A stretch of 64,000 nucleotides of DNA from IMG/VR virus record IMGVR_UViG_2595698755_000001, positions 64,001 through 128,000 of that record. One strand, written 5' to 3'. The notes beneath the pieces were generated by a model. That model was not told the origin of the DNA. It did not search any database and saw nothing but the letters and a program-made list of their open reading frames with translations. The stretch comes from a virus (lineage: Duplodnaviria > Caudoviricetes). Position numbers and translations under genes: made by a program. Positions 1-64,000 of this stretch are shown here, piece after piece; the stretch's first letter is position 1; each line of letters opens with the position of its first letter.

Positions 1-483
1 ATTGAAGACAGCAAGCCATCGTTATTAGGTGAGTATTTACCTTCATTACTAGGATTGAAAGATGAAGAGATTCTATACACAACTGTAACAAATGACTATA
101 AAGGAACATTGCTTGTAGGATTTGATACAGGTAAACTTGCAAAGATTGAATTGTCAGCGTATGCGACTAAGACAAATAGAAAGATGATTATGAATGCATA
201 TTACAATGGGGCAAAGGCGCTATACTTTAACGTGATTCAAGAAGACATTGATATTGTAATGGTTTCTAGTATCAATAAAGTAGCCTTGTTTAATACAGCT
301 TCAATCAATGCGAAGACATCTAAAACAACACAGGGTAATCAGTTAATGAGAACTAAGAATGATAGCATCGTAGAATCCATCGTAGATGTCAAAGATTGTC
401 AGTTTGAGGATATTGAATATTACCGACTAAGTAATGCAGGTGTAGGAAAGTATATGAAAAAAACTGATGAAATTGCTTCTTGA
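1..483 (+). CDS. Type II topoisomerase (gyrase/topo IV) subunit A, C-terminal part; 5' end outside window
   Basis: Frame is open from base 1 (IEDSKPSLLGEYLPSLLGL...). GyrA/ParC C-terminal blade-like segments, e.g. KTSKTTQGNQLMRTKNDSIVES. Confidence 0.7.
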   Translation: MEDSKPSLLGEYLPSLLGLKDEEILYTTVTNDYKGTLLVGFDTGKLAKIELSAYATKTNRKMIMNAYYNGAKALYFNVIQEDIDIVMVSSINKVALFNTASINAKTSKTTQGNQLMRTKNDSIVESIVDVKDCQFEDIEYYRLSNAGVGKYMKKTDEIAS

Positions 484-508
484 CAAACATAAAAATTAAT
501 GATATAAT
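480..508 (+). promoter_or_regulatory. sigmaA-type promoter, conserved-spacer family
   Basis: TTGACA-aacataaaaattaatga-TATAAT; 17-bp spacer, extended -10 TG. Confidence 0.85.
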
Positions 509-523
509 TATTAATAGAAGGGG

Positions 524-2011
524 ATGGAATGTGTGACGTTAAGTAAATATAAAATCGGGGTAACACAGAATTATAATGTTGAAGTTGATGGAAAAACAAA
601 AAGGGCTTATTACACGAGTTGTACGTGTGGTAAGCGAGAAATCGTAGGGTATGATTTAGACTATCAAGCACGACAAGCAATCTACAATAGAGAATGCGAA
701 TGTGGGAATAACACGTTTATGCATGTCGAAAAGAACCGAAGAGTAGCACATCCGTACTTGAAAGTCTTAGATAAGAGTCGTAAAGGATTCAAGATTCAAC
801 GAACAAACTTGAGTGTCATGATGGATAAGGATGGTAATGTTAAATTGAAAGAGAATATGACCAGAGTTATCCTGTTTGACATTCCAAGTAATACATTAAA
901 AGTTTTTAAGAATGGTGAACCAACTCACAGATATCATGTAACACAGGAATTGAAACATTTCTTTACAGGAATAAGCTGTACTCGTGTTAAAAGTATGGTG
1001 ACTGTAGCTGAAACCGAATATCTGTATGATTTCATTTGGCGAAGATTATCACATTCAAATAGTCGAAACTGGAACTCTAATGATAAATTTTATCTAGGTC
1101 TAGAGAGATTCATCGAAGGTGATTATGGATATCTTCAAATCTTGTCTAGTGCAGGATTCCGTAATGTTGATAGATTCTATGCAACATATAATCGTTGGAC
1201 TACATATTATGCAATTGATAAGAATGGTAAGAGTCCAAGAGAGATTCTTAAAATGCCTAAGTTTATGATTCCACATATACGTGAGAACTCTGGATTTGGG
1301 TTGTATAATCTGGAGCAAGTCCAGAAAGCATTGACGAAAGTTGATGGTAATAAATTTAGAGAGTTAGTCGAGATTGTGAAAGATGAAAGTACAATCCCAG
1401 ACTTATGTAGAACACTAGATAAGCTGATTGAGATTCACGATACATATAACTATAACAATCTAAAAAAATTAACATTGTACTTATTCCGAGAAATTAGAAT
1501 GCATCAAGGAATAGGTAATCCAGAAACAGGGGCAACGTACTTACGAGATTATATTCGGATGAGTGAGAAGTTAGGATTAGAGTATGAAAAATATCCTAAG
1601 TCATTAAAGAAAGAACATGACATCACGCAAATGAATTACAAAGTACAAGAGGATGCTAAAAAGAAAGAAGAGTTTTTGAAAGCAGTGTCAGAAGAAAACT
1701 ATCAATTCTTGAATTACAAGAAGAAGATGTATTCAGTCATTGCACCTTCTGAAATGGATGATTTAATCCGAGAAGGTAATCAGTTGTCGCACTGCGTAGC
1801 ATCATATGTTACTGATGTTGTAGCAGATAGATGTAAGATTTTATTCTTACGAAATACGGATGCATTAGACATTCCTGTTGCTACGATTGAGGTACGTGGA
1901 GGAAACGTAAGACAAGCAAGAGGATTTGCTAACAGGTCACTAACAACAAGTGAGAGAGCATTCGTAGCAGAATGGGCAAAAGTTAAAGAGTTAGCGGTCA
2001 ATTATTACTAA
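524..2011 (+). CDS. PcfJ-domain protein (true start may be GTG at 533)
   Basis: C-terminal LIREGNQLSHCVASY...ILFLR...ATIEV...QARGFAN is the PcfJ signature; N-terminal CxCG pairs. Confidence 0.8.
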   Translation: MECVTLSKYKIGVTQNYNVEVDGKTKRAYYTSCTCGKREIVGYDLDYQARQAIYNRECECGNNTFMHVEKNRRVAHPYLKVLDKSRKGFKIQRTNLSVMMDKDGNVKLKENMTRVILFDIPSNTLKVFKNGEPTHRYHVTQELKHFFTGISCTRVKSMVTVAETEYLYDFIWRRLSHSNSRNWNSNDKFYLGLERFIEGDYGYLQILSSAGFRNVDRFYATYNRWTTYYAIDKNGKSPREILKMPKFMIPHIRENSGFGLYNLEQVQKALTKVDGNKFRELVEIVKDESTIPDLCRTLDKLIEIHDTYNYNNLKKLTLYLFREIRMHQGIGNPETGATYLRDYIRMSEKLGLEYEKYPKSLKKEHDITQMNYKVQEDAKKKEEFLKAVSEENYQFLNYKKKMYSVIAPSEMDDLIREGNQLSHCVASYVTDVVADRCKILFLRNTDALDIPVATIEVRGGNVRQARGFANRSLTTSERAFVAEWAKVKELAVNYY

Positions 2012-2012
2012 A

Positions 2013-2040
2013 AAGCACCCACCTTCGGGTGGGAATGCTT
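2013..2040 (+). terminator. Stem-loop after pcfJ-like gene
   Basis: CCCACC-TTCG-GGTGGG (UUCG loop) within an AAGCA...TGCTT base; weak U tract. Confidence 0.6.
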
Positions 2041-2062
2041 GATAAAAGAACGTTTTTATACA
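2038..2062 (-). repeat. dif-like 25-bp site, copy 1
   Basis: Minus strand reads TGTATAAAA-ACGTTC-TTTTATCAAG; matches copies at 12541, 27260 and 38511. Confidence 0.75.
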
Positions 2063-2081
2063 ATAAATGGGAGGTCATATT

Positions 2082-2483
2082 ATGATTTACAAACACTACA
2101 AAGGCGGTTTGTATCTTATGGTAGGTTATGCAACTAGAATTTCAAAAGATTTTAACGAGAAACTAGAATTGGTAGAGGTGGCAAAACACACTGAAACAGA
2201 AGAATGTATGTCTGTCTATATCGCTCACGATAAAGATACTGGCGGTAACCATTACGTGTTTGAAAGTGATAAGCATGATGGTATCCTATGTTTCTATAAA
2301 GACTTAGATGGTAGTCACTGGCTACAACCTAGAGATAGATTCTTTGGTGATGTACTTGTCGATGGAAAGTTTGAACCACGATTCACAAAAGCAACAGGAG
2401 AAGAATTGTTTAAATCAATAGGAAATTTAATCGAACAGGAAATGGAAGCAGTCGTACATATTCTAGAAAAAAAGACAAAATAA
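2082..2483 (+). CDS. DUF1653-like protein
   Basis: IYKHYKGGLY, AKHTETEE and W..P...F...V..DG...PRF motifs; RBS GGGAGG before ATG 2082. Confidence 0.65.
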   Translation: MIYKHYKGGLYLMVGYATRISKDFNEKLELVEVAKHTETEECMSVYIAHDKDTGGNHYVFESDKHDGILCFYKDLDGSHWLQPRDRFFGDVLVDGKFEPRFTKATGEELFKSIGNLIEQEMEAVVHILEKKTK

Positions 2484-2496
2484 TATAAGATAATTT

Positions 2497-2525
2497 TTGA
2501 CAAGCACTAAAAATTATGGTATAAT
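2497..2525 (+). promoter_or_regulatory. sigmaA-type promoter of nrd operon
   Basis: TTGACA-agcactaaaaattatgg-TATAAT. Confidence 0.85.
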
Positions 2526-2541
2526 TATTAGTATGTCATTA

Positions 2542-2573
2542 CGAGAGACACATTTCCTGTTCGGTGTCTCTCG
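2542..2573 (+). promoter_or_regulatory. 5'-UTR hairpin of nrdI operon
   Basis: Perfect 10-bp stem CGAGAGACAC/GTGTCTCTCG, 12-nt loop, no U tract. Confidence 0.6.
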
Positions 2574-2602
2574 AATTAATCCATTGAAAGGTGGTGATTG
2601 AC

Positions 2603-2968
2603 ACGTTAATCGTATTTGATTCATTCACTGGAAATGTTAAAAGATTCATAGAGAAGACAGGGTTGAAAGCTGTACAAATCAAAGAAGGTTTGATTGTAAG
2701 AGAACCATTTGTACTAGTTACATATACAACTGGGTTTGGTAAGGTTTCAGAATCAACTGCGAAATTTCTCAATAGAGGTAACTTTATGAACATGAAAGCT
2801 GTTGCATCTAGTGGGAACATGAATTGGGGGATAGACTTGTTTGCAAAGTCTGGTGATATTATCTCTCAAAAATATAATGTACCTTTACTTCTCAAATTTG
2901 AGAACGATGGTATGAAAAGTGATGTCGAAGAGTTTCTACATAAAATGAAAGGTCTGGGTGTGTCATGA
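2603..2968 (+). CDS. nrdI: Class Ib RNR flavodoxin NrdI (probable ACG start at 2603)
   Basis: LIVFDSFTGNVKRF, YTTGFG and SSGNMNWG NrdI motifs; lies upstream of nrdE/nrdF. Confidence 0.92.
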   Translation, partial: TLIVFDSFTGNVKRFIEKTGLKAVQIKEGLIVREPFVLVTYTTGFGKVSESTAKFLNRGNFMNMKAVASSGNMNWGIDLFAKSGDIISQKYNVPLLLKFENDGMKSDVEEFLHKMKGLGVS

Positions 2969-3186
2969 AAGAGTTTCAATTTAGAATAGCGAGAAAACGT
3001 CTTCCAGAAGACGAGATACAAAGAACAATCTTTAGTGCTAGGTTGTTGGACAATGGCAAATGGAGAGTTGAGTTTTACTCCAGAGCGCATAACAAAGACG
3101 TTATATATGATTACCCACCAGAAAAGGTGTTAAAGTCATTAGCGGATAGAGACTGGATTCTAGTAGAAGATGGAGACATAGAATAA
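2965..3186 (+). CDS. Hypothetical protein between nrdI and nrdE
   Basis: 73-aa ORF coupled to nrdI by an ATGA overlap. Confidence 0.7.
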   Translation: MKEFQFRIARKRLPEDEIQRTIFSARLLDNGKWRVEFYSRAHNKDVIYDYPPEKVLKSLADRDWILVEDGDIE

Positions 3187-3210
3187 TATAAAAGGGCAAG
3201 GGTGATTGTT

Positions 3211-5313
3211 TTGGCAAAATACATCGAGTTAAACAATGAAGTCAAGAATTTAAAAGATGGCTTCTATCAGATTGAAAAAGATATTGAAGCAGTACGTGAC
3301 TACTTTATTAGTCACATTAACGATGGGAATACGGTTTACTTCCACGATTTAAAAGAGAAGTTAGATTTCCTAGTTGAGAATGAGTATTATGATGAAAATA
3401 TATTGAAATTATATACATACGAACAAATTAAAAAGGTTTATAAGATTGCATATTCTAAGAAATTTAGATTCCCTTCATTCATGAGTGCGTTTAAGTTTTA
3501 CACTACATATGCATTGCGTACAGATGATGGTGGGTCGATTTTAGAGCGTTATGAAGACCGAGTTTCTATTAATGCTTTATACCTTGCTAAAGGGGATTTT
3601 GAGAAAGCTAAACAGTATGTGCGAGTGCTTATTAATCAAGAGTATCAACCTGCAACTCCAACCTTCTTAAATGCAGGAAGGAAACGTAGTGGTCGAATGG
3701 TATCATGTTTCTTACTAGATTGCCCAGATACTACAGAAGGTATCATGTACATCATTCAAGCGTGTGCACAGTTATCACGTTTCGGTGGTGGAGTAGGTGT
3801 TAACCTTTCTAAGATTCGTGCTAGTGGAGAGCCAATCAAAGGTGTTGAAGGTGCATCATCTGGTGTTATCGGTGTTGCGAAGCTACTAGAAGATACATTC
3901 TCTCACTTCAATCAGTTGGGTCAACGTAGTGGAAGCGGTGTAGCATACTTGAATATTTTCCATGATGATATTCTTGAGTTTTTAGACACAAAACAAATCA
4001 ACGTGGATGAGAAGAAGCGTTTGAAAACATTATCAATCGGTGTAATTGCCCCAGATAAATTCTTTGAACTTGCTGAAAAGAATGAGCCATACTTTGTATT
4101 CAAACCATATTCGGTATTCAAAAAATATGGTATTCATTTAGATGAGATGGATATGAATGAATGGTACGACAAGTTAGTTAATGACCGAGACATTAAGAAG
4201 CGTAAACTAGATGCACGTGACATGTTAACTACTATTGCGAAGACTCAATTAGCATCTGGATACCCATACTTCATGTATCGTGATAATGCAAACAAACTGC
4301 ATCACTTAGGAGATTTAGCACCTGTACGAATGAGTAATCTTTGTACCGAAATTTTCCAAGCGCAAACAGAATCAGACATTCAAGGTTACAATGGTGTTGA
4401 CACATTCGGTTATGATATCTCATGTAATCTAGGGTCATTAAACCTTGTACGAATGATTGAAGAAGCATTTAAACGTGGTAGCATCGAAGAATCTGTATCT
4501 ACAGGTATTTGGGCTTTAACAACTGTTGCAGACGACACATCAATTGATGAAGTACCATCGGTTAAGAAAGCTAACGATGACATGCATTCGGTTGGTCTAG
4601 GTGTAATGAACTGGCATGGTCTATTAGCTAAAAACTTCATGGTGTATGGAAGTGAAGAATCTATTGACTTAGCAAACGTACTAGGTGCAATGATTCGCTA
4701 CTACTCTCTTAAAACTTCAATGGAGATTGCTAAAGAGAGAAAGCAAACATTCAAACACTTTGATAAGAGTCAATACTCTAAAGGCAAAGGTTTAGAAATG
4801 TACATAGAAGAAAGCCACGCACCATCTACTGACCAAGTAGCAGAAATGTTAAATGGAATCTATATTCCTACACAAGATGACTGGGCTAAACTAGTTGCTG
4901 ACATTCAAGAACATGGTTTATATCATGCTTACTTAAATGCTATCGCACCAACTGGGTCAATCTCATACGTGCATTCAGCTACAAGTGGAGTAATGCCAAT
5001 CACAGAACACGTAGAAACACGTGTGTATGGAGATTCAACAACTCATTATCCAATGCCATATCTGAATAAAGATACATACTGGTACTACACTACAGCTTAT
5101 GACATGGATATGTACGATATGATAGATGTTGTAGCTACATGGCAAAAACATATTGACCAAGGAATTAGTTGTACACTATTCGTCAACAGTGACATCGCAA
5201 CAAATGAACTGGCACGTTATTACATCTATGGTCACAAGAAAGGTCTAAAGAGCCTTTACTACACTAGAACAAGAAATACAAATGCTGACGATTGCATTAG
5301 CTGTACGATTTAA
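3211..5313 (+). CDS. nrdE: Ribonucleotide reductase class Ib alpha subunit (TTG start)
   Basis: PATPTFLNAG, VSCFL, SNLCTEI, APTGSIS, KSLYY and C-terminal CISC; no intein or intron. Confidence 0.97.
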   Translation: MAKYIELNNEVKNLKDGFYQIEKDIEAVRDYFISHINDGNTVYFHDLKEKLDFLVENEYYDENILKLYTYEQIKKVYKIAYSKKFRFPSFMSAFKFYTTYALRTDDGGSILERYEDRVSINALYLAKGDFEKAKQYVRVLINQEYQPATPTFLNAGRKRSGRMVSCFLLDCPDTTEGIMYIIQACAQLSRFGGGVGVNLSKIRASGEPIKGVEGASSGVIGVAKLLEDTFSHFNQLGQRSGSGVAYLNIFHDDILEFLDTKQINVDEKKRLKTLSIGVIAPDKFFELAEKNEPYFVFKPYSVFKKYGIHLDEMDMNEWYDKLVNDRDIKKRKLDARDMLTTIAKTQLASGYPYFMYRDNANKLHHLGDLAPVRMSNLCTEIFQAQTESDIQGYNGVDTFGYDISCNLGSLNLVRMIEEAFKRGSIEESVSTGIWALTTVADDTSIDEVPSVKKANDDMHSVGLGVMNWHGLLAKNFMVYGSEESIDLANVLGAMIRYYSLKTSMEIAKERKQTFKHFDKSQYSKGKGLEMYIEESHAPSTDQVAEMLNGIYIPTQDDWAKLVADIQEHGLYHAYLNAIAPTGSISYVHSATSGVMPITEHVETRVYGDSTTHYPMPYLNKDTYWYYTTAYDMDMYDMIDVVATWQKHIDQGISCTLFVNSDIATNELARYYIYGHKKGLKSLYYTRTRNTNADDCISCTI

Positions 5314-5330
5314 GGAAGGGGCAATATATA

Positions 5331-6386
5331 ATGAGTTTAAAACAAAATTTAGAAGAACTACGTCAAAAGATTGAGAACATCGGTAATGCGAGAAATGTAT
5401 TACATAAGAGTGTTAACTGGAATGTGAAAGAGGACGATTTCACACAGACATTCTGGGAGCAGAACATTAGTCAGTTTTGGACTGATACAGAATTTACTCC
5501 AACAAAGGATAGTAGAGTCTGGAAATCTCTTCCATTAGAGTACAGAGAAGTGTATAAGAAAGTGTTAGGTGGACTAACACTTCTTGACACTCAACAAGGT
5601 AATATCGGTATGCCTTGTATTGCACAACACGTTGAAGGACACCAACGCAAGGCTGTAATGTCTTTCATGGGTACGATGGAGGAAATCCATGCGAAGAGTT
5701 ATTCAACAATCTTCACGACTCTTCTGAACGGTCTAGAGACTGATGAAGTGCATGAATGGGTTGAGGAAAATCAATTCCTTCAATACAAGGCTAATATCAT
5801 TGTTAACTATTATGAGAACATCGTAGATGACTATACTCTATATATGGCAATGGTAGCTTCTGTATTCCTTGAGTCATTCTTATTCTATTCTGGCTTCTTC
5901 TTCCCACTTTATCTAGCAGGTGGTGGCGGTACAGAAGATGGCAAGGGACGTATGGTTGCATCTGGTGAGATTATTAATTTAATTTTAAGAGATGAAAGTA
6001 TTCATGGAGTTTACATCGGAAGACTAGCACAAGAATTATTCCAAAAGCTGTCTCCAGAACAACAAGAAAATGCTGTCAATGAAGTGAATGTTTTACTGTC
6101 TGTTTTAACTGCAAACGAGTTTAAGTATACAGAAGACCTTTATGCACCTATCAACTTAGACCATGAAGTAAAAGACTTCTTGTACTACAATGCTAACAAA
6201 GCTATGCAGAACTTGGCATTACAACCAATGTTTCCAGAGAAACGTATCAATCCAATTGTATTGAATGGTCTTAGCACAACAACAAAGACTCATGATTTCT
6301 TCTCTACAAAGGGTAATGGATACATCAAAGCTGTCAATGTAAAACCAATTACAGATGATGACTTTGTATTCGACAGATTAAAATAA
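5331..6386 (+). CDS. nrdF: Ribonucleotide reductase class Ib beta subunit
   Basis: GLTLLDT, EEIHAKSYS, LESFLFYSGF, RDESIHG and HDFFSTKGNGY motifs. Confidence 0.97.
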   Translation: MSLKQNLEELRQKIENIGNARNVLHKSVNWNVKEDDFTQTFWEQNISQFWTDTEFTPTKDSRVWKSLPLEYREVYKKVLGGLTLLDTQQGNIGMPCIAQHVEGHQRKAVMSFMGTMEEIHAKSYSTIFTTLLNGLETDEVHEWVEENQFLQYKANIIVNYYENIVDDYTLYMAMVASVFLESFLFYSGFFFPLYLAGGGGTEDGKGRMVASGEIINLILRDESIHGVYIGRLAQELFQKLSPEQQENAVNEVNVLLSVLTANEFKYTEDLYAPINLDHEVKDFLYYNANKAMQNLALQPMFPEKRINPIVLNGLSTTTKTHDFFSTKGNGYIKAVNVKPITDDDFVFDRLK

Positions 6387-6389
6387 ATG

Positions 6390-6418
6390 TTGACAAAAGT
6401 AAATGATAATGATATACT
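6390..6418 (+). promoter_or_regulatory. sigmaA-type promoter, family member
   Basis: TTGACA-aaagtaaatgataatga-TATACT, followed by a GAAA-loop hairpin at 6421-6442. Confidence 0.8.
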
Positions 6419-6468
6419 AATAGAGTGGGGAAACTCACTCTATAATACATAACTAGGAGAGATGTTAA

Positions 6469-6774
6469 ATGAAATTATTCAAATTAGAAAAAACAAACTG
6501 TGCACCATGTCGTAATGCTGACGTATCGTTAAAGGAGAACTTCGGTGTTGAACTTGCAAAAGAAGATAAGATTAATATGAATATGAATCCAGACATTGCA
6601 ATGAAGTTGGGCATTATGCAAGCACCTACATTCTTACTTTTAAAAGAAGACAAGACATTGGCAGAGTTGAAGAAAATGTCTAAAGAAGAAATCGAAGCTA
6701 TTACAGTTACAATGTATAGTGGAGCAGGACTTATGAAGCTTAAAGAATTACTAGAATTATCTGGAAAGCTATAA
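6469..6774 (+). CDS. Thioredoxin/NrdH-like redoxin
   Basis: CAPC motif and GIMQAPT cis-Pro loop; follows nrdF. Confidence 0.8.
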   Translation: MKLFKLEKTNCAPCRNADVSLKENFGVELAKEDKINMNMNPDIAMKLGIMQAPTFLLLKEDKTLAELKKMSKEEIEAITVTMYSGAGLMKLKELLELSGKL

Positions 6775-6791
6775 GAATATAACATATAGAC

Positions 6792-6820
6792 TTGACAAGC
6801 ATCAAAAATAATGATATAAT
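6792..6820 (+). promoter_or_regulatory. sigmaA-type promoter, family member
   Basis: TTGACA-agcatcaaaaataatga-TATAAT, followed by a hairpin at 6822-6848. Confidence 0.85.
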
Positions 6821-6870
6821 TGTTAGTGGGGATTGAGTCTCCACTAACTTATACATAATAAAAAGGGGAA

Positions 6871-7818
6871 ATGAACATGACTAAACAAATTAAAAAGAGA
6901 TACTACCGAGTAGATGAAATTGTTTGGGTACACGATAAAAAGAAAGAAGCAAAAGTTGTATCTATTGATATTCCGAATAAAGATGTTGTTGTTGAGATTG
7001 ACGGTGAATTAGAAACATTGAAGTTGTGGGAAATTGATAAATTGAAATATAAAGCTAAAGACAAATTCTTCAAGGCTAATCCAGAAAAAATTAAGCGTAA
7101 GAAGAAGAAAGTACATACTAGTAAAGCTTTGCCAGATGTCAAGATAGGTCGAGGTACAGTATTCGTTGATAATCCGAACGGGAAAGCCAAGGTACAGTTA
7201 ATGTTGCCAGTGATTAAAGAGAATCCAGAGATGAATAACTTTAAGAATGCTGTTTCATTAAGCACTGCATTGGAAGCAATGAATAAGACGATTAATGAAA
7301 TCATGAATCCAGAAGTATTCTTTGCACGAGTACATCCAGATGCAGTTGTACCAACTAAGCGTGACGAGGATGCAGGGTATGATTTATATGCATGTGTGGA
7401 TGAAGTTGAAGTAGCAGGTAATAAGAAGCATTGGATTGTTTGTAAAGCAAATGAGACAACTCTAGTATCAACAGGTCTTGCATTTGCATTACCTAAGACA
7501 CATTATCTGAATGCAAAACATGAGCGTGGAAGTACGGGCAAGATTTCAATGTCTGTATTAGCAGGTGTTATTGATTCTGGATATCGTGGAGAAGTATTCC
7601 TAGCAATTACTCCTTTACATAAAGATGTGATAATTACAAGTGATGTGAAAGAAACTACACTTGTAGGAGATAGTATTTACTATCCATATTCTAAAGCAAT
7701 TGCACAAGCAACTGTTGACTTAGTACCAAATACAAAGTTAACAGAATTGACTTTAGAAGACCTACAAAAAATTGAATCGAAGCGTGGAACTACTAAGTTA
7801 GGTCAAAGCGGTAAATAA
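6871..7818 (+). CDS. dut: Trimeric dUTPase with about 145-aa N-terminal extension
   Basis: AGYDL, ERGSTG, GVIDSGYRGE, IAQ and RG...GQSG motifs in the C-terminal half. Confidence 0.9.
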   Translation: MNMTKQIKKRYYRVDEIVWVHDKKKEAKVVSIDIPNKDVVVEIDGELETLKLWEIDKLKYKAKDKFFKANPEKIKRKKKKVHTSKALPDVKIGRGTVFVDNPNGKAKVQLMLPVIKENPEMNNFKNAVSLSTALEAMNKTINEIMNPEVFFARVHPDAVVPTKRDEDAGYDLYACVDEVEVAGNKKHWIVCKANETTLVSTGLAFALPKTHYLNAKHERGSTGKISMSVLAGVIDSGYRGEVFLAITPLHKDVIITSDVKETTLVGDSIYYPYSKAIAQATVDLVPNTKLTELTLEDLQKIESKRGTTKLGQSGK

Positions 7819-7821
7819 TTT

Positions 7822-7853
7822 AAGAAGAGAATTTTTTCTCTTCTTTCTTTTTT
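7822..7853 (+). terminator. Intrinsic terminator
   Basis: AAGAAGAGAA-tttt-TTCTCTTCTT plus T run. Confidence 0.7.
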
Positions 7854-7857
7854 GCCC

Positions 7858-7886
7858 TTGACAAGAATAAAAGATAATGATATAAT
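7858..7886 (+). promoter_or_regulatory. sigmaA-type promoter, family member
   Basis: TTGACA-agaataaaagataatga-TATAAT. Confidence 0.85.
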
Positions 7887-7917
7887 AGTATTATATTAAA
7901 CAAAGGAGTTGTTGTTA

Positions 7918-8250
7918 ATGGAGAAACAAGCAATCGTATCAGTTGGTAGTAAAGGTATTTTCCCTAATAGTGAGTTATTAGAAAAGTTTCACAATGAGAC
8001 ATTGAAAACTTGGACACCAGAAGTTAAGAATCTGGCAAGTGAGATTCCACAGAATGATGAGATTCAAACGTTAGAAGAAGCAATTGAAGAAGTTGCACGA
8101 GAAAATGGATTAACAGTTGAAGAAGTCAAAGAGTATTTACATAAGTTTCAGCGTGACCTTTACAAGAAGTACACAAAGAAAAAAGTAGATAAGACAAAGG
8201 CAAAAGCTAAAAAGAAACAAGCAAAAAAATCTAAAAAAAGAAATAGATAA
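7918..8250 (+). CDS. Hypothetical protein with Lys-rich C-terminal tail
   Basis: RBS AAGGAG; C-terminus KKKVDKTKAKAKKKQAKKSKKRNR. Confidence 0.75.
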   Translation: MEKQAIVSVGSKGIFPNSELLEKFHNETLKTWTPEVKNLASEIPQNDEIQTLEEAIEEVARENGLTVEEVKEYLHKFQRDLYKKYTKKKVDKTKAKAKKKQAKKSKKRNR

Positions 8251-8253
8251 GCA

Positions 8254-8282
8254 TTGACAAACACAAAGAATAATGATATAAT
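8254..8282 (+). promoter_or_regulatory. sigmaA-type promoter, family member
   Basis: TTGACA-aacacaaagaataatga-TATAAT. Confidence 0.85.
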
Positions 8283-8301
8283 AATAACATGAGGTGATGA
8301 G

Positions 8302-8589
8302 ATGAAGTTTCTAACAAAACTAAATAACAAATCAAAGCAACTAGCAAAAAAGTTTTTCATTGAAACAAAGTTTGGAATATGGTTAATGGCAAGTATGGCT
8401 ATGCTAAATGCAGTAGAAGGAATCATTCACTTGATTGTAGCACTGATTGGCGGTTATGGAGCAGTTGATATCAGTGTTTATGACTTTCGAGTGTGGATGC
8501 CAATCATTGAAAATTTCATTCTAGGAATCTTCTCAATCCTAACTGGATGGGCATTAGGAATGAAACATGACCATCACCACAATCACTAG
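8302..8589 (+). CDS. Membrane protein with His-rich C-terminus
   Basis: Two hydrophobic segments; ends HDHHHNH; RBS GAGGTG. Confidence 0.75.
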   Translation: MKFLTKLNNKSKQLAKKFFIETKFGIWLMASMAMLNAVEGIIHLIVALIGGYGAVDISVYDFRVWMPIIENFILGIFSILTGWALGMKHDHHHNH

Positions 8590-8600
8590 GAGGTGAGTGA

Positions 8601-8861
8601 ATGGTATACACTTACTCAATGTTGTTTATTACATACGCAATTTTATTCTTGATGATGTCTGGATGTATGCTTGTAAGTGTACTGATTCGTGACCTCAAGA
8701 ATGAAAATTCAACTTCCACAGATGAAGAGAAACTGCAAAGTGAAGCATTCCTTCAATCATTCTGGGACACAGGATTTTTCGGTAAAGTAAACTTTGTATT
8801 GTTACATGGAGCAAGATTTTGGGCAATTGTTTTAGGAGACAAATTTAAACGTAAAGGATGA
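8601..8861 (+). CDS. Hypothetical membrane protein
   Basis: N-terminal hydrophobic helix; RBS GGAGGTG. Confidence 0.7.
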   Translation: MVYTYSMLFITYAILFLMMSGCMLVSVLIRDLKNENSTSTDEEKLQSEAFLQSFWDTGFFGKVNFVLLHGARFWAIVLGDKFKRKG

Positions 8862-8866
8862 TGTAT

Positions 8867-9028
8867 ATGATGTTGGGAATTTCAATGATATTTTTAGTAG
8901 TATCAATTTGGTTAATGGTTAAGATTTTTGCAGAGAAACATAATGGTCTTGGAATGAAGATTTGGATAACTGCTACTACAGCATTATGGATTTTTAATGT
9001 GTTATATGAACTTTCAAAAATAAACTAG
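8867..9028 (+). CDS. Small two-TM protein (53 aa, not in ORF track)
   Basis: MMLGISMIFLVVSIWLMVKIFAEKHNGLGMKIWITATTALWIFNVLYELSKIN; RBS AAAGGA; fills the gap before gmk. Confidence 0.65.
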   Translation: MMLGISMIFLVVSIWLMVKIFAEKHNGLGMKIWITATTALWIFNVLYELSKIN

Positions 9029-9040
9029 GAGAGTGATAGT

Positions 9041-9592
9041 ATGGCTTTATTCTTATTAACAGGAATGTCTGGTGTAGGTAAAACGAGTATTATGGAAGAA
9101 TTAAAAAGACAAATGGCACATAGACTTTCGGAATGTGTTTCTCACACAACTAGACCGAAGAGAACAGGTGAGAAGGATGGAGTAGCATATTACTTTATCA
9201 GTGATGAATATTTTCAAGAAGGTGTTGACAAAAATGAATTTGCAGAAACGGTAGAGTATGATGGTTATAGATATGGCATTGCAAAAGCAGAGATTAAACA
9301 GAAACAATCAATAACACCTCATACATACATAATCGTTAACTATGAAGGATATAAGCAAGTTAAAGAAGTCTTCCCAGATGCAGTTGGTATCTTCTTATAC
9401 ACAACTAAAGAAGACTGTATGATTAACATGTTATCACGTGGTGATAGCATTGAACAAGCTAATAAGAGAATTGAATTGTATGATGAAGAAATCAAGAGCC
9501 GTAATGACTATGACTATGTTGTAAAGAATGTGCGTAATAAGAAGACTGGTACAATGGGTATCATTGAGAATATTATCTGGTCATATAACTAA
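9041..9592 (+). CDS. gmk: Guanylate kinase
   Basis: GMSGVGKT P-loop, SHTTRPKRTGEKDGVAYYF and YG motifs. Confidence 0.9.
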   Translation: MALFLLTGMSGVGKTSIMEELKRQMAHRLSECVSHTTRPKRTGEKDGVAYYFISDEYFQEGVDKNEFAETVEYDGYRYGIAKAEIKQKQSITPHTYIIVNYEGYKQVKEVFPDAVGIFLYTTKEDCMINMLSRGDSIEQANKRIELYDEEIKSRNDYDYVVKNVRNKKTGTMGIIENIIWSYN

Positions 9593-9598
9593 GGAGGA

Positions 9599-10141
9599 AT
9601 GTCCATGAGTGGATGTGTTGATAAACCGTCAATGACAGTTAAAAGGAGAGATTCTATGATAGGAAAAAGACCAACATTAAGAGCACCACTACTACCGAGT
9701 AACATGAGCAAGGGAGGACGTAATGAGCCACCAAAAGGAGAAAGACCTCCTGCTCCTGCACCACAACCAAAAAGTAATGTGCAAGAGAAAATGAAAGAGT
9801 TTATGAAGAATAAACGTAGAGCAGGATTAGATGCGATTATCGGCTCAATAGAGGATGTTTTTGAAGAGAATGAAAGGCTTAAACAACAATTGAGAGATTA
9901 CAGTAAAGATGCAGAGATTCAAAAATTAAAAGAAGAGATATATGATATGCGATTACATTCAATATCAATAATGTCAGAGTTAGAGAAAGACCGAGCAGAT
10001 GTATTTGCTAGTCATCATGCAGTATCATGTAAAAGTGGTGTGCAGTATATTGTTTATGGAACTGGTATTGGAACTCATACAACAGTTAAATGTCGTAAAT
10101 GTCAAGAGGAACAGGATATTACAGATTACGAAGGATGGTAA
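9599..10141 (+). CDS. Hypothetical protein (Pro-rich N-terminus, coiled coil, C-terminal CxxC); start may be 9657
   Basis: RBS AAGGAGG at 9591 and AGGAGAG before 9657; C-terminus GTGIG...KCRKC...DITDYEGW. Confidence 0.7.
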   Translation: MSMSGCVDKPSMTVKRRDSMIGKRPTLRAPLLPSNMSKGGRNEPPKGERPPAPAPQPKSNVQEKMKEFMKNKRRAGLDAIIGSIEDVFEENERLKQQLRDYSKDAEIQKLKEEIYDMRLHSISIMSELEKDRADVFASHHAVSCKSGVQYIVYGTGIGTHTTVKCRKCQEEQDITDYEGW

Positions 10142-10144
10142 TAT

Positions 10145-10234
10145 ATGGATGAAATAATTATAGCCACTGGTCTTATATCTTTCTTTGTAGGATTGATATT
10201 AGGGATTTCAGTTGGGGAAAAGTTATCTGAATAG
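10145..10234 (+). CDS. 29-aa single-TM microprotein (not in ORF track)
   Basis: MDEIIIATGLISFFVGLILGISVGEKLSE; RBS GAAGGATGG; fills the intergenic gap. Confidence 0.55.
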   Translation: MDEIIIATGLISFFVGLILGISVGEKLSE

Positions 10235-10245
10235 GAGGAAAACAA

Positions 10246-10509
10246 ATGTTTAAAGATTGGACAGATGAGAAATTAAAAGAAGAAATTGAAGATGGTTTAC
10301 GTGGTTATGCAGTCAAGAAAAAAGGTGACAAACAGAATGAAGTTGCACATTATGATGAACAGATTGCAGAAAAAATGAAAGAGATTAATCAACTACAATG
10401 GGAGCGAGAAGTGTCATTAGGAGACATTGCAGAATGGGATGCAGTGATTGCTAGAATTGATGCCCTTGTACCTCCAGTTGTAGAACCAACACCAGAAACG
10501 GGAGAGTGA
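10246..10509 (+). CDS. Hypothetical acidic coiled-coil protein
   Basis: RBS AGGAGG; 87 aa. Confidence 0.7.
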   Translation: MFKDWTDEKLKEEIEDGLRGYAVKKKGDKQNEVAHYDEQIAEKMKEINQLQWEREVSLGDIAEWDAVIARIDALVPPVVEPTPETGE

Positions 10510-10513
10510 TAAT

Positions 10514-10762
10514 ATGAAAAAGATTCTAGCTTTAACAGTATTGTCAGTAGCTTTATTAGCAGGTTGCGGTCAAGGTGACAGCATGAGATTCACAGATGAC
10601 CCTAAAGCGTATACAAAGACAGATGGTGACGTTGAAACATATATCATGATTGATACATACACAAACTGTAAATATGTATTATTTGATTGGTATCAAGGTG
10701 GAGGTGCGAGTCCTTTACTTGACAAAGAAGGTAAGCCAGTTTGTGGGAAGGATGCACAGTAA
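10514..10762 (+). CDS. Lipoprotein (DUF6440-like)
   Basis: Lipobox LAGC; D..T.CKY...GGG..PLLDKEGKP motif. Confidence 0.7.
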   Translation: MKKILALTVLSVALLAGCGQGDSMRFTDDPKAYTKTDGDVETYIMIDTYTNCKYVLFDWYQGGGASPLLDKEGKPVCGKDAQ

Positions 10763-11049
10763 TGAGAGGTACTGGTAAGAGTGATTTAGGAATAGGAGAC
10801 AAAATCATTGCTTTAAATTCTCATACTAATGCAGGATATAGAAAAGGTGACATCATCGAAATAACACGATATTCTTATCTTGATGATGGTAGTTTTATGG
10901 GGAAAAATCTTACACAGGAAAATTGTTATGGTCTTGATTATGTTTTTATAGGAAGCTATATAAAATGGAAAACAATCAATGACAACGATGCTATCTCTGT
11001 ATTTAGTTTGTTTGGATATACAATTACAATTAGAAGAAAAGGTGATTGA
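10762..11049 (+). CDS. Hypothetical protein
   Basis: ATG overlaps the previous stop; SH3-like IGDKI/KGDI motifs. Confidence 0.6.
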   Translation: MRGTGKSDLGIGDKIIALNSHTNAGYRKGDIIEITRYSYLDDGSFMGKNLTQENCYGLDYVFIGSYIKWKTINDNDAISVFSLFGYTITIRRKGD

Positions 11050-11775
11050 ATGTTTGAGTTTATTGGAACAGGAAGTGCGTTTAACACGAAACTAGGAAAC
11101 AACGGTGCATTCATTAAACAAGGAAATAAGTTTTTCATGATTGATTGTGGTAGTGCAACATTCCATCGTATCATGGAAACAGAATTACTAGATGGAGTCG
11201 AAGAGATTTATGTTATGATGACACATACACATCCAGACCATGTAGGGTCATTAGGAGATTTGATTTTCTATGGCTACTACTCTATGGGAAATGTTAAGGA
11301 GAAGAATGTTACAGTCTTAGCGCCTACTGATATAAATATAGAATCAACATTGGCAAATATGGGTGTCAAAGAAGATACATATCATTTAATAAATTATGAA
11401 GATTCTAGTGTTAATTTATTGGAAGATTTTGGGTTTTACTTTATGCCAGTCAAAACAGAACACGTTGATGAGTTAAATTGTTATGGATATATATTCAGCA
11501 AAGATGGTATCAGAACATATTACAGTGGAGATGCAAATATTATTCCAGAAACAGTATTAATGCTGTTTAACAATGGAAGTATACATAGATTGTATCAAGA
11601 TACTTGTTGGTTGGATTATGACGGTAATGTACATCTATCGTTGAGGAAGTTAGATGAATTAATTGAGGATAATAAGGATTTGAGAAGCAGAGTCTATTGT
11701 ATGCATTTAGATGGACAGTTTGATGAGATAGAAGCTATTAGTTTAGGATTTAATGTTGTAAAGGGAGTGTTGTAA
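11050..11775 (+). CDS. Metallo-beta-lactamase-fold phosphodiesterase, Apyc1/RNase Z-like
   Basis: GTGSAF..NN, IDCG, THTHPDHVGSL, HV, YYSGD, VHLSL and YCMHL motifs. Confidence 0.85.
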   Translation: MFEFIGTGSAFNTKLGNNGAFIKQGNKFFMIDCGSATFHRIMETELLDGVEEIYVMMTHTHPDHVGSLGDLIFYGYYSMGNVKEKNVTVLAPTDINIESTLANMGVKEDTYHLINYEDSSVNLLEDFGFYFMPVKTEHVDELNCYGYIFSKDGIRTYYSGDANIIPETVLMLFNNGSIHRLYQDTCWLDYDGNVHLSLRKLDELIEDNKDLRSRVYCMHLDGQFDEIEAISLGFNVVKGVL

Positions 11776-11994
11776 ATGTTAGAACAATTAATTAAAGAGA
11801 TAGAGTATAAACTTGAATTATTAGAAGGAGACATTGAAGAATACGAAGAAATGTATGGAGATGACTTCAATGCTTCTGATGCAAGCGGTGGTAATTTTGA
11901 TGATGCTTATGAATTAGGATATGAGCATGGAGAGTTATTTAAAGAGTATCATATGTTACAGAAATTCAAAAAACAATTGGAGGGCTTAAAATAA
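11776..11994 (+). CDS. Small acidic protein, SGGNFDD paralogue A
   Basis: Contains DDFNASDASGGNFDDAYELG. Confidence 0.75.
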   Translation: MLEQLIKEIEYKLELLEGDIEEYEEMYGDDFNASDASGGNFDDAYELGYEHGELFKEYHMLQKFKKQLEGLK

Positions 11995-12218
11995 TGAAAA
12001 ATTTAATTGAATTAATCGAAAAGAGAATTGCTATTTTAGAACCACAAGAAGAAGAGAATCAGACATTGATTGAAGAAGATTTTAACCCTGCTGATTGGTC
12101 TGGTGGAAACTTTGATGACTGTTACTTCATGGGAGTAAAAGATGGAGCAATTAGCGGAGAATTAGAAGCATTGTATCGAGTGTTAGGTGAACTTAAAAAA
12201 CTTGAAGGGATGATGTAG
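11994..12218 (+). CDS. Small acidic protein, SGGNFDD paralogue B
   Basis: Contains EDFNPADWSGGNFDDCYFMG; TAATG coupling to paralogue A. Confidence 0.75.
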   Translation: MKNLIELIEKRIAILEPQEEENQTLIEEDFNPADWSGGNFDDCYFMGVKDGAISGELEALYRVLGELKKLEGMM

Positions 12219-12219
12219 A

Positions 12220-12492
12220 ATGGGTAAATTACATAGATATACTAGAAAGCCAATAGACGTAATGATTCCAGAAACACAATTAAAAAATAATGCAAATACA
12301 TTTTTCGTAGAATTAGCAGGAGGAATCTTTCATGTAGAGAAAGATAGAGAAGGTAGGTATGACTACTATGCAAACGCACAAGAAGTCATAAGAGCATTGA
12401 GTAATGATGAAAGAGTCCTAGTGAAAAGTTTAAATGGAGATTTATTTTCAAATACAGACTTCTTAGAGGACATTAAGAAGGGTAGAATCTAG
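12220..12492 (+). CDS. Hypothetical protein
   Basis: 90-aa ORF tightly packed in the operon. Confidence 0.65.
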   Translation: MGKLHRYTRKPIDVMIPETQLKNNANTFFVELAGGIFHVEKDREGRYDYYANAQEVIRALSNDERVLVKSLNGDLFSNTDFLEDIKKGRI

Positions 12493-12505
12493 ATGTAGTA
12501 GGTAG

Positions 12506-12540
12506 AAGCACAATATGTACACTATATATTGTGCTTTTGT
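12506..12540 (+). terminator. Stem-loop, probable terminator
   Basis: AAGCACAATATGTA-cac-TATATATTGTGCTT followed by TTGT. Confidence 0.65.
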
Positions 12541-12565
12541 CTTGATAAAATCCATATTTTATATA
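12541..12565 (-). repeat. dif-like 25-bp site, copy 2
   Basis: Minus strand reads TATATAAAA-TATGGA-TTTTATCAAG. Confidence 0.75.
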
Positions 12566-12576
12566 GGAGGGATTTC

Positions 12577-12966
12577 ATGAAACTATGGCTAAAAACCAAA
12601 CTTAGAGATTGGTTAGGAATACAAGAAGCAGAAGCTTATTTTTGTAGAAGTATAGACGATTTAGAACGAAGATGTGGTCTGCTTGTTGATGATAATATAA
12701 GACTAGAAAATGAGAATCGTGCATTAAGAGAACGTAATGAATTTATTTTAAAGAACTTCCAGATTGCTGTTGACCACAATCCTTACGAGAATCAAAGTTG
12801 GGCGGTTGTTTGTATTAATGGTAAACCTCAATATGTCAACTTCCTTACTTTACGCAATCATGAAGCATATGAGATTATGCGTTATCTAAGAAACTATGAT
12901 AAAGGAAGTATGGTTGTGGATTCACCACATCGAACTATGAAACTAGATACTTTCAAATATTTTTAA
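12577..12966 (+). CDS. Hypothetical protein (coiled coil plus globular domain)
   Basis: RBS AGGAGG before ATG 12577. Confidence 0.7.
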   Translation: MKLWLKTKLRDWLGIQEAEAYFCRSIDDLERRCGLLVDDNIRLENENRALRERNEFILKNFQIAVDHNPYENQSWAVVCINGKPQYVNFLTLRNHEAYEIMRYLRNYDKGSMVVDSPHRTMKLDTFKYF

Positions 12967-12974
12967 AAAAACTA

Positions 12975-13003
12975 TTTACAAGCATCAAAATTAATGGTAT
13001 AAT
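12975..13003 (+). promoter_or_regulatory. sigmaA-type promoter, family member
   Basis: TTTACA-agcatcaaaattaatgg-TATAAT. Confidence 0.8.
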
Positions 13004-13034
13004 AAGATTATCAAGAACAAGGGAGAGATGTTAA

Positions 13035-13352
13035 ATGACAAAATACACATTAGTTGAAAAGACAAACGGTAACCGAAATCAATTCAAGGTAAGTATTACA
13101 GGTGATTATAATGATGGTGATTACAGCACACGAACAGAATACTTTACAAAAGAAGAATTTGAGCAAGCTGATGGAGTATATGAAGAACTGAAAAACCTTG
13201 AAGATAACTTTAGTGGGCATCATGAACTAGAAGATTTCCCTGCTGAATGGCTATGGCTTCCATCTGGGAATGATATGAGATGTCATACGTTAGAAGAATT
13301 AGTAGTTGAGTACATAGATGAAAATGGTAAAGTCTGGGACGTAATACTTTAA
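13035..13352 (+). CDS. Hypothetical acidic protein
   Basis: RBS GGGAGAG; 105 aa. Confidence 0.7.
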   Translation: MTKYTLVEKTNGNRNQFKVSITGDYNDGDYSTRTEYFTKEEFEQADGVYEELKNLEDNFSGHHELEDFPAEWLWLPSGNDMRCHTLEELVVEYIDENGKVWDVIL

Positions 13353-13373
13353 AATAACATAAGAGGTGATAAT

Positions 13374-13976
13374 ATGTGGGAAATTACAAACACAATCAAA
13401 GAACCCCTAATCAAAATCTATCCATATGGCTCTAGGGTCTATGGAACTGCAACATCAAAATCAGATTACGACTTTATGGCTATAGCACAAAGTGATGACC
13501 CAAACCTTGATTATACATTCGAGTGCGACAATGTTTCAATCCATGTTGTAAGTGAAGCATTCTTTATCAAGAAAGTTAAAGAACATCACATTAGTTATCT
13601 TGAATGTATTTTTCAAGATGTGAATGATAAGTATGCAGAATACTTCGAACTAGATTTAGAGAAACTAAGACGAAACATTTCTGCAATCTCTTCAAACAGT
13701 TTCGTTAAATGCAGAAAAAAGATAAATGATGGAGAAGTATACATAGGTAAAAAGAGTATGTTTCATTCAGTCAGAATCGTAATGTTTGGCATTCAGATTG
13801 CTAAGTATGGAGCGATTGTTGATTATAAATGTGCAAATGTTTATTACGATAGAGTCATGTCAATGGACGGTTGGGATACAATTAAAGATGAGTTTCAACC
13901 ACGATATAATAGATTCAAATCAACGCTTAGAGAACTAGCACCACTTGATTCAGACAAGAATCGGAAGGGGAGATAA
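13374..13976 (+). CDS. Pol-beta-superfamily nucleotidyltransferase
   Basis: YGSRVYG...SDYDF (GS..DxD) motif plus helical C-domain KKSMFHSVRI. Confidence 0.8.
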   Translation: MWEITNTIKEPLIKIYPYGSRVYGTATSKSDYDFMAIAQSDDPNLDYTFECDNVSIHVVSEAFFIKKVKEHHISYLECIFQDVNDKYAEYFELDLEKLRRNISAISSNSFVKCRKKINDGEVYIGKKSMFHSVRIVMFGIQIAKYGAIVDYKCANVYYDRVMSMDGWDTIKDEFQPRYNRFKSTLRELAPLDSDKNRKGR

Positions 13977-13977
13977 T

Positions 13978-14412
13978 ATGAATAAGCGGAATCGTAAAAG
14001 TCGGTTTCGCAAATTCATCAACAAAGCAATCTTAATATTTATCACACTAGGACTACTGATTTCACTGTTGGCATATTTAATGAACTTGATAGGTAAAGTT
14101 GATGTCTTAGCGAAACGTGTTGATAAACAAAACCAAAAGATAGAACAAATGACTGAGTACACTCATAATCTGGAGAAAACAATAGTTAAACAAAATGGAG
14201 AAATAAAAGAATTACATACTATGAAATTCAAGTTAGAAAACAAGCCAATACATAAGAAAGAAGATAATGTCAAGGAGACTACATACATAGATGAAGTAGG
14301 GCAAAAGTGGAGAGAGTTGGACAATGGATTGACAACTAATCCCGCACCTTTAGTTGTCACATTCTTTGCAGTATTGGGCAAATCCCTCTCTATGCTTACA
14401 ACTGCTAGATAG
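13978..14412 (+). CDS. Membrane-anchored coiled-coil protein
   Basis: Basic N-terminus, TM helix, coiled coil and hydrophobic C-terminus. Confidence 0.65.
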   Translation: MNKRNRKSRFRKFINKAILIFITLGLLISLLAYLMNLIGKVDVLAKRVDKQNQKIEQMTEYTHNLEKTIVKQNGEIKELHTMKFKLENKPIHKKEDNVKETTYIDEVGQKWRELDNGLTTNPAPLVVTFFAVLGKSLSMLTTAR

Positions 14413-14423
14413 GAGCGAATATA

Positions 14424-14636
14424 ATGAAATTTTTAAAGAGATGGTTTTGCAATCATGATTACAAGTTATTACATACATATAAGAGGGACATAGATGAAAG
14501 TGTAGGATATGAATTTAAACCTGTATATGTAATCTATTGTCCCAAGTGTGCAAAGATGAAAGAAGTCCTTGAACACGAATATATCATAATGCAACAAATG
14601 AAAAAGGTGGACGATTCGTATGATGACAAACAATGA
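14424..14636 (+). CDS. Small Zn-ribbon-like protein
   Basis: FCNHDY...YCPKC. Confidence 0.65.
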   Translation: MKFLKRWFCNHDYKLLHTYKRDIDESVGYEFKPVYVIYCPKCAKMKEVLEHEYIIMQQMKKVDDSYDDKQ

Positions 14637-15480
14637 AACTAGGAACATTGAAGTATTGGATAAATTACCCAAAAGATTCAAGATGGACTGGGGATTAAAA
14701 GCAATAGGCGTTGAGAACGCTCACAAGAAAACCAAAGGTGAAGGTGTCAAGGTTTTAGTAATTGATACTGGAATGGATGATAATCATCCAGAACTAAAAG
14801 GCAAATTGAAATATGGGATTGACATGTTTAAAAAGAACAATGACATCACAGATAACTATGGTCATGGGACACATGTTGCAGGATTGATTGCAGGTAATAA
14901 AACAGGTGTTGCACCAAACGTTGACCTCTACATTGCCAAAGTTTTAAATGAAAATGGTGAAGGTAGTATGGGGTCTGTAATGGATGGCATCACGTTAGCA
15001 ATCAATTTTGAGGTAGATGTATTATGTATGAGTCTAGGTATTCGTGGTGGGCTTCCTGTACGCCTAGAAGAACGCATTCTTGAAGCACATGCAAAAGGAA
15101 TCAATATTGTTTGTGCAGTCGGGAATATGGGATTACCAGAACCAGATTATCCTGCATTCCTAGATGAAGTAATTGCAGTTGGTGGAGTAGATGCAGACCT
15201 TAAACATTTAGAATTTTCTAATCGTGGAAAGCAAGTAGATATTACTGCACCTGCATTAAATATTCTGAGTACGTTTAAAGATGGCAAGTATGCACGTATG
15301 TCTGGAACATCTATGGCTTCACCGATTGTAGCAGGAGCAATTGCTTTATTGATATCTCACAATCGTAAAAAAGGTATCGAATTAACAAATGAACAAGTGA
15401 AAGAGAAAATCATGTCTTTAGGAAACCATACATATAATTATGGTTATGGAGTAGTGGATTTATCAAAATTATTGGATTAG
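14620..15480 (+). CDS. Subtilisin-like (S8) serine protease without signal peptide
   Basis: Triad motifs IDTG, HGTHVAG and SGTSMASP. Confidence 0.93.
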   Translation: MMTNNETRNIEVLDKLPKRFKMDWGLKAIGVENAHKKTKGEGVKVLVIDTGMDDNHPELKGKLKYGIDMFKKNNDITDNYGHGTHVAGLIAGNKTGVAPNVDLYIAKVLNENGEGSMGSVMDGITLAINFEVDVLCMSLGIRGGLPVRLEERILEAHAKGINIVCAVGNMGLPEPDYPAFLDEVIAVGGVDADLKHLEFSNRGKQVDITAPALNILSTFKDGKYARMSGTSMASPIVAGAIALLISHNRKKGIELTNEQVKEKIMSLGNHTYNYGYGVVDLSKLLD

Positions 15481-15500
15481 AGTTTTCTAGTCCAATTTTT
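15471..15500 (+). terminator. Intrinsic terminator
   Basis: ATTGGATTAG-agtttt-CTAGTCCAAT-TTTT. Confidence 0.65.
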
Positions 15501-15534
15501 GTTCTAGCAATAATAAAAATATTGCAAAAAAGTA

Positions 15535-15563
15535 TTGACAAGCATAAAAGATAATGATATAAT
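15535..15563 (+). promoter_or_regulatory. sigmaA-type promoter, family member
   Basis: TTGACA-agcataaaagataatga-TATAAT. Confidence 0.85.
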
Positions 15564-15585
15564 AAGAGTATGAAAGGGAGATGAT

Positions 15586-16746
15586 ATGATGAGCAAATAC
15601 AAACAAAGAGTATATAAATTCTTAAAAACTATGACAGTTGAAGATTATGAGAAATATGTTGATGAAGCAAATCAAGGATACATAAAAATAAATAAACATC
15701 CAGAAGATGAAAACATAGTAATCCTAAATTATACTGAACAAACAACATTTGCAAGACGTTGGAATCATGAAACAATGACTGCACGAGGTTTGATTTTAGA
15801 CTTGACAGAAGCAAAAGATAATGGTATAATATATGTACTAGCGAAACCATTCGAAAAATTCTTTAACTATGGTGAGAATCTTGAGTATCAAGAAGATATC
15901 GACTTCACTAAAACACCTATGGTTATGGAGAAGATGGATGGCTCACTAGGAATCTCTTACTTCTTCAATGATGAAATTAGATTTGCAACTCGTGGAAGTT
16001 TCATCTCTGACCAAGCAATTGAAGCAACTAAAATCTGGAAAGAAAAATATGCAGATGGTTTTGAGTGGGGAGCATATACATTAGCACCAGTTACATACTT
16101 AGTTGAAATAATTTATCAATCAAATAGAATTGTGGTTGATTATGGAGGTATGAGAGATTTAATCTTGTTAGGTGTCATGCAAATATTCAATCATGGAATG
16201 TGCAAAGATAACAGCTTCTATCTTGACCAGAACTATGAGATGTTAGAAAGAGAAGCACGTTGGTTGGGAATGAAATTAGCACCTCAATACAAATTCACTC
16301 TTGAAGAAATGTTAGAAATGAAAAAGAATATCCCTGCTAATGAAGAGGGTTGGATTTTACGATATGGTAATAAGCGTTTAAAAATCAAAGGTGATGAGTA
16401 TTTAACAGTACATAAGATTACATACGGTTTATCTGATAAAGCGAAATTTGAAGCATGGGCAACAGGTAATCTCGATGAGTTTATCATGCGAATGCCAGAA
16501 GAGTTTCGTGGTGAGTTAGAAGAGTTTGGTGCAAGATTAGATGTAATCTTAGGTTTTGAGTTAGATAAATTACATAATACATATAGAGAAGCACGTAAGG
16601 TTTTAGCTACATACATAAACAAAGAGATTGATAGAGAGCAACGTGGATTTGTTTTTGGAGCATTTGACTTCAAAGGTATCAATGAAATGGAAGTTAGAAA
16701 GCAAATCGCTAAAAATTACAAAGAGTATATGGAGGTATCTGAATGA
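15586..16746 (+). CDS. RNA ligase 1 (T4 Rnl1-like)
   Basis: ARGLIL, PFEKFFN, EKMDGSLG, ATRGSF, EGWIL and KIKG..Y motifs. Confidence 0.88.
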   Translation: MMSKYKQRVYKFLKTMTVEDYEKYVDEANQGYIKINKHPEDENIVILNYTEQTTFARRWNHETMTARGLILDLTEAKDNGIIYVLAKPFEKFFNYGENLEYQEDIDFTKTPMVMEKMDGSLGISYFFNDEIRFATRGSFISDQAIEATKIWKEKYADGFEWGAYTLAPVTYLVEIIYQSNRIVVDYGGMRDLILLGVMQIFNHGMCKDNSFYLDQNYEMLEREARWLGMKLAPQYKFTLEEMLEMKKNIPANEEGWILRYGNKRLKIKGDEYLTVHKITYGLSDKAKFEAWATGNLDEFIMRMPEEFRGELEEFGARLDVILGFELDKLHNTYREARKVLATYINKEIDREQRGFVFGAFDFKGINEMEVRKQIAKNYKEYMEVSE

Positions 16747-17717
16747 GACAATTTATTATGTTAGTTGGAATTGCAGGAAGTGGTAAGTCAACATTTGCAG
16801 AAAACCTTGCAAGTGGTGCTGTTTACCTTTCATCTGATGCACTTAGAGAAGAACTTCTTGGAGATGAAAATAACCAAGAAAAGAACTCTGACATCTTTGT
16901 TGAAATGGCAAAACGCACAAAAGAAGCTTTACAAGCAGGATTTGATGTAATATATGATGCAACAAATATCAGTCGTAAAAGACGAAGAGGATTACTACAA
17001 CAGCTTCCTAAGAATGTTACAAAGCGAGTATTATACATAGCACCAGAGTTAGATGTAATCAAGTATCAAAATGAAAATAGAAGCAGAGTTGTCCCTCCAG
17101 AGGTAATTGACCGAATGTATAAGAATCTTCAAGTACCAATCTACAGTGAAGGTTGGGATGATATTCAAATGGTGATTCCGAAGCTGACTAAGTTTTCCGA
17201 GTCTGTATCTGAAACAATTCGTGGGATGGTATTAACAAACCCATATGAAGATGAGATTATGGATAAACTAGCACTCTACTTTAGAGAGTTTAAGGATATC
17301 TTAAACATGCCACAAGATTCTACATACCATAGCTTTTCAGTGAGCAGACATACATACTATGTTTACAAAGAAGTGTTTGATAACTACCATGAGCACGATA
17401 GAGAGTTAATGCTTTGGGTTGCACTGCTTCATGATACAGGTAAAGCATTCTGTAAAAGCTTTTACAATCGTAAAGGTGAGAAAGTAAGATATGCAAACTT
17501 TATTGGTCATGAACATGTTTCTTCACAACTTGCAGTACATGTAATGCGAAGACTTAACTTTGATATGGAGACTATCAGAAAAGCAACATTACTGATTCAG
17601 TTTCACATGTACCTTCTTGACCAAAAAGCAAATAGAACCAAACTTCTGAATCAAGTTGGTCAAGATATGTTTGATAGATTAGAATTTCTGCGTAATGCAG
17701 ATACACTAGCACACTAG
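16743..17717 (+). CDS. Polynucleotide kinase fused to HD-domain phosphoesterase
   Basis: GIAGSGKST, SSDALR and DATN..R kinase motifs; C-terminal H...HT...LLHDTGK...HE...HM...D; ATGA-coupled to rnl1. Confidence 0.85.
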   Translation: MRQFIMLVGIAGSGKSTFAENLASGAVYLSSDALREELLGDENNQEKNSDIFVEMAKRTKEALQAGFDVIYDATNISRKRRRGLLQQLPKNVTKRVLYIAPELDVIKYQNENRSRVVPPEVIDRMYKNLQVPIYSEGWDDIQMVIPKLTKFSESVSETIRGMVLTNPYEDEIMDKLALYFREFKDILNMPQDSTYHSFSVSRHTYYVYKEVFDNYHEHDRELMLWVALLHDTGKAFCKSFYNRKGEKVRYANFIGHEHVSSQLAVHVMRRLNFDMETIRKATLLIQFHMYLLDQKANRTKLLNQVGQDMFDRLEFLRNADTLAH

Positions 17718-17729
17718 GAGGTTATTGAA

Positions 17730-17924
17730 ATGAAAGTTGAATTTGAGTTTGTTGATGGTGAAGTTTATGTAGTCGTATATCAAGAAATCTGGGACTTAGA
17801 AGATGGTCAAGATAAGTTTGTTGTACATAGAGAGAAGGTTTCAGAAACAGTTGCAGTAATGGCAAACAAATATCACGCTTTTCAGTTTAATAAAATACTA
17901 ATTGAAAATTCGTGGAAAAAATAA
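17730..17924 (+). CDS. Hypothetical protein
   Basis: RBS AGGAGG; 64 aa. Confidence 0.65.
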   Translation: MKVEFEFVDGEVYVVVYQEIWDLEDGQDKFVVHREKVSETVAVMANKYHAFQFNKILIENSWKK

Positions 17925-17955
17925 TAAAACCAAACAGAGAAAAGGGGAATGTAAT

Positions 17956-18555
17956 ATGAAAAACAACACTATTGAAACTAAAAACCAAGAAGTTAAAGCA
18001 CCGACAGTAACAAAACGTGATTTCATCTTGAATGAGAATGTTGCAGAATCCTCTGTAAAAGATATTATCACAGGTATCTTAGCTGTAAATAAACACGATG
18101 CAAAGAAGTTAAAGGAAGATGAGAACTATGTACCAGAACCAATCACTCTAGTTGTGAACTCATTTGGAGGTGTTGTGTATGATGGGATGGCTTTAACTGC
18201 TGTCATTGATTCTTCTGAAACACCAGTACATACATACTGCTATGGTAAAGCAATGAGCATGGGCTTCATCATCTTTGCTTCTGGTCACAAACGCTTTGCA
18301 CATCCATTAGCAACGTTTATGTACCACCAAGTATCTAACGTCCTTGCAGGATTCACTGAGGACATTAAAAGAGGTACAGAGCAAATGGAAGTGTTAATGG
18401 AAACTTATGATGCTTATATTCTAGCAAATACAAATGTACCAAAGCACAAAATGGATGAGACTAAAAAGTGCAAAGAAAACTGGTACATTCCTGCTACAGA
18501 AGCAATGCATTATGGATTAGTTGATGAGTTATTAGTATCAAAACGAAATAGATAA
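17956..18555 (+). CDS. clpP: ClpP-like protease 1
   Basis: NSFGG.VYDG, AMSMG (Ser), FMYHQ (His), A.EA..YGLVD. Confidence 0.85.
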   Translation: MKNNTIETKNQEVKAPTVTKRDFILNENVAESSVKDIITGILAVNKHDAKKLKEDENYVPEPITLVVNSFGGVVYDGMALTAVIDSSETPVHTYCYGKAMSMGFIIFASGHKRFAHPLATFMYHQVSNVLAGFTEDIKRGTEQMEVLMETYDAYILANTNVPKHKMDETKKCKENWYIPATEAMHYGLVDELLVSKRNR

Positions 18556-18569
18556 GGGGAGTTTTACAT

Positions 18570-19874
18570 ATGTTAAAAAAGGTTTATGAAGCATTCACTA
18601 AGATTCAAGGCACAAGTGGTAGCACTGCAAAGGAGCAGGAGTTAAAAAAGTATAAGGGTGATAAGGAGATTCTTAATGCCCTTGACTTTCTTTTAAACTC
18701 ATTCGTCACAACAGGTATCTCTACTAAGAAAATGAATAAGAAACTTACAACAACGTTTGAAAATCTATTAGTACCTGCAACATTTGATGTATTACTAGAA
18801 CACATTAAAGAATGCAATACAGGTCGAGACAAAGATATTGCAGTTGTTAAAGCGTTTATACATAACAACAGAGATTATGAGGACTTTATCAAAAAAGTAA
18901 TCACTAAAGATTTGAAACTGGGAATCTCTGCCAAGACAATTAACAAGGTGTTTGGTAAAGGAACAATCCCTGTATTCGATGTAATGTTAGCACATGAGTT
19001 TGAAGAACATGCACATAAAGTAACAGGTAAATTTTTCATCACTCTGAAACTTGATGGTAATCGTTGCCTTGCTGTACGTGAAGGTGATGGTGTTAAATTC
19101 TTTACTCGTAAAGGTAAACCAGTATTGGATATGGTAGAACTAGAAGAACAATTCTTAAAACTACCATCTGGATATGTTTATGATGGAGAACTTCTAGCAA
19201 GTAAAGAAGATACAACATCTGCTGAGTTATTTTCAGCAACACAGAAAGCGACACGTAAAAAAGGTGAAAAGAAAGATTTAGATTTCCACATCTTTGACAT
19301 GTTGCCAATTGCAGAGTTTTCAGAAGGAAAGTCCAAACTTACATATGAAAAACGTAGAGCACAATTAGATGTACTTCAACAACACGTTACTGGTCAAAAG
19401 AATATTCACATCTTACCAGTATTATATGAGGGAACTAATAAAGAAATGATTACTAATTTTGCTTCATGGGCTATTGAGAATGGTCATGAAGGAGTAATGA
19501 TTAACGTTGCCAACGGATTATACGTTGCAACTCGTACTGCAAACCTCTTGAAATATAAAGAGTTTGATAGTGGAGACTTGTTAGTAGTGAGTGTCGAGAA
19601 AGCAATTGACGGTGAGTTTGTGGGATTAATGAAACGTGTCAACGTTGAGTTTAGAGGTAATCTTGTAGGCGTTGGGTCTGGGTTTAATATTTCAGAGCGT
19701 AGAGAATACATAGACAATCCAGATGAAATCATTGGAAAGATTATTGAAGTGCGATACTTTGAGGAAACCAAAGATGAGAAGACAGGTCAACCATCAATGA
19801 GATTCCCAACGTTTAAAGGTATTCGACATGACAAAAGTATTGAAGATATTAGATATAGCGAAAAAGACGAATAG
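18570..19874 (+). CDS. lig: ATP-dependent DNA ligase
   Basis: KLDGNR, YDGEL, IFD, EGVMI, LLKYK; OB domain VGSGF...RFPTF..IR.DK. Confidence 0.93.
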   Translation: MLKKVYEAFTKIQGTSGSTAKEQELKKYKGDKEILNALDFLLNSFVTTGISTKKMNKKLTTTFENLLVPATFDVLLEHIKECNTGRDKDIAVVKAFIHNNRDYEDFIKKVITKDLKLGISAKTINKVFGKGTIPVFDVMLAHEFEEHAHKVTGKFFITLKLDGNRCLAVREGDGVKFFTRKGKPVLDMVELEEQFLKLPSGYVYDGELLASKEDTTSAELFSATQKATRKKGEKKDLDFHIFDMLPIAEFSEGKSKLTYEKRRAQLDVLQQHVTGQKNIHILPVLYEGTNKEMITNFASWAIENGHEGVMINVANGLYVATRTANLLKYKEFDSGDLLVVSVEKAIDGEFVGLMKRVNVEFRGNLVGVGSGFNISERREYIDNPDEIIGKIIEVRYFEETKDEKTGQPSMRFPTFKGIRHDKSIEDIRYSEKDE

Positions 19875-19885
19875 GAGATGATTGT

Positions 19886-20155
19886 ATGAAGAAAATCGTA
19901 TGGAAAATTACAAGTGTAACTGACAAGAATGAGGTAGCTGTTGACAATGAAGATGTAAGACAACGAATGAGTAAGCGATATCTTATGTATGTTGCAGTCG
20001 TAGGTCGTAGTGCAATATTACTCAACGTAGATAATTCACGTGAAGCATTGCAGACATCTACTGTCGAAGAGTTATTCTTATTCGAAGACTCTATGAAACT
20101 TACAACTCGAAACTCTGTTTATTGGTTAAAACAATCTATTGAGGATGTGAACTAA
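19886..20155 (+). CDS. Hypothetical protein
   Basis: RBS AGGAG; TS.V...TTRNSVY phage-type motif. Confidence 0.7.
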   Translation: MKKIVWKITSVTDKNEVAVDNEDVRQRMSKRYLMYVAVVGRSAILLNVDNSREALQTSTVEELFLFEDSMKLTTRNSVYWLKQSIEDVN

Positions 20156-20473
20156 ATGATAAATTTCTTTAAGAAATTATTTAGTAAAGGTGAAGTTGAG
20201 CCAGTGCAAGATACAGAAGTACACCGATTAATCCGATATGCAAGGGATAAAAACCTTGCTATCGTGGTTGGTACTCAAGCACGTGCAGATGAAATCAAGT
20301 CTATTGACGATAGTATTAAGATTTACAGACTTGCAAAAGGATTTACCTTTGAACTGAAAGACACTCAAGATAATCTTCTTTTAGATTCTAGTGTTGCAGA
20401 AGATATGATTGGCTGGGTTAAGAACGGTGAATTTAGTTATGCAGAAGAGTGGAAAGAAAATAATGAACTATAG
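20156..20473 (+). CDS. Hypothetical protein
   Basis: 105-aa ORF abutting the previous stop. Confidence 0.65.
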   Translation: MINFFKKLFSKGEVEPVQDTEVHRLIRYARDKNLAIVVGTQARADEIKSIDDSIKIYRLAKGFTFELKDTQDNLLLDSSVAEDMIGWVKNGEFSYAEEWKENNEL

Positions 20474-20882
20474 AGAGATAGTTATTGTCTATAGTGGTAA
20501 GTATTATGAAGGAAATGTAGCTAGGGGAGAACTTCTACAAAAGATACAGGATGAACTTAAAGCAGAAGGACGTAAGATGACAGGATTATTCTTTGGTGGG
20601 TCATACACAACTACATTGAATTATGATAGTGCAAAAGTGGTTGTGTTCCCATTAGGGACAGCATTTAGTGGTCTTAGAATTTCTGAACTGTATTTCAGTG
20701 ATTCAATATACAAAAGAGATGATTATCAAGAACACATAGACCATTTCTTAGAAATGATAGTACCCGAAACGTATATTCCACAGGTGTATGGATTAACTAC
20801 ACCAAAAGAGAGTCGCATATATGAATTTAACTTTATAGATAAAAAGATAAATATTAAACAATACAAACACAAAGGGGAATGA
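20463..20882 (+). CDS. Hypothetical protein
   Basis: ATG at 20463 overlaps the previous gene end. Confidence 0.6.
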   Translation: MNYREIVIVYSGKYYEGNVARGELLQKIQDELKAEGRKMTGLFFGGSYTTTLNYDSAKVVVFPLGTAFSGLRISELYFSDSIYKRDDYQEHIDHFLEMIVPETYIPQVYGLTTPKESRIYEFNFIDKKINIKQYKHKGE

Positions 20883-20886
20883 TAAT

Positions 20887-21789
20887 ATGGAACAGAAAAA
20901 ATATCAAGATATTACTCGATTAGGTCACAAAACAACTATTGGCGTATTAACTGAGGGCGATTGGATTGTAATTCAAGAAAAACTTGATGGAGCAAATGCA
21001 TCATTCCGAAAAGGTGAGAATGGCGAGATTTTAGCCTTCTCACGCAATACAGCTTTAGATGAGCAAAACAACTTAGGTGGTTTCTGGCAGTTTACACAAA
21101 CATTAGACCCAGACTTGTTATTGCCACATATCGTTTATTTTGGTGAGTGGTTGAACCCTCACAAGGTCAAGTATCCAGAATACCAGAAACAATTCTTCTT
21201 ATACGATTTATATGATACAAACACAGGATTATACTTAGACTTTAATAGAGTAAAAGATGCACACCGTATGTTGGATTTAAACCTTATCCCTGTATTATAT
21301 GAGGGTGAGTATAAAGGCTTTGACCACTTAATGTCATTCGTTGGTCAAACTAAACTCGGTGGTCGTTTAGGAGACATTGAAACAGGTGAAGGTATCGTAG
21401 TTAAGAATGTAGATTTTGTGGATAGACATGGTAACCAGAAGTTTGTTAAACTTGTTACAGATAAATTCCGAGAAGTACAAAGCCAAAAACCTGCTAAAGA
21501 CCCAAAAGTTGAAGCGACACAAGAACAAGTGTTTGTAAACTCTACAATGACAGAAGCACGTGTAGAGAAGATGTTATACAAATTAGCAGATGAAGGTATC
21601 ATTGGTGAAGCACCATTTCAAATCGAAGATATGGGAATCATCTTACGTAACATGGGTACACGTATCTTTGAGGATATCATGAAAGAAGAATCAGATATGT
21701 TACCTGCTGATTATGATGAAAATCAAGTAAGAAAAGCGATTGGAAGAAATATTGCACAAATCGTAAAAAAAATCATTGCCAAGCAGTAA
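20887..21789 (+). CDS. RNA ligase 2 family (Rnl2-like)
   Basis: QEKLDGANAS, FGEW, FFLYD, EGIVVK and VKLV...F.E motifs plus helical C-domain. Confidence 0.8.
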   Translation: MEQKKYQDITRLGHKTTIGVLTEGDWIVIQEKLDGANASFRKGENGEILAFSRNTALDEQNNLGGFWQFTQTLDPDLLLPHIVYFGEWLNPHKVKYPEYQKQFFLYDLYDTNTGLYLDFNRVKDAHRMLDLNLIPVLYEGEYKGFDHLMSFVGQTKLGGRLGDIETGEGIVVKNVDFVDRHGNQKFVKLVTDKFREVQSQKPAKDPKVEATQEQVFVNSTMTEARVEKMLYKLADEGIIGEAPFQIEDMGIILRNMGTRIFEDIMKEESDMLPADYDENQVRKAIGRNIAQIVKKIIAKQ

Positions 21790-21804
21790 AAATAATGATA
21801 TAAT
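21776..21804 (+). promoter_or_regulatory. sigmaA-type promoter, family member
   Basis: TTGCCA-agcagtaaaaataatga-TATAAT. Confidence 0.75.
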
Positions 21805-21848
21805 AGATACATAAGCAAGACAAAACAAATAAAAGGGAGATTGATATT

Positions 21849-22262
21849 ATGACTAAATTTGAATCAAATTTAAACTTATCTTTAAACTTACAGGAGCGTA
21901 GAATGCAGTTACGAAATGAATTGAATAAGACAATCACAGAAATTGTAACAACTAGTTTACGTGAAAGTGTAAGAGACTTATTCAATGAAGTAGGTATTGA
22001 AGGAGTAGAATCATTGAACTGGGACTTCTACCCAGAATCAGATGATGAAGGTGGCAGTGTTTGGTATGTAGATTATGTAGGTGTTTCATTCAAAGAGGGC
22101 GTAGAAAAAGTAGATTTAGAGGAAGTTACTTTCCAAAAAGAATCATGGCGTAAAGATGGAACATTCTGGGAAGCAAACTTAATGGAAGAGTTACGTGAAA
22201 TTATGTGTGAGTTTAGCCGAGACTTGTATGACCAAGACATTACTGAAATCGAACTAGTCTAA
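21849..22262 (+). CDS. Hypothetical acidic protein
   Basis: RBS AAGGGAG; 137 aa. Confidence 0.7.
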   Translation: MTKFESNLNLSLNLQERRMQLRNELNKTITEIVTTSLRESVRDLFNEVGIEGVESLNWDFYPESDDEGGSVWYVDYVGVSFKEGVEKVDLEEVTFQKESWRKDGTFWEANLMEELREIMCEFSRDLYDQDITEIELV

Positions 22263-22275
22263 GGAGAGTGATAAC

Positions 22276-22689
22276 ATGAGTCATCCACATATTCATGCCA
22301 GAAGCTCTGTCAAGTTTTTCGGTGGCAAAGCAGAAGATTATATCGCAATACATAATTGGTTTGACGACAGCAAAGCACACTTAGGAGATATGAGACATAG
22401 AGCATTAAAACATCATACAGCAGGTATCTATGAAGCAGAACGAGTATTTGGAGAAACATTTGTTAACTCTGATGGTCGAACAGTTTACACAAGATATGTA
22501 GGGGAGCAACATGTCATTGAAGACATGGGCTTCCTGCCTAGTCTTGCAGATTGGCTTGAAAACATGGAATTACAAGATTGGATGATGAATAGAGATAAGA
22601 GAGTAAAAGAATTTGGTAAAGAGTTGCCTAGAACACTTCGTCAAAAGATTAAAGAAGCTGAACAACAAAACATTGAAAAGGGAGAATGA
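22276..22689 (+). CDS. DUF6915-like His-rich protein
   Basis: HPHIHARSS..FGG...IH.WFD.SK...RHRALKHH..G...EQHVIEDMG..P...DW. Confidence 0.75.
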   Translation: MSHPHIHARSSVKFFGGKAEDYIAIHNWFDDSKAHLGDMRHRALKHHTAGIYEAERVFGETFVNSDGRTVYTRYVGEQHVIEDMGFLPSLADWLENMELQDWMMNRDKRVKEFGKELPRTLRQKIKEAEQQNIEKGE

Positions 22690-22693
22690 TAAT

Positions 22694-23104
22694 ATGAAAA
22701 ACACAAAAAAAGGTTTATTAGGAATTATGTTAGCAGGAGTAATGATGACTATGGTAGCTTGTGCAGAGATTCCAGATGGTGTTGATGAGAAATTCCACAA
22801 CCGAGCATCTACTATTTTTGAAGAAATTGATGAAGATACAATGGAATTAGAAAACTCTGACAGAGATGATGTTGCAAACTTCCAACTTTTACAATCAACT
22901 GCAAACACTAAACGTGAGCAAGACTTTGTAAAAGGTATTGAAGGAATGTTAAAGCTTCAAGAAAAAGTAATCAATCAAGACGGTAATGCTTTAGCTGAGT
23001 ATTTACAAGCACGTGACTTAGCTATGGATGCGATGAACATGGATGATGAGGGCGATATGGACAGTTTCCAAGTAAACCAATTCGAATTTACGGAGGACAA
23101 ATAA
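22694..23104 (+). CDS. Lipoprotein
   Basis: Signal peptide with lipobox MVAC; RBS GGGAG before ATG 22694. Confidence 0.7.
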   Translation: MKNTKKGLLGIMLAGVMMTMVACAEIPDGVDEKFHNRASTIFEEIDEDTMELENSDRDDVANFQLLQSTANTKREQDFVKGIEGMLKLQEKVINQDGNALAEYLQARDLAMDAMNMDDEGDMDSFQVNQFEFTEDK

Positions 23105-23105
23105 T

Positions 23106-23297
23106 ATGAAAAAATACTTAAAATTGTTGTTAGTGGGTATAATGACTTCTGCGTTTTTGGTGGCTTGTGATGATGACGATGATGATTATAATGACAGCTA
23201 TAATTATCAAGGTGACAATGAAATTATAATTAAAGATGATGATGGTGGTCGTGAGTACGATGATGACGATGACGATTATGAGGGCGATGACGACTAA
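23106..23297 (+). CDS. Small poly-Asp lipoprotein
   Basis: Lipobox LVAC followed by DDDDDDY...DDDDDDYEGDDD. Confidence 0.7.
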   Translation: MKKYLKLLLVGIMTSAFLVACDDDDDDYNDSYNYQGDNEIIIKDDDGGREYDDDDDDYEGDDD

Positions 23298-23305
23298 AAA
23301 ATAAT

Positions 23306-23327
23306 AGAGGGCATTGCCCTCTTTTTT
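23306..23327 (+). terminator. Intrinsic terminator
   Basis: AGAGGGC-att-GCCCTCT-TTTTT. Confidence 0.7.
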
Positions 23328-23340
23328 ATGGAGTGATATT

Positions 23341-23886
23341 ATGAATCTTAATTTTGAAAGAACATTGTGTTTCACTGGGCATCGTCCCGATAAATTATAT
23401 GGTTATAATTATAAGACAGAAGGAAACAGACTCTTACTATTGAAATTGCGGTCTATTATTGAGATGTATATTACTCGTAGAGGTGTTAATACGTTTGTCT
23501 CTGGAATGGCTCTAGGGATTGATATATGGTCTGCACAAATCATTCTAGCATTAAAGAAGAAGTATCCTAAGATTAAATTAGTGTGTGCCATTCCTTGTGA
23601 TGAACAGTGGAAGAAATGGCGACCAGAAGACATTGAGGTTTGGCACAGAGTCGTAGAAAAGGCTGACCATGTGTATTATGTATCAGAAGAGAAGTATACC
23701 CCTTGGTGTATGAATGCCCGAAATAAATGGATGGTAGATAATTCTAATTATGTTATTTCAGTATGGGATGGTGAAAAAACAGGTGGAACGTATGATTGTG
23801 TTAAGTATGCAGTTAAACGCAATAGAAGTCTTATGAATTTAAATCCCGAAACTTTAGAAAAAAATGTTGTAAAAAGTATTGACTAG
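23341..23886 (+). CDS. SLOG-family (YpsA/DUF1273-like) protein
   Basis: FTGHRP, SGMALGID, RNKWMVD, VWDG..GGT..CV.YA motifs. Confidence 0.85.
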   Translation: MNLNFERTLCFTGHRPDKLYGYNYKTEGNRLLLLKLRSIIEMYITRRGVNTFVSGMALGIDIWSAQIILALKKKYPKIKLVCAIPCDEQWKKWRPEDIEVWHRVVEKADHVYYVSEEKYTPWCMNARNKWMVDNSNYVISVWDGEKTGGTYDCVKYAVKRNRSLMNLNPETLEKNVVKSID

Positions 23887-23907
23887 CACTAAAAATAATG
23901 GTATACT
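23879..23907 (+). promoter_or_regulatory. sigmaA-type promoter, family member
   Basis: TTGACT-agcactaaaaataatgg-TATACT. Confidence 0.75.
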
Positions 23908-23936
23908 ATTAGTATAAACAATAAGGAGTTGGTAAT

Positions 23937-24794
23937 ATGATAAAAGTTGATGGAAGAGAAGTTGAATTTAAACAGTTTCCTAACGGTGAAACATTGATGG
24001 TGACAGATAGTTTGAGAGATATTAATTTCTATCCTATCCGAGTAGAGTTTAAGTATGAAGAAGATGGAGATTTAATCAAACTTATGTTTGTTAAGAAGTT
24101 TCTAGATAGCATGACAACTCATGAAAAACAGTTGATTGTCTACTACATGCCTTACAGTCGAATGGATAGAAGTGAAAATGGCTCACCATTCACATTAAAG
24201 TATGTAACAGACTTCATTAACGGATTAGGATTCTGTGCAGTAGCGGTCTTTGAACCACATTCAAATATGACAAACGCATTGATTGACAATGTTAAACCCC
24301 GATATTTAAGTGGCATCATCTTAGAGAAAGCAATGATTGATGTTGATTTTGATAGATGGTATGACTACATAGTGTTTCCAGATGAAGGTGCAAGTAAACG
24401 TTATACACACTTAACAGGATTCCATACGATTATCGGATTCAAGAAACGAAACTTTGAAACTGGTAAGATTGAAGGATTACAACTGATTGGCGACTTTGAT
24501 AAGAAAGGTAAGAAAGCAATCATTGTTGATGACCTTTCAAGTTATGGTGGTACATTCATACATACTGCAAAAGCTTTACGAGAAAAAGGAATTGAAGAAA
24601 TCTACTTAGTGGTAACACATGCTGAGAATAATATCTTCAAAGAAAACCCGTCTACAAAGATGAAATTGCTAGACCACGTGGACAAAGTATTTACAACAAA
24701 TTCATTAGTAACTGAACATACGAACTGGGAAAATAAAAAATACCAAAACCAAGTCATTGTCTATGATGCTATGGACATTGTACGAGGACGATAA
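23937..24794 (+). CDS. PRPP-synthetase-like enzyme (candidate ADPR-PP synthetase, Adps)
   Basis: FPNGE, YMPYSRMDR, EPHS, FPDEGA, K.R, IVDDLSSYGGTF and VTH motifs. Confidence 0.85.
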   Translation: MIKVDGREVEFKQFPNGETLMVTDSLRDINFYPIRVEFKYEEDGDLIKLMFVKKFLDSMTTHEKQLIVYYMPYSRMDRSENGSPFTLKYVTDFINGLGFCAVAVFEPHSNMTNALIDNVKPRYLSGIILEKAMIDVDFDRWYDYIVFPDEGASKRYTHLTGFHTIIGFKKRNFETGKIEGLQLIGDFDKKGKKAIIVDDLSSYGGTFIHTAKALREKGIEEIYLVVTHAENNIFKENPSTKMKLLDHVDKVFTTNSLVTEHTNWENKKYQNQVIVYDAMDIVRGR

Positions 24795-24816
24795 TATAAA
24801 GGGAGAGTGTTGTTAT

Positions 24817-26535
24817 ATGACAAAATTTATTTATCCATCTACATTATTATGTGATTTCTATAAGGTGAGCCACCGAGTACAGTATCCAGAAAATACACAA
24901 GTAATCTATTCTACATTCACACCACGTAGCAATAAGTATTTCCCTGTGGCAGATAAAGTTGTATTCTTCGGATTACAATCATTCATTAAAAAGTTTCTGA
25001 TTGACCACTTTAATACATACTTCTTTAGACGTAGTAAAACTGATGTGATTGCTGAGTACGAACGATACATTCATTATACTCTAGGTGTAGAGAATGTAGA
25101 CACAACACACATCAAAGAGTTATGGGAATTAGGACATTTACCGATTGAAATTAAAGCGTTAAAAGAGGGAACTTTAGCACCAATTAAAACACCAGTATTG
25201 ACGATTGAAAATACAGATGACAATTTCTTCTGGGTTACAAACTACATTGAAACTATTATCTCAAATGAGATTTGGTTACCAATGACATCTGCAACAATTG
25301 CATATGAGTATCGTAAACTATTAGATGAGTTTGCGTTAAGAACTGTAGGAAGTACAGATGGAGTAGAGTTTCAAGGACACGATTTCTCAATGCGTGGAAT
25401 GTCTTCATTTGATGCATCTAAAGCTTCTGGAGCAGGTCACTTGTTGAGTTTTACAGGTACAGATACAATTCCTGCAATCATGTATCATGAAGAGTTTTAC
25501 AAAGCAAATATTGAGAATGAATTGGTAGGAACTTCCATTCCTGCGACTGAACACAGTGTAATGTGTGCATATGGAGATACAAATGAATTTGAGTTATTCA
25601 AACGATTAATCACACAAATCTATCCAAACGGATTCTTCTCTGTAGTTTCTGATACATGGGATTTCTGGAAGGTTGTTGGAGAGTATCTGCCAAAATTAAA
25701 AGATAAAATTATGGAACGTGATGGTCGAGTAGTAATCCGTCCAGATAGTGGTGACCCTGTTGAAATCCTTTGTGGTAAGCACTTCGAAGATTTAACTGGA
25801 GATAGATGGGCTAAAACACTAGAAGAAGCAAAGGATACATTCTATGAAATGATGATGGAAGACTTACGAGACAGAACACCTCATGGAGAGTATGGAGAAA
25901 CAAATATTGTTGACCGATTCAAATATGAAGGTAAATATTATGAGATGGAGATTGAAGTTGAGTATGACCGATACGACAAACAATATTACTTCATCTACGA
26001 AGACAGATTGAAAAAGTTTGAAGAGTTTGAACCGACACTTCAAGACTTAGGATTAATCGAATGTCTCTGGAATATTTTCGGAGGTACAATCACTGAGAAA
26101 GGTTATCGTTTACTAGATACACATATCGGTGCGATTTATGGAGATTCTATCACTCTAGAACGTGCTAGAAAGATTGTAGTAAGATTAGAGCGTAAAGGAT
26201 TTGCATCTCTGAATGTTGTATTCGGTATCGGTAGTTTCACATACCAATATAACACTCGTGACACATTTGGATTTGCATGTAAGGCTACATATGCAGTTGT
26301 TGATGGTGAAGAGAGAATGCTGTTTAAAGACCCGAAAACAGATGACGGAACTAAGAAGTCTCAACGTGGTCGAGTACATGTACATTACAATCATGAAGGT
26401 GAAATCACGTTTAAAGACGGTCTTACTAAGGGTATGGCAATCAAAACTCCAGACCTATTAGAAGTAGTATTCCGCAACAGTGAATTAGTACGTGAACAAT
26501 CGCTATCTGAAATTCGGGAGTTATTACATAAATAG
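24817..26535 (+). CDS. NAMPT-like enzyme (candidate nicotinamide-ADPR transferase, Namat)
   Basis: DFYKVSH, HDFSMRG, GTDT, PATEHSVM, VSDTWD, IRPDSGDP, IYGDSIT and KDPKTDDGTKKS.RG motifs. Confidence 0.9.
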   Translation: MTKFIYPSTLLCDFYKVSHRVQYPENTQVIYSTFTPRSNKYFPVADKVVFFGLQSFIKKFLIDHFNTYFFRRSKTDVIAEYERYIHYTLGVENVDTTHIKELWELGHLPIEIKALKEGTLAPIKTPVLTIENTDDNFFWVTNYIETIISNEIWLPMTSATIAYEYRKLLDEFALRTVGSTDGVEFQGHDFSMRGMSSFDASKASGAGHLLSFTGTDTIPAIMYHEEFYKANIENELVGTSIPATEHSVMCAYGDTNEFELFKRLITQIYPNGFFSVVSDTWDFWKVVGEYLPKLKDKIMERDGRVVIRPDSGDPVEILCGKHFEDLTGDRWAKTLEEAKDTFYEMMMEDLRDRTPHGEYGETNIVDRFKYEGKYYEMEIEVEYDRYDKQYYFIYEDRLKKFEEFEPTLQDLGLIECLWNIFGGTITEKGYRLLDTHIGAIYGDSITLERARKIVVRLERKGFASLNVVFGIGSFTYQYNTRDTFGFACKATYAVVDGEERMLFKDPKTDDGTKKSQRGRVHVHYNHEGEITFKDGLTKGMAIKTPDLLEVVFRNSELVREQSLSEIRELLHK

Positions 26536-26546
26536 AAGGTGATAGC

Positions 26547-26708
26547 ATGAGGTCGAGAGTCAAAGAGAGAAAGCCTAGTATTCTGTTTAAAGCTGTAGTA
26601 ATCTTTATGGTTGCTACAGTGATTTATCTTTGGGGATATGGTCAAGGTCAAGAGGATACATATAACAAGATTAATGATGAAATAAAAGTTTCACAAGTTG
26701 AAAAATAA
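26547..26708 (+). CDS. 53-aa single-TM protein (not in ORF track)
   Basis: MRSRVKERKPSILFKAVVIFMVATVIYLWGYGQGQED...; RBS GAAGGTGA. Confidence 0.6.
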   Translation: MRSRVKERKPSILFKAVVIFMVATVIYLWGYGQGQEDTYNKINDEIKVSQVEK

Positions 26709-26711
26709 TGT

Positions 26712-26740
26712 TTGACAAGCATAAAAATAAATGATATAAT
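26712..26740 (+). promoter_or_regulatory. sigmaA-type promoter, family member
   Basis: TTGACA-agcataaaaataaatga-TATAAT. Confidence 0.85.
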
Positions 26741-26771
26741 AATAGTATAAACAACGAAGGGAATTGATAAT

Positions 26772-27209
26772 ATGATTAAAACAATTAAAGCGGATTTAGT
26801 AACAGCAATGAAAGAAAAAAATGAGTTAAAGAAATCAGTATTACGAATGTTGATTGCATTGTTAGAAAAAGAAAAAGTTGAGTTTAAATTAGAAACTATT
26901 GACCAGTTAACAAAAGAACAAATCATTACAGTTATTGCTCGAATGTCAAAAGCATTAGATAAAGAGATTGAAGAATACCAGAAAGTTAATAGAACAACAG
27001 AAGTACAAGAATCTGAGAAGCTTATTTTAGGAGAATACTTGCCAAAGCAATTAACGGATGAAGAGATTGCAAGATATGTAGTAGAAATTGCAGAGTCAAC
27101 TAAAGAATCTGGTGGTAAAATTGGTCAAGCAATGCAGGAAATTTCCCGTCAATTAAGGGGAAAAGCTGATATGAAGAAGGTTTCAGAAATGATGAAAAAG
27201 CGATTTTAA
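26772..27209 (+). CDS. GatB/YqeY-domain protein
   Basis: DLVTAMKEK...LRML, YLPKQLT.EEI and G..M...GKAD.K.VS motifs. Confidence 0.88.
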   Translation: MIKTIKADLVTAMKEKNELKKSVLRMLIALLEKEKVEFKLETIDQLTKEQIITVIARMSKALDKEIEEYQKVNRTTEVQESEKLILGEYLPKQLTDEEIARYVVEIAESTKESGGKIGQAMQEISRQLRGKADMKKVSEMMKKRF

Positions 27210-27220
27210 GGGTTTGTAGA

Positions 27221-27284
27221 ATCCCCTTTATTAAGGGGATAAATGATACCCTAAAATACTGTATAAAACACGAGTTTTATCAAG
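27221..27284 (+). repeat. Composite element: 20-bp palindrome, 18-nt spacer, dif-like site copy 3
   Basis: ATCCCCTTTATTAAGGGGAT, 18 nt, then C-TGTATAAAA-CACGAG-TTTTATCAAG. Confidence 0.75.
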
Positions 27285-27294
27285 GAGGAATAAC

Positions 27295-27513
27295 ATGAGA
27301 TGGAAATCTGGTAAACCACAATACAGAGGGCAAAAGAGAACTATAAATAAATTTCTTTTGCTCCCTAAAAAGATTAAAGATGAATGGCGTTGGCTAGAGA
27401 AAGTTACATATATAGAAGAAGTACAATCTTATTATAATCCATATGGTAGTGATTCACTATACTGGGAACGTATTAAATGGGTTGACGAAGAAGATAAAAA
27501 GAAAAACATATAA
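27295..27513 (+). CDS. Hypothetical protein
   Basis: RBS AAGGAGG; FLLLP..I..E.RWLE motif. Confidence 0.7.
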   Translation: MRWKSGKPQYRGQKRTINKFLLLPKKIKDEWRWLEKVTYIEEVQSYYNPYGSDSLYWERIKWVDEEDKKKNI

Positions 27514-27519
27514 TGGAGG

Positions 27520-27903
27520 ATGATGCTAATGAAGAAAAGTTTAGCTGTACTAATGACAATGATGATGGCTTTTGGAATGGTTGGGTGCGGTGGAGTGCCA
27601 CAAAATAATTCAAACATTGAACAGAATGAGAGTGATTGTGATTTAGATGATTTATATGAGGGCGATGAGGATTGCGGTTTCTCTTCTAAAAAGAAAAAGA
27701 AAACTAGCACTACAAATGGAGTTGTTTCTACTCCTAAAACTAGTACGTCAAAACCTTCAACATCAACAAGTAAACCAAACCTGTCTAAACCAAGCACAAA
27801 ATCTAGTACACCTAAATCTAGCACTTCAACACCTAAAGTAAATATTAGCAAACCATCAACACCTGCACCGAGTAGACCATCTTCACCATCACGTAGTAAA
27901 TAG
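27520..27903 (+). CDS. Lipoprotein with acidic CDLDD..EGDEDC segment and Ser/Thr/Pro/Lys-rich tail
   Basis: Lipobox MVGC; low-complexity STSKP repeats. Confidence 0.7.
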   Translation: MMLMKKSLAVLMTMMMAFGMVGCGGVPQNNSNIEQNESDCDLDDLYEGDEDCGFSSKKKKKTSTTNGVVSTPKTSTSKPSTSTSKPNLSKPSTKSSTPKSSTSTPKVNISKPSTPAPSRPSSPSRSK

Positions 27904-27914
27904 GAGGAATGTAT

Positions 27915-28307
27915 ATGACATTAAAATACAAACATGTAGCAATTGACTTTGACGGAACAATCGTAAATGATGGTTGTTATCCAGCAGGTGGTAAGTTTAA
28001 AGAGAACGCTGTACACGTAATGAAACGTATTATTGCAGAGGGTGGATTTATCTCTATCTGGACTTGTCGTAATGGCAAAGAACAAGAAGAAGTTATTACA
28101 GAAAAATTAACAAATGCAGGAATCTATGACTTTAAGTTAAATGCACCATTTGATTATTTCACAAACATTTACGGTGGAGACAATGCACGAAAAATCTTCG
28201 CTGATACATATATTGATGACCGCAGTATTCATGCCCAACAAACAGGAATTGATTGGTATGAAATCGAAAAAATGTTATTCGAAAGTGTTGACAAAGATAA
28301 AAAATAA
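27915..28307 (+). CDS. HAD-superfamily phosphatase (capless type)
   Basis: IDFDGTIV, IWTCR and KIFADTYIDDR motifs. Confidence 0.85.
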   Translation: MTLKYKHVAIDFDGTIVNDGCYPAGGKFKENAVHVMKRIIAEGGFISIWTCRNGKEQEEVITEKLTNAGIYDFKLNAPFDYFTNIYGGDNARKIFADTYIDDRSIHAQQTGIDWYEIEKMLFESVDKDKK

Positions 28308-28316
28308 TGATATAAT
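28288..28316 (+). promoter_or_regulatory. sigmaA-type promoter, family member
   Basis: TTGACA-aagataaaaaataatga-TATAAT. Confidence 0.85.
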
Positions 28317-28341
28317 AAGTATATAAGGAGGAACAAGTTAA

Positions 28342-28857
28342 ATGGAACTACGAGGAAAAGTCATTAACGCATACGCAGAAGGAAGTGATATCAACTTCAT
28401 GGCAGAATGTTTTGGTATCACTCCACAAGAAGTATTAAACGAACTACGACAATTTAAAGAGGATAGTGTTTACAAACGTACTTTCAAAGATGAATTTAAG
28501 ATTATGATTGCAGAACGAGATATGAGAAAAATTACTCGCACTAGTATTGCAGAAGATTTACAACTGAATGTTGCTACAGTAAAGAATGCATGTGAGAAGT
28601 TTGGTAACGCAATTAAAGAGTTTGCAAGTAATGATAACTTATATGAAAAGGTTGAAGGTGCGACAAGCATTAAGACTTGTCCGAACTGTGAGTCAAAGAA
28701 AGTGAATGCGATTGACTCTGCATTTCATAACATTGTTGTAGATGGAATCTTCTGCATGGATTGTGGAAACGAATATCTTCAAGTGGATACATATGAGAAA
28801 GAAGAACTTATCTCAACTGATGTCTATAAAGTAAACTTTGAGTATTTAGATGAGTAA
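28342..28857 (+). CDS. HTH plus Zn-ribbon protein, putative regulator
   Basis: RTSIAEDLQLNVATVKNAC HTH-like; CPNC...CMDC. Confidence 0.6.
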   Translation: MELRGKVINAYAEGSDINFMAECFGITPQEVLNELRQFKEDSVYKRTFKDEFKIMIAERDMRKITRTSIAEDLQLNVATVKNACEKFGNAIKEFASNDNLYEKVEGATSIKTCPNCESKKVNAIDSAFHNIVVDGIFCMDCGNEYLQVDTYEKEELISTDVYKVNFEYLDE

Positions 28858-28884
28858 AATTATGAAGAACAAGGAGAGGGTAAT

Positions 28885-29226
28885 ATGGATTTAAATAAAT
28901 TTATGCCAGATTTTCACCAACCTGTACTAGTGCTTAAAACAAAAGTTACTAGAGAAACACGTAGAGATTCATATGATGATATTCTTTTAACACTAGGTGA
29001 AAGACAAAAGAATGTATATCAAACTCTCAAAGCTTCATTCCCAGAAGGGGCTACAGCTAAAGAGTTGGCAGTGTTAATGTTTGAAAGTAAATTGGTGGGG
29101 TCACCAGAACGAAACAGTACACATCCCCGACTGAATGAATTAGTCGAAAAAGGATTGGTTGAGATTATTGGTAAGAAAACTTGTGTCTATACTGATAGAC
29201 GAGTAGCAATCTATCAAACTAAGTAA
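28885..29226 (+). CDS. Winged-helix DNA-binding protein
   Basis: RQKNVY...GATAKELA...RNSTHPRLNELVEKGLV. Confidence 0.7.
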   Translation: MDLNKFMPDFHQPVLVLKTKVTRETRRDSYDDILLTLGERQKNVYQTLKASFPEGATAKELAVLMFESKLVGSPERNSTHPRLNELVEKGLVEIIGKKTCVYTDRRVAIYQTK

Positions 29227-29266
29227 CAATTAAATTTACATAAAAAACTAAAAATGAAATGGAGAG

Positions 29267-29518
29267 ATGTTTATGTTTTCAATTATCGGTGCTTTATTAG
29301 GTGGATGGATTTTACAATTATTCGGATTCGATGCAGTGGTGCAAACAGGAATGCTAGAGTTGTTTGGTAAGACGATTTCAACTACTGGATATTACTTCTT
29401 GTTTGGTGGAATGGGAGCATTAAAGAGTATCATTAAAAAGTTTGGTGTAGGATACGCTAACACGAAAAACTTACAGAAACAAGCAGATGACTTAACAGTT
29501 AAATTCAAAAAGAAATAA
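29267..29518 (+). CDS. Membrane protein
   Basis: Hydrophobic N-terminus; ILQLFGFD...ELFG..I....YY.LF. Confidence 0.65.
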   Translation: MFMFSIIGALLGGWILQLFGFDAVVQTGMLELFGKTISTTGYYFLFGGMGALKSIIKKFGVGYANTKNLQKQADDLTVKFKKK

Positions 29519-29538
29519 GGAAGAGGTAGTACATACAT

Positions 29539-30375
29539 ATGAACAAAGCAGATTTAATCTACAAACAGAATTTACGAAGAATCTTAGAAGAGGGTAGTTG
29601 GGACGAGAACCCACGCCCTCGATATGAGAGTGATGGTGAACCTGCACATTCAATCTTTATCACTCAAGTATTTGAAGAGTACGATATTTCAAAAGATGAG
29701 ACACCAATCACAACTCTTAGACCTATAGCAATCAAGAAAGCTATTGATGAGATTTGTTGGATTTACCAAGACCAGACAAGTGACTTAGCGGTACTTGAAG
29801 AAAAGTATGGTATCTACTGGTGGAGAGCATGGGGACTGAGTGATGGAACGATTGGTCAACGATATGGTGCTACAGTAAGAAAATACGATTTACTAAACAA
29901 CTTCTTAGAAGGTATTAGAAAAGACCCATTTGGAAGACGACATATTCTTTCATTATGGCAAGTGTTAGATTTAATTTCGACAGAAGGATTATCACCTTGT
30001 GCATTCCAGTTTATCGGAAGTTGTCGAAGAGTTAACGAAGACATGTATTTTGACTTAACACTCATCCAACGTAGTAGTGATTATGCTGTTGCAGGTCATA
30101 TTAATATGATGCAATACTTGGCACTGCAAATGATGATAGCACATCACTTAGGAATGAAAGTTGGTAAGTTTGCACGATTCACACAGAATCTTCACATATA
30201 TGATAGACATATCGAACAGGTTGAAGAAATGTTGCGAAGAGAACCTGCACAAGAACAACCACAATTGATTTTAAACGCAGAAGGAAAATCATTCTATGAA
30301 ATTACGTCAGATGATTTTGAATTAATAAACTACAATCCAGTCAGACCTCAATTGAAGTTTGAACTAGGAATCTAG
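29539..30375 (+). CDS. thyA: Thymidylate synthase
   Basis: IGQRYG, RRHI, LSPCAF, QRSSD, N..QY and NLHIYDRH motifs; no intron. Confidence 0.95.
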   Translation: MNKADLIYKQNLRRILEEGSWDENPRPRYESDGEPAHSIFITQVFEEYDISKDETPITTLRPIAIKKAIDEICWIYQDQTSDLAVLEEKYGIYWWRAWGLSDGTIGQRYGATVRKYDLLNNFLEGIRKDPFGRRHILSLWQVLDLISTEGLSPCAFQFIGSCRRVNEDMYFDLTLIQRSSDYAVAGHINMMQYLALQMMIAHHLGMKVGKFARFTQNLHIYDRHIEQVEEMLRREPAQEQPQLILNAEGKSFYEITSDDFELINYNPVRPQLKFELGI

Positions 30376-30386
30376 GAGGAACATAA

Positions 30387-30626
30387 ATGAAAGTATTAGT
30401 GACTGCAAAAGTAAGTAATGATATGAGACAACAAATGTTAGAGATTATTATTGATAACGTTACTAAGTTTAGTGTACATAGTGATGAACAATATCCAGAG
30501 GATAATAGATTATCAGATAACTTTGAGGATTGCTATGACATTCCTGCACTATTGCGTAAAGCATGGGAAGCAGGTAAAAATGGAGAAGACTTTAAAGTAG
30601 AATATGTAAGAGAGGAAGATTTTTAG
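30387..30626 (+). CDS. Hypothetical protein between thyA and DHFR
   Basis: RBS AGGAGG; PEDN.L..NF...AWEAGKNGE. Confidence 0.7.
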   Translation: MKVLVTAKVSNDMRQQMLEIIIDNVTKFSVHSDEQYPEDNRLSDNFEDCYDIPALLRKAWEAGKNGEDFKVEYVREEDF

Positions 30627-30627
30627 A

Positions 30628-31155
30628 ATGATTAGTTTAATTGCATGTGTAGATATGGGAATGGGAATTGCGGATAAGGAGGGTAACTTGTTGTTTGACT
30701 TACCTGCTGACTTACGCTATTTCCGAGAAACAACAAAGAAACAAATTGTAGTGATGGGTCGTAAGACTTGGGAATCATTACCAGAAGATAAACGTCCTCT
30801 GGATAGACGAGAAAATTACGTCTTGACACGAGACAAAGACTTCGTAGCCGAGGGTGCAACAGTCATCCACTCAATTGAAGAGATTCTTGAGTTAGGTAAA
30901 GGCAAGAAAGAAGTGTTTATCATGGGTGGTGGAGAACTGTACAAACAGATGATGCCACATGCTGATAAGATGTATGTAACACATGTACATAATCTCAATA
31001 TTGATGCACGAGTATTCTTCCCGAACTTCGGTGTTGAATGGAAAGCTTTAACTGAAATTAAGCATAAAGCAGATAAAAAACATGCACACAGCTTTACATT
31101 CGCTACATACAAGCGTAGAGAAGAAGAAGTTGTAGAAGCAGAAACTAATAACTAA
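30628..31155 (+). CDS. dfrA: Dihydrofolate reductase
   Basis: LPADLRYF, VMGRKTWESLP, RPL..R.N and FIMGGGELY motifs. Confidence 0.95.
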   Translation: MISLIACVDMGMGIADKEGNLLFDLPADLRYFRETTKKQIVVMGRKTWESLPEDKRPLDRRENYVLTRDKDFVAEGATVIHSIEEILELGKGKKEVFIMGGGELYKQMMPHADKMYVTHVHNLNIDARVFFPNFGVEWKALTEIKHKADKKHAHSFTFATYKRREEEVVEAETNN

Positions 31156-31167
31156 GGAGTGTTGTAT

Positions 31168-31815
31168 ATGTACGGAATGACTGAACCTAGCCGACAAATT
31201 GTAATCTCATCTGGTGTTGATGAGGTATTAGCGAAAGAAATTATGGAGCAACTGACAGCAATCAGTGATTTAGATGATGAGCGTGAAGAGTTACTAAAAA
31301 ACTATGACCGCAATGAACATCCGATTGAAATCTTTATTAACTCTGGTGGAGGTGCTGTAACTGATGGATTTGCTATCATTGGTGCAATGGAAATGTGTAA
31401 CACTCCAATTGTAACATATGCTATGGGTCTTGTAGGCTCTATGGCTCTAGCAATCTTTGTTGCAGGAGATATCCGAATCGCCCACCGTCATGCACGATTA
31501 ATGTACCACTCATTAGCATACGGAATGCTAGGTCACATCAAAGACCACGAACAACAAATCCAAGAAGCTGATTTACTACAACGTATGTATAATAGCTTAA
31601 TGGTAGAACGTACAAACTTCCCGAAAGAGAAGATGGAGGAAATTCGTAATATGAAATATGATTACTACTTCTCTGCAAAGGAAGCAGTACAGCTAGGTGT
31701 AGCACATGACTTCATCAAGAAGCCACAAGAATTAGATGTGTTACTTGAACAAGCACAAGCAGAGCAGGAAGAGAAAGAGATTGTAGAATCTCATCCTTCA
31801 CTTCCAACAGATTAA
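31168..31815 (+). CDS. clpP: ClpP-like protease 2
   Basis: INSGGG.VTDG, VGSMA (Ser), LMYHS (His), YDYYFSAKEA (Asp). Confidence 0.85.
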   Translation: MYGMTEPSRQIVISSGVDEVLAKEIMEQLTAISDLDDEREELLKNYDRNEHPIEIFINSGGGAVTDGFAIIGAMEMCNTPIVTYAMGLVGSMALAIFVAGDIRIAHRHARLMYHSLAYGMLGHIKDHEQQIQEADLLQRMYNSLMVERTNFPKEKMEEIRNMKYDYYFSAKEAVQLGVAHDFIKKPQELDVLLEQAQAEQEEKEIVESHPSLPTD

Positions 31816-31820
31816 GTTAG

Positions 31821-31849
31821 GGTGGTAGAGAAATCTACCACTTTTTCTT
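31821..31849 (+). terminator. Intrinsic terminator
   Basis: GGTGGTAGA-GAAA-TCTACCACT-TTTTCTT. Confidence 0.75.
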
Positions 31850-31876
31850 GACAAAAATAAAACATAATGATATAAT
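31848..31876 (+). promoter_or_regulatory. sigmaA-type promoter, family member
   Basis: TTGACA-aaaataaaacataatga-TATAAT. Confidence 0.85.
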
Positions 31877-31905
31877 TAGGTATAACATATTAGGAGAGTG
31901 GTTTA

Positions 31906-32487
31906 ATGTTAGTAACATACACAGGTAAAGCTTTTGACTACAACAATATCACAAAAGAAAGTATTTGCGTTGATGACATCGCACACAGCCTTGCACATAT
32001 CAATAGATTCGTAGGACATTCATCTCGACCATACAGTGTAGGTGAGCACGTTTTATGGTGTCTATACATGGCAAAAGAATTAGGATATTCTACACGATTA
32101 CAATTATTAACTCTGATTCATGACTTTGAAGAAGCGTATACAGGAGATTGTCCCACACCATTAAAAGTATTACTTCCAGAGTTTTCTGTAATTGCTAAGA
32201 AAGTTGAGAATGCAATCTATGAGCATATTGGAATTGAACCTCCAACAGCAGAAGAGAAATATTTAATTAAGCGCATTGATTTAACAATGTTAGCAATTGA
32301 AATGAGAGACTTAACACTTCATGCTTATCATGAATTTGTTGATGAACATACATATACTGACTTCTTAAATAGTCCAAACTTCGACTTAAACAATGTGACT
32401 TTTAACATCCCTAGAACGTTGTCGATGAGTGTCAAACACTCTTATCATCAACTAATGCTTGAACTAACACTTGAAGGAGAGAAGTAA
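31906..32487 (+). CDS. HD-domain 5'-deoxynucleotidase-like (YfbR/YfdR family)
   Basis: DIAHSL..INRF.GH, YSVGEH, LIHDFEEAYTGD.PTPLK motifs. Confidence 0.85.
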   Translation: MLVTYTGKAFDYNNITKESICVDDIAHSLAHINRFVGHSSRPYSVGEHVLWCLYMAKELGYSTRLQLLTLIHDFEEAYTGDCPTPLKVLLPEFSVIAKKVENAIYEHIGIEPPTAEEKYLIKRIDLTMLAIEMRDLTLHAYHEFVDEHTYTDFLNSPNFDLNNVTFNIPRTLSMSVKHSYHQLMLELTLEGEK

Positions 32488-32488
32488 T

Positions 32489-33193
32489 ATGAGAAGAGTA
32501 AAAGATTTGATTTTGGGGACAATGAACGCTTCAAAATCAGCACAACTTATGATGCAAGCTTTCAACTTAGAACGTCAAGGCAAGAAAGTATTAGTCTTTA
32601 AACCAGAGACAGATACACGTGATGGTGCATTTGTTGCATCCAGAGCATTAGAAGAAAAACGTCCTGCAATTGTTGTACCTAAGAATGATTCTGGAATCTT
32701 GATGTCTATGAAAGCATGGCAGGAGAAACCAGATGTAATCATGTTAGATGAGTTACAATTCTTTACAGTTGCACAGGTTGAAAAGTTAGCAGAAATCTCT
32801 ACTACATATGATGTTGATATTTATGCTTATGGACTGTTAAACTCTTATACTGGTAAAATGTTTGAACCAACTAAGAGAGCGATTGAGTGCGGATTCCGTA
32901 TCGCAACAATTACTATGCAGTGTGATAAGTGTATGAATGATGCAACAAATCACTTATTGTATATGGATGGTGTCCTGCAAGTAGAGGGTACTGGTATTAG
33001 TGTTGAGGACTTTGCCAATAAGAACCAAGAGTATTTATCTGTATGCTATGACTGTTATCAAGGAGCAATTGATGTACATGAGATGAATATGATGGAACAG
33101 AGACTCAAACATGCTGAAATAAAAATCACAGACAGCGCAATCATCAATAGAAAATGTAGCAATGATGACAATGGAGAATCTGCACCATTCTAA
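32489..33193 (+). CDS. tdk: Thymidine kinase
   Basis: GTMNASKS, FKP..DTR, LDELQF, YGL and Zn ligands CDKC...CYDC. Confidence 0.88.
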   Translation: MRRVKDLILGTMNASKSAQLMMQAFNLERQGKKVLVFKPETDTRDGAFVASRALEEKRPAIVVPKNDSGILMSMKAWQEKPDVIMLDELQFFTVAQVEKLAEISTTYDVDIYAYGLLNSYTGKMFEPTKRAIECGFRIATITMQCDKCMNDATNHLLYMDGVLQVEGTGISVEDFANKNQEYLSVCYDCYQGAIDVHEMNMMEQRLKHAEIKITDSAIINRKCSNDDNGESAPF

Positions 33194-33221
33194 ATAAAAA
33201 TAAAAAATAATGATATAATAC

Positions 33222-33266
33222 TTGACTTTACCACTTAAACCTGCTATAATATAAATATAGCAGGTT
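33222..33266 (+). promoter_or_regulatory. sigmaA promoter (non-family spacer) overlapped by an 11-bp inverted repeat
   Basis: TTGACT-17-TATAAT at 33222-33250; AACCTGCTATA-N7-TATAGCAGGTT at 33238-33266. Confidence 0.7.
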
Positions 33267-33289
33267 ATTATTTTATGGGAGGGATTTTA

Positions 33290-33859
33290 ATGAGATATGG
33301 AATTGGAGATATTGTGAAAAAGAAAACCAATGCGAACAAGATGGAATATTATATTGTTGTCGATGTGTTTTTTAAGTTTGAAAAAGAAGTAAACAAACAA
33401 AACTCATTCTTTATCAGTGATGATGATACTAAATATACAGCAATCAAAATTTATCCAGTAGAACATGAGGGTGAGGTTTATATCTGTACTTCTGCAACTA
33501 TAGAGACTGTAGCATTCATGCACCAAAAACAGCATGAGGTAATCATGGAAATGATTAATAGAAAGCGTAATGAACGTGGTATGAAGTGGGAATCAGAGTA
33601 TATGAGAGCAATCAAAGCAAAGAAAAAACAAGGATTTATACAAAGCTTTGAGAAAGCAGAAATCAAACCTAAGAAGAAGCGTGGTAGACCTAAAAAGTTA
33701 AAAGATAAGGATGATGTGGTTGAATATCATAAACTTGAGACAGTTGATGACTGTTTGGATGCACTTAACAATCTGTCTGCTTTACATAAAATGTTTGGTG
33801 ATGAAGCATACATACAGCTTAAAGAAGTAGTTACAGATAGATTAAAAGAATTATGCTAG
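33290..33859 (+). CDS. Hypothetical protein with AT-hook-like motif
   Basis: KKKRGRPKK; C-terminal DDCLDALN...FGDEAY; RBS GGGAGG before ATG 33290. Confidence 0.65.
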   Translation: MRYGIGDIVKKKTNANKMEYYIVVDVFFKFEKEVNKQNSFFISDDDTKYTAIKIYPVEHEGEVYICTSATIETVAFMHQKQHEVIMEMINRKRNERGMKWESEYMRAIKAKKKQGFIQSFEKAEIKPKKKRGRPKKLKDKDDVVEYHKLETVDDCLDALNNLSALHKMFGDEAYIQLKEVVTDRLKELC

Positions 33860-33873
33860 GAGATGGTTAATTA

Positions 33874-36800
33874 ATGAGATACGAAAATATACATAAACAT
33901 ACTAAATATTCAAATATCAGTACACCCGATTCAATTATTTCAGTTGAGGACATTGCAAAGAGAGCAGTAGAACTAGGACATAAAACTTTATGTACAGTGG
34001 AACATGGATATGCAGGTAACGTATTTGAGTATTACGATGTAGCGAAAAAATATGGATTGAAATTGGTATTCGGTGTTGAGTTTTATTATGTGCATGACCG
34101 ATTTGCTAAAGACAGAACTAATGCCCATCTATTAATCTTAGCAAAAAACAATGAAGGGAAAAGACAGTTAACAAAGCTGATTTCAGAAGCAAATCAAACT
34201 GGGTATTATTTCAAACCACGTATTGATGAAGCATTATTATTCTCTCTTAATCCAGAGGATGTTGTTGTGACTTCTACATGTATCGCAAGTCCGTACAATC
34301 TTTATAAGGATGAGTGTTTCATTAAGAAGTGTCATGAGTATTTCGGTGACAATTTCTACTTAGAAATTCACGACAACACAAACATTAAACAGGTTGAATA
34401 TAATTTAATGTTATTGAATATGCATAATAAATATGGCATTCCATTTATCTTCGCAACTGATACACATTACATTCATGAAGAAGATGCAAAATGGCGTGAC
34501 CTTCTTTTACGTGGTAAAGGGATTTACTACCCAGAAGAAGATGGATTTATTATGGACTATCCAGAATCAGACAAGGTGTTTGAACGCTTTGAAAAGCAAG
34601 GTGTATTCACTCGTGAACAAGTTGAGAGTGCTTTGCAGAACACTTGGATTGTCGATGACTTTGAAGATATCGAGATGAATAAAGACATCAAGATGCCATC
34701 TATCTACCCAGATTTAAGTCATGAAGAGAAGATGAAAAAGTTAAAGGCAATCATCAATAAAGAGTGGATTGAGGATAGAAAGCATATTCCAAAAGAGAGA
34801 CATCCAGAATACATAGAAGCTATGAAGTTTGAAATGGATATCATCGAAAAGACCTTTACAGAGGACTATTTCCTACTGAACTATCCAATCATTAAACGTG
34901 CAAAAGAGTTAGGTGGAGTATTAACACGTACAGGTCGTGGCTCTGCGCCATCATACTATTTAAACAAGCTTTTAGGATTCACAGAGGTTGACCGACTTGA
35001 TGCACCAGTACGATTATATCCTACACGTTTCATGTCAATATCTCGTATCCTAGAAACAAAATCATTACCAGATATTGACTTTAATACTTCTGACCCAGAA
35101 CCATTCGTAACAGCAACAAAAGAGATTTTAGGGGATGACAATTGTTACTGGATGGTTGCATATGGAACAATGCAGGAATCAGAAGCATTCCGAAACTTGT
35201 GTCGTGCATACGATATACCACAGGATGAATTTAATGAAATTGGTAAAGACTTGGATTCATACAGAAAGCATCCTCGTTGGGGAAGCATCATTGAAGAATC
35301 TAAAATCTTTATCGGTGTAATTGATTCAGTCTCTCCACATCCATGTGCGAACTTGTTACTATCCACACCTATTTCAGAAGAAGTAGGAGTATTACGTGTA
35401 GGTAGTGATGATGAAGACACAGGTAAAAAGAAAGTTACATATTGTGCATTAATTGACTCTGATACATCTGATGCTTGGAAGTACCTTAAAAATGATTATC
35501 TGACTGTTACAGTTTGGAAAATTATTGCAGAAGGATTTAAAGCTGTCGGTCTTCCAATCCCAGATGTACGTGAGTTGAGCCAAATGGTTGAAGACAATGA
35601 AAAGGTTTGGGAGTTGTACGAAAAAGGATTAACTGCTACACTGAACCAAACAGGAACAGATAGCGGTACACCACAGGTTATGCAATATAAGCCTAAGAGT
35701 GTACGTGAGTTAACTGGTTGGGTGTCTGCAATCAGACCGTCATTCGCATCTATGAAAGCGTACTTCTTGAATCGTAGACCTTTCTCATATGAGATTCCAG
35801 AATTTGACAAGTTACTAGAATCAAGTGACAACTTCATTCTGTATCAAGAGAACATCATGGAAGCCTTGGTATATGCAGGATTCCCAGAGGATGAAACGTA
35901 TGGTCTTCTGAAAGCCATTGCCAAGAAGAAGGAAGGTATCATTGAACCTATCCATGACAAATTCATTAATGGATTCATTGAGAAAACAGGAAGTGAAGAG
36001 AATGCATTAAAGGTATGGAAAATCCTTGAAGATGCAGTAGGTTATGGATTCAACTCTTCTCACGCATATTCAGTGGCATTAGATAGTATCTATGGTGCTT
36101 ATCTAAAAGCAGTACATCCACTGGAATATTATGCAACTGTATTGAATATATATCAAAAGAGTACCGAGACAACAGGAAAGATTACAAAAGAATTAGACCA
36201 CTTCGGTATTGAGATTGAGCCAATTAAGTTTGGTAAATCTAGAGGTATATATTCTGCTGACCAAGCAACACAAAAGATTTACAAAGGTATTGCATCCATC
36301 AAGAATCTTAACGGTCAAATAGCAGAAGAGTTTTACGAGATGTCACAAGAACATGAGTTTGATACATTCCTAGACTTACTTCTTCATATCGCAAACACAG
36401 ACAACAAGATAAACAAAACTCACTTAGAGACTCTAATCAAATTAGACTTCTTTGCAGAGTTTGGAAGCAAGGGTAAACTCATGAAAATCTATACAGGATT
36501 TAGAGATGGTAAAGGTATCAAATACGATAAGAAACACGTTGACAAAACGAAAGTAAAACGTATTGAACTTTTACGAGCATTCCAAGAAGAGGTAATGAAT
36601 GCACCAGAAGAGAAGATTGACCTCTTTGAACAGATTGCATTTGAAAAAGATGCACTCGGATATGCTGTCACTACATTCCCAAATGTAGATGAGGATATCA
36701 CCCTTGTAGTAGATGTGAATAAGAAGTACAAACCAAAGATTACATTGTATCAAATTTCAACAGGTAAGGAGTTTACATTCAAAGTTGAGAAGAAGAAATT

Positions 36801-36984
36801 CTACACTGACGATGATGATTTACTCTATGTTGGAGATGTAATCAAAGTATTAGAAGTCGAAGAGAAATACGGATGGAAACAGGAACAAGTAAATGGTAAA
36901 GTGAAATGGGTTAAAGACGAGTCCAAAATCGAGCCACACCTTGAGCAATGTGAACTACTCCGAAAAAGCACGAAACGTAAGTAA
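33874..36984 (+). CDS. dnaE: DNA polymerase III alpha subunit (family C)
   Basis: PHP domain H.H..YS...EHG...TDTHY; GRGSA, PDIDFN, HPC, YQE and YGFNSSHA.S motifs. Confidence 0.95.
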   Translation: MRYENIHKHTKYSNISTPDSIISVEDIAKRAVELGHKTLCTVEHGYAGNVFEYYDVAKKYGLKLVFGVEFYYVHDRFAKDRTNAHLLILAKNNEGKRQLTKLISEANQTGYYFKPRIDEALLFSLNPEDVVVTSTCIASPYNLYKDECFIKKCHEYFGDNFYLEIHDNTNIKQVEYNLMLLNMHNKYGIPFIFATDTHYIHEEDAKWRDLLLRGKGIYYPEEDGFIMDYPESDKVFERFEKQGVFTREQVESALQNTWIVDDFEDIEMNKDIKMPSIYPDLSHEEKMKKLKAIINKEWIEDRKHIPKERHPEYIEAMKFEMDIIEKTFTEDYFLLNYPIIKRAKELGGVLTRTGRGSAPSYYLNKLLGFTEVDRLDAPVRLYPTRFMSISRILETKSLPDIDFNTSDPEPFVTATKEILGDDNCYWMVAYGTMQESEAFRNLCRAYDIPQDEFNEIGKDLDSYRKHPRWGSIIEESKIFIGVIDSVSPHPCANLLLSTPISEEVGVLRVGSDDEDTGKKKVTYCALIDSDTSDAWKYLKNDYLTVTVWKIIAEGFKAVGLPIPDVRELSQMVEDNEKVWELYEKGLTATLNQTGTDSGTPQVMQYKPKSVRELTGWVSAIRPSFASMKAYFLNRRPFSYEIPEFDKLLESSDNFILYQENIMEALVYAGFPEDETYGLLKAIAKKKEGIIEPIHDKFINGFIEKTGSEENALKVWKILEDAVGYGFNSSHAYSVALDSIYGAYLKAVHPLEYYATVLNIYQKSTETTGKITKELDHFGIEIEPIKFGKSRGIYSADQATQKIYKGIASIKNLNGQIAEEFYEMSQEHEFDTFLDLLLHIANTDNKINKTHLETLIKLDFFAEFGSKGKLMKIYTGFRDGKGIKYDKKHVDKTKVKRIELLRAFQEEVMNAPEEKIDLFEQIAFEKDALGYAVTTFPNVDEDITLVVDVNKKYKPKITLYQISTGKEFTFKVEKKKFYTDDDDLLYVGDVIKVLEVEEKYGWKQEQVNGKVKWVKDESKIEPHLEQCELLRKSTKRK

Positions 36985-36992
36985 CAGATAAT

Positions 36993-37021
36993 TTGACAGA
37001 AGTAAAGAATTATGATATAAT
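36993..37021 (+). promoter_or_regulatory. sigmaA-type promoter, family member
   Basis: TTGACA-gaagtaaagaattatga-TATAAT, followed by a hairpin at 37025-37050. Confidence 0.85.
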
Positions 37022-37079
37022 ATAAATAGGTAGTTGAAAGACTGCCTATTTTGTTATAGGGAAAAGGAGAGGGACTACA

Positions 37080-37289
37080 TTGAATTACTTCGAGAGAGAA
37101 CTAGAAAAAGCAGGTTACGATGATTGGAAAACACTTGGAGGTAAACCATTCACATTCGTAAAAAAAGACGGTTTAGGTAAATGTCCTAAATGCAGTATAA
37201 TTGTATATGATGATGAGTTATTTGTAGAAGAAGATGGCGATGTGTATCACTACGCTTGCTACAACGAGATGAAATCAGAAGAAGAATAG
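37080..37289 (+). CDS. Small Zn-binding protein (TTG start)
   Basis: CPKC...HYAC; RBS AGGAGAGG. Confidence 0.65.
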   Translation: MNYFERELEKAGYDDWKTLGGKPFTFVKKDGLGKCPKCSIIVYDDELFVEEDGDVYHYACYNEMKSEEE

Positions 37290-37311
37290 GAATCGAAAAA
37301 GATTCCTTTTT
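37288..37311 (+). terminator. Intrinsic terminator
   Basis: AGGAATC-gaaaaa-GATTCCT-TTTT. Confidence 0.65.
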
Positions 37312-37314
37312 CTC

Positions 37315-37343
37315 TTGACAGGAACAAAAGATAATGATATAAT
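37315..37343 (+). promoter_or_regulatory. sigmaA-type promoter, family member
   Basis: TTGACA-ggaacaaaagataatga-TATAAT. Confidence 0.85.
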
Positions 37344-37362
37344 AAAGGAAGAGTTAAGCAAT

Positions 37363-37911
37363 ATGAACAAGCGTTACTTGTATGGATTCGACATTTCACT
37401 TAAAAACACTGGTGTCGCAATCTATGACCTAGACGAACATAAGTTTGTTTATGTCGGAAGTTTTAGTACAGAAAAGATTTATGCAACAAAAGAGTACAAG
37501 GGTTTACACCTTAACGCTCTGAAATTAAAAAAGATTGTGGATTGGATTAAGCCGATAATCCTAAAGCATCCACCAGAGGTTGTAGCTATTGAGAGGATGT
37601 TTAGTCGATTCCCATTGGAGACACAAGCCATCGCCAAAGCGACAGGAGTTATCCAGTGTATGGTTTGGAATAAACCTCAAGAATTATATCCACCAAAGGA
37701 AGTAAAAGCGCACATATGGCATGGAGGGGCTTCTAAAGATGATTTAATGAGAATCATCAAAGATATCTATCCATATCTAGAAATGGCAAACGATGATGAA
37801 TCGGATGCTGTAGCAGTAGCAATTACATATCTGATTAAACATGATTTAATCGACTGGACGAAACCACCTGCTCCAGTTAAGAAACGAAAAACAAAAAAGA
37901 AAGAGGGATGA
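37363..37911 (+). CDS. ruvC: RuvC-like Holliday junction resolvase
   Basis: GFDISLKNTG, VAIE, P.EVK..G.ASK and DDESDAVAVA motifs. Confidence 0.85.
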   Translation: MNKRYLYGFDISLKNTGVAIYDLDEHKFVYVGSFSTEKIYATKEYKGLHLNALKLKKIVDWIKPIILKHPPEVVAIERMFSRFPLETQAIAKATGVIQCMVWNKPQELYPPKEVKAHIWHGGASKDDLMRIIKDIYPYLEMANDDESDAVAVAITYLIKHDLIDWTKPPAPVKKRKTKKKEG

Positions 37912-37914
37912 TTT

Positions 37915-38448
37915 ATGAATATGTGGGAGAAAATAGTGAAAGTATTTGTAAAGCCACAAAGGGATGATGTACAGGAAACATTAGATTTGCTACATAAGAA
38001 AGACAAAGAAAAAGCAATTGAACCAGAGGAAACAATTGTAACTGTCCCTGCAAGAGTTGCAGGTGTATATAACCTCTATTCAGAGTATACTAAAAAAGAT
38101 TACTTTAGTTATCAACGAATGGAACGTGTCGATTATGAAATCTGGTGTATACATATGAATGTAAAAGCGATGGTTGAAATAACAGTCAATGGGGTTAAAT
38201 CTCGATTCAAAATAGAAGACACTGTAGAACTTATAGAAGGAAAGTATGGAGAAGATAGTCTGTATAAATTCTTTATGAGCCGAACAGACGAAAGAAAAAA
38301 AGAATTAATTGAAGAGGGGTTGAATAAATTGGTAATTAAAACATTCAATGATAATAAACTGAAAGATTACAAAGAGCAATTTCAAAACCTTGGTAAAGTC
38401 GAGTTTGACATCAAGATTGAGGTTAATGAAGAAAAACTACAAAAATAG
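37915..38448 (+). CDS. Hypothetical protein
   Basis: 177-aa ORF; last gene of the + arm. Confidence 0.7.
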   Translation: MNMWEKIVKVFVKPQRDDVQETLDLLHKKDKEKAIEPEETIVTVPARVAGVYNLYSEYTKKDYFSYQRMERVDYEIWCIHMNVKAMVEITVNGVKSRFKIEDTVELIEGKYGEDSLYKFFMSRTDERKKELIEEGLNKLVIKTFNDNKLKDYKEQFQNLGKVEFDIKIEVNEEKLQK

Positions 38449-38471
38449 AACTATATCGTAAAACAAAAATA

Positions 38472-38535
38472 ATCCCCTCAATTGAGGGGATTTTGCTATA
38501 TGTGTTTTGCTGTATAAAACTGCACTTTTATAAAG
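38472..38535 (+). repeat. Composite element at the strand switch: 20-bp palindrome (possible bidirectional terminator), 18-nt spacer, dif-like site copy 4
   Basis: ATCCCCTCAATTGAGGGGAT, 18 nt, then C-TGTATAAAA-CTGCAC-TTTTATAAAG. Confidence 0.75.
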
Positions 38536-38536
38536 A

Positions 38537-39040
38537 TTATTTACCGTTATACTGGTAATATCCTTTAGTCTTTGTACGTTTGATTTCATTCGTCACTTTC
38601 ATTGCTCTTTGTAAATTGTTATTCTGGAAGTTCTTTAGGCTTGTGATTTGTCCACCTAAACGCTCATTTGTTTTTTTGAATAACTCATTTAAATGCATTG
38701 GTGTTTTGTTTGCTTTTAATACTTCAACAATTGCTTCTGTTACGATTGGTTGTCTAATACCCATATGATTACGAATATTTTGATTGATTGGATATTTCGT
38801 TTTTGGTTTTTCTTCTAACTTCATTTTTTGTTGCTCTACTTTTACTTCTTCATTTAGTGCTGATTTTGCGAATGCAACATATTCACTTAGAGTGACTTCT
38901 GTAATTCCACGTGATTCCATTTCTGTTAGGTTGTTCAATGACTCTCTAAGACCAGAATGTAAATCAATCAATCTAGCTTGTTCATCTAGAATGTTCTTCA
39001 TCTTATTTTGGATATACGCTTTCTCTTGACTAATGTTCAC
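38537..39040 (-). CDS. Rok-like protein (N-terminal coiled coil, C-terminal winged helix)
   Basis: C-domain EAIVEVLKANKTPMHLNELFKK...NF...L.RAMK....I.R...GYYQY resembles the Rok DNA-binding domain. Confidence 0.6.
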   Translation of the reverse strand: MNISQEKAYIQNKMKNILDEQARLIDLHSGLRESLNNLTEMESRGITEVTLSEYVAFAKSALNEEVKVEQQKMKLEEKPKTKYPINQNIRNHMGIRQPIVTEAIVEVLKANKTPMHLNELFKKTNERLGGQITSLKNFQNNNLQRAMKVTNEIKRTKTKGYYQYNGK

Positions 39041-39105
39041 ATTAATCTCTCCTTCAATGTTTATTTATCTTGTAAAATCTCACTCTCACAAGTCTTACAA
39101 TTTTG

Positions 39106-39134
39106 ATTGTATATTAGGAGAGATAGCTTGTCAA
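39106..39134 (-). promoter_or_regulatory. sigmaA promoter of the rok-like gene
   Basis: Minus strand TTGACA-agctatctctcctaata-TACAAT. Confidence 0.65.
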
Positions 39135-39142
39135 CACAAAAA

Positions 39143-40096
39143 TTAATCTTTTGTACTCCATGTTCCGTCAGAGCCTTGACCATAGATTGTTACACGATGC
39201 AATCCTTCTGTTCCTAATTCTGAATGGTCAATCTCTGCAACAATATTTGTATTTGCTGTTTTTGCACCACCAGAATCAGCTAATAATCCTGTCATATAAT
39301 CCAAACCACCAACCATAACTTTATACGCTTGAACATCTTTATCAAATTTAAATGTTACTAATGTCTTTTCTGCACCCGTCACTCTGCTGATTTTTGTTCG
39401 AGTAGATGAGACAACAGAAGCAATTGGAGCAGAACTTCCCATTCCAATATCAATTCCATTATTATAATTTTGTAATACTTCTGCATCTGACAATGCTTTA
39501 GTATATCCTCTACAAGCATATATTTTACCATTAAAAAATGTATTCTTTGCATTGTAATAATTACATCCAAGATATAAGTTGTAGTTTCTAGTGAATGGAA
39601 GTGTATTTGCATTCTGCGTTGCAACTAATTGACCATTTAAATACATTTTCTTTACTGATGATGTGAATGTAAACACTACATGAAGAATGTTTGTCCCTAA
39701 AGTTGTCTCTGGACTGCTTAATGTTCCACCACCACCACGTTCATAATACATCCCAACTGATTCTCTTCCTGCTTGGAATGCACCAGTAGTGCTCATAGTT
39801 ACCCGTTCTGTCGTTCCATACCACTTTGTAATATGTGTTAATTGGTCTGGTAACCCACCAGTTCTTTGAATCACACAATCAAGTGTAAAAGCGCTTGTAG
39901 GGCTTCCTAATGTGAATCCTGTAAAATCTATAGAACTGCTTGTACCATTGAATGTAGGAACGCTATTTGTAAAAGTGATATTGTTCATTACTCCAGTCAA
40001 TACTGCCCCAGATGGAGCAATATTTTCCCATCCACTTGCAGAACACTTACTTTGATAATTCCAATAATACTTTAATCCATCTGTTACTACTGCCAT
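39143..40096 (-). CDS. LamG/concanavalin-like lectin domain plus C-terminal Ig-like domain (putative fibre tip adhesin)
   Basis: FNGTSS.I, HVVFT...MYLNG, FNGKI...R.Y.KALS..EV.QNY LamG motifs; C-domain similar to domain 2 of 40905-41579. Confidence 0.75.
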   Translation of the reverse strand: MAVVTDGLKYYWNYQSKCSASGWENIAPSGAVLTGVMNNITFTNSVPTFNGTSSSIDFTGFTLGSPTSAFTLDCVIQRTGGLPDQLTHITKWYGTTERVTMSTTGAFQAGRESVGMYYERGGGGTLSSPETTLGTNILHVVFTFTSSVKKMYLNGQLVATQNANTLPFTRNYNLYLGCNYYNAKNTFFNGKIYACRGYTKALSDAEVLQNYNNGIDIGMGSSAPIASVVSSTRTKISRVTGAEKTLVTFKFDKDVQAYKVMVGGLDYMTGLLADSGGAKTANTNIVAEIDHSELGTEGLHRVTIYGQGSDGTWSTKD

Positions 40097-40108
40097 AATC
40101 TACACTCC

Positions 40109-40402
40109 TTAAATGAATCTTGTCATGAATGAACCTCTTCGAAGAGATGGTGTTCCATCAATCTCTCCATACCATTCATAATAAAGTTTCTGTTCTTTCT
40201 TCGGTGTCGTGTAATCATAAAAGTATTCTCCAACAGCTTTCTTGTTTGTTGATGTTAAAACTTCTGTTTTTACTTCTCTATATTTTTGGTCATAAATAAC
40301 TACCTTGATTAGTTGTGGGTCAACTTTTTCGCCCTCGAAATTATAGAACACACATTCGAATCTTACTGTATCACCATACTGATATATATTCATTTTATTC
40401 AC
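40109..40402 (-). CDS. Small beta-sandwich structural protein
   Basis: GDTVRF...F....G..VDP...G.Y.YDY pattern. Confidence 0.6.
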   Translation of the reverse strand: MNKMNIYQYGDTVRFECVFYNFEGEKVDPQLIKVVIYDQKYREVKTEVLTSTNKKAVGEYFYDYTTPKKEQKLYYEWYGEIDGTPSLRRGSFMTRFI

Positions 40403-40854
40403 TCCTTAATTTGACTCTTACCATCTCTGACAGTAAGTTGTCTATCCTTGTCGATTGTTTCTGCTTTCCGTTCAATATCTTTGTTCTGTATATTTGACTT
40501 TTTGGAATCAGATATAACTGGGTTTAATATAGTTAATGATTCTCTAATCGTAATAGTTTTTTCATACAATTCAGAAACATTATCAACCGTATCCTTAACA
40601 CGAACAAATAGTCTTGCTAATCCTAAAGGGAATCCATTGAAGTCTAAAATACCTGTCAATTGATTTCCATCTCTTCTGAAAGTATAATCGTGTCTTGTAC
40701 CACTCTCATCAATTACATAAATTTCATTTGGTGTCCCTATCATCTCATCTGCTTCAATTGTAACTTCAACGCTTGCTTCTCTCACTGTATATGCAGGTGC
40801 ATAGATTTCAATAGTCGGTGCTGTTGTATCTAATTCTACAATGATATAATTCAT
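40399..40854 (-). CDS. Ig-like protein with N-terminal LDTTAP strand
   Basis: YIIVELDTTAP...VRVKDTVDNVS...TITI. Confidence 0.65.
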   Translation of the reverse strand: MNYIIVELDTTAPTIEIYAPAYTVREASVEVTIEADEMIGTPNEIYVIDESGTRHDYTFRRDGNQLTGILDFNGFPLGLARLFVRVKDTVDNVSELYEKTITIRESLTILNPVISDSKKSNIQNKDIERKAETIDKDRQLTVRDGKSQIKE

Positions 40855-40873
40855 TTTAATCCCCCTTTAATCT

Positions 40874-40901
40874 AAAAAGAGAGGTTGCGACTGCAACCCC
40901 T
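40874..40901 (-). terminator. Intrinsic terminator after the 224-aa Ig gene
   Basis: Minus strand GGGGTTGC-AGTC-GCAACCTC-TCTTTTT. Confidence 0.75.
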
Positions 40902-40904
40902 AAA

Positions 40905-41579
40905 TTATACAGACCATGTTCCTGCACTATTTTTTATGAATACTTTGATAATTTTATTTCCATCACCGCTAGATGCAAGTTCTAAGTCTTGTCCAGTAAT
41001 TGTTACAGTGATTGGATTTGTGTATCCTCCTGTATTACCTGCAATGTTTGAACTTCCATTTATAGTACCGATAGTAACTCCAGAACTTTCAACTGCTCCT
41101 GTAGAAGTAACAACCTTAACTTTGTATTCTTCAAATTGCTCTGGTGAAGAGAATGTGAATGAAACAACGTTCTTTTGCTCTTTCTTAGAGATTTTGTATT
41201 TGTCTGGTGCTCCAACATTAACTGTAGGAATAGCAGTATTTAAGCTGATATTATCTTGTGCAACGCTAGATTCATTGTATACATCATCTCTGATTCTAAC
41301 TGATACTTGTTTATTTCCATCACCACTAGAAAGCTGAATTTGCTTTGAATCAGTGTATGAAATCCAAGTAGACGTAGCTTCTGTTGTTTGGATGTTTGTA
41401 TCATATGCAGGGTCTACTGTACCCCAAATTTTCATTTGGTAGCCTGTTGTATCCTCATCTGTAGTTCCTATAGCAATCGAAACTACTTGACTATTAGAAT
41501 ATGTAGCACCTCCATTGATGTTGACATATGGATTACTTGGCGCTGTTGTATCTAATATAATATTAATAAAATTTGCCAT
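40905..41579 (-). CDS. Two-domain Ig-like structural protein (putative major fibre subunit)
   Basis: SSGDGNK occurs in both domains; N-terminal IILDTTAP. Confidence 0.7.
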   Translation of the reverse strand: MANFINIILDTTAPSNPYVNINGGATYSNSQVVSIAIGTTDEDTTGYQMKIWGTVDPAYDTNIQTTEATSTWISYTDSKQIQLSSGDGNKQVSVRIRDDVYNESSVAQDNISLNTAIPTVNVGAPDKYKISKKEQKNVVSFTFSSPEQFEEYKVKVVTSTGAVESSGVTIGTINGSSNIAGNTGGYTNPITVTITGQDLELASSGDGNKIIKVFIKNSAGTWSV

Positions 41580-41592
41580 TAAATTTCACCTC

Positions 41593-41781
41593 TTAATCTC
41601 GTTCTGAGATTCTATTTCTTACTGGACTGCAATACTTCATGTCTACAACCATTTGTCCGTTATCATCTAAAAGCAATAACAATTTCTTGGAAGAATCATA
41701 GATTTTAAGAACCTTTCCCATATAAGTAATACCGCCTTGATTAACTAGTACATATTGACCAACTGTGTACATGAACATCAT
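41593..41781 (-). CDS. Small hypothetical protein
   Basis: RBS GAAGGA; SH3-like VGQYVLV...GKVL. Confidence 0.6.
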   Translation of the reverse strand: MMFMYTVGQYVLVNQGGITYMGKVLKIYDSSKKLLLLLDDNGQMVVDMKYCSPVRNRISERD

Positions 41782-41789
41782 TCCTTCTA

Positions 41790-42128
41790 TTATTTTTTAT
41801 TTAATTCTGATTTAGCTGATTCTTTCATTTCTTTAACCATTGCTTCAATCATTAAGTCGATTTCTTTTTCAGTCATCTTGATTTTCTTTTGTTGCATTAA
41901 TTTAAGTAATTCCATTTTAGCTACGTTTAATTTTTCGTCACCTTTAAGTTGTCCGTACATCTGCTCAACAGCAGTAACAACAATCTTAACTACTTCTTTA
42001 TTGTTTTCTACTTGTGCAACAAGACCTTTTTTCTTTAAGAAACTCATCAATGATTTAGTTGCTAAACCGACACATGCAGTTAATACTGCTACAATAAGAT
42101 TTACTAATTCCATTTGGATATTTTCCAT
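41790..42128 (-). CDS. Holin, LL-H family
   Basis: N-terminal TM helix; V.AVEQ....GDEK..A...I...IEA.V..MK. Confidence 0.8.
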   Translation of the reverse strand: MENIQMELVNLIVAVLTACVGLATKSLMSFLKKKGLVAQVENNKEVVKIVVTAVEQMYGQLKGDEKLNVAKMELLKLMQQKKIKMTEKEIDLMIEAMVKEMKESAKSELNKK

Positions 42129-42145
42129 TTGTCATTCTCCTTTTT

Positions 42146-42187
42146 AAAAATCAACCATACCTGTTGACAATATCAGACAGGCATGGT
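42146..42187 (-). terminator. Terminator between the 106-aa gene and holin
   Basis: Minus strand ACCATGCCTGT...ACAGGTATGGT followed by TGATTTTT. Confidence 0.6.
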
Positions 42188-42192
42188 ATAAT
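42164..42192 (+). promoter_or_regulatory. Antisense-oriented consensus sigmaA promoter in the lysis cassette
   Basis: TTGACA-atatcagacaggcatgg-TATAAT; 17-bp spacer, extended -10 TG. Confidence 0.65.
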
Positions 42193-42200
42193 TAAGTTAA

Positions 42201-42521
42201 TTAAAATTTACCGTCTAAACGTTGGTTTAGTTCAGTAATTTTTTCTTGCAGTTGTTTATTCTCTAATGTTAGGTTGATGTTAACAGCTTGAAGCTGTTTG
42301 ATTTCCTCACGCAAGTTTTCAATTTCTTCTCTTTGTTCTTGCATCATCTGACGTAATTCAGCGATTAATTGGTATTGGTCTTTTGAGAGTTGCATTCTGT
42401 CATTAATTGCCAGTTCTTTTTTGTTTGTGTTTTTGGTTACAAAATATGTAATACCAGAACCGAGAAGGGTTGAGAGTGCTGTTAACAATCCTGCATCTGT
42501 GAATAATTGTAAGAAATCCAT
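42201..42521 (-). CDS. TM plus coiled-coil lysis-associated protein (holin-like)
   Basis: One N-terminal TM helix and a long coiled coil, between endolysin and holin. Confidence 0.65.
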   Translation of the reverse strand: MDFLQLFTDAGLLTALSTLLGSGITYFVTKNTNKKELAINDRMQLSKDQYQLIAELRQMMQEQREEIENLREEIKQLQAVNINLTLENKQLQEKITELNQRLDGKF

Positions 42522-42590
42522 AATTGACTTCCTCCCCTATCTTTTTATGCAACCCCTTTTAATCAAGCCCTTTAACTCCATGACTAACTA

Positions 42591-43532
42591 TTAGTCTTGT
42601 ACGAAACGCACGAATGAAGAGTCGTTTTTAATCCATTGGTCGCCACCAAGATTTAACCAACCATCTTTCAATGCCCATACTTTATATGATTCTGGTGCAT
42701 TCAATTGACGGATTACTGAGTAACCTGTCCCTGCTCCAGAACGTAGGTTGACATTATATCCAGTGATATAAGCTGTACCTGTAACTGGTTTTGGTTGTGG
42801 TGCAGGTGTTGGAGCAATGCTTCCTCCACTAATAACTTGTAGATAGTTACCATTGTCACCATAAGCCCATTGGTCACCACCTAAGTTGTACCATCCGTTA
42901 GAAATTGCCCAAAACTCATATGTTTCACCATAACCTAGTTGACGGATGATTGGAGCACTTGCACTTGGTTGTGTACGTAGATTCAAACCTGTTGTAACTA
43001 CTTTTACAACGCCTGTTGTGCTAGTTGGTGGTTGAGTTGTACCTCCACCATTTAACTCTGTTTGTACAGCGTTAAGGAATGATTGCCATCTTCCTTCTGC
43101 AAGGATACGGTGTGGGCAATATTTCCCACTCCAATCTTGGTGCTTTTTAACTCGACTGATACCCCATCCACGCTCTCTTAAAAGTTGTGCTGTGAACTTA
43201 ACTGCTAAAGCTTCTGCTTTACGATATCTGTCTCCACCACTTAGAGAGTAGCAGATTTCAATTCCGATAGACTTCATATTACCGTTTCCAGTTCCATCTC
43301 CACAATGCCAAGCATTACGGTTTGTAGGGATACCTTGAACAACTTCGAAATCATCAACTGCAAAATGGAATGAAGTAGCATTACTGTTTGTAATCATGTA
43401 CTGCACCTCGTTATTCGCACTTGCATCATTGTAAGTATTGTGGATAGTAATGTATTCTGCTGTCATAGTGTTAGGACACTTTAAGCTGTACTTACTTGAA
43501 TCCACCAATTTTTGTCTTACTGAAATAGCCAT
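42591..43532 (-). CDS. Endolysin: N-acetylmuramoyl-L-alanine amidase plus two SH3b domains
   Basis: ITIHNT.NDASA.NE, SFHFAVDD, AWHCGDG, IGIEIC, HQDWSGKYCPH; two NLR..P/G SH3b repeats. Confidence 0.95.
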   Translation of the reverse strand: MAISVRQKLVDSSKYSLKCPNTMTAEYITIHNTYNDASANNEVQYMITNSNATSFHFAVDDFEVVQGIPTNRNAWHCGDGTGNGNMKSIGIEICYSLSGGDRYRKAEALAVKFTAQLLRERGWGISRVKKHQDWSGKYCPHRILAEGRWQSFLNAVQTELNGGGTTQPPTSTTGVVKVVTTGLNLRTQPSASAPIIRQLGYGETYEFWAISNGWYNLGGDQWAYGDNGNYLQVISGGSIAPTPAPQPKPVTGTAYITGYNVNLRSGAGTGYSVIRQLNAPESYKVWALKDGWLNLGGDQWIKNDSSFVRFVQD

Positions 43533-43590
43533 GTAAAATTCCTCCTAATATTTAATAGACCTGCTAGGTTAGACTCTCGCCTAGCAGGAT

Positions 43591-43620
43591 TTTATATCAT
43601 TATTTTTTATTCTTTGTCAG
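43591..43620 (-). promoter_or_regulatory. Family promoter upstream of endolysin (weaker match)
   Basis: Minus strand CTGACA-aagaataaaaaataatga-TATAAA (18-bp spacer), followed by hairpin CCTGCTAGG/CCTAGCAGG at 43560-43588. Confidence 0.6.
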
Positions 43621-43759
43621 TTTTAGATTCTGCATCTTCTAGAATCTGTTTCTCTAACTGTTTGATATAAGCAGACTTCATGATTAACTCATTCGTTAAT
43701 TCTGCCACCTTATCTTGATATTCTTTAATTACGATATTAATATCTAATTTTCCTTGCAT
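43607..43759 (-). CDS. 50-aa coiled-coil protein (not in ORF track)
   Basis: MQGKLDINIVIKEYQDKVAELTNELIMKSAYIKQLEKQILEDAESKTDKE; RBS AGGAGG. Confidence 0.7.
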   Translation of the reverse strand: MQGKLDINIVIKEYQDKVAELTNELIMKSAYIKQLEKQILEDAESKTDKE

Positions 43760-43781
43760 TTCCTTTTCCTCCTAATATTTT

Positions 43782-44279
43782 CTATTCCCACTTAACAGCA
43801 ACAATTGTTGCATGGTCTGTGGCATTCTTAACAATATTTGTTTTTTCATTGTATTTCATTAGTTGACTGAATTTGTGGTCAAATGCTTCATCTTGTACTG
43901 CTAACCATTCGGCTCTAGTATGTTCTAAATAATTCTCTAAATCTTCGACTCTCCATTGAACAGTTGTGATATCTGGCTTTCTAGATAATCTCTCTGCCAT
44001 CCCTAAAAAGTTGATTTGGTCTGCATCATTCAAACGATAGTGATGTCCATTTGTTGATGTGAATCCATTTTTGATTCCTAAATCACAAGATTCATCTAGT
44101 ATTCTAAATTTAATATCTTTGTGATATTTAAGGATTTGTGTAGGAGACACTTGCCAAACCGCACAATTCAATTTTGATGCTATTGCATTAACTAATGCAT
44201 TCTGATTTGTTAGAGTCATATTTTCTAACCCTACTAAAATTAATTCCTTCTCATAAATTGTCAAAGTATCAAATACCAT
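43782..44279 (-). CDS. Tail-fibre-associated protein (DUF4376-like)
   Basis: C...I..GF....HHY....DQINF and C-terminal I.AVKW; follows the fibre gene. Confidence 0.6.
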   Translation of the reverse strand: MVFDTLTIYEKELILVGLENMTLTNQNALVNAIASKLNCAVWQVSPTQILKYHKDIKFRILDESCDLGIKNGFTSTNGHHYRLNDADQINFLGMAERLSRKPDITTVQWRVEDLENYLEHTRAEWLAVQDEAFDHKFSQLMKYNEKTNIVKNATDHATIVAVKWE

Positions 44280-44281
44280 AA

Positions 44282-46999
44282 TTATATTTCCCCTTTATTT
44301 GTTTTTAAAATTTGAATTTCCTTTTTAAGTTCTGCGATTTCTTGGTGAAAATATCTGATATCAATATCATGCTCTTGTAAACCTTTAAATGCTAGAGTAG
44401 ACATACCGTATGCATCAACTGTGTCCCCATTTGCCCCAACAAGAATTTTTGGTGCTTCTTCTGCAATAAGACCAATTTTAACTGTTCCATGTTCGTCTTC
44501 TTTATATGTATATGTTTTTGCTACTGTTGAGTTTATGACTTCCATTGCACTTTCTTCAAAGATTTCAATGTTATCTTTAAACTCTCTTGAGGATGCATTG
44601 TTTAAGTTTCCTGCAAGTTCACACCAGTTTGTGTTTCCAGAGTTTCTTGCTTCTAATCGTCCTGCTCCTGTGTACCATTTAAGGATACCTCCATCATTAC
44701 CAAACTGGATACATCTTCCTGTGTAATTCTCATGTGTATAAAATGAGATAAACTTATGACCATCATGATAAAAATCATGACCATTAGTATAAGAACGATA
44801 TTCTGTTGGCATAGTCGCTCCTTTGCCAATTGGAGTGATAAATCTAGTTCTACCATCTGCATCAAGAACACCCCAAGTATTACCACTACCTGCACCAGAT
44901 TGACCCCTAATATTTCCATAGCTATCGAAGTAAACTCCACCACTACTCAATGAGTATAAATCCCCTCCAAGTCGCAAGTTTGCTGTGCCTGTGAACTGAT
45001 AGAAGATATTGTAGTCATTCATTCTCATTGCGTAATCTAAAATACCAAAAGTGCTATAGTCGGCACTGTTTGTAGAACCTGCTGTTTTATTTGTTCGTAA
45101 GAAGTTTAATCCTTGACCTACTGATTGCACTGGACTGCTAAAGTAGATAGAGTTAACTCCCATGAAATCTGAACCACCTGCATGTAATCCCCATTTACCT
45201 TGTGCTATCCATTGGCTTCCTTTAAGTTTAACAACACCATCAACATCTAAATCTCCTGCAATCTCTAAAGCGTTGTTTGCAGATGTTGGGAACTTGTTAA
45301 TACCAAGCGTTTTCTTCTCCCAGTCAATGAAGAAGATTGGAGAACCTGCACTTACTGTTCTAGTAATTGTTGTCGTTCCTAGTTTATCAGTTACTTTAAT
45401 TTCTAATGTCCAAGCTTTAGTATTGTCTAAGTTCTTTGTCAATGTTGTACATGCATATGTAGGAACTGTATTAGCAAATACAAAGTTTTCCCATGCTGTA
45501 AATGTTCCACCGATTGTCTCTTTATATCTCAACTGAACTGATGATACAGCGTTCTTTCCATTTAGACTTGACATTGCACCACTACAAGGAATCGTAGTTG
45601 ATGTTTCAAAGTTGTTTCTACGAACAACATCTGATGTTACTGTTGGAAGTGAATATGGAAGAACTGTTACAGTCTTGGAAATTGACGTTGAAAGACCACG
45701 ACTATCAACTGCCTTTACAGTTAAAGTAGAATTTGCACCTGCACTTACTGTTCCAAAATCAAGTGTCATTGTTGCTGTGGCTGAGTGAGCAACCCTTTTC
45801 TCCACACCGTTTAATGTTGCTACATATTCAACCATACTTGAATAATCTTGTGCTGTTGCTTTGTTTCCTGTTAGGATTTCAACTTGAACTGTAGACTTTC
45901 CTTGAATAACATGTTGATTGTTAGTTGTAATAGCTACTGTTGTTGCATTCGTATCTTTATATGTATAGTTGCCTGCAAACACTGGTGGTCTTGCCTTAGC
46001 ACCTGCGTATGCAGTATACCCAGAAGCGATGTCTGCCCAAACCTGTGTGTTACCCCAGTATGATGTAACATATGCTTCACCATAACCAGATGTAGCATTT
46101 GGAATTTTTGCAAGCATTGCATTTACTTCTGCATCTGTCCAAGTAACAGTAGATGCACCTGCACTTACATTTGTTAATGTTTTAATTAGCGTACCGCCAA
46201 AGTAAAACTTAACTGTGTGTTTTAATTTGCCAAGATTACTAATATTAATCGGCAAGTTAGCACCAAAGGTGAAACTATTAAAGGTAATTACTCCACCACC
46301 GACATTGTAACAAGTTCCATAGTAATCCTTTTCACCAATGTATTGACCATACTTAAATGTCTGAACATTGATTCTTGTTTGTTTTGTTCCTGCTTTATTC
46401 AACTTCTGGAATATTAATTCAATCTCTCCATCTGTGAAGTCGAATCTACCACCTGTTGTGATACCGTTCAACTCTTTGATTTGTGTGCCATCAACCCAGA
46501 GTCTAACCTTATGGTCAAACTCTGATGATGCTCTTGCAATCGCAAAATCATGTGAATATCCAACTGTGAAATCTGGTGCAGTCGTTAATGATGATGCACG
46601 TGGAATTGTATCTAGAGTCACTGTTTGACTTGTGTTTACTGATGCTACGTAAGAGCCATTCAGAGTAACCGCAATGTCAAATACACCTCTAATATCTAAC
46701 GATTTCGTACCATCCGAATTATGAGGAACTACAACCTCATGCCAAAAGATAAATTTCTTTTGGTTACCACTAAGTGAAGCAAGACCTGCACCACTACCAC
46801 CAGAGAACGCTCCATTAATCGTTAGTGAAACGTTTTTAGTTGCACTAGAGTTAATAGTCCAAGACGAACCTTTACTGATTAAGTAAAGGTCTGCCCGAAC
46901 TGTGCTTGTATTATTGGCAATATTTTGTGATGCCCACCAATCAACTTGTAAGCGATATCCACCACTAAAATCTGTACCAAAACTTCCGCTTAAAGCCAT
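44282..46999 (-). CDS. Receptor-binding/tail fibre protein (DUF859-like N-terminus, C-terminal S74 intramolecular chaperone)
   Basis: SQNIANNTSTV, HNSDGTKS and LDTIPRAS motifs; SSREFKDNI...IGLIAEE...coiled coil. Confidence 0.8.
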   Translation of the reverse strand: MALSGSFGTDFSGGYRLQVDWWASQNIANNTSTVRADLYLISKGSSWTINSSATKNVSLTINGAFSGGSGAGLASLSGNQKKFIFWHEVVVPHNSDGTKSLDIRGVFDIAVTLNGSYVASVNTSQTVTLDTIPRASSLTTAPDFTVGYSHDFAIARASSEFDHKVRLWVDGTQIKELNGITTGGRFDFTDGEIELIFQKLNKAGTKQTRINVQTFKYGQYIGEKDYYGTCYNVGGGVITFNSFTFGANLPINISNLGKLKHTVKFYFGGTLIKTLTNVSAGASTVTWTDAEVNAMLAKIPNATSGYGEAYVTSYWGNTQVWADIASGYTAYAGAKARPPVFAGNYTYKDTNATTVAITTNNQHVIQGKSTVQVEILTGNKATAQDYSSMVEYVATLNGVEKRVAHSATATMTLDFGTVSAGANSTLTVKAVDSRGLSTSISKTVTVLPYSLPTVTSDVVRRNNFETSTTIPCSGAMSSLNGKNAVSSVQLRYKETIGGTFTAWENFVFANTVPTYACTTLTKNLDNTKAWTLEIKVTDKLGTTTITRTVSAGSPIFFIDWEKKTLGINKFPTSANNALEIAGDLDVDGVVKLKGSQWIAQGKWGLHAGGSDFMGVNSIYFSSPVQSVGQGLNFLRTNKTAGSTNSADYSTFGILDYAMRMNDYNIFYQFTGTANLRLGGDLYSLSSGGVYFDSYGNIRGQSGAGSGNTWGVLDADGRTRFITPIGKGATMPTEYRSYTNGHDFYHDGHKFISFYTHENYTGRCIQFGNDGGILKWYTGAGRLEARNSGNTNWCELAGNLNNASSREFKDNIEIFEESAMEVINSTVAKTYTYKEDEHGTVKIGLIAEEAPKILVGANGDTVDAYGMSTLAFKGLQEHDIDIRYFHQEIAELKKEIQILKTNKGEI

Positions 47000-47022
47000 T
47001 TATATCTTCTCCTTTTTCTCTA

Positions 47023-50000
47023 TTAATCTAGATTTTGAACGAATGCCCAACCTTTATTTGAAGTGGATTCAATTTTAATAATCTTAATTCCACCCATCGT
47101 AAATTCATCTTTTGCTCTGAATTTTTTAGAAACTGTTTCATCTTCTTGAAGATAGAATACTTTTTCATATGTTCCGTCACCATCTAAATCATAGTAACCT
47201 GCAAATTCTTGAGGTGTGATTTGTGTATAACCTCTATCTACTCCATTAACAATCTGAGAAACTTTAATACCGTTCATATCCATACGAATATTAGTATTGT
47301 ATATTTCACCCGTAGCCATTGACCATTGAAGAGGTACGTCACCAATATTGAACATCAATCCAGAAACAGTTGCATCTGCTAATTTTTCTGCGTAAATTCG
47401 AATCGTTACTACGTTGGATTTAGGTGTATAAACATAGCTATTCTTTTCAAATCCTTTTGTTGTAAATTCACTATTATACTTATAGCTTGCTAAAGTTGTA
47501 GCACCTTCCAAAATTTGCACCCACATTACACCATCATTGTTTGTTGATGGAGATGCATTTGTTTTATTCATATACCATGATAATGTATATGGTTGACCTG
47601 CTGTTACATAAACATCTTGCTTAATATGACTAGCACCTGCTGATGGGAAGAAGTAGAATCCTTTACCAAACCCTAAAGAATCTAGTGCATTATTCCCTAC
47701 AGTTTTCATGTATGTTGGTGAAACCTGTGACCAAAAACTAAAGTCTGCATATCCAACAGAGTTTTTAATTAAGTTTACTCCACCTCCTGCTTGGAATTTC
47801 GTAGTAATGTCATTGATGGTTTGTGTCATTTCTGATTTCACTACGAATGGTGTAAAGTCAATACTACCAACTTTTTCATCTGCATATTTATTAGCATCTT
47901 GTTTTGCTTGGTCTAGCTGTCCAGTTGTTGCATATCCCTTTAAGTCTTCTGAGTTAGCTTTAGCGCCTAAATCATTCTTGTAAGAAGTAGATTGTGTAAC
48001 TGTGTTGATAATGGCATTATCTGTAATCTTCTCTTCTGCTGATGAAACTCTGTCTGCAAGATTGTACAAGAATGAATCTGTATCCTCTGGAGCAGGTGTC
48101 CAATCTGTGTATCGTGTTCCTTCTTCAATCTTTACATTTCTAACCCACATTGAACCTTCCATCGTGCTGAAATATCCATATACATATAATGATAACGCTT
48201 TTGTTAAATCCCATTTATTGTTAATTGTAAATGTATGATATTTTCTTTCCCATACATTAGCAATCGTACAAGGCTGTAAATTCCATTGATATCCAAAGAA
48301 TCCTTGTGTTGCGTTTCCTGTCTCATAGTGATGGAATCCAACGTTTACGACCATTCCTACTGTGTCTGCCATTGCTTCAAGACTAATAGTGTAAGTTTTC
48401 CCAACTGCTAAACTCTGACAGAATGGGTCTGTTAACAGTATACTGTTAGACATCCCTAACCATCTGTGAAGACCACTGACATTAGGAGTTACAGATGTAT
48501 CAACTAAATTGCTATTTCTATCTATAAGTTCTAACACAGGATATCCAAATTTATCAACATTTAGATGAGCATGATATCCTTGTGTTGGGAATGGTTTAAC
48601 TCCTGCGTTATATCCATTACTCCACCATCCATCGGGTACGATGTTACCGTTTAAATCTTTATCCCATCCTAAAGTATCATTTGTTTTATATTTAGCAAAA
48701 TTTGAATTTCTTAAAAGATTTCTCATACCGAACTGTACAGCATTTAAAATTGCTCTCTCTAAGATTACTTTTTTATCATTATAGTCTTTAAAATAACTAC
48801 GCATGATAGTTGTAGTCTTAGGTTCAATAGATGCTGTTAATGTTGTTGTCGTTGTTAAGTCTGACAAGTGAGGTGTTAAAGATGATGTTAATTTATTATA
48901 TGCAGTGATATATGCATCTTTTTCTGTAGTCACACCATACTCATTTGCTTTTGCTTCATATGTTGCTTTTTCTGCAATAATCATATCAATTTCAGTTTTA
49001 AGAGTTTTCTTTTCTACTGGTGTAATCTTATCATCTGCAACAATGTTGTCAAATGATACTTGTGATTCATAAGCTTTGATTTCTTCTGATGTTGCAGGTC
49101 TTGAAATTACAGAATCAATATAAATTGTCTTTGCAGGTTTAGTTGCATCAAATGCACCATAACTACCCATAGCATACAATCTATATCCACCAAAGTCTGA
49201 CAATGCACCAACTTTGAACACTGTAGAAACTGTGTACCACTTATTCAATGTTGGACTTGCTACTGCATCTGAAAACTTGAATCTACCTTCGAATGCACTT
49301 TGTGCTCCATCGGCTTTTAAGTATCTAAATAGAATACCTGCACCATTGATAGAACCACTTTCTAATTTGAATGTTGACTCGACATACATATACTGGTAAT
49401 ATGGTTTATTTAAGTATCCGTCACCGCTTAAATAGCTTTCTGCTCCTAGAGCATTTGTATATTTAACTGATTTACCATTACCATTTTCTGATGCCACTTT
49501 TACGACTGCTGTTCCGACATTACCATTGAATCCAACAGGATATGTTCCTGTCCAATCAGCAAAGTTGTAGTTTTTATTAATATATGCAGATTCACTAGAA
49601 GTTGCTTTGTCAATACTTTCTCCAACTTTACTTGTAAATGTTTGATGACTCGTTACTGTAGATGTGATATTATCTGGTTGAACTGCAAATTCAGTTTTAT
49701 AGATTTTCTGTTCTAAATCGAATGGTGAAACAGACCAATCACTTGCTCTATTACCAAATTCAATTTTAATACCTGTAGTCCAGAACTCACCTGTACATCC
49801 TTCTAATCCATGTTTAAATGAAATCTTAGTAAGTTTTGTTGCATTTGAAGGTAGTGACAGTTTAACTGTTGCACTGTATTTCACCCATGTCATATTAGTT
49901 CCTGTAATGTATGTGCTTTCACCAATTGTATTTGATGCAGTGAATCTAGGATATCTATAAAATTTTTGAGCACTAGCATTTTCACCTTCAATGATTAACT

Positions 50001-51453
50001 CGCCAAATCTACCTGCTTGATAACTGTTAGCACCTTGTACAATATTCTGATATTTTAACCAGAATTGAATAGTTACTTCTCTGTCTACTAACTCTTCACA
50101 AGCTTTTCCACTCCATAATTGAGGGCTGAAAATACCACCGTTAGCCCCTACAGGTGTATTGTTTTTTACATGATATGCAAACTTAAAAGGTGGGGCTTCT
50201 GCTGAGATATCAACAATTTCTTTAACACTACCTGAACTACTATTAGAAGAATACGAATCTTTCCATAATCCTTCTGTCAAAGGAATTTCAAAATTACCAT
50301 TACTAGCATGATTCATTTTTACTGGATTATAACTTTCATCACTTGTTACCTGTGATGTATAAGTAGCTAAATCATTTAATGCATTATACAGATTCAACCA
50401 GTTAGTTCTAAATGTTGCTTTTGCAACTGTAATAACTTTATCTTTATTTCCTATAGAGACATCCCAAGGTCTTAAAGTAGCATTTGATGCATCCTTTAAT
50501 CCTTCAAGATAATTCTTTAAAGTTGTATATGTACTTTCTACTGTTGTATATTTTATGTGAGTCGAAGGAATACCTACTTGGATTGCTTGTCTTCGAACAG
50601 TGAAAACTAAACCCTTACCACTTGAATCTAAAGTTCCAATTGCAGGTAAAGTTCCTGTGTCTGTAGTTGAAATTCCGATAAGACCTTCAACTTTCTCTTT
50701 AATTACTTGTCTCTCATTGTAATCAAGTAAGTTGTCGTTCGCCATGTTCCCTAAAGTTTCAGTGATATCTACAATAACTTCATGAGCATCTTCTGGTGCA
50801 GGTTGCCAATCTAAAGGAATATTTCCCTCTGTTAACTGGATGTTTTTCATCCACCATGTTTCGGGCATTGGACTTTTATAAATGAATGGTGTGAATAAAT
50901 ATGAAACTCCATCATTCTTTACTTTGAATCTTAAAATAATCTTGTGCCATTTATTAGCAACAAGTGTTCTTTGACCACCATCTACAGATATAAATCCATC
51001 AATACCTGTTTGACCAGTTAACCCAGAAACAGCAACCCATTCATGTAGTGGTGTACTTGAACTTAATACCATATCTGTATCAAACATAATTTCCGTACTA
51101 TATACATATTCCTTGCCATTATTAACAGGAACACTTACAGTACCTTTTACCGAACCTGTAGCGGATAAACAAGGGAATCCATCCTTGTTAACAACGTTAA
51201 GATTCGTACCGCCATTGTTTGTAGTCCAACCATTTGTAGTAACGAATAGACCACTATATCTTAGTAAGTTTCTTCCACCCACTAAAACATTTGATGATTT
51301 TTGCCAATCACCATTTTGATAGACATACAATTGCGCTTCTGTTGTACTCCACCATAATTGACCCTCTACTGGGTTTGATGGTTTAGTTGCAGAAACAAGA
51401 ACATCGTTCATATCTACTAAGGTCATCTGACCTGTACCAACAATATTTGGCAT
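47023..51453 (-). CDS. Large tail fibre/spike protein with repeated carbohydrate-binding-like modules
   Basis: Repeats GGRNLL/GMRNLL/GGVNLI and E.G....DW..APED; beta-rich C-terminus typical of siphophage tail spikes. Confidence 0.8.
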   Translation of the reverse strand: MPNIVGTGQMTLVDMNDVLVSATKPSNPVEGQLWWSTTEAQLYVYQNGDWQKSSNVLVGGRNLLRYSGLFVTTNGWTTNNGGTNLNVVNKDGFPCLSATGSVKGTVSVPVNNGKEYVYSTEIMFDTDMVLSSSTPLHEWVAVSGLTGQTGIDGFISVDGGQRTLVANKWHKIILRFKVKNDGVSYLFTPFIYKSPMPETWWMKNIQLTEGNIPLDWQPAPEDAHEVIVDITETLGNMANDNLLDYNERQVIKEKVEGLIGISTTDTGTLPAIGTLDSSGKGLVFTVRRQAIQVGIPSTHIKYTTVESTYTTLKNYLEGLKDASNATLRPWDVSIGNKDKVITVAKATFRTNWLNLYNALNDLATYTSQVTSDESYNPVKMNHASNGNFEIPLTEGLWKDSYSSNSSSGSVKEIVDISAEAPPFKFAYHVKNNTPVGANGGIFSPQLWSGKACEELVDREVTIQFWLKYQNIVQGANSYQAGRFGELIIEGENASAQKFYRYPRFTASNTIGESTYITGTNMTWVKYSATVKLSLPSNATKLTKISFKHGLEGCTGEFWTTGIKIEFGNRASDWSVSPFDLEQKIYKTEFAVQPDNITSTVTSHQTFTSKVGESIDKATSSESAYINKNYNFADWTGTYPVGFNGNVGTAVVKVASENGNGKSVKYTNALGAESYLSGDGYLNKPYYQYMYVESTFKLESGSINGAGILFRYLKADGAQSAFEGRFKFSDAVASPTLNKWYTVSTVFKVGALSDFGGYRLYAMGSYGAFDATKPAKTIYIDSVISRPATSEEIKAYESQVSFDNIVADDKITPVEKKTLKTEIDMIIAEKATYEAKANEYGVTTEKDAYITAYNKLTSSLTPHLSDLTTTTTLTASIEPKTTTIMRSYFKDYNDKKVILERAILNAVQFGMRNLLRNSNFAKYKTNDTLGWDKDLNGNIVPDGWWSNGYNAGVKPFPTQGYHAHLNVDKFGYPVLELIDRNSNLVDTSVTPNVSGLHRWLGMSNSILLTDPFCQSLAVGKTYTISLEAMADTVGMVVNVGFHHYETGNATQGFFGYQWNLQPCTIANVWERKYHTFTINNKWDLTKALSLYVYGYFSTMEGSMWVRNVKIEEGTRYTDWTPAPEDTDSFLYNLADRVSSAEEKITDNAIINTVTQSTSYKNDLGAKANSEDLKGYATTGQLDQAKQDANKYADEKVGSIDFTPFVVKSEMTQTINDITTKFQAGGGVNLIKNSVGYADFSFWSQVSPTYMKTVGNNALDSLGFGKGFYFFPSAGASHIKQDVYVTAGQPYTLSWYMNKTNASPSTNNDGVMWVQILEGATTLASYKYNSEFTTKGFEKNSYVYTPKSNVVTIRIYAEKLADATVSGLMFNIGDVPLQWSMATGEIYNTNIRMDMNGIKVSQIVNGVDRGYTQITPQEFAGYYDLDGDGTYEKVFYLQEDETVSKKFRAKDEFTMGGIKIIKIESTSNKGWAFVQNLD

Positions 51454-51487
51454 TTAAATCCACTCCTAATTTCCTTTTATCCAAACA

Positions 51488-51514
51488 AAGAGTCTTACTA
51501 AACGCAAGACTCTT
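51488..51514 (-). terminator. Hairpin between the 364-aa and 1476-aa genes
   Basis: Minus strand AAGAGTCTTGC-gttta-GTAAGACTCTT-TGTTT. Confidence 0.6.
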
Positions 51515-51531
51515 AAACTTTCCATATTTTT

Positions 51532-51560
51532 ATTATACCATTATTTTTGATTTTTGTCAA
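51532..51560 (-). promoter_or_regulatory. sigmaA-type promoter, family member
   Basis: Minus strand TTGACA-aaaatcaaaaataatgg-TATAAT. Confidence 0.85.
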
Positions 51561-51573
51561 ATAATATGTTATA

Positions 51574-52668
51574 TTATTTAGAAACTTCGCAAATAATATT
51601 TCCACGAACTGTAACATCTGCTCCATCAACAGTAATTGTTTTTCCTGTCTTGCTTCCAGTAGTATTCCAGTTTGCGATTTTGACATTATTATTGTCATAT
51701 AGATACCATGTGTATGTATATCCACCTGTACCTGCTGAGTCAATTTCTGCCCCACCTTGATAGATTTTAGCAGTTAGACTTGTAGTACCTACTCCATTTT
51801 TGAATGTGTTAATACCAACGATAGTAACCATGAATGGGTCTGATACGTCAATCACTGTACAAACATCTGCATATTTTTTAGTGCTGTAAGTCGCTACACA
51901 TTTGAATGATTCAACGTTTATGATTGCAGAAGCAGGAATTGTAATTGTTGCAGTTGTATAGCCAGTAACACCGTTAGCTGTCGCTGTATCCTTCATCAAC
52001 TTCCATCCGTTACCTCCATCTGCATCTCCACCAACAGTAGTTGTAGCTGTTGGGTCTTGGAAGTACCATTTGTATGTAACACCTGCTGATTGAACTGCTG
52101 AACCAACATATAAGTCACATGTTGCCTTTAAAGTACCATTAGCATTTTTAATAGTATTACCATCTGGTGTCCATACTGTAGCACGAATAGCATCTTGACC
52201 ATTTGTACCGTTAGTACCATTTGTACCATTCGTAATCTTAACAATCTCATATTCCGCTTTACTTGTTACTGTGAATCCTGTATCAGTATCTAAGAATTGC
52301 ATTTCACAAATATAAGTCATAGAGTTGTTGGATGCTAGAACGTTCCCTTTAATTGTAAGAGTTTTAGGTGTCCCAGTTCCTAAAGTGTAGTCTGTTGTAC
52401 TTGCTGTGATTTCAGTTGGTGTCCCAGTTGAATTAGTTTGTACGAACCATTTTGTAGAAGTAGCTTGGTTTGCCACATCTGTATTTGTTCCTGCTACGAA
52501 TAATTGCGGTGTCAAAACGTTATTCGCTGTTGTATAGTTAGGAACATATGTTGCTCCATTTGGATTATAAATTACTTGTCTTTGTTGCGATGAACCAATG
52601 AACATAATCAACTGCTTACTATCATTTAAATCCACCAATGTAAGTTGTCCACTTGCAACTATTGCCAT
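51574..52668 (-). CDS. Three-Ig-domain tail protein (putative fibre extension subunit)
   Basis: Three beta-rich repeats with Y.W.Y and F.C.V motifs; short (TNG)n linker. Confidence 0.7.
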   Translation of the reverse strand: MAIVASGQLTLVDLNDSKQLIMFIGSSQQRQVIYNPNGATYVPNYTTANNVLTPQLFVAGTNTDVANQATSTKWFVQTNSTGTPTEITASTTDYTLGTGTPKTLTIKGNVLASNNSMTYICEMQFLDTDTGFTVTSKAEYEIVKITNGTNGTNGTNGQDAIRATVWTPDGNTIKNANGTLKATCDLYVGSAVQSAGVTYKWYFQDPTATTTVGGDADGGNGWKLMKDTATANGVTGYTTATITIPASAIINVESFKCVATYSTKKYADVCTVIDVSDPFMVTIVGINTFKNGVGTTSLTAKIYQGGAEIDSAGTGGYTYTWYLYDNNNVKIANWNTTGSKTGKTITVDGADVTVRGNIICEVSK

Positions 52669-52687
52669 TTCAAATCATTCCTTTTTC

Positions 52688-55351
52688 TCAATCTTTATTA
52701 ATCTCGCACTTGAAAATAGCTTTCTGATTAACATCTACTGCTGTAACGCTAATCTTATTACCTACTCCTACATGTGCATTTGTCCATGCAGTATCAAGCA
52801 CTCCATCTTTGTCATATTTTGTCCAGATAAATCCAGAAGGTAGAATTGTGTCAGTGATTTCAGATTGTCCTCTAAATACTCTAGCTGTAATATCTGTATC
52901 AATTTGACCATTCTTGAACGTAAAACCTTTTGTCGAATGAAACTCAATTTTGTAAACAACATCGTTTTTAACTTCTTCAATATCAGTCTGGATTCCTTCT
53001 GCGATAGTTTTTGCATCTTTTGCAATCTGAGAAACCATAATGTCAATTTGCTTTTGAAGTTCTTCTTGAGCAGTGGAATAATTTTTCCATCTAGCATCAA
53101 ACATAGTTCTATCAATTCGTGTTGTAAATGCCATATTGGTAGGGTCTAATAATGGCTTGTCTCCATGTAATTGAACGAATAAATAGTCATACAATTCTGT
53201 ATATCTTGTATGGAAATCTGTAACGAATTGTAGTCCTTCTCCATCATTAGGGAATAGGTTATGAATTTTTTCTGTGTTTTTGTTATATGCTACTTCATAT
53301 TTGTCCCATTCAAGTTTTAACATCTTCTTCTCATATGCTGTAATCATGTTGTCATCTTTAAACTCATCAACAAAGTTAGATGAATCAATGAATTTGTTTC
53401 CATCAAATCTTCCACTAGATGATTCTAGAATAAACGCACTTGCATCAATTCTTACACCGTTTTTATCGAATGTGAATGTTCCTGCACTGTTTGTTAGAAT
53501 TAGATTTTCACCTGCGATGATTTGACCAATTAATCTTTCTGCAACGATTCCATCTGGCTTAATTGCTGTTTTCCATGTTTCACCTTTGTCTTGTGATAAG
53601 GCGATTACACCACTCTGGATAATAACTACTTCATTTGGATTATCGGGACTTGTAACAATCATCCCACGATTACCAATTTCGATAGAGTTATTAACCCCTG
53701 CGATGATTTTGTTTTTTGTTGCATCCCATTCACTAGTAACAATGTTACTAACTACATCTTCAATTTTGTTTACTTTGTCCCACTTATACTTATTAGCTTG
53801 AACAAGTGAAGATGCACTGGAATTGCTATATAATAATTGAACAAGTTTATCTGTGTCACTTAAAATATCTTTTGTGTTTGCCACTGTAATACTTGCTTCA
53901 TTATTTTCTAAGTCATATTTGATTTCAATAATCTTAGCCATATATTCAATCTTCATTTGTGGATATTTAACTTTAATTAAATCTCCTAATATCAATTTAT
54001 CCCAGTAATACTGTTCTTCAATGATATTCATAAGATTGTCAATAGTCACATCTATTACGACTTTTGGTTGTCTTAGTTCTTCAAATTTCTTGAGTCCATC
54101 TTGATATAATTCTTTTGCATCTATATATTTATCATCTACCCATTTTTTCTCAATGATGAATAGATTCAGTTCATCAAGAAGTTCTGGTGTGAATCCACTA
54201 CCTGTAGCAATTTGAGTTTGCAATGCATCAATCTGACTCTTATATGATTCTACTTTATTTTTGATGATATCATTTGCTTGTCGTTTTGCAGTAATCTGTG
54301 CTTCTTTATCACTCAACTCTAATTGACGTTGAGAAATTAGTGTCGCATTTTCTGTAGCTTTTGCAGTATCTAACAATCCCTGTATTGTTTTAAGTTGACC
54401 TTCTAGTTCTCGAAGTTCTGTTTCTCCTGTCAATAATAGAGTTTGTTGTGCTAACATATCATCTGTTAAACTTTTGATTTGTGGTGCTTTATCTGCAATC
54501 AGTATTTGTTGATTCAAGATAGCATGGCACAATTCATTAGACATAAAATAAGACTCTTTAATAACGTTCTTATTTACATCTCTTTCAAATGGATAAAGGA
54601 AGTAACTAAAGTCTTCAATGTAAGCTTGACCAGTAGGATTAACTCCATGAATACTTAATTCCTCACTACCATAAATATACAGTCTAGTTGTTAATTCATC
54701 TGTTGTTCTTGTTCTTTTGATAGACTGTAAAAATCTACCATAGTTTACTGTCATACCTTTAAATACACCATTCTTGGACATATCCTTAAATGATACTTTT
54801 CTAGTTACAGTATCCCAAACAATCAATGCACCGAATGTTTCTCCTGCTTGAATAATACAATCTAGAACGTTTGAATCTGTTCCAGAATCGAATGAACGAA
54901 ACATGACATCAAACATTGCATCCACTGTTCCAATCTTCCAAACTGTATTCTCAAGTAAATTGGTTAGTAGGTCTGTAGCATTAATTGCATCCTCTACATA
55001 ATCACTTACCTGTTTCCCCTTCAACTCATAACCCAAAGAAAAAGCCTTTACATTAAAAATATCTGAATCGTCACCGTCTTCTTCAATCTCATTAACAACA
55101 TACCATTCTATGTATGCTCCCATCGTTACTCTAATCAACATCATTTCCTTGATAGAATCAACGTGTGGGTTTGGCTCTTGGTCTTCAATGAAATGAGGAA
55201 TAGAGAAGCTTAATTCATTGATGTTTCCTAATTTAACAGACATCTCGCCACCGATTCTCTCATGAATGTGAGAAATGATTTGTTTATTAGGTTTTGCTAA
55301 ATGAAATTTAGCTTCTTGCAACCGTTTATTATAATCAATATCAATAAACAA
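52688..55351 (-). CDS. Tail tip/hub protein (Tal-like, prophage tail endopeptidase family)
   Basis: Follows Dit; ELSFSIP, W.IG.VD, TRLYIYG, LGD.I.V...I.EI.YD and WKTAI...GIVAE.LIG motifs. Confidence 0.8.
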   Translation of the reverse strand: MFIDIDYNKRLQEAKFHLAKPNKQIISHIHERIGGEMSVKLGNINELSFSIPHFIEDQEPNPHVDSIKEMMLIRVTMGAYIEWYVVNEIEEDGDDSDIFNVKAFSLGYELKGKQVSDYVEDAINATDLLTNLLENTVWKIGTVDAMFDVMFRSFDSGTDSNVLDCIIQAGETFGALIVWDTVTRKVSFKDMSKNGVFKGMTVNYGRFLQSIKRTRTTDELTTRLYIYGSEELSIHGVNPTGQAYIEDFSYFLYPFERDVNKNVIKESYFMSNELCHAILNQQILIADKAPQIKSLTDDMLAQQTLLLTGETELRELEGQLKTIQGLLDTAKATENATLISQRQLELSDKEAQITAKRQANDIIKNKVESYKSQIDALQTQIATGSGFTPELLDELNLFIIEKKWVDDKYIDAKELYQDGLKKFEELRQPKVVIDVTIDNLMNIIEEQYYWDKLILGDLIKVKYPQMKIEYMAKIIEIKYDLENNEASITVANTKDILSDTDKLVQLLYSNSSASSLVQANKYKWDKVNKIEDVVSNIVTSEWDATKNKIIAGVNNSIEIGNRGMIVTSPDNPNEVVIIQSGVIALSQDKGETWKTAIKPDGIVAERLIGQIIAGENLILTNSAGTFTFDKNGVRIDASAFILESSSGRFDGNKFIDSSNFVDEFKDDNMITAYEKKMLKLEWDKYEVAYNKNTEKIHNLFPNDGEGLQFVTDFHTRYTELYDYLFVQLHGDKPLLDPTNMAFTTRIDRTMFDARWKNYSTAQEELQKQIDIMVSQIAKDAKTIAEGIQTDIEEVKNDVVYKIEFHSTKGFTFKNGQIDTDITARVFRGQSEITDTILPSGFIWTKYDKDGVLDTAWTNAHVGVGNKISVTAVDVNQKAIFKCEINKD

Positions 55352-55367
55352 TCTCTATACCCCTCTC

Positions 55368-55862
55368 TTATATTTCTTTTAAATCGTACACCTCAAATAA
55401 TTCTTGTGGTGTTATATTTCCTAAATTATCGTTCGTCTTACGCTTTACACCAGAAGTGTAATAAGCTAAATCAACAAGTTCTGAACAAATCAATTTGTTC
55501 GCACTGTTGAAGAATAAATTTCTTTTTCTCTTTAATGCTAAAGACAAGAATAAACCAAGAAGCTGAGAATAATCATATCTCTTACCTATATTCTTATAAG
55601 CATAAGCAACAATCTTATCTGTCACTTCTTTTGGTTGATTTCCAGTAGTGTAAATTACATGTCGTTCATTTAACTCCAGTCTCGCAACTCTTGTTTTAAT
55701 GAATCTATTAGACTCAATTATTGTGATTACCTTTGTTGATTCATCGTATCCAACAACTAATCCAACATGAGTAAACTCACTATTTGTAACTTTAGCAATT
55801 AACTTAGATATAAAAGAATTTGTTTTCTTGAAAAATACTAAATTTCCAATCATAAATCTCAC
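55368..55862 (-). CDS. Permuted papain-like NlpC/P60 enzyme (YiiX/YebB family)
   Basis: G.LVF, S.FTHVG (His), GKRYD and ICSELV..AY (Cys), ITPQ.L. Confidence 0.8.
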   Translation of the reverse strand: MRFMIGNLVFFKKTNSFISKLIAKVTNSEFTHVGLVVGYDESTKVITIIESNRFIKTRVARLELNERHVIYTTGNQPKEVTDKIVAYAYKNIGKRYDYSQLLGLFLSLALKRKRNLFFNSANKLICSELVDLAYYTSGVKRKTNDNLGNITPQELFEVYDLKEI

Positions 55863-55874
55863 CTTAATAAATAT

Positions 55875-55903
55875 ATTATACCATAATTATTTGTGCCTGT
55901 CAA
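55875..55903 (-). promoter_or_regulatory. sigmaA-type promoter, family member
   Basis: Minus strand TTGACA-ggcacaaataattatgg-TATAAT. Confidence 0.8.
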
Positions 55904-55930
55904 ATAATATAGTACATTATTTGGAAAATT

Positions 55931-56701
55931 CTAGAATCTATATTTGTTCTTATATCTAAACTGAATCGTACAACTACCTGTAATCTTGATTCTATTTTGT
56001 CCATAAACTAATCGAGGGAAGTTACCCACGATTTTGTCATATCTATACATACCAATAATGTCAGTCTGAATAATTTCTTTCTCACAATTGATATAAATAT
56101 CTTCTGCATTTGTTAAATCTCTTACTTCAAAGATATTGCCACCATCATCTAAAAATTCTAATGTAACTGTTCCTGCACCAGATTTCTTAATTGAAATTTC
56201 TGGATACACATCAAAATGACTATCACTACTAATAGTGATTGTTTGAGGTGTAGTAGTTACAGTTGTGCTAGAAGTTGTAAGAGTTGGTGAATATACTTGA
56301 GATGAATCACATCTCATAGTGATTGTAAAGTATCCTTGCTTAATACCATTATGTACAATCTGTGCATCACTAATAGGCATACAGTAATACACTCTATTTT
56401 CTGCTCCTGCAAAGTATAAGGGTTTATGATAGTCAACCCACAACCATCTGATAATGTTTGAAATTTGGTCATCTGTATAAGTCCCATTGATTGCTATGTT
56501 CATTTCAAATTCAAGTGGAGAATCTTCTACACTATGTAACAAAGGTTTACTATTACCTCTAACTTTTGTCTCATTTAAATCCCTTGAAGCCACGAAAACT
56601 TCTTCATACATTCCAGAATCTAGAACGACATTCATAACATTATGTGTATCAGACCATACACCATTGAAATTAAATCGAACTTTGTCTTTAATAGTTGGCA
56701 T
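55931..56701 (-). CDS. Distal tail protein (Dit)
   Basis: Directly after the tape measure gene; F.FNG..S, I.RWL....KPL.F, GY.TITMRC.S and FPRL..G.N motifs. Confidence 0.8.
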   Translation of the reverse strand: MPTIKDKVRFNFNGVWSDTHNVMNVVLDSGMYEEVFVASRDLNETKVRGNSKPLLHSVEDSPLEFEMNIAINGTYTDDQISNIIRWLWVDYHKPLYFAGAENRVYYCMPISDAQIVHNGIKQGYFTITMRCDSSQVYSPTLTTSSTTVTTTPQTITISSDSHFDVYPEISIKKSGAGTVTLEFLDDGGNIFEVRDLTNAEDIYINCEKEIIQTDIIGMYRYDKIVGNFPRLVYGQNRIKITGSCTIQFRYKNKYRF

Positions 56702-56713
56702 CCTTTTCACTCC

Positions 56714-56756
56714 TAAAAAAATAGGAAAGAGAGGATGGGTTATTTACCCATCTTCT
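56714..56756 (-). terminator. Terminator-like hairpin overlapping the tape measure stop
   Basis: Minus strand GATGGGT-aaata-ACCCATC followed by CTCTCTTTCCTATTTTTTT. Confidence 0.55.
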
Positions 56757-59700
56757 TCAATCCTTTAATGATTTCACTAGTTACTGATTTAGCTTGGTCT
56801 TTAGTACCGTTCATACTTTCAATGTTGACATCTAAATAGTAATTGTTTTCTACGTTCATTCCGCTTACTCCACCTTCACCAACGAATTGACGAGCCATGT
56901 TGTTAGCTTGAATGTTTGGCAAGTAGTCTTTCACTTTATCAACAAGCTTGACAGTATCGAATAAATTCTTTGTGTCGTTTGCGTTTAATACTTGTTCTTT
57001 CTTGTGAAGCATTGCCATCTTTCCACCATTGCCACTCCAATCACCAGTATAACCGCCAGTGTCGAATGCTTTGATGTATTTCTTGTTTGCATACCCAGTG
57101 CTTGCTCCTCTATTGTTAGAGAACTTAACTTTCCACCAATCTCCTTCTTCTCCAAGGATTTGTACGTTTGCACCATTTAAGATACGTCTAATTACTCCAC
57201 CTTGCATGTTTGGTGCGTTACGAATGTTTAGATAACTATCTGATGTTACACCAGTTACGTTACCCTTCGTAGGCATTTGTTGTGGTGGGATAGGTGGCTT
57301 CTGTTGAGCAGGTGGCGTAGGTGGTGGTTCTGGAGCAGGTTTCATAGGTCTAGCAGGGTCATCTGGACGAATTACTTCGTTTTCGAATGTGTTATATCCT
57401 TTAGCCTTGATTAACTCTTCTACGTCACTCTTAGGGTCTTGTAGGTTGAAATCCATATTGTCAACAACCATGTCATTTGCATCTTGAACTTGTTTCTTAG
57501 TTTCATCTGAGAAGTCTTTGAAACTTGGTGTTAATCCATCGAATACTCCGTTGTTCATGTTGTTAATTTGCTGTTGCATTTTTTGTAATTCATCGTTTAA
57601 TGTTTGGAAGTTTCCTTTGATGAATTGGTCACGCATATCAGCCCAACGTTTTTCATTGTCGATAAGGTCATCGTATTTTGTACTTACGTTATCTTTTTCT
57701 TTGTCTAGTTCTTCAACTTTTCCGTTTAATACTTCTTCTTCTGCTTTTTTCTTATCTTCAATTTCTTTTAATTGCTGTTCTTTTTGGTCTTCTAACGCTT
57801 GTCGCATTAGTTCATCTTGACGTTCTTGTTGGAACTTAGCAATCTCTTTATCCATTTCAGCAAGTTCTTTTTTCATTTCCTCTAGTTTTTTCTTACCAGA
57901 AAGGCTAGTATCTTTGGATAAAATACTGATTTTATTCTGTAAGTCAGCACGTTCTTTGTTCTTGTTAGACAATTCTTCTTGATAGTTTGCTTCGTCTTTG
58001 TCTTTGTCCATTTGTTTTAGCTTCGCATCATATACTCCATTAATCTTTTCGATTTCTTTGTCGTATAATTTCATCTTAGCATCATGTGCTTTTTTCAAGT
58101 TCTCTTGTTCTTTATCAATAGCATCAATTGCCATATCTTTCATGTTCTTATAGTAGTTCTTTAATTGGTCAATGCCTTTGTCTGCTACATCTCCACGAGC
58201 ATCTTTAATTTCTTTTTCAGCTTGTAATACAGCTAATGCTGAATCTTCCCAAGCTTCTTTTACTTTATCAATCTCTGCTTTGATTTCTGTAGCTACTTTG
58301 CTATCCTTACCAAATTTATCTTCCGCTTCGTAAAGTTTTAGAGTTAAATCACGTTGTTGGTCTTCTAGCTTTTTCTTTTCAAGTTTTAATTGTTGTGCTT
58401 TCTCAATATAAAGATTCATCATCTTTGTCATGTTGTTAGGGTCTGTCAATTCCGCTACTGAGATATTGAAATCAATATCATCAACTTTGCCCTTGATTTC
58501 CTCTAATCCTTTTGTATAAGCTTCAACAATAGCATCTACGTGTGCTTTCAGAATGTCTGCATAACGTTGTTCCCAGTTGTCTAAGAACTCTTGCCATTCT
58601 GCTCTCATTGAAGTAATAGAACTTAAATTACTTTCGTATTCTGACCATAGTTTGTTGTATTGGTCACGTTGTTCTTTTGTATGACTATTAATGTTTTTCA
58701 GACCTTCTAGTTCACGCTTGATTTGTTCATTTCTACGTTCTTTATCCCATAGGTCATGATTTAAAAGTTCCCAACGTTTGATTTCAACTTGATACACATC
58801 ATGCATCATCTTGCGATATTCTGCTGTGCTCTTATTCATGGATTTCATCTTAGCTTCCATCCACTTTAATGTTACGTCTAATTCTTTCATGCTACGTTCA
58901 TAGCTACTCCAAACAGTAGGGTCTGCTAGTTTATCTGCTTCTGAATCTGTACTACTTGCTTTTGCAGAATAGAATGATTCTTTAACCCAACTTCCGTCTT
59001 CTGTTTGAACGTATCCTTTTTTACGTCTGTTAGGGTCATTTCTATCGTTGTCTTCAAAGCTATCACTGTATCCAGATAATGCTCCAAATAATCCATAAGA
59101 ATTATATCCTGTATAGATTGATGGTTGGATTGTACCAGAAGTACCTCCACCTCCACCGATAGAACCAGAGTCTCCACTACTTGCAGAGAATGAACCTAAA
59201 GCACTTGACATTGCTGAACCGAAGTTCGTTACTGCACTTGCTACTTCTCCGTTACCAGTATCAGCAAGAACATTTGTAATAGAACTCATTGTCCATGTTG
59301 CACCTGTTGGTAATGGTGGTAATGATGGTGCTTTAACTTGTACGTTAGAAGCTTGTTGAGCCTTTGCAATATAATTGTTTAAATTAGTCATTGCACCAGA
59401 GATTGTGCTATTTAAACCTTGTACAGCAGATTTAGCTTGGTTAGCTGAATCTCTTACTTTGTTTAATGCACTAGCTTGTGAGTTGTGAGCACTATTCATA
59501 GCACCTGTACTTCCAACAACAGTTCCTACCATTGAACTGAAAGCACCTTTGATAGCACTACTTGCTTGCATAGTTCCAGAAGCCATTGCGAATACTGCCA
59601 TCATGTAACTTGAGATTGCTCCCACGATAGATGAAATAGAACTGATTCCTGCTTGAGCCATTGCTGAATATGCTTGTGCCATATTTTGCGTTGCTGAGAT

Positions 59701-62700
59701 TGCACTCATAATTGCGCTTGCTTCTGATTGTTTAGCGTTTGCTACATTGAATGATGCTGTAGCTGAGTTTTGTGAAGCATTAGCTTCTGCGTTTTTAGCC
59801 TGTGCGTTGTTTTGTGATGCGTTTGCACTTGCTTGAGATGCTTGAGTTGCGCTTGCTAATCCGCTTGATGCTGTCGCACTTGCAGAACCCATGTTTGCCA
59901 TAGATTGAGATGCTAATGAACATGATGCACCGACACCATTCATTGCTCCTACAAAGCTACTTGCGCTACCGCTTGCGTTTGCCATTGAATCTCCAATGCC
60001 TTGTAAGCTTTGTGCTGTTCCGCTTGCTTGAGATACTACGTTAGACATTTCACCTCTAACACCACTCATAGATGTTTGGAATCCACTCATCGCTTGACCT
60101 GCACCTGCAAATGCCATACCGAATTGACTTAATCCTGTAGCTGTTCCCGTTACTTCTGTTGCCATTCCGTTCATTGAAGTTTTAACGTTGTCTACTGCAA
60201 TCTTATATTGGTCTAATGCGTTTTTAGCGTTTCCAATTGTTGTAACGTGTCCTTGGATTTCTTGTGCACTTGTACCAGATTGTCTTGACATTCCTTGAAG
60301 TTGTTCTGTAAACAATTGTGCACTTGTTTTAAATGGTTGGAATCCTTGGTTGATACCAGTACCTAAGTTGCTGAATGCAGTGTTAATACCACCAACGTTT
60401 GTTTCAACAGCAGTTTTCGTGTTGCTCATTTCTGTTCCAATGTTTTTAACATTTTCTTTTAATGGTGCTAAACTATTTCCAGAGTTGCCGATTTGAGACA
60501 TTCCAGATTGGAATCCTCCAACTGTTCCTCCTAGTTGTGTGTTCATGTCAATAAGTTTTCGACCTACTGCATCTGCTTCTGTTTTAAGAGGACTCATGTT
60601 TCCACCAGAGTTACCAATTGCAGTTGTATCAGATGATACTTTACTACTCGCTTCACCAGATTTTGTTGTTAGTTCATCGAAACCTAAGTCTCTCATCTTT
60701 TGTTCTAGTAATGATAATGGTGCACCAGAATTACCTGCACGTTGCATGTCTGCTTCGACTTTACCTGCTGTTTCACTAGATTTCGCTGTGAACTCATCAA
60801 AGCCTAAGTCTTTCATTTTGTTTTCTAGTAATGATAGTTTTTCACCAGAGTTTCCAATCTTAGCCATTTCTTCTGGAGTAATTGCTCCTGCTTTTTTAGC
60901 GTATTCAATTACACCTTCCATTGTAAGACCCAGTTCATCACCTTTTGCCTTAACTTGACTAAAATCTGCAAGGTTGATTTTTTGTAATCCTTCGATTACT
61001 TGCTGACCAGTTTGACCACTCAATTGTCCAAGTTTTTCCATTTCTTGAATAAATGGTTGGAACTTGCTTCCAGATGAACCTACTTTATCACCTGCTTCAT
61101 TGAATTTGTCTCCTGCTTCGTTGGCTTTGTCGCCACCTTCTTTAGCCTTATCACCTGCTTCGTTAAACTTCTCTCCACCGCTTTTAGCTTTGTCTCCTGC
61201 TTGGTCAATACGGTTTCCGTTCTCATCTAGGATTTGACCTTGTTCTTTGATACCATGACCAAATGTACGTGCCTTACCTGTTAACAAGTCTACGTCTAAA
61301 CCATATTTAGCAACTGACTCTCTGAATCTATTGATTTGACCTTCTGTTGCGCTACCCCAGTCTAATGCTAGCTTTCCACTTTCATCATACTTAACGCCAA
61401 TTTCTTGCATTACAGAAATAGTTTCATGTAATCCATCAATGTTTTCATAAACTTGGTCTTTAGAGATTCCTAAGAACTCTGAAAGTTTTGCTCCAGATTC
61501 AGCCCAAAGTTGTGTTCCTTTTGCGTTTTCACCATATAATAGTTGAGCAGTTTTAAGTGCTTCTAGGTGACCTTGCATGTTTCCTAGTTCTTCATTTTTA
61601 TATCCGAATAATTCTTTTTGAGCATCTATTGCATCAATAACTGCTTCTTTGTAATCTTTAAGTGCACCTGTAGCTTCATCAACAGAACCGCCTGTTCCTT
61701 CCATTGCAGATGAAACACCGTTCTGAGATTCTTCTAGTGCTCTATTTCTAAGTTCTGCGTTAGCACTTTCCATACCAAGTTTCATAACAAACTCTCTAGC
61801 TTGCTCTGCACTTAATCCGTATTTCTCTGCTTCTTTAGCAAGTTCATCAAATGTTCCACCATTAGATGATTTAACCTTCATACCAACGTCAATTAATTTT
61901 TCCATGTTCTCTTTTGCTTTATCTAAATCATCAAGATTTTTGATATCAAAGAAATCGTCTGGGATTGCTTTACCAATACTACCAAGTTGCTGTTTGATTT
62001 GTTCGATTTTTTGAGAACCTTTTAGAGTACCAGAGTCAATACCTTGAGTCATTTTGTCGAATGCTTTTGCAAAGACATCACCCATTTGGTTACCGCCCTC
62101 GGTAATCTTTCTAATCATTGAATCAATTTGCGCTTGAGATTTTCCATCTTCTACTAGCTTCTTGATTTTATCACTGTTCATAGTAGCGAATTTCTCTACT
62201 ACTTGTTGAGCACCTTCACCCATTTTAGCTAGGCTACCTTTTGCTTCTAGATATGCTCTAGATTGCTCTTGGATTTTTGCAGTTGTTTTTTGTGTTGCAT
62301 CTAAACGTTTGTAAACTAGGTCTGCCATACCTTTTTCGTATTTCATTTGCGCTTCTGCACGTTCTTCTTTAGAAGCACCACCTGTACCTGCTTTCCAATC
62401 AACCGAACCAGTTTTAATCTTGTCACGTTCTGCTTTAAGCTTTTTCTCTTCCTCTACTAATTCTCTAAGTGCTTCGGCTTCTTTCTTAACGTTTTCATCG
62501 AATCTCTTATTAGTAGCATCTGCTTTAGCTTGTGATAATTCTTTTGTTAATTTTAAATGTTCTCTAAGTTCCTTAGAACTCTTCATCCATGCTTGACCTT
62601 GTGAGTCAATTGTTTTAACCATGTTTGGCATAGCTTGTGATAGTTTAGTTTGTACAAGCATGAACTCATCGTACTCTTTAGTACCTTTCTTGATGCTGTC

Positions 62701-64000
62701 TCCTGCTCTTTCGAATGCTTCATACTTAGCAAGTAATCCTTCTAAACCATCTGCACTCTTACGATAAGCGTTAACAGTTTGGTTGATACTCTTGTCAAGT
62801 GCTTCTTGTTCTTGTTTAGCTTTTTGATATTTCCCGATAAGGAACTCAATAGCCATACCAATACCCATGAAGACTGCACCCATACCAAGCATACCCATTA
62901 AAGACCTACCGAATCCTGCAAGTGCACCACCAAGTGATTTCATAACACCTACTCCACCAGTTGACGTTGTGATAACTCCCTGCATACCGCCTTTGAACTT
63001 ATCTAATGCAGTTGCTTGAGCACCCATTGTACGAGTTGTTTCAGCCATACCTTGTTTGAATACTCCAACAGTTGCGCCCATTCTACCAAATAGACCTTGG
63101 AATGCACCCATTTTAGCCATTACTGCTCCAAGGATTAACCCTACACCAGATAACGCTCCAAATGATTGTGCTACGTTTGTGATACCTTTTGCTACCGCAC
63201 CTAGACCATTGATAGCCATTAAGATTCCACCACTTAGGAATGCTTTACCGATAGCCAATGACATTTCAGTGAAACCATTTTTAAGTTTGTTAATCTTAGC
63301 TTCGAATGATTGTAGATACTTTTCATTCTCACGCATTGCAGAACCTTGTGATTGGTAAGCAGTGTTTGTCGCTTTAACAGCCATATCGTAATTGTTCATT
63401 ACAGCTAGGAAACGTGTTAATTGGTTACGACCTGCGATTTTAACTGCGATGTTTTGTTGTTCTTCTTTTGTTAAAGTTTTCCATCTTTCACCAAGTTCGT
63501 TCATGATTTGAGATACTGGTTTAACAGATTTTACACCATTTTCACCAATCTCATACATTGCAATACCGACATTTCTAAGTGTCTGTTCTGAGTCTTTCAT
63601 TGTTGTCATACGAGAATAGATTGTTTTCAATGAGTTACCAATGATAGCACCAGACTCCATTGTTACCGCACCAATCGCTGTGATATGACCAATGTTTTCT
63701 TCTAGACCTACACCGAATGTTTTACCTGCTGATGCAGATTTTTGTAAACCTTCTGCTAACTGTTTCGTACTGATAGCATAGTTGTTATCTACTTCGTTCA
63801 GTGCATCTACGATTCTGATAGAATCAGAAGCTTCAATGTTGAATGCGTTCATAGTACCTACTAGAGATTTCTGTGCTTCTTCAACTGATAAGTCAGATAC
63901 GTTTGACATTAGTGTTGCTGTTTCTGTGATAGATGTTAATTGTCGTTCATTGAAGTCACCAAATGTACGAGCAAACTCATTCATACCTTTCATAATATCA
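56740..64000 (-). CDS. Tape measure protein (over 2417 aa; 5' end outside window) with C-terminal SH3b domain
   Basis: TP901-like core (VDALNEVDNNYA, IGNSLKTIYSR), long Ala/Gly/Ser helical repeats, coiled coils, LNIR..P...GDWWKV SH3b and FDTGGYTG end motif. Confidence 0.93.
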   Translation of the reverse strand, partial: DIMKGMNEFARTFGDFNERQLTSITETATLMSNVSDLSVEEAQKSLVGTMNAFNIEASDSIRIVDALNEVDNNYAISTKQLAEGLQKSASAGKTFGVGLEENIGHITAIGAVTMESGAIIGNSLKTIYSRMTTMKDSEQTLRNVGIAMYEIGENGVKSVKPVSQIMNELGERWKTLTKEEQQNIAVKIAGRNQLTRFLAVMNNYDMAVKATNTAYQSQGSAMRENEKYLQSFEAKINKLKNGFTEMSLAIGKAFLSGGILMAINGLGAVAKGITNVAQSFGALSGVGLILGAVMAKMGAFQGLFGRMGATVGVFKQGMAETTRTMGAQATALDKFKGGMQGVITTSTGGVGVMKSLGGALAGFGRSLMGMLGMGAVFMGIGMAIEFLIGKYQKAKQEQEALDKSINQTVNAYRKSADGLEGLLAKYEAFERAGDSIKKGTKEYDEFMLVQTKLSQAMPNMVKTIDSQGQAWMKSSKELREHLKLTKELSQAKADATNKRFDENVKKEAEALRELVEEEKKLKAERDKIKTGSVDWKAGTGGASKEERAEAQMKYEKGMADLVYKRLDATQKTTAKIQEQSRAYLEAKGSLAKMGEGAQQVVEKFATMNSDKIKKLVEDGKSQAQIDSMIRKITEGGNQMGDVFAKAFDKMTQGIDSGTLKGSQKIEQIKQQLGSIGKAIPDDFFDIKNLDDLDKAKENMEKLIDVGMKVKSSNGGTFDELAKEAEKYGLSAEQAREFVMKLGMESANAELRNRALEESQNGVSSAMEGTGGSVDEATGALKDYKEAVIDAIDAQKELFGYKNEELGNMQGHLEALKTAQLLYGENAKGTQLWAESGAKLSEFLGISKDQVYENIDGLHETISVMQEIGVKYDESGKLALDWGSATEGQINRFRESVAKYGLDVDLLTGKARTFGHGIKEQGQILDENGNRIDQAGDKAKSGGEKFNEAGDKAKEGGDKANEAGDKFNEAGDKVGSSGSKFQPFIQEMEKLGQLSGQTGQQVIEGLQKINLADFSQVKAKGDELGLTMEGVIEYAKKAGAITPEEMAKIGNSGEKLSLLENKMKDLGFDEFTAKSSETAGKVEADMQRAGNSGAPLSLLEQKMRDLGFDELTTKSGEASSKVSSDTTAIGNSGGNMSPLKTEADAVGRKLIDMNTQLGGTVGGFQSGMSQIGNSGNSLAPLKENVKNIGTEMSNTKTAVETNVGGINTAFSNLGTGINQGFQPFKTSAQLFTEQLQGMSRQSGTSAQEIQGHVTTIGNAKNALDQYKIAVDNVKTSMNGMATEVTGTATGLSQFGMAFAGAGQAMSGFQTSMSGVRGEMSNVVSQASGTAQSLQGIGDSMANASGSASSFVGAMNGVGASCSLASQSMANMGSASATASSGLASATQASQASANASQNNAQAKNAEANASQNSATASFNVANAKQSEASAIMSAISATQNMAQAYSAMAQAGISSISSIVGAISSYMMAVFAMASGTMQASSAIKGAFSSMVGTVVGSTGAMNSAHNSQASALNKVRDSANQAKSAVQGLNSTISGAMTNLNNYIAKAQQASNVQVKAPSLPPLPTGATWTMSSITNVLADTGNGEVASAVTNFGSAMSSALGSFSASSGDSGSIGGGGGTSGTIQPSIYTGYNSYGLFGALSGYSDSFEDNDRNDPNRRKKGYVQTEDGSWVKESFYSAKASSTDSEADKLADPTVWSSYERSMKELDVTLKWMEAKMKSMNKSTAEYRKMMHDVYQVEIKRWELLNHDLWDKERRNEQIKRELEGLKNINSHTKEQRDQYNKLWSEYESNLSSITSMRAEWQEFLDNWEQRYADILKAHVDAIVEAYTKGLEEIKGKVDDIDFNISVAELTDPNNMTKMMNLYIEKAQQLKLEKKKLEDQQRDLTLKLYEAEDKFGKDSKVATEIKAEIDKVKEAWEDSALAVLQAEKEIKDARGDVADKGIDQLKNYYKNMKDMAIDAIDKEQENLKKAHDAKMKLYDKEIEKINGVYDAKLKQMDKDKDEANYQEELSNKNKERADLQNKISILSKDTSLSGKKKLEEMKKELAEMDKEIAKFQQERQDELMRQALEDQKEQQLKEIEDKKKAEEEVLNGKVEELDKEKDNVSTKYDDLIDNEKRWADMRDQFIKGNFQTLNDELQKMQQQINNMNNGVFDGLTPSFKDFSDETKKQVQDANDMVVDNMDFNLQDPKSDVEELIKAKGYNTFENEVIRPDDPARPMKPAPEPPPTPPAQQKPPIPPQQMPTKGNVTGVTSDSYLNIRNAPNMQGGVIRRILNGANVQILGEEGDWWKVKFSNNRGASTGYANKKYIKAFDTGGYTGDWSGNGGKMAMLHKKEQVLNANDTKNLFDTVKLVDKVKDYLPNIQANNMARQFVGEGGVSGMNVENNYYLDVNIESMNGTKDQAKSVTSEIIKGLKKMGK
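60596..60860 (-). repeat. About 40-aa tandem repeats in the tape measure gene
   Basis: GNSGEKLSLLENKMKDLGFDE... / GNSGAPLSLLEQKMRDLGFDE... / GNSGGNMSPLK. Confidence 0.75.
61081..61203 (-). repeat. 21-bp (7-aa) tandem repeats in the tape measure gene
   Basis: AGDKAKS GGEKFNE AGDKAKE GGDKANE AGDKFNE AGDKV. Confidence 0.8.

Follow-up and report, generated by a model that had tools for sequence, protein, structure and literature searches.

A four-gene module of Ig-like and LamG proteins in a Bacillus phage that may assemble by strand completion in trans

Gene content and setting of the module

The window, i.e., the whole stretch of 64,000 nucleotides that was analysed, belongs to a Tsamsavirus-like Bacillus siphophage (96% to phage Izhevsk) with a Gram-positive host. 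Downstream of the lysis genes, its minus strand encodes four proteins of 224, 151, 94 (or 97) and 317 aa, the set that had been delineated in a preliminary description of this DNA; the ORF coordinates agree with that description, and every motif that it quoted is found letter for letter in P0001, P0002 or P0004. Holin and endolysin genes precede the module, which forms the end of the late strand and consists of only these four genes, with the lysis genes and an HTH gene nearby. There are no chaperone or usher genes in the module, and inspection by eye of the N termini of all four proteins revealed no signal-peptide features. The features discussed below are as follows.

40905..41579, minus strand: gene for the 224-aa protein (P0001), with an N-terminal spare strand, domain D1 and a strand-deficient domain D2; putative donor and acceptor
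41538..41576, minus strand: spare G-type strand with DTTAP linker (ANFINIILDTTAP), codons 2-14 of P0001
41226..41537, minus strand: D1 of P0001 (residues 15-118), a complete Big_13/PKD-like Ig domain with its own last strand at 107-113
40908..41225, minus strand: D2 of P0001 (residues 119-224), a putative Ig/FN3-like acceptor that stops in the F-G loop (AGTWSV-stop)
40880..40901, minus strand: intrinsic-terminator-like hairpin between the genes for the 224-aa and 151-aa proteins
40399..40854, minus strand: gene for the 151-aa protein (P0002), with a spare strand (MNYIIVELDTTAP), a D1-like Ig domain and a C-terminal tail of short repeats; putative donor only
40109..40393, minus strand: gene for the 94-aa protein (P0003), a small Ig/MG2-like protein; 97 aa if read from the GTG at 40402
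39143..40096, minus strand: gene for the 317-aa protein (P0004), with a LamG/ConA-like domain, a C-terminal D2-type putative acceptor and no spare strand
39146..39451, minus strand: cap (putative acceptor) domain of P0004 (residues 216-317), ending in GTWSTKD-stop

The 94-aa start of P0003 is an ATG at 40393 with AAGGAG upstream, and the 97-aa ORF spans 40109-40402. The similarity of P0003 to the Pfam family MG2 (E 0.0035) is under the cut-off; a 94-aa-type gene lies immediately 3' of the 151-type gene in 42 of the 47 loci that have one. Residues 51-207 of P0004 match Laminin_G_3 (PF13385) with 47.5 bits against a gathering cut-off of 27.6 (E 2.8e-12), and this LamG domain is predicted to be a carbohydrate-binding head.

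The hairpin at 40901-40880 has a 9-pair stem with 5 G-C pairs, a 4-nt loop and a T run, which bears out, as a terminator-like structure, the terminator previously placed after the gene for the 224-aa protein. It recurs in several lineages: related loci conserve the stem and vary the loop, and the hairpins that follow 224-type genes comprise six distinct sequences, two of them one base apart. Such a hairpin lies directly 3' of the 224-type gene in 13 of 66 unique regions, is absent from the other 53, and was never seen after the 151-type gene (0 of 36). Its recurrence after the one gene and not the other fits production of the 224-type protein in excess. Many genes of the module are tightly coupled, with gaps of 0-20 nt.

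Putative acceptor domains

Homology with D1 and with tandem Ig arrays places the ends of both D2 of the 224-aa protein and its homologue at the C terminus of P0004 inside the F-G loop, so the last (G) strand would be missing from each; the sequences thus support the earlier proposal that the two domains are cut at the same place and lack that strand. The relatedness of the domains, also claimed earlier, proved weak in pairwise comparison and solid by profile. BLASTP aligned D2 with the C terminus of the 317-aa protein at E 5e-4 and the 224-aa with the 151-aa protein at E 7e-4, and the SSGDGNK stretch is the sole part that D1 and D2 share when compared pairwise; on the profile side, the PHROG of the 224 family matches residues 216-314 of P0004 at E 3.5e-5, and an alignment of 41 D2/cap domains has invariant G54 and W109.

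A D2/cap profile retrieved 1059 cluster representatives, and in 138 of the best 150 of these the match ends no more than 5 residues from the C terminus. Five of the 12 non-terminal cases (P0166, the first cap-type domain of P0148, P0251, P0192 and P0278) continue with a strand-like segment in register. The terminal Trp was also considered as a simple C-terminal cap, which was judged less likely because the AGNW loop of P0251 continues into a strand in cis.

Putative donor strands

The N terminus of P0001 matches the last strand and linker of a Big_13-type Ig repeat. When P0001 was compared by BLASTP with tandem Ig array proteins, 22 of 27 matches began at residue 6-7, on the junction between repeats; the Pfam Big_13 match, in turn, finishes at ..SDTITLDT in the array protein P0131 and at ..SDNITLD in P0128, so the junction strand is part of the preceding domain. 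The segment is therefore homologous to a G strand while standing without the domain to which such a strand belongs, and its resemblance to the strand missing from D2, suspected in the preliminary description, is well founded. Among 115 aligned relatives of P0001, L9, D10, W222 and S223 are invariant and both ends of the protein are fixed, a pattern that, on these alignments, chance does not explain. An aromatic and a hydrophobic residue occupy positions D-6/D-5 in 176 of 183 N termini of the 224 type and in 30 of 36 of the 151 type, and in none of 152 last strands of D1 in cis or 26 array junctions.

The 151-aa protein, as had been stated, begins with a donor-like strand and has an Ig domain that appears complete: its alignment onto D1 points to a last strand of its own, KTITIR. 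MAFFT placed the 151 family on D1 in one alignment and on the N terminus plus D2 of the 224-aa protein in another. The 168,876-bp genome contains exactly two donor motifs and exactly two acceptor domains, all of them within the module. These data support a division of roles in which the 151-aa protein would be a donor only, the 317-aa protein an acceptor only, and the 224-aa protein both.

Spacing and naturally linked proteins

Counted with the initiator Met removed, the distance from the conserved W to the donor D is 10 residues in 142 of 183 motif-bearing relatives and 11 in 36, and the equivalent distance in cis within D1 is 10 in all 149 cases. Hence, in 142 of the 183, the end of the domain plus the N terminus reproduces the spacing of an unbroken repeat. 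Given the known specificity of methionine aminopeptidase, Met could be removed in 178 of the 183 relatives, whose residue 2 is A, P, S or T.

Some natural proteins carry the two elements in one chain. P0166 (372 aa) fuses a 224-type protein, via GAWSKSGILRLILDTTSP, to a 151-type domain at the spacing predicted; a search for further fusions of this kind returned P0166 alone, a single sequence from one contig. P0148 consists of a cap-type domain, then NYFNL (the N-terminal consensus of the 224 type), then a second cap-type domain, and in P0251 AGNW repeats are followed in cis by KRYVFTTDDT.P. The chain order proposed earlier, 317 <- 224 <- 151, fits two of these cis-linked proteins, P0166 and P0148.

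Distribution in phages

The module is present in hundreds of phage contigs: of 512 candidate viral stretches, 419 encode a relative. A 224-type gene is present in every one of the 95 loci analysed, and 29 share the gene order of the window. In relatives, the cap domain is the C-terminal and sole conserved part of proteins that range from 116 to 825 aa (to 928 aa in the profile representatives), and the heads are exchangeable. Many loci, in phages and prophages, lie between tail genes (tape-measure, distal-tail or baseplate) and lysis genes, and the position varies: the module follows the lysis genes in the window, lies beside capsid genes in locus L087 and precedes portal-like genes in locus L056.

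Of 35 unique truncated caps, 30 are accompanied by a 151-type gene, and 32 of 33 caps with a 25-residue C-terminal extension are not; the sequences behind this association come mainly from a single sample and represent two or three clades. A simple 317 <- 224 <- 151 chain does not account for the loci with extended caps. Long single-chain versions, such as P0131 (844 aa), combine many D1-type domains with a single donor and a single D2.

Structure models and covariation

The AlphaFold2 (AF2) monomer model of P0001 has a mean pLDDT of 93.3. DSSP assigns strand 107-113 of D1 after strand 88-97; in D2, strand 210-216 is followed by no further strand, only a bridge at 222-223. D2 reaches a pLDDT of >90 without a last strand, residues 1-17 are not modelled as a strand, and residues 1-10 have a mean pLDDT of 88, from which the N terminus may pack on D1 instead of being free. 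The model of the P0166 fusion, built with an alignment of the 224 family only, has no strand at the junction: pLDDT is 26-60 over the junction and the 151-type half, and <50 for residues 229-251. This fold is weak evidence either way, because the 151-type half had no alignment depth.

D1 superimposes on 4xed with Z 9.0 and rmsd 2.7 over 91 aligned residues (model range 10..115), and single-domain structural matches to D1 start at residues 9-15 of P0001. Foldseek and VIA searches of the PDB gave generic tandem FN3/Ig/PKD matches only, and the predicted viral structures that came closest in BFVD belong to other LamG-cap proteins and to structural or tail proteins that bear FN3. By sequence, none of the four proteins had a credible match in the PDB; P0004 matched no solved chain at E <= 1. 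In the MI-APC analysis, the pair 6-208 has a z of 10 and ranks third, and the partners of the N-terminal strand are mostly in D2; a phylogenetic test of this pair comprised 4 independent pairs only (p about 0.25). Covariation between the N-terminal strand and D2 is accordingly only suggestive.

Comparison with known systems

In chaperone-usher pili, an Ig-like subunit lacks its last strand, which is supplied by the N-terminal extension of the next subunit, and the lectin subunit at the tip is an acceptor with no donor. The 224-aa protein may resemble such pilins: DSSP assigns no strand after 210-216 of D2 in the AF2 model, and the N terminus is a conserved G-type strand that may insert into the D2 of a neighbour. 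It differs from them in the Gram-positive host and in the lack of a chaperone, an usher and, by eye, signal peptides, as well as in the ancestry of its domains, which appear to descend from Big_13/PKD-like repeats and not from pilins. Strands are likewise donated, non-covalently, to a neighbour's incomplete beta-sandwich in the type V pili of Bacteroidota, the TasA fibres of Bacillus subtilis, archaeal threads and bundling pili. Some of these fibres form without a chaperone-usher machine; all are cellular, secreted and of unrelated families. To our knowledge, none is phage-encoded or built of an exchangeable head, a shaft and a base specified by adjacent genes.

Tandem bacterial Ig arrays with Big_13 (PF19077) and Big_7 (PF17957) domains, e.g., P0125, P0128 and P0251, are related in sequence: D1 is up to 42% identical to their repeats, with BLASTP E reaching 2e-19, and they have the motifs ..D.I.LDT.AP and GDG.K...V...D.AGN in common with the module. 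P0001 and P0002 matched no Pfam family at E <= 0.1, Big_13 included, and the relation to Big_13 is seen only through BLASTP matches to Big_13-bearing proteins (E 2e-19 to 1e-5). Whereas the arrays are continuous chains, the module looks like an array nicked in the F-G loop, its pieces coming from separate genes.

The preliminary description knew of no such fibre among phage appendages, and indeed none is described among the matches listed in a full-text literature search. For the joint itself, however, that statement needs qualifying, as phage Tuc2009 offers a precedent: its accessory carbohydrate-binding protein BppA ends in a small Ig-like beta-sandwich, one sheet of which is completed in trans by a beta-hairpin from BppU, and the composite resembles a titin Ig domain (PMC4742702). 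In an analogous layout, P0004 combines a putative binding module with a C-terminal Ig-like domain, here one recognized as strand-deficient from its sequence. Unlike in Tuc2009, where the donor is a C-terminal BppU hairpin in a single joint with no chain, the putative donor of the module is a single N-terminal strand; the 224-aa protein carries both donor and acceptor, which would make chains possible. BppU and BppA have no sequence relation to the module, P0004 having no match to a solved chain at the E value given above.

Proposed assembly and alternative explanations

Because these proteins hold a spare strand, a strand-deficient Ig-like domain or both, they probably join end to end. We infer from the sequences that the spare strand of one protein would fill the open domain of another, a strand completion in trans that would recreate, head to tail and non-covalently, the rod of which a tandem Ig array would be the unbroken form. 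In the favoured order, the LamG-cap protein of 317 aa would accept the strand of a 224-aa protein (one or more copies), and this in turn the strand of the 151-aa protein; the LamG domain would be the carbohydrate-binding head, and the repeat tail of the 151-aa protein, with the 94-aa protein, the attachment end. None of the proteins has a signal peptide recognizable by eye, so assembly would be cytoplasmic. The product would most likely be an accessory fibre of the virion that aids adsorption to cell-wall glycans. That the LamG-cap, 224-aa and 151-aa proteins are chained in this manner, probably as such a fibre, is the reading that we favour, with slightly better than even confidence.

How long the chain would be is a separate matter. 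The 224-aa protein could be the subunit of a self-polymerising shaft, its N-terminal strand entering D2 of the next copy, in a pilus-like phage fibre assembled in the cytoplasm without a chaperone, with the 151-aa and 94-aa proteins as a donor-only base and, at the opposite end, an acceptor-only head that can be exchanged (LamG in this phage, different domains in others); hundreds of Bacillota phages would then be using the module as a kit for swapping adhesin heads. This is put forward tentatively. The same joints could instead give a defined 1:1:1(:1) complex, 317 <- 224 <- 151 with or without the 94-aa protein, i.e., a LamG head on a short rod some five Ig-sized domains long. In favour of such a complex, the two donors and two acceptors of each genome match one for one, the two cis-linked proteins support exactly its order, most regions after the 224-type gene (53 of 66) have no terminator-like hairpin and the gaps are often only 0-20 nt, and long single chains such as P0131 suggest that length is set by the number of domains per chain. 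However, the hairpins found after 13 of 66 genes of the 224 type and after none of 36 of the 151 type suit an excess of the 224-type protein, and where the cap is extended and the 151-type gene is missing, no donor or acceptor is left except those of the 224-type protein. We consider a defined complex somewhat unlikely.

Two further explanations depart from the favoured virion fibre itself. There might be no strand exchange at all, the N-terminal segment being a leftover of a tandem array or part of D1, D2 being a stable six-stranded variant capped by its Trp, and the four being independent Ig/LamG proteins for decoration or adhesion, comparable to the phage decoration protein Hoc. Such a reading would account for the confident AF2 model of D2 without a last strand and of the N terminus (pLDDT of >90 and 88, respectively) and for the P0166 model with no paired strand (with its 151-type half lacking alignment depth), and single Ig-like decorations are common on phages according to the Tsamsa paper. 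A mere leftover, however, would not be expected to have kept, in 183 relatives, an invariant L9 and D10, fixed termini and precisely the spacing seen in cis, nor to differ systematically from last strands in cis (176 of 183 versus 0 of 152); the C-terminal location of the acceptor in 138 of the best 150 representatives, with a strand-like segment in register in five of the 12 exceptions, also argues against it, and we consider it unlikely.

Strand completion might also be real and the product something other than a virion fibre: a late complex, intracellular or released, that binds wall debris after lysis or serves in superinfection exclusion, for example, or a closed ring or collar in place of a rod. 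A module that closes the late strand, behind the genes for holin and endolysin, would suit such a product. So would the published data as far as available: the six gel bands of the Tsamsa virion proteome are assigned to other gene products, the available text of the Izhevsk and Kirov papers reports no virion proteomics, and the three papers, to the same extent, give no proteomic or functional data on module genes that would place their products in virions. Yet in other phages and prophages the neighbours of the module are tape-measure, distal-tail or baseplate genes on one side and lysis genes on the other, or else head genes, and the predicted viral structures that come closest are those of other LamG-cap proteins and of structural or tail proteins with FN3. 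We consider this alternative very unlikely.

Implications

If the joints of the favoured fibre are real, a continuous tandem-Ig rod has been turned into separately encoded pieces that reassemble by strand completion, and phages would have a third means of making fibres, in addition to single-chain Ig decorations and to trimers of the coiled or beta-helical kind. Protein engineering could gain a useful tag from a self-assembling, non-covalent Ig joint whose donor is a short peptide. For the phages themselves, such joints would explain the exchange of binding heads from one phage to another.

Genome Setting of the Module

The window comes from a phage genome of 168,876 bp that carries direct terminal repeats, and window positions 39000 to 41800 are matched over their full length, at 96% identity, by Bacillus phage Izhevsk (Tsamsavirus, Joanripponvirinae). 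Among the matches listed, at least 20 more records, from large siphophages of the Bacillus cereus group, are 77 to 93% identical in this 2.8-kb region. The four module genes lie on the minus strand in the order 224, 151, 94/97, and 317 aa, preceded by genes for a 905-aa tail-fiber-like protein, two small proteins, endolysin, a 106-aa protein, holin, and a 62-aa protein, and followed by a promoter-like site and a 167-aa helix-turn-helix (HTH) gene. A switch in the sign of the GC skew at about 38.5 kb marks the module as the closing genes of the late strand.

Features in and around the module (window positions)
42164-42192, plus strand: perfect sigma-70-type promoter match (12/12; TTGACA, 17 nt, TATAAT with TG upstream) between the holin and 106-aa genes, directed opposite to the late genes
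41593-41781, minus strand: 62-aa ORF between the holin and 224-aa genes; phrog_33164, a PHROG without assigned function
40399-40540, minus strand: C-terminal third of the 151-aa protein
38471-39134, minus strand: 167-aa HTH gene after the module, with its own promoter-like site (39134-39106, 11/12) and terminator (38492-38471)

The 167-aa protein gives weak matches, under the Pfam cutoffs, to HARE-HTH and Rok winged-helix domains; it is a predicted DNA-binding protein, apparently transcribed separately, encoded where the genes of both strands converge.

Domain Composition of the Module Proteins

The ORFs, motifs, and hairpin of the preliminary description are all present in the sequence as described. 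The 224-aa protein carries an N-terminal candidate donor strand, a complete Ig domain (D1), and a C-terminal predicted acceptor domain (D2); a D2-type domain, the cap, ends the 317-aa protein behind LamG, which is the sole domain recognized by Pfam in the four proteins (47.5 bits). The PHROG families of all four have no function assigned, and a sequence search for solved relatives of the four found none. Residues 216-314 of the 317-aa protein are also hit by the PHROG to which the 224-aa protein belongs; pairwise similarity among the module domains is weak, and the profile matches are clear. In 41 aligned D2 and cap domains, G54 and W109 are invariant, the blocks P.VTI, KIS, EY.V.V, DL, GDG, and I.VY.K..G.W are common, and every domain stops 1 to 5 residues past the Trp.

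In the 151 family, the Ig domain is followed by a tail of two to five short repeats of ∼9 to 11 residues with an alternating pattern (DRQLTVRD and KSQIKE in the window; ..QREVQISE, TREVMLDE, and TRKVEVAAK in locus L026), seen also in the 151-type genes of loci L002-L087. These repeats look like further beta-strands and could be the region that attaches to the virion or to the 94-aa protein.

The N-Terminal Strand of the 224 Family

Of 1021 candidates, 539 proteins, nearly all of them 223 to 227 aa long, belong to the 224 family at an E value of ≤0.001; L9, D10, W222, and S223 are invariant in 115 aligned members. Among longer relatives, D1 recurs as a repeat unit of giant tandem-Ig proteins with Big_13, Big_7, and DUF7743 domains. 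When the 224-aa protein was compared by BLASTP with three such array proteins, 22 of 27 alignments started at residue 6 or 7, and its IILDTTAP aligned with the inter-repeat junction. In the relatives P0131 and P0128, the Pfam Big_13 domain ends on the junction strand, a curated boundary that assigns this strand to the preceding domain. The N-terminus of the 224 family is, by these alignments, a predicted last strand without a domain of its own. It has a signature that sets it apart from strands used in cis: an aromatic plus a hydrophobic residue at D-6/D-5, relative to the donor Asp, in 176/183 224-type and 30/36 151-type N-termini, versus 0/152 cis last strands of D1 and 0/26 junctions in four array proteins.

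In the AF2 monomer model (115 sequences; mean pLDDT, 93.3; pTM, 0.67), D1 has strand 88-97 and then strand 107-113, D2 has no strand past 210-216, and residues 1-17 are unpaired. Structural matches to D1 alone run from model residues 9-15 to 114-117, with PKD domain 4xed as the top match (Z, 9.0; rmsd, 2.7; 91 residues aligned); D2 (117-224) matches 4iyk (Z, 8.1). Such matches are generic, suggesting only that both halves are Ig/FN3/PKD-like.

Five relatives of ∼850 aa (P0131, P0133, and P0136-P0138) open with the spare strand of the 224 type, continue with many D1-type domains, and close with a D2-type domain ending in AGTWSAIHSLSA; they are long single-chain forms of the 224-aa protein. P0012, a 224-type protein with 85% identity, comes from a 166-kb contig labeled Klebsiella pneumoniae, probably a misassigned Bacillus phage.

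Register across the Cut

Among 186 unique 224-type sequences, 183 have the motif; of these, 177 have the donor Asp at position 10, and 178 have A, P, S, or T at position 2. Past the last Trp, the chain runs on for two or three residues. Counted without the initiator Met, the gap from this Trp to the donor Asp of another copy would be 10 in 142 sequences, 11 in 36, 9 in 3, and 13 in 2, versus 10 in 149/149 for the matching cis gap in D1 (same proteins, both motifs found), so that the C-terminus of one copy plus the N-terminus of a second makes an unbroken F-G loop and last strand.

Covariation within the family offers only a lead toward contact between the N-terminal strand and D2. Pair 6-208 ranks third of all pairs (z, 10), and 70 to 80% of the top partners of positions 4-8 lie in D2, versus 35% for D1 positions; the signal is noisy, D2 positions themselves having only 55% of their top partners in D2, and just 4 supported pairs were available to a phylogenetic pair test.

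Terminal Position of the Acceptor Domain and Natural Fusions

A D2/cap profile search of 1.84 billion proteins gave 1059 cluster representatives, 741 of them at an E value of ≤1e-10. Of the best 150 of these 1059, 138 have at most 5 residues between the match and the C-terminus. Among the 12 exceptions, P0180 and P0220 have an insert that splits the acceptor domain, yet the domain is still C-terminal. In P0166 (372 aa, a singleton known from one contig only), the D2 of a 224-type protein continues via GAWSKSGILRLILDTTSP to an Ig domain and tail of the 151 type, with exactly the spacing predicted for the 224-to-151 joint and a junction pLDDT of 34-35 in the fold prediction. In P0192 and P0278, the cap domain runs through a strand-like ..SDNILDLSTDVP or ..INLFDITSDV into another domain, and P0251 has AGNW repeats followed in cis by KRYVFTTDDT.P; P0162, P0247, P0252, P0256, P0273, and P0283 show no clean register. 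P0148, matched in three stretches and outside the exceptions because the best stretch is C-terminal, has an earlier cap-type domain, then NYFNL (the 224 N-terminus consensus), and then a terminal cap-type domain.

Genome-wide, there are exactly two acceptor domains and exactly two donor-type motifs (stop-to-stop frames of ≥40 aa, both strands), all in the module, whose donor/acceptor set is closed within the genome.

Gene Order and Cap Types

Gene arrangements in 95 loci (14 genome loci, 80 of 419 viral loci, and the window)
224 cap: 45
224 151 97 cap (as in the window): 29
224 cap 151 97: 10
224 cap 151: 3
224 151 97: 3
224 alone: 2
224 cap 97: 1
cap 224 151: 1
224 151: 1

Some proteins of 116 to 138 aa consist of the cap domain alone, beginning at the AP linker with no spare strand; in others, of 219 to 825 aa, the cap is C-terminal to unrelated N-terminal parts. 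Of 35 unique truncated caps, 30 are accompanied by a 151-type gene and 2 more by a donor-like ORF, and caps with a 25-residue extension lack a 151-type gene in 32 of 33 cases, an association that few clades underlie (7 caps unclear to the typing script were all truncated by eye). Two subgroups of 125- to 130-aa caps carry the C-terminal extension as ..GSWYTLTPLFEFQFSNES.. or ..GSWNDNWGFIPS.. (L011-L013, L043-L095); no 151-type or 97-type gene was detected in these loci. One extended-cap subgroup has an F.F.F strand in the extension, in the expected register. In extended-cap phages, the 224-type protein alone supplies the remaining spare strand as well as the remaining open domain.

In Bacillus prophages and other Bacillota contigs, the module lies 3′ of tape-measure, distal-tail, or baseplate genes and 5′ of holin/endolysin genes. 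In L087 (5986-7565), it comes next after capsid-like genes, and in L056 (5889-7864), it lies beside portal-like genes, in both cases rather than tail or lysis genes, so the site of virion attachment may vary among phages.

Copy Number and Alternative Readings

We lean toward a reading in which strand completion in trans links the module proteins into a predicted accessory fiber of the virion, the LamG cap being filled by the 224-aa protein and the latter by the 151-aa protein; two natural proteins linked in cis, together with gene order, favor this order. That no strand is exchanged appears improbable. Within trans completion, a chain with the 224-aa protein repeated (n > 1) is put forward tentatively; a defined 1:1:1 complex, formed by the same mechanism, seems rather unlikely. 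The terminator after the 224 gene had been taken to imply excess of its product. The hairpin is present, its stem being kept and its loop variable in Tsamsa-like loci, and terminator-like hairpins recur, 13 of the 66 unique regions downstream having one (six distinct sequences, two a single base apart; that of L005 is possibly just a false positive overlapping a ribosome-binding site), but 53 of the 66 have none. Elsewhere, they follow 0/36 151-type, 2/32 97-type, and 9/70 cap genes. In some phages, the pattern would fit production of the 224-aa protein in excess.

A nonvirion or ring-shaped product is judged highly unlikely. The available part of the Tsamsa paper mentions two Ig-domain proteins in passing, and the products of the six virion gel bands given there do not include the module proteins. 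Nothing on the module genes was found in the available parts of the Izhevsk and Kirov papers, the latter describing a fiber-like structure that protrudes from the baseplate.

Relation to Known Systems

The module would work in the manner of donor-strand complementation in chaperone-usher pili, a family defined by signal peptides, a chaperone, and an usher. The module has no signal peptides (by eye), chaperone, or usher and therefore falls outside that family. The closest phage precedent is the joint in Tuc2009, where the Ig-like domain at the C-terminus of BppA, a carbohydrate-binding protein, is completed by a hairpin of BppU (PMC4742702). The proposal that such an assembly is undescribed for phage appendages thus has to be narrowed: a full-text literature search found no set of adjacent phage genes for donor-only, acceptor-only, and dual donor-plus-acceptor proteins able to form a chain, and a trans-completed Ig-like domain is on record.
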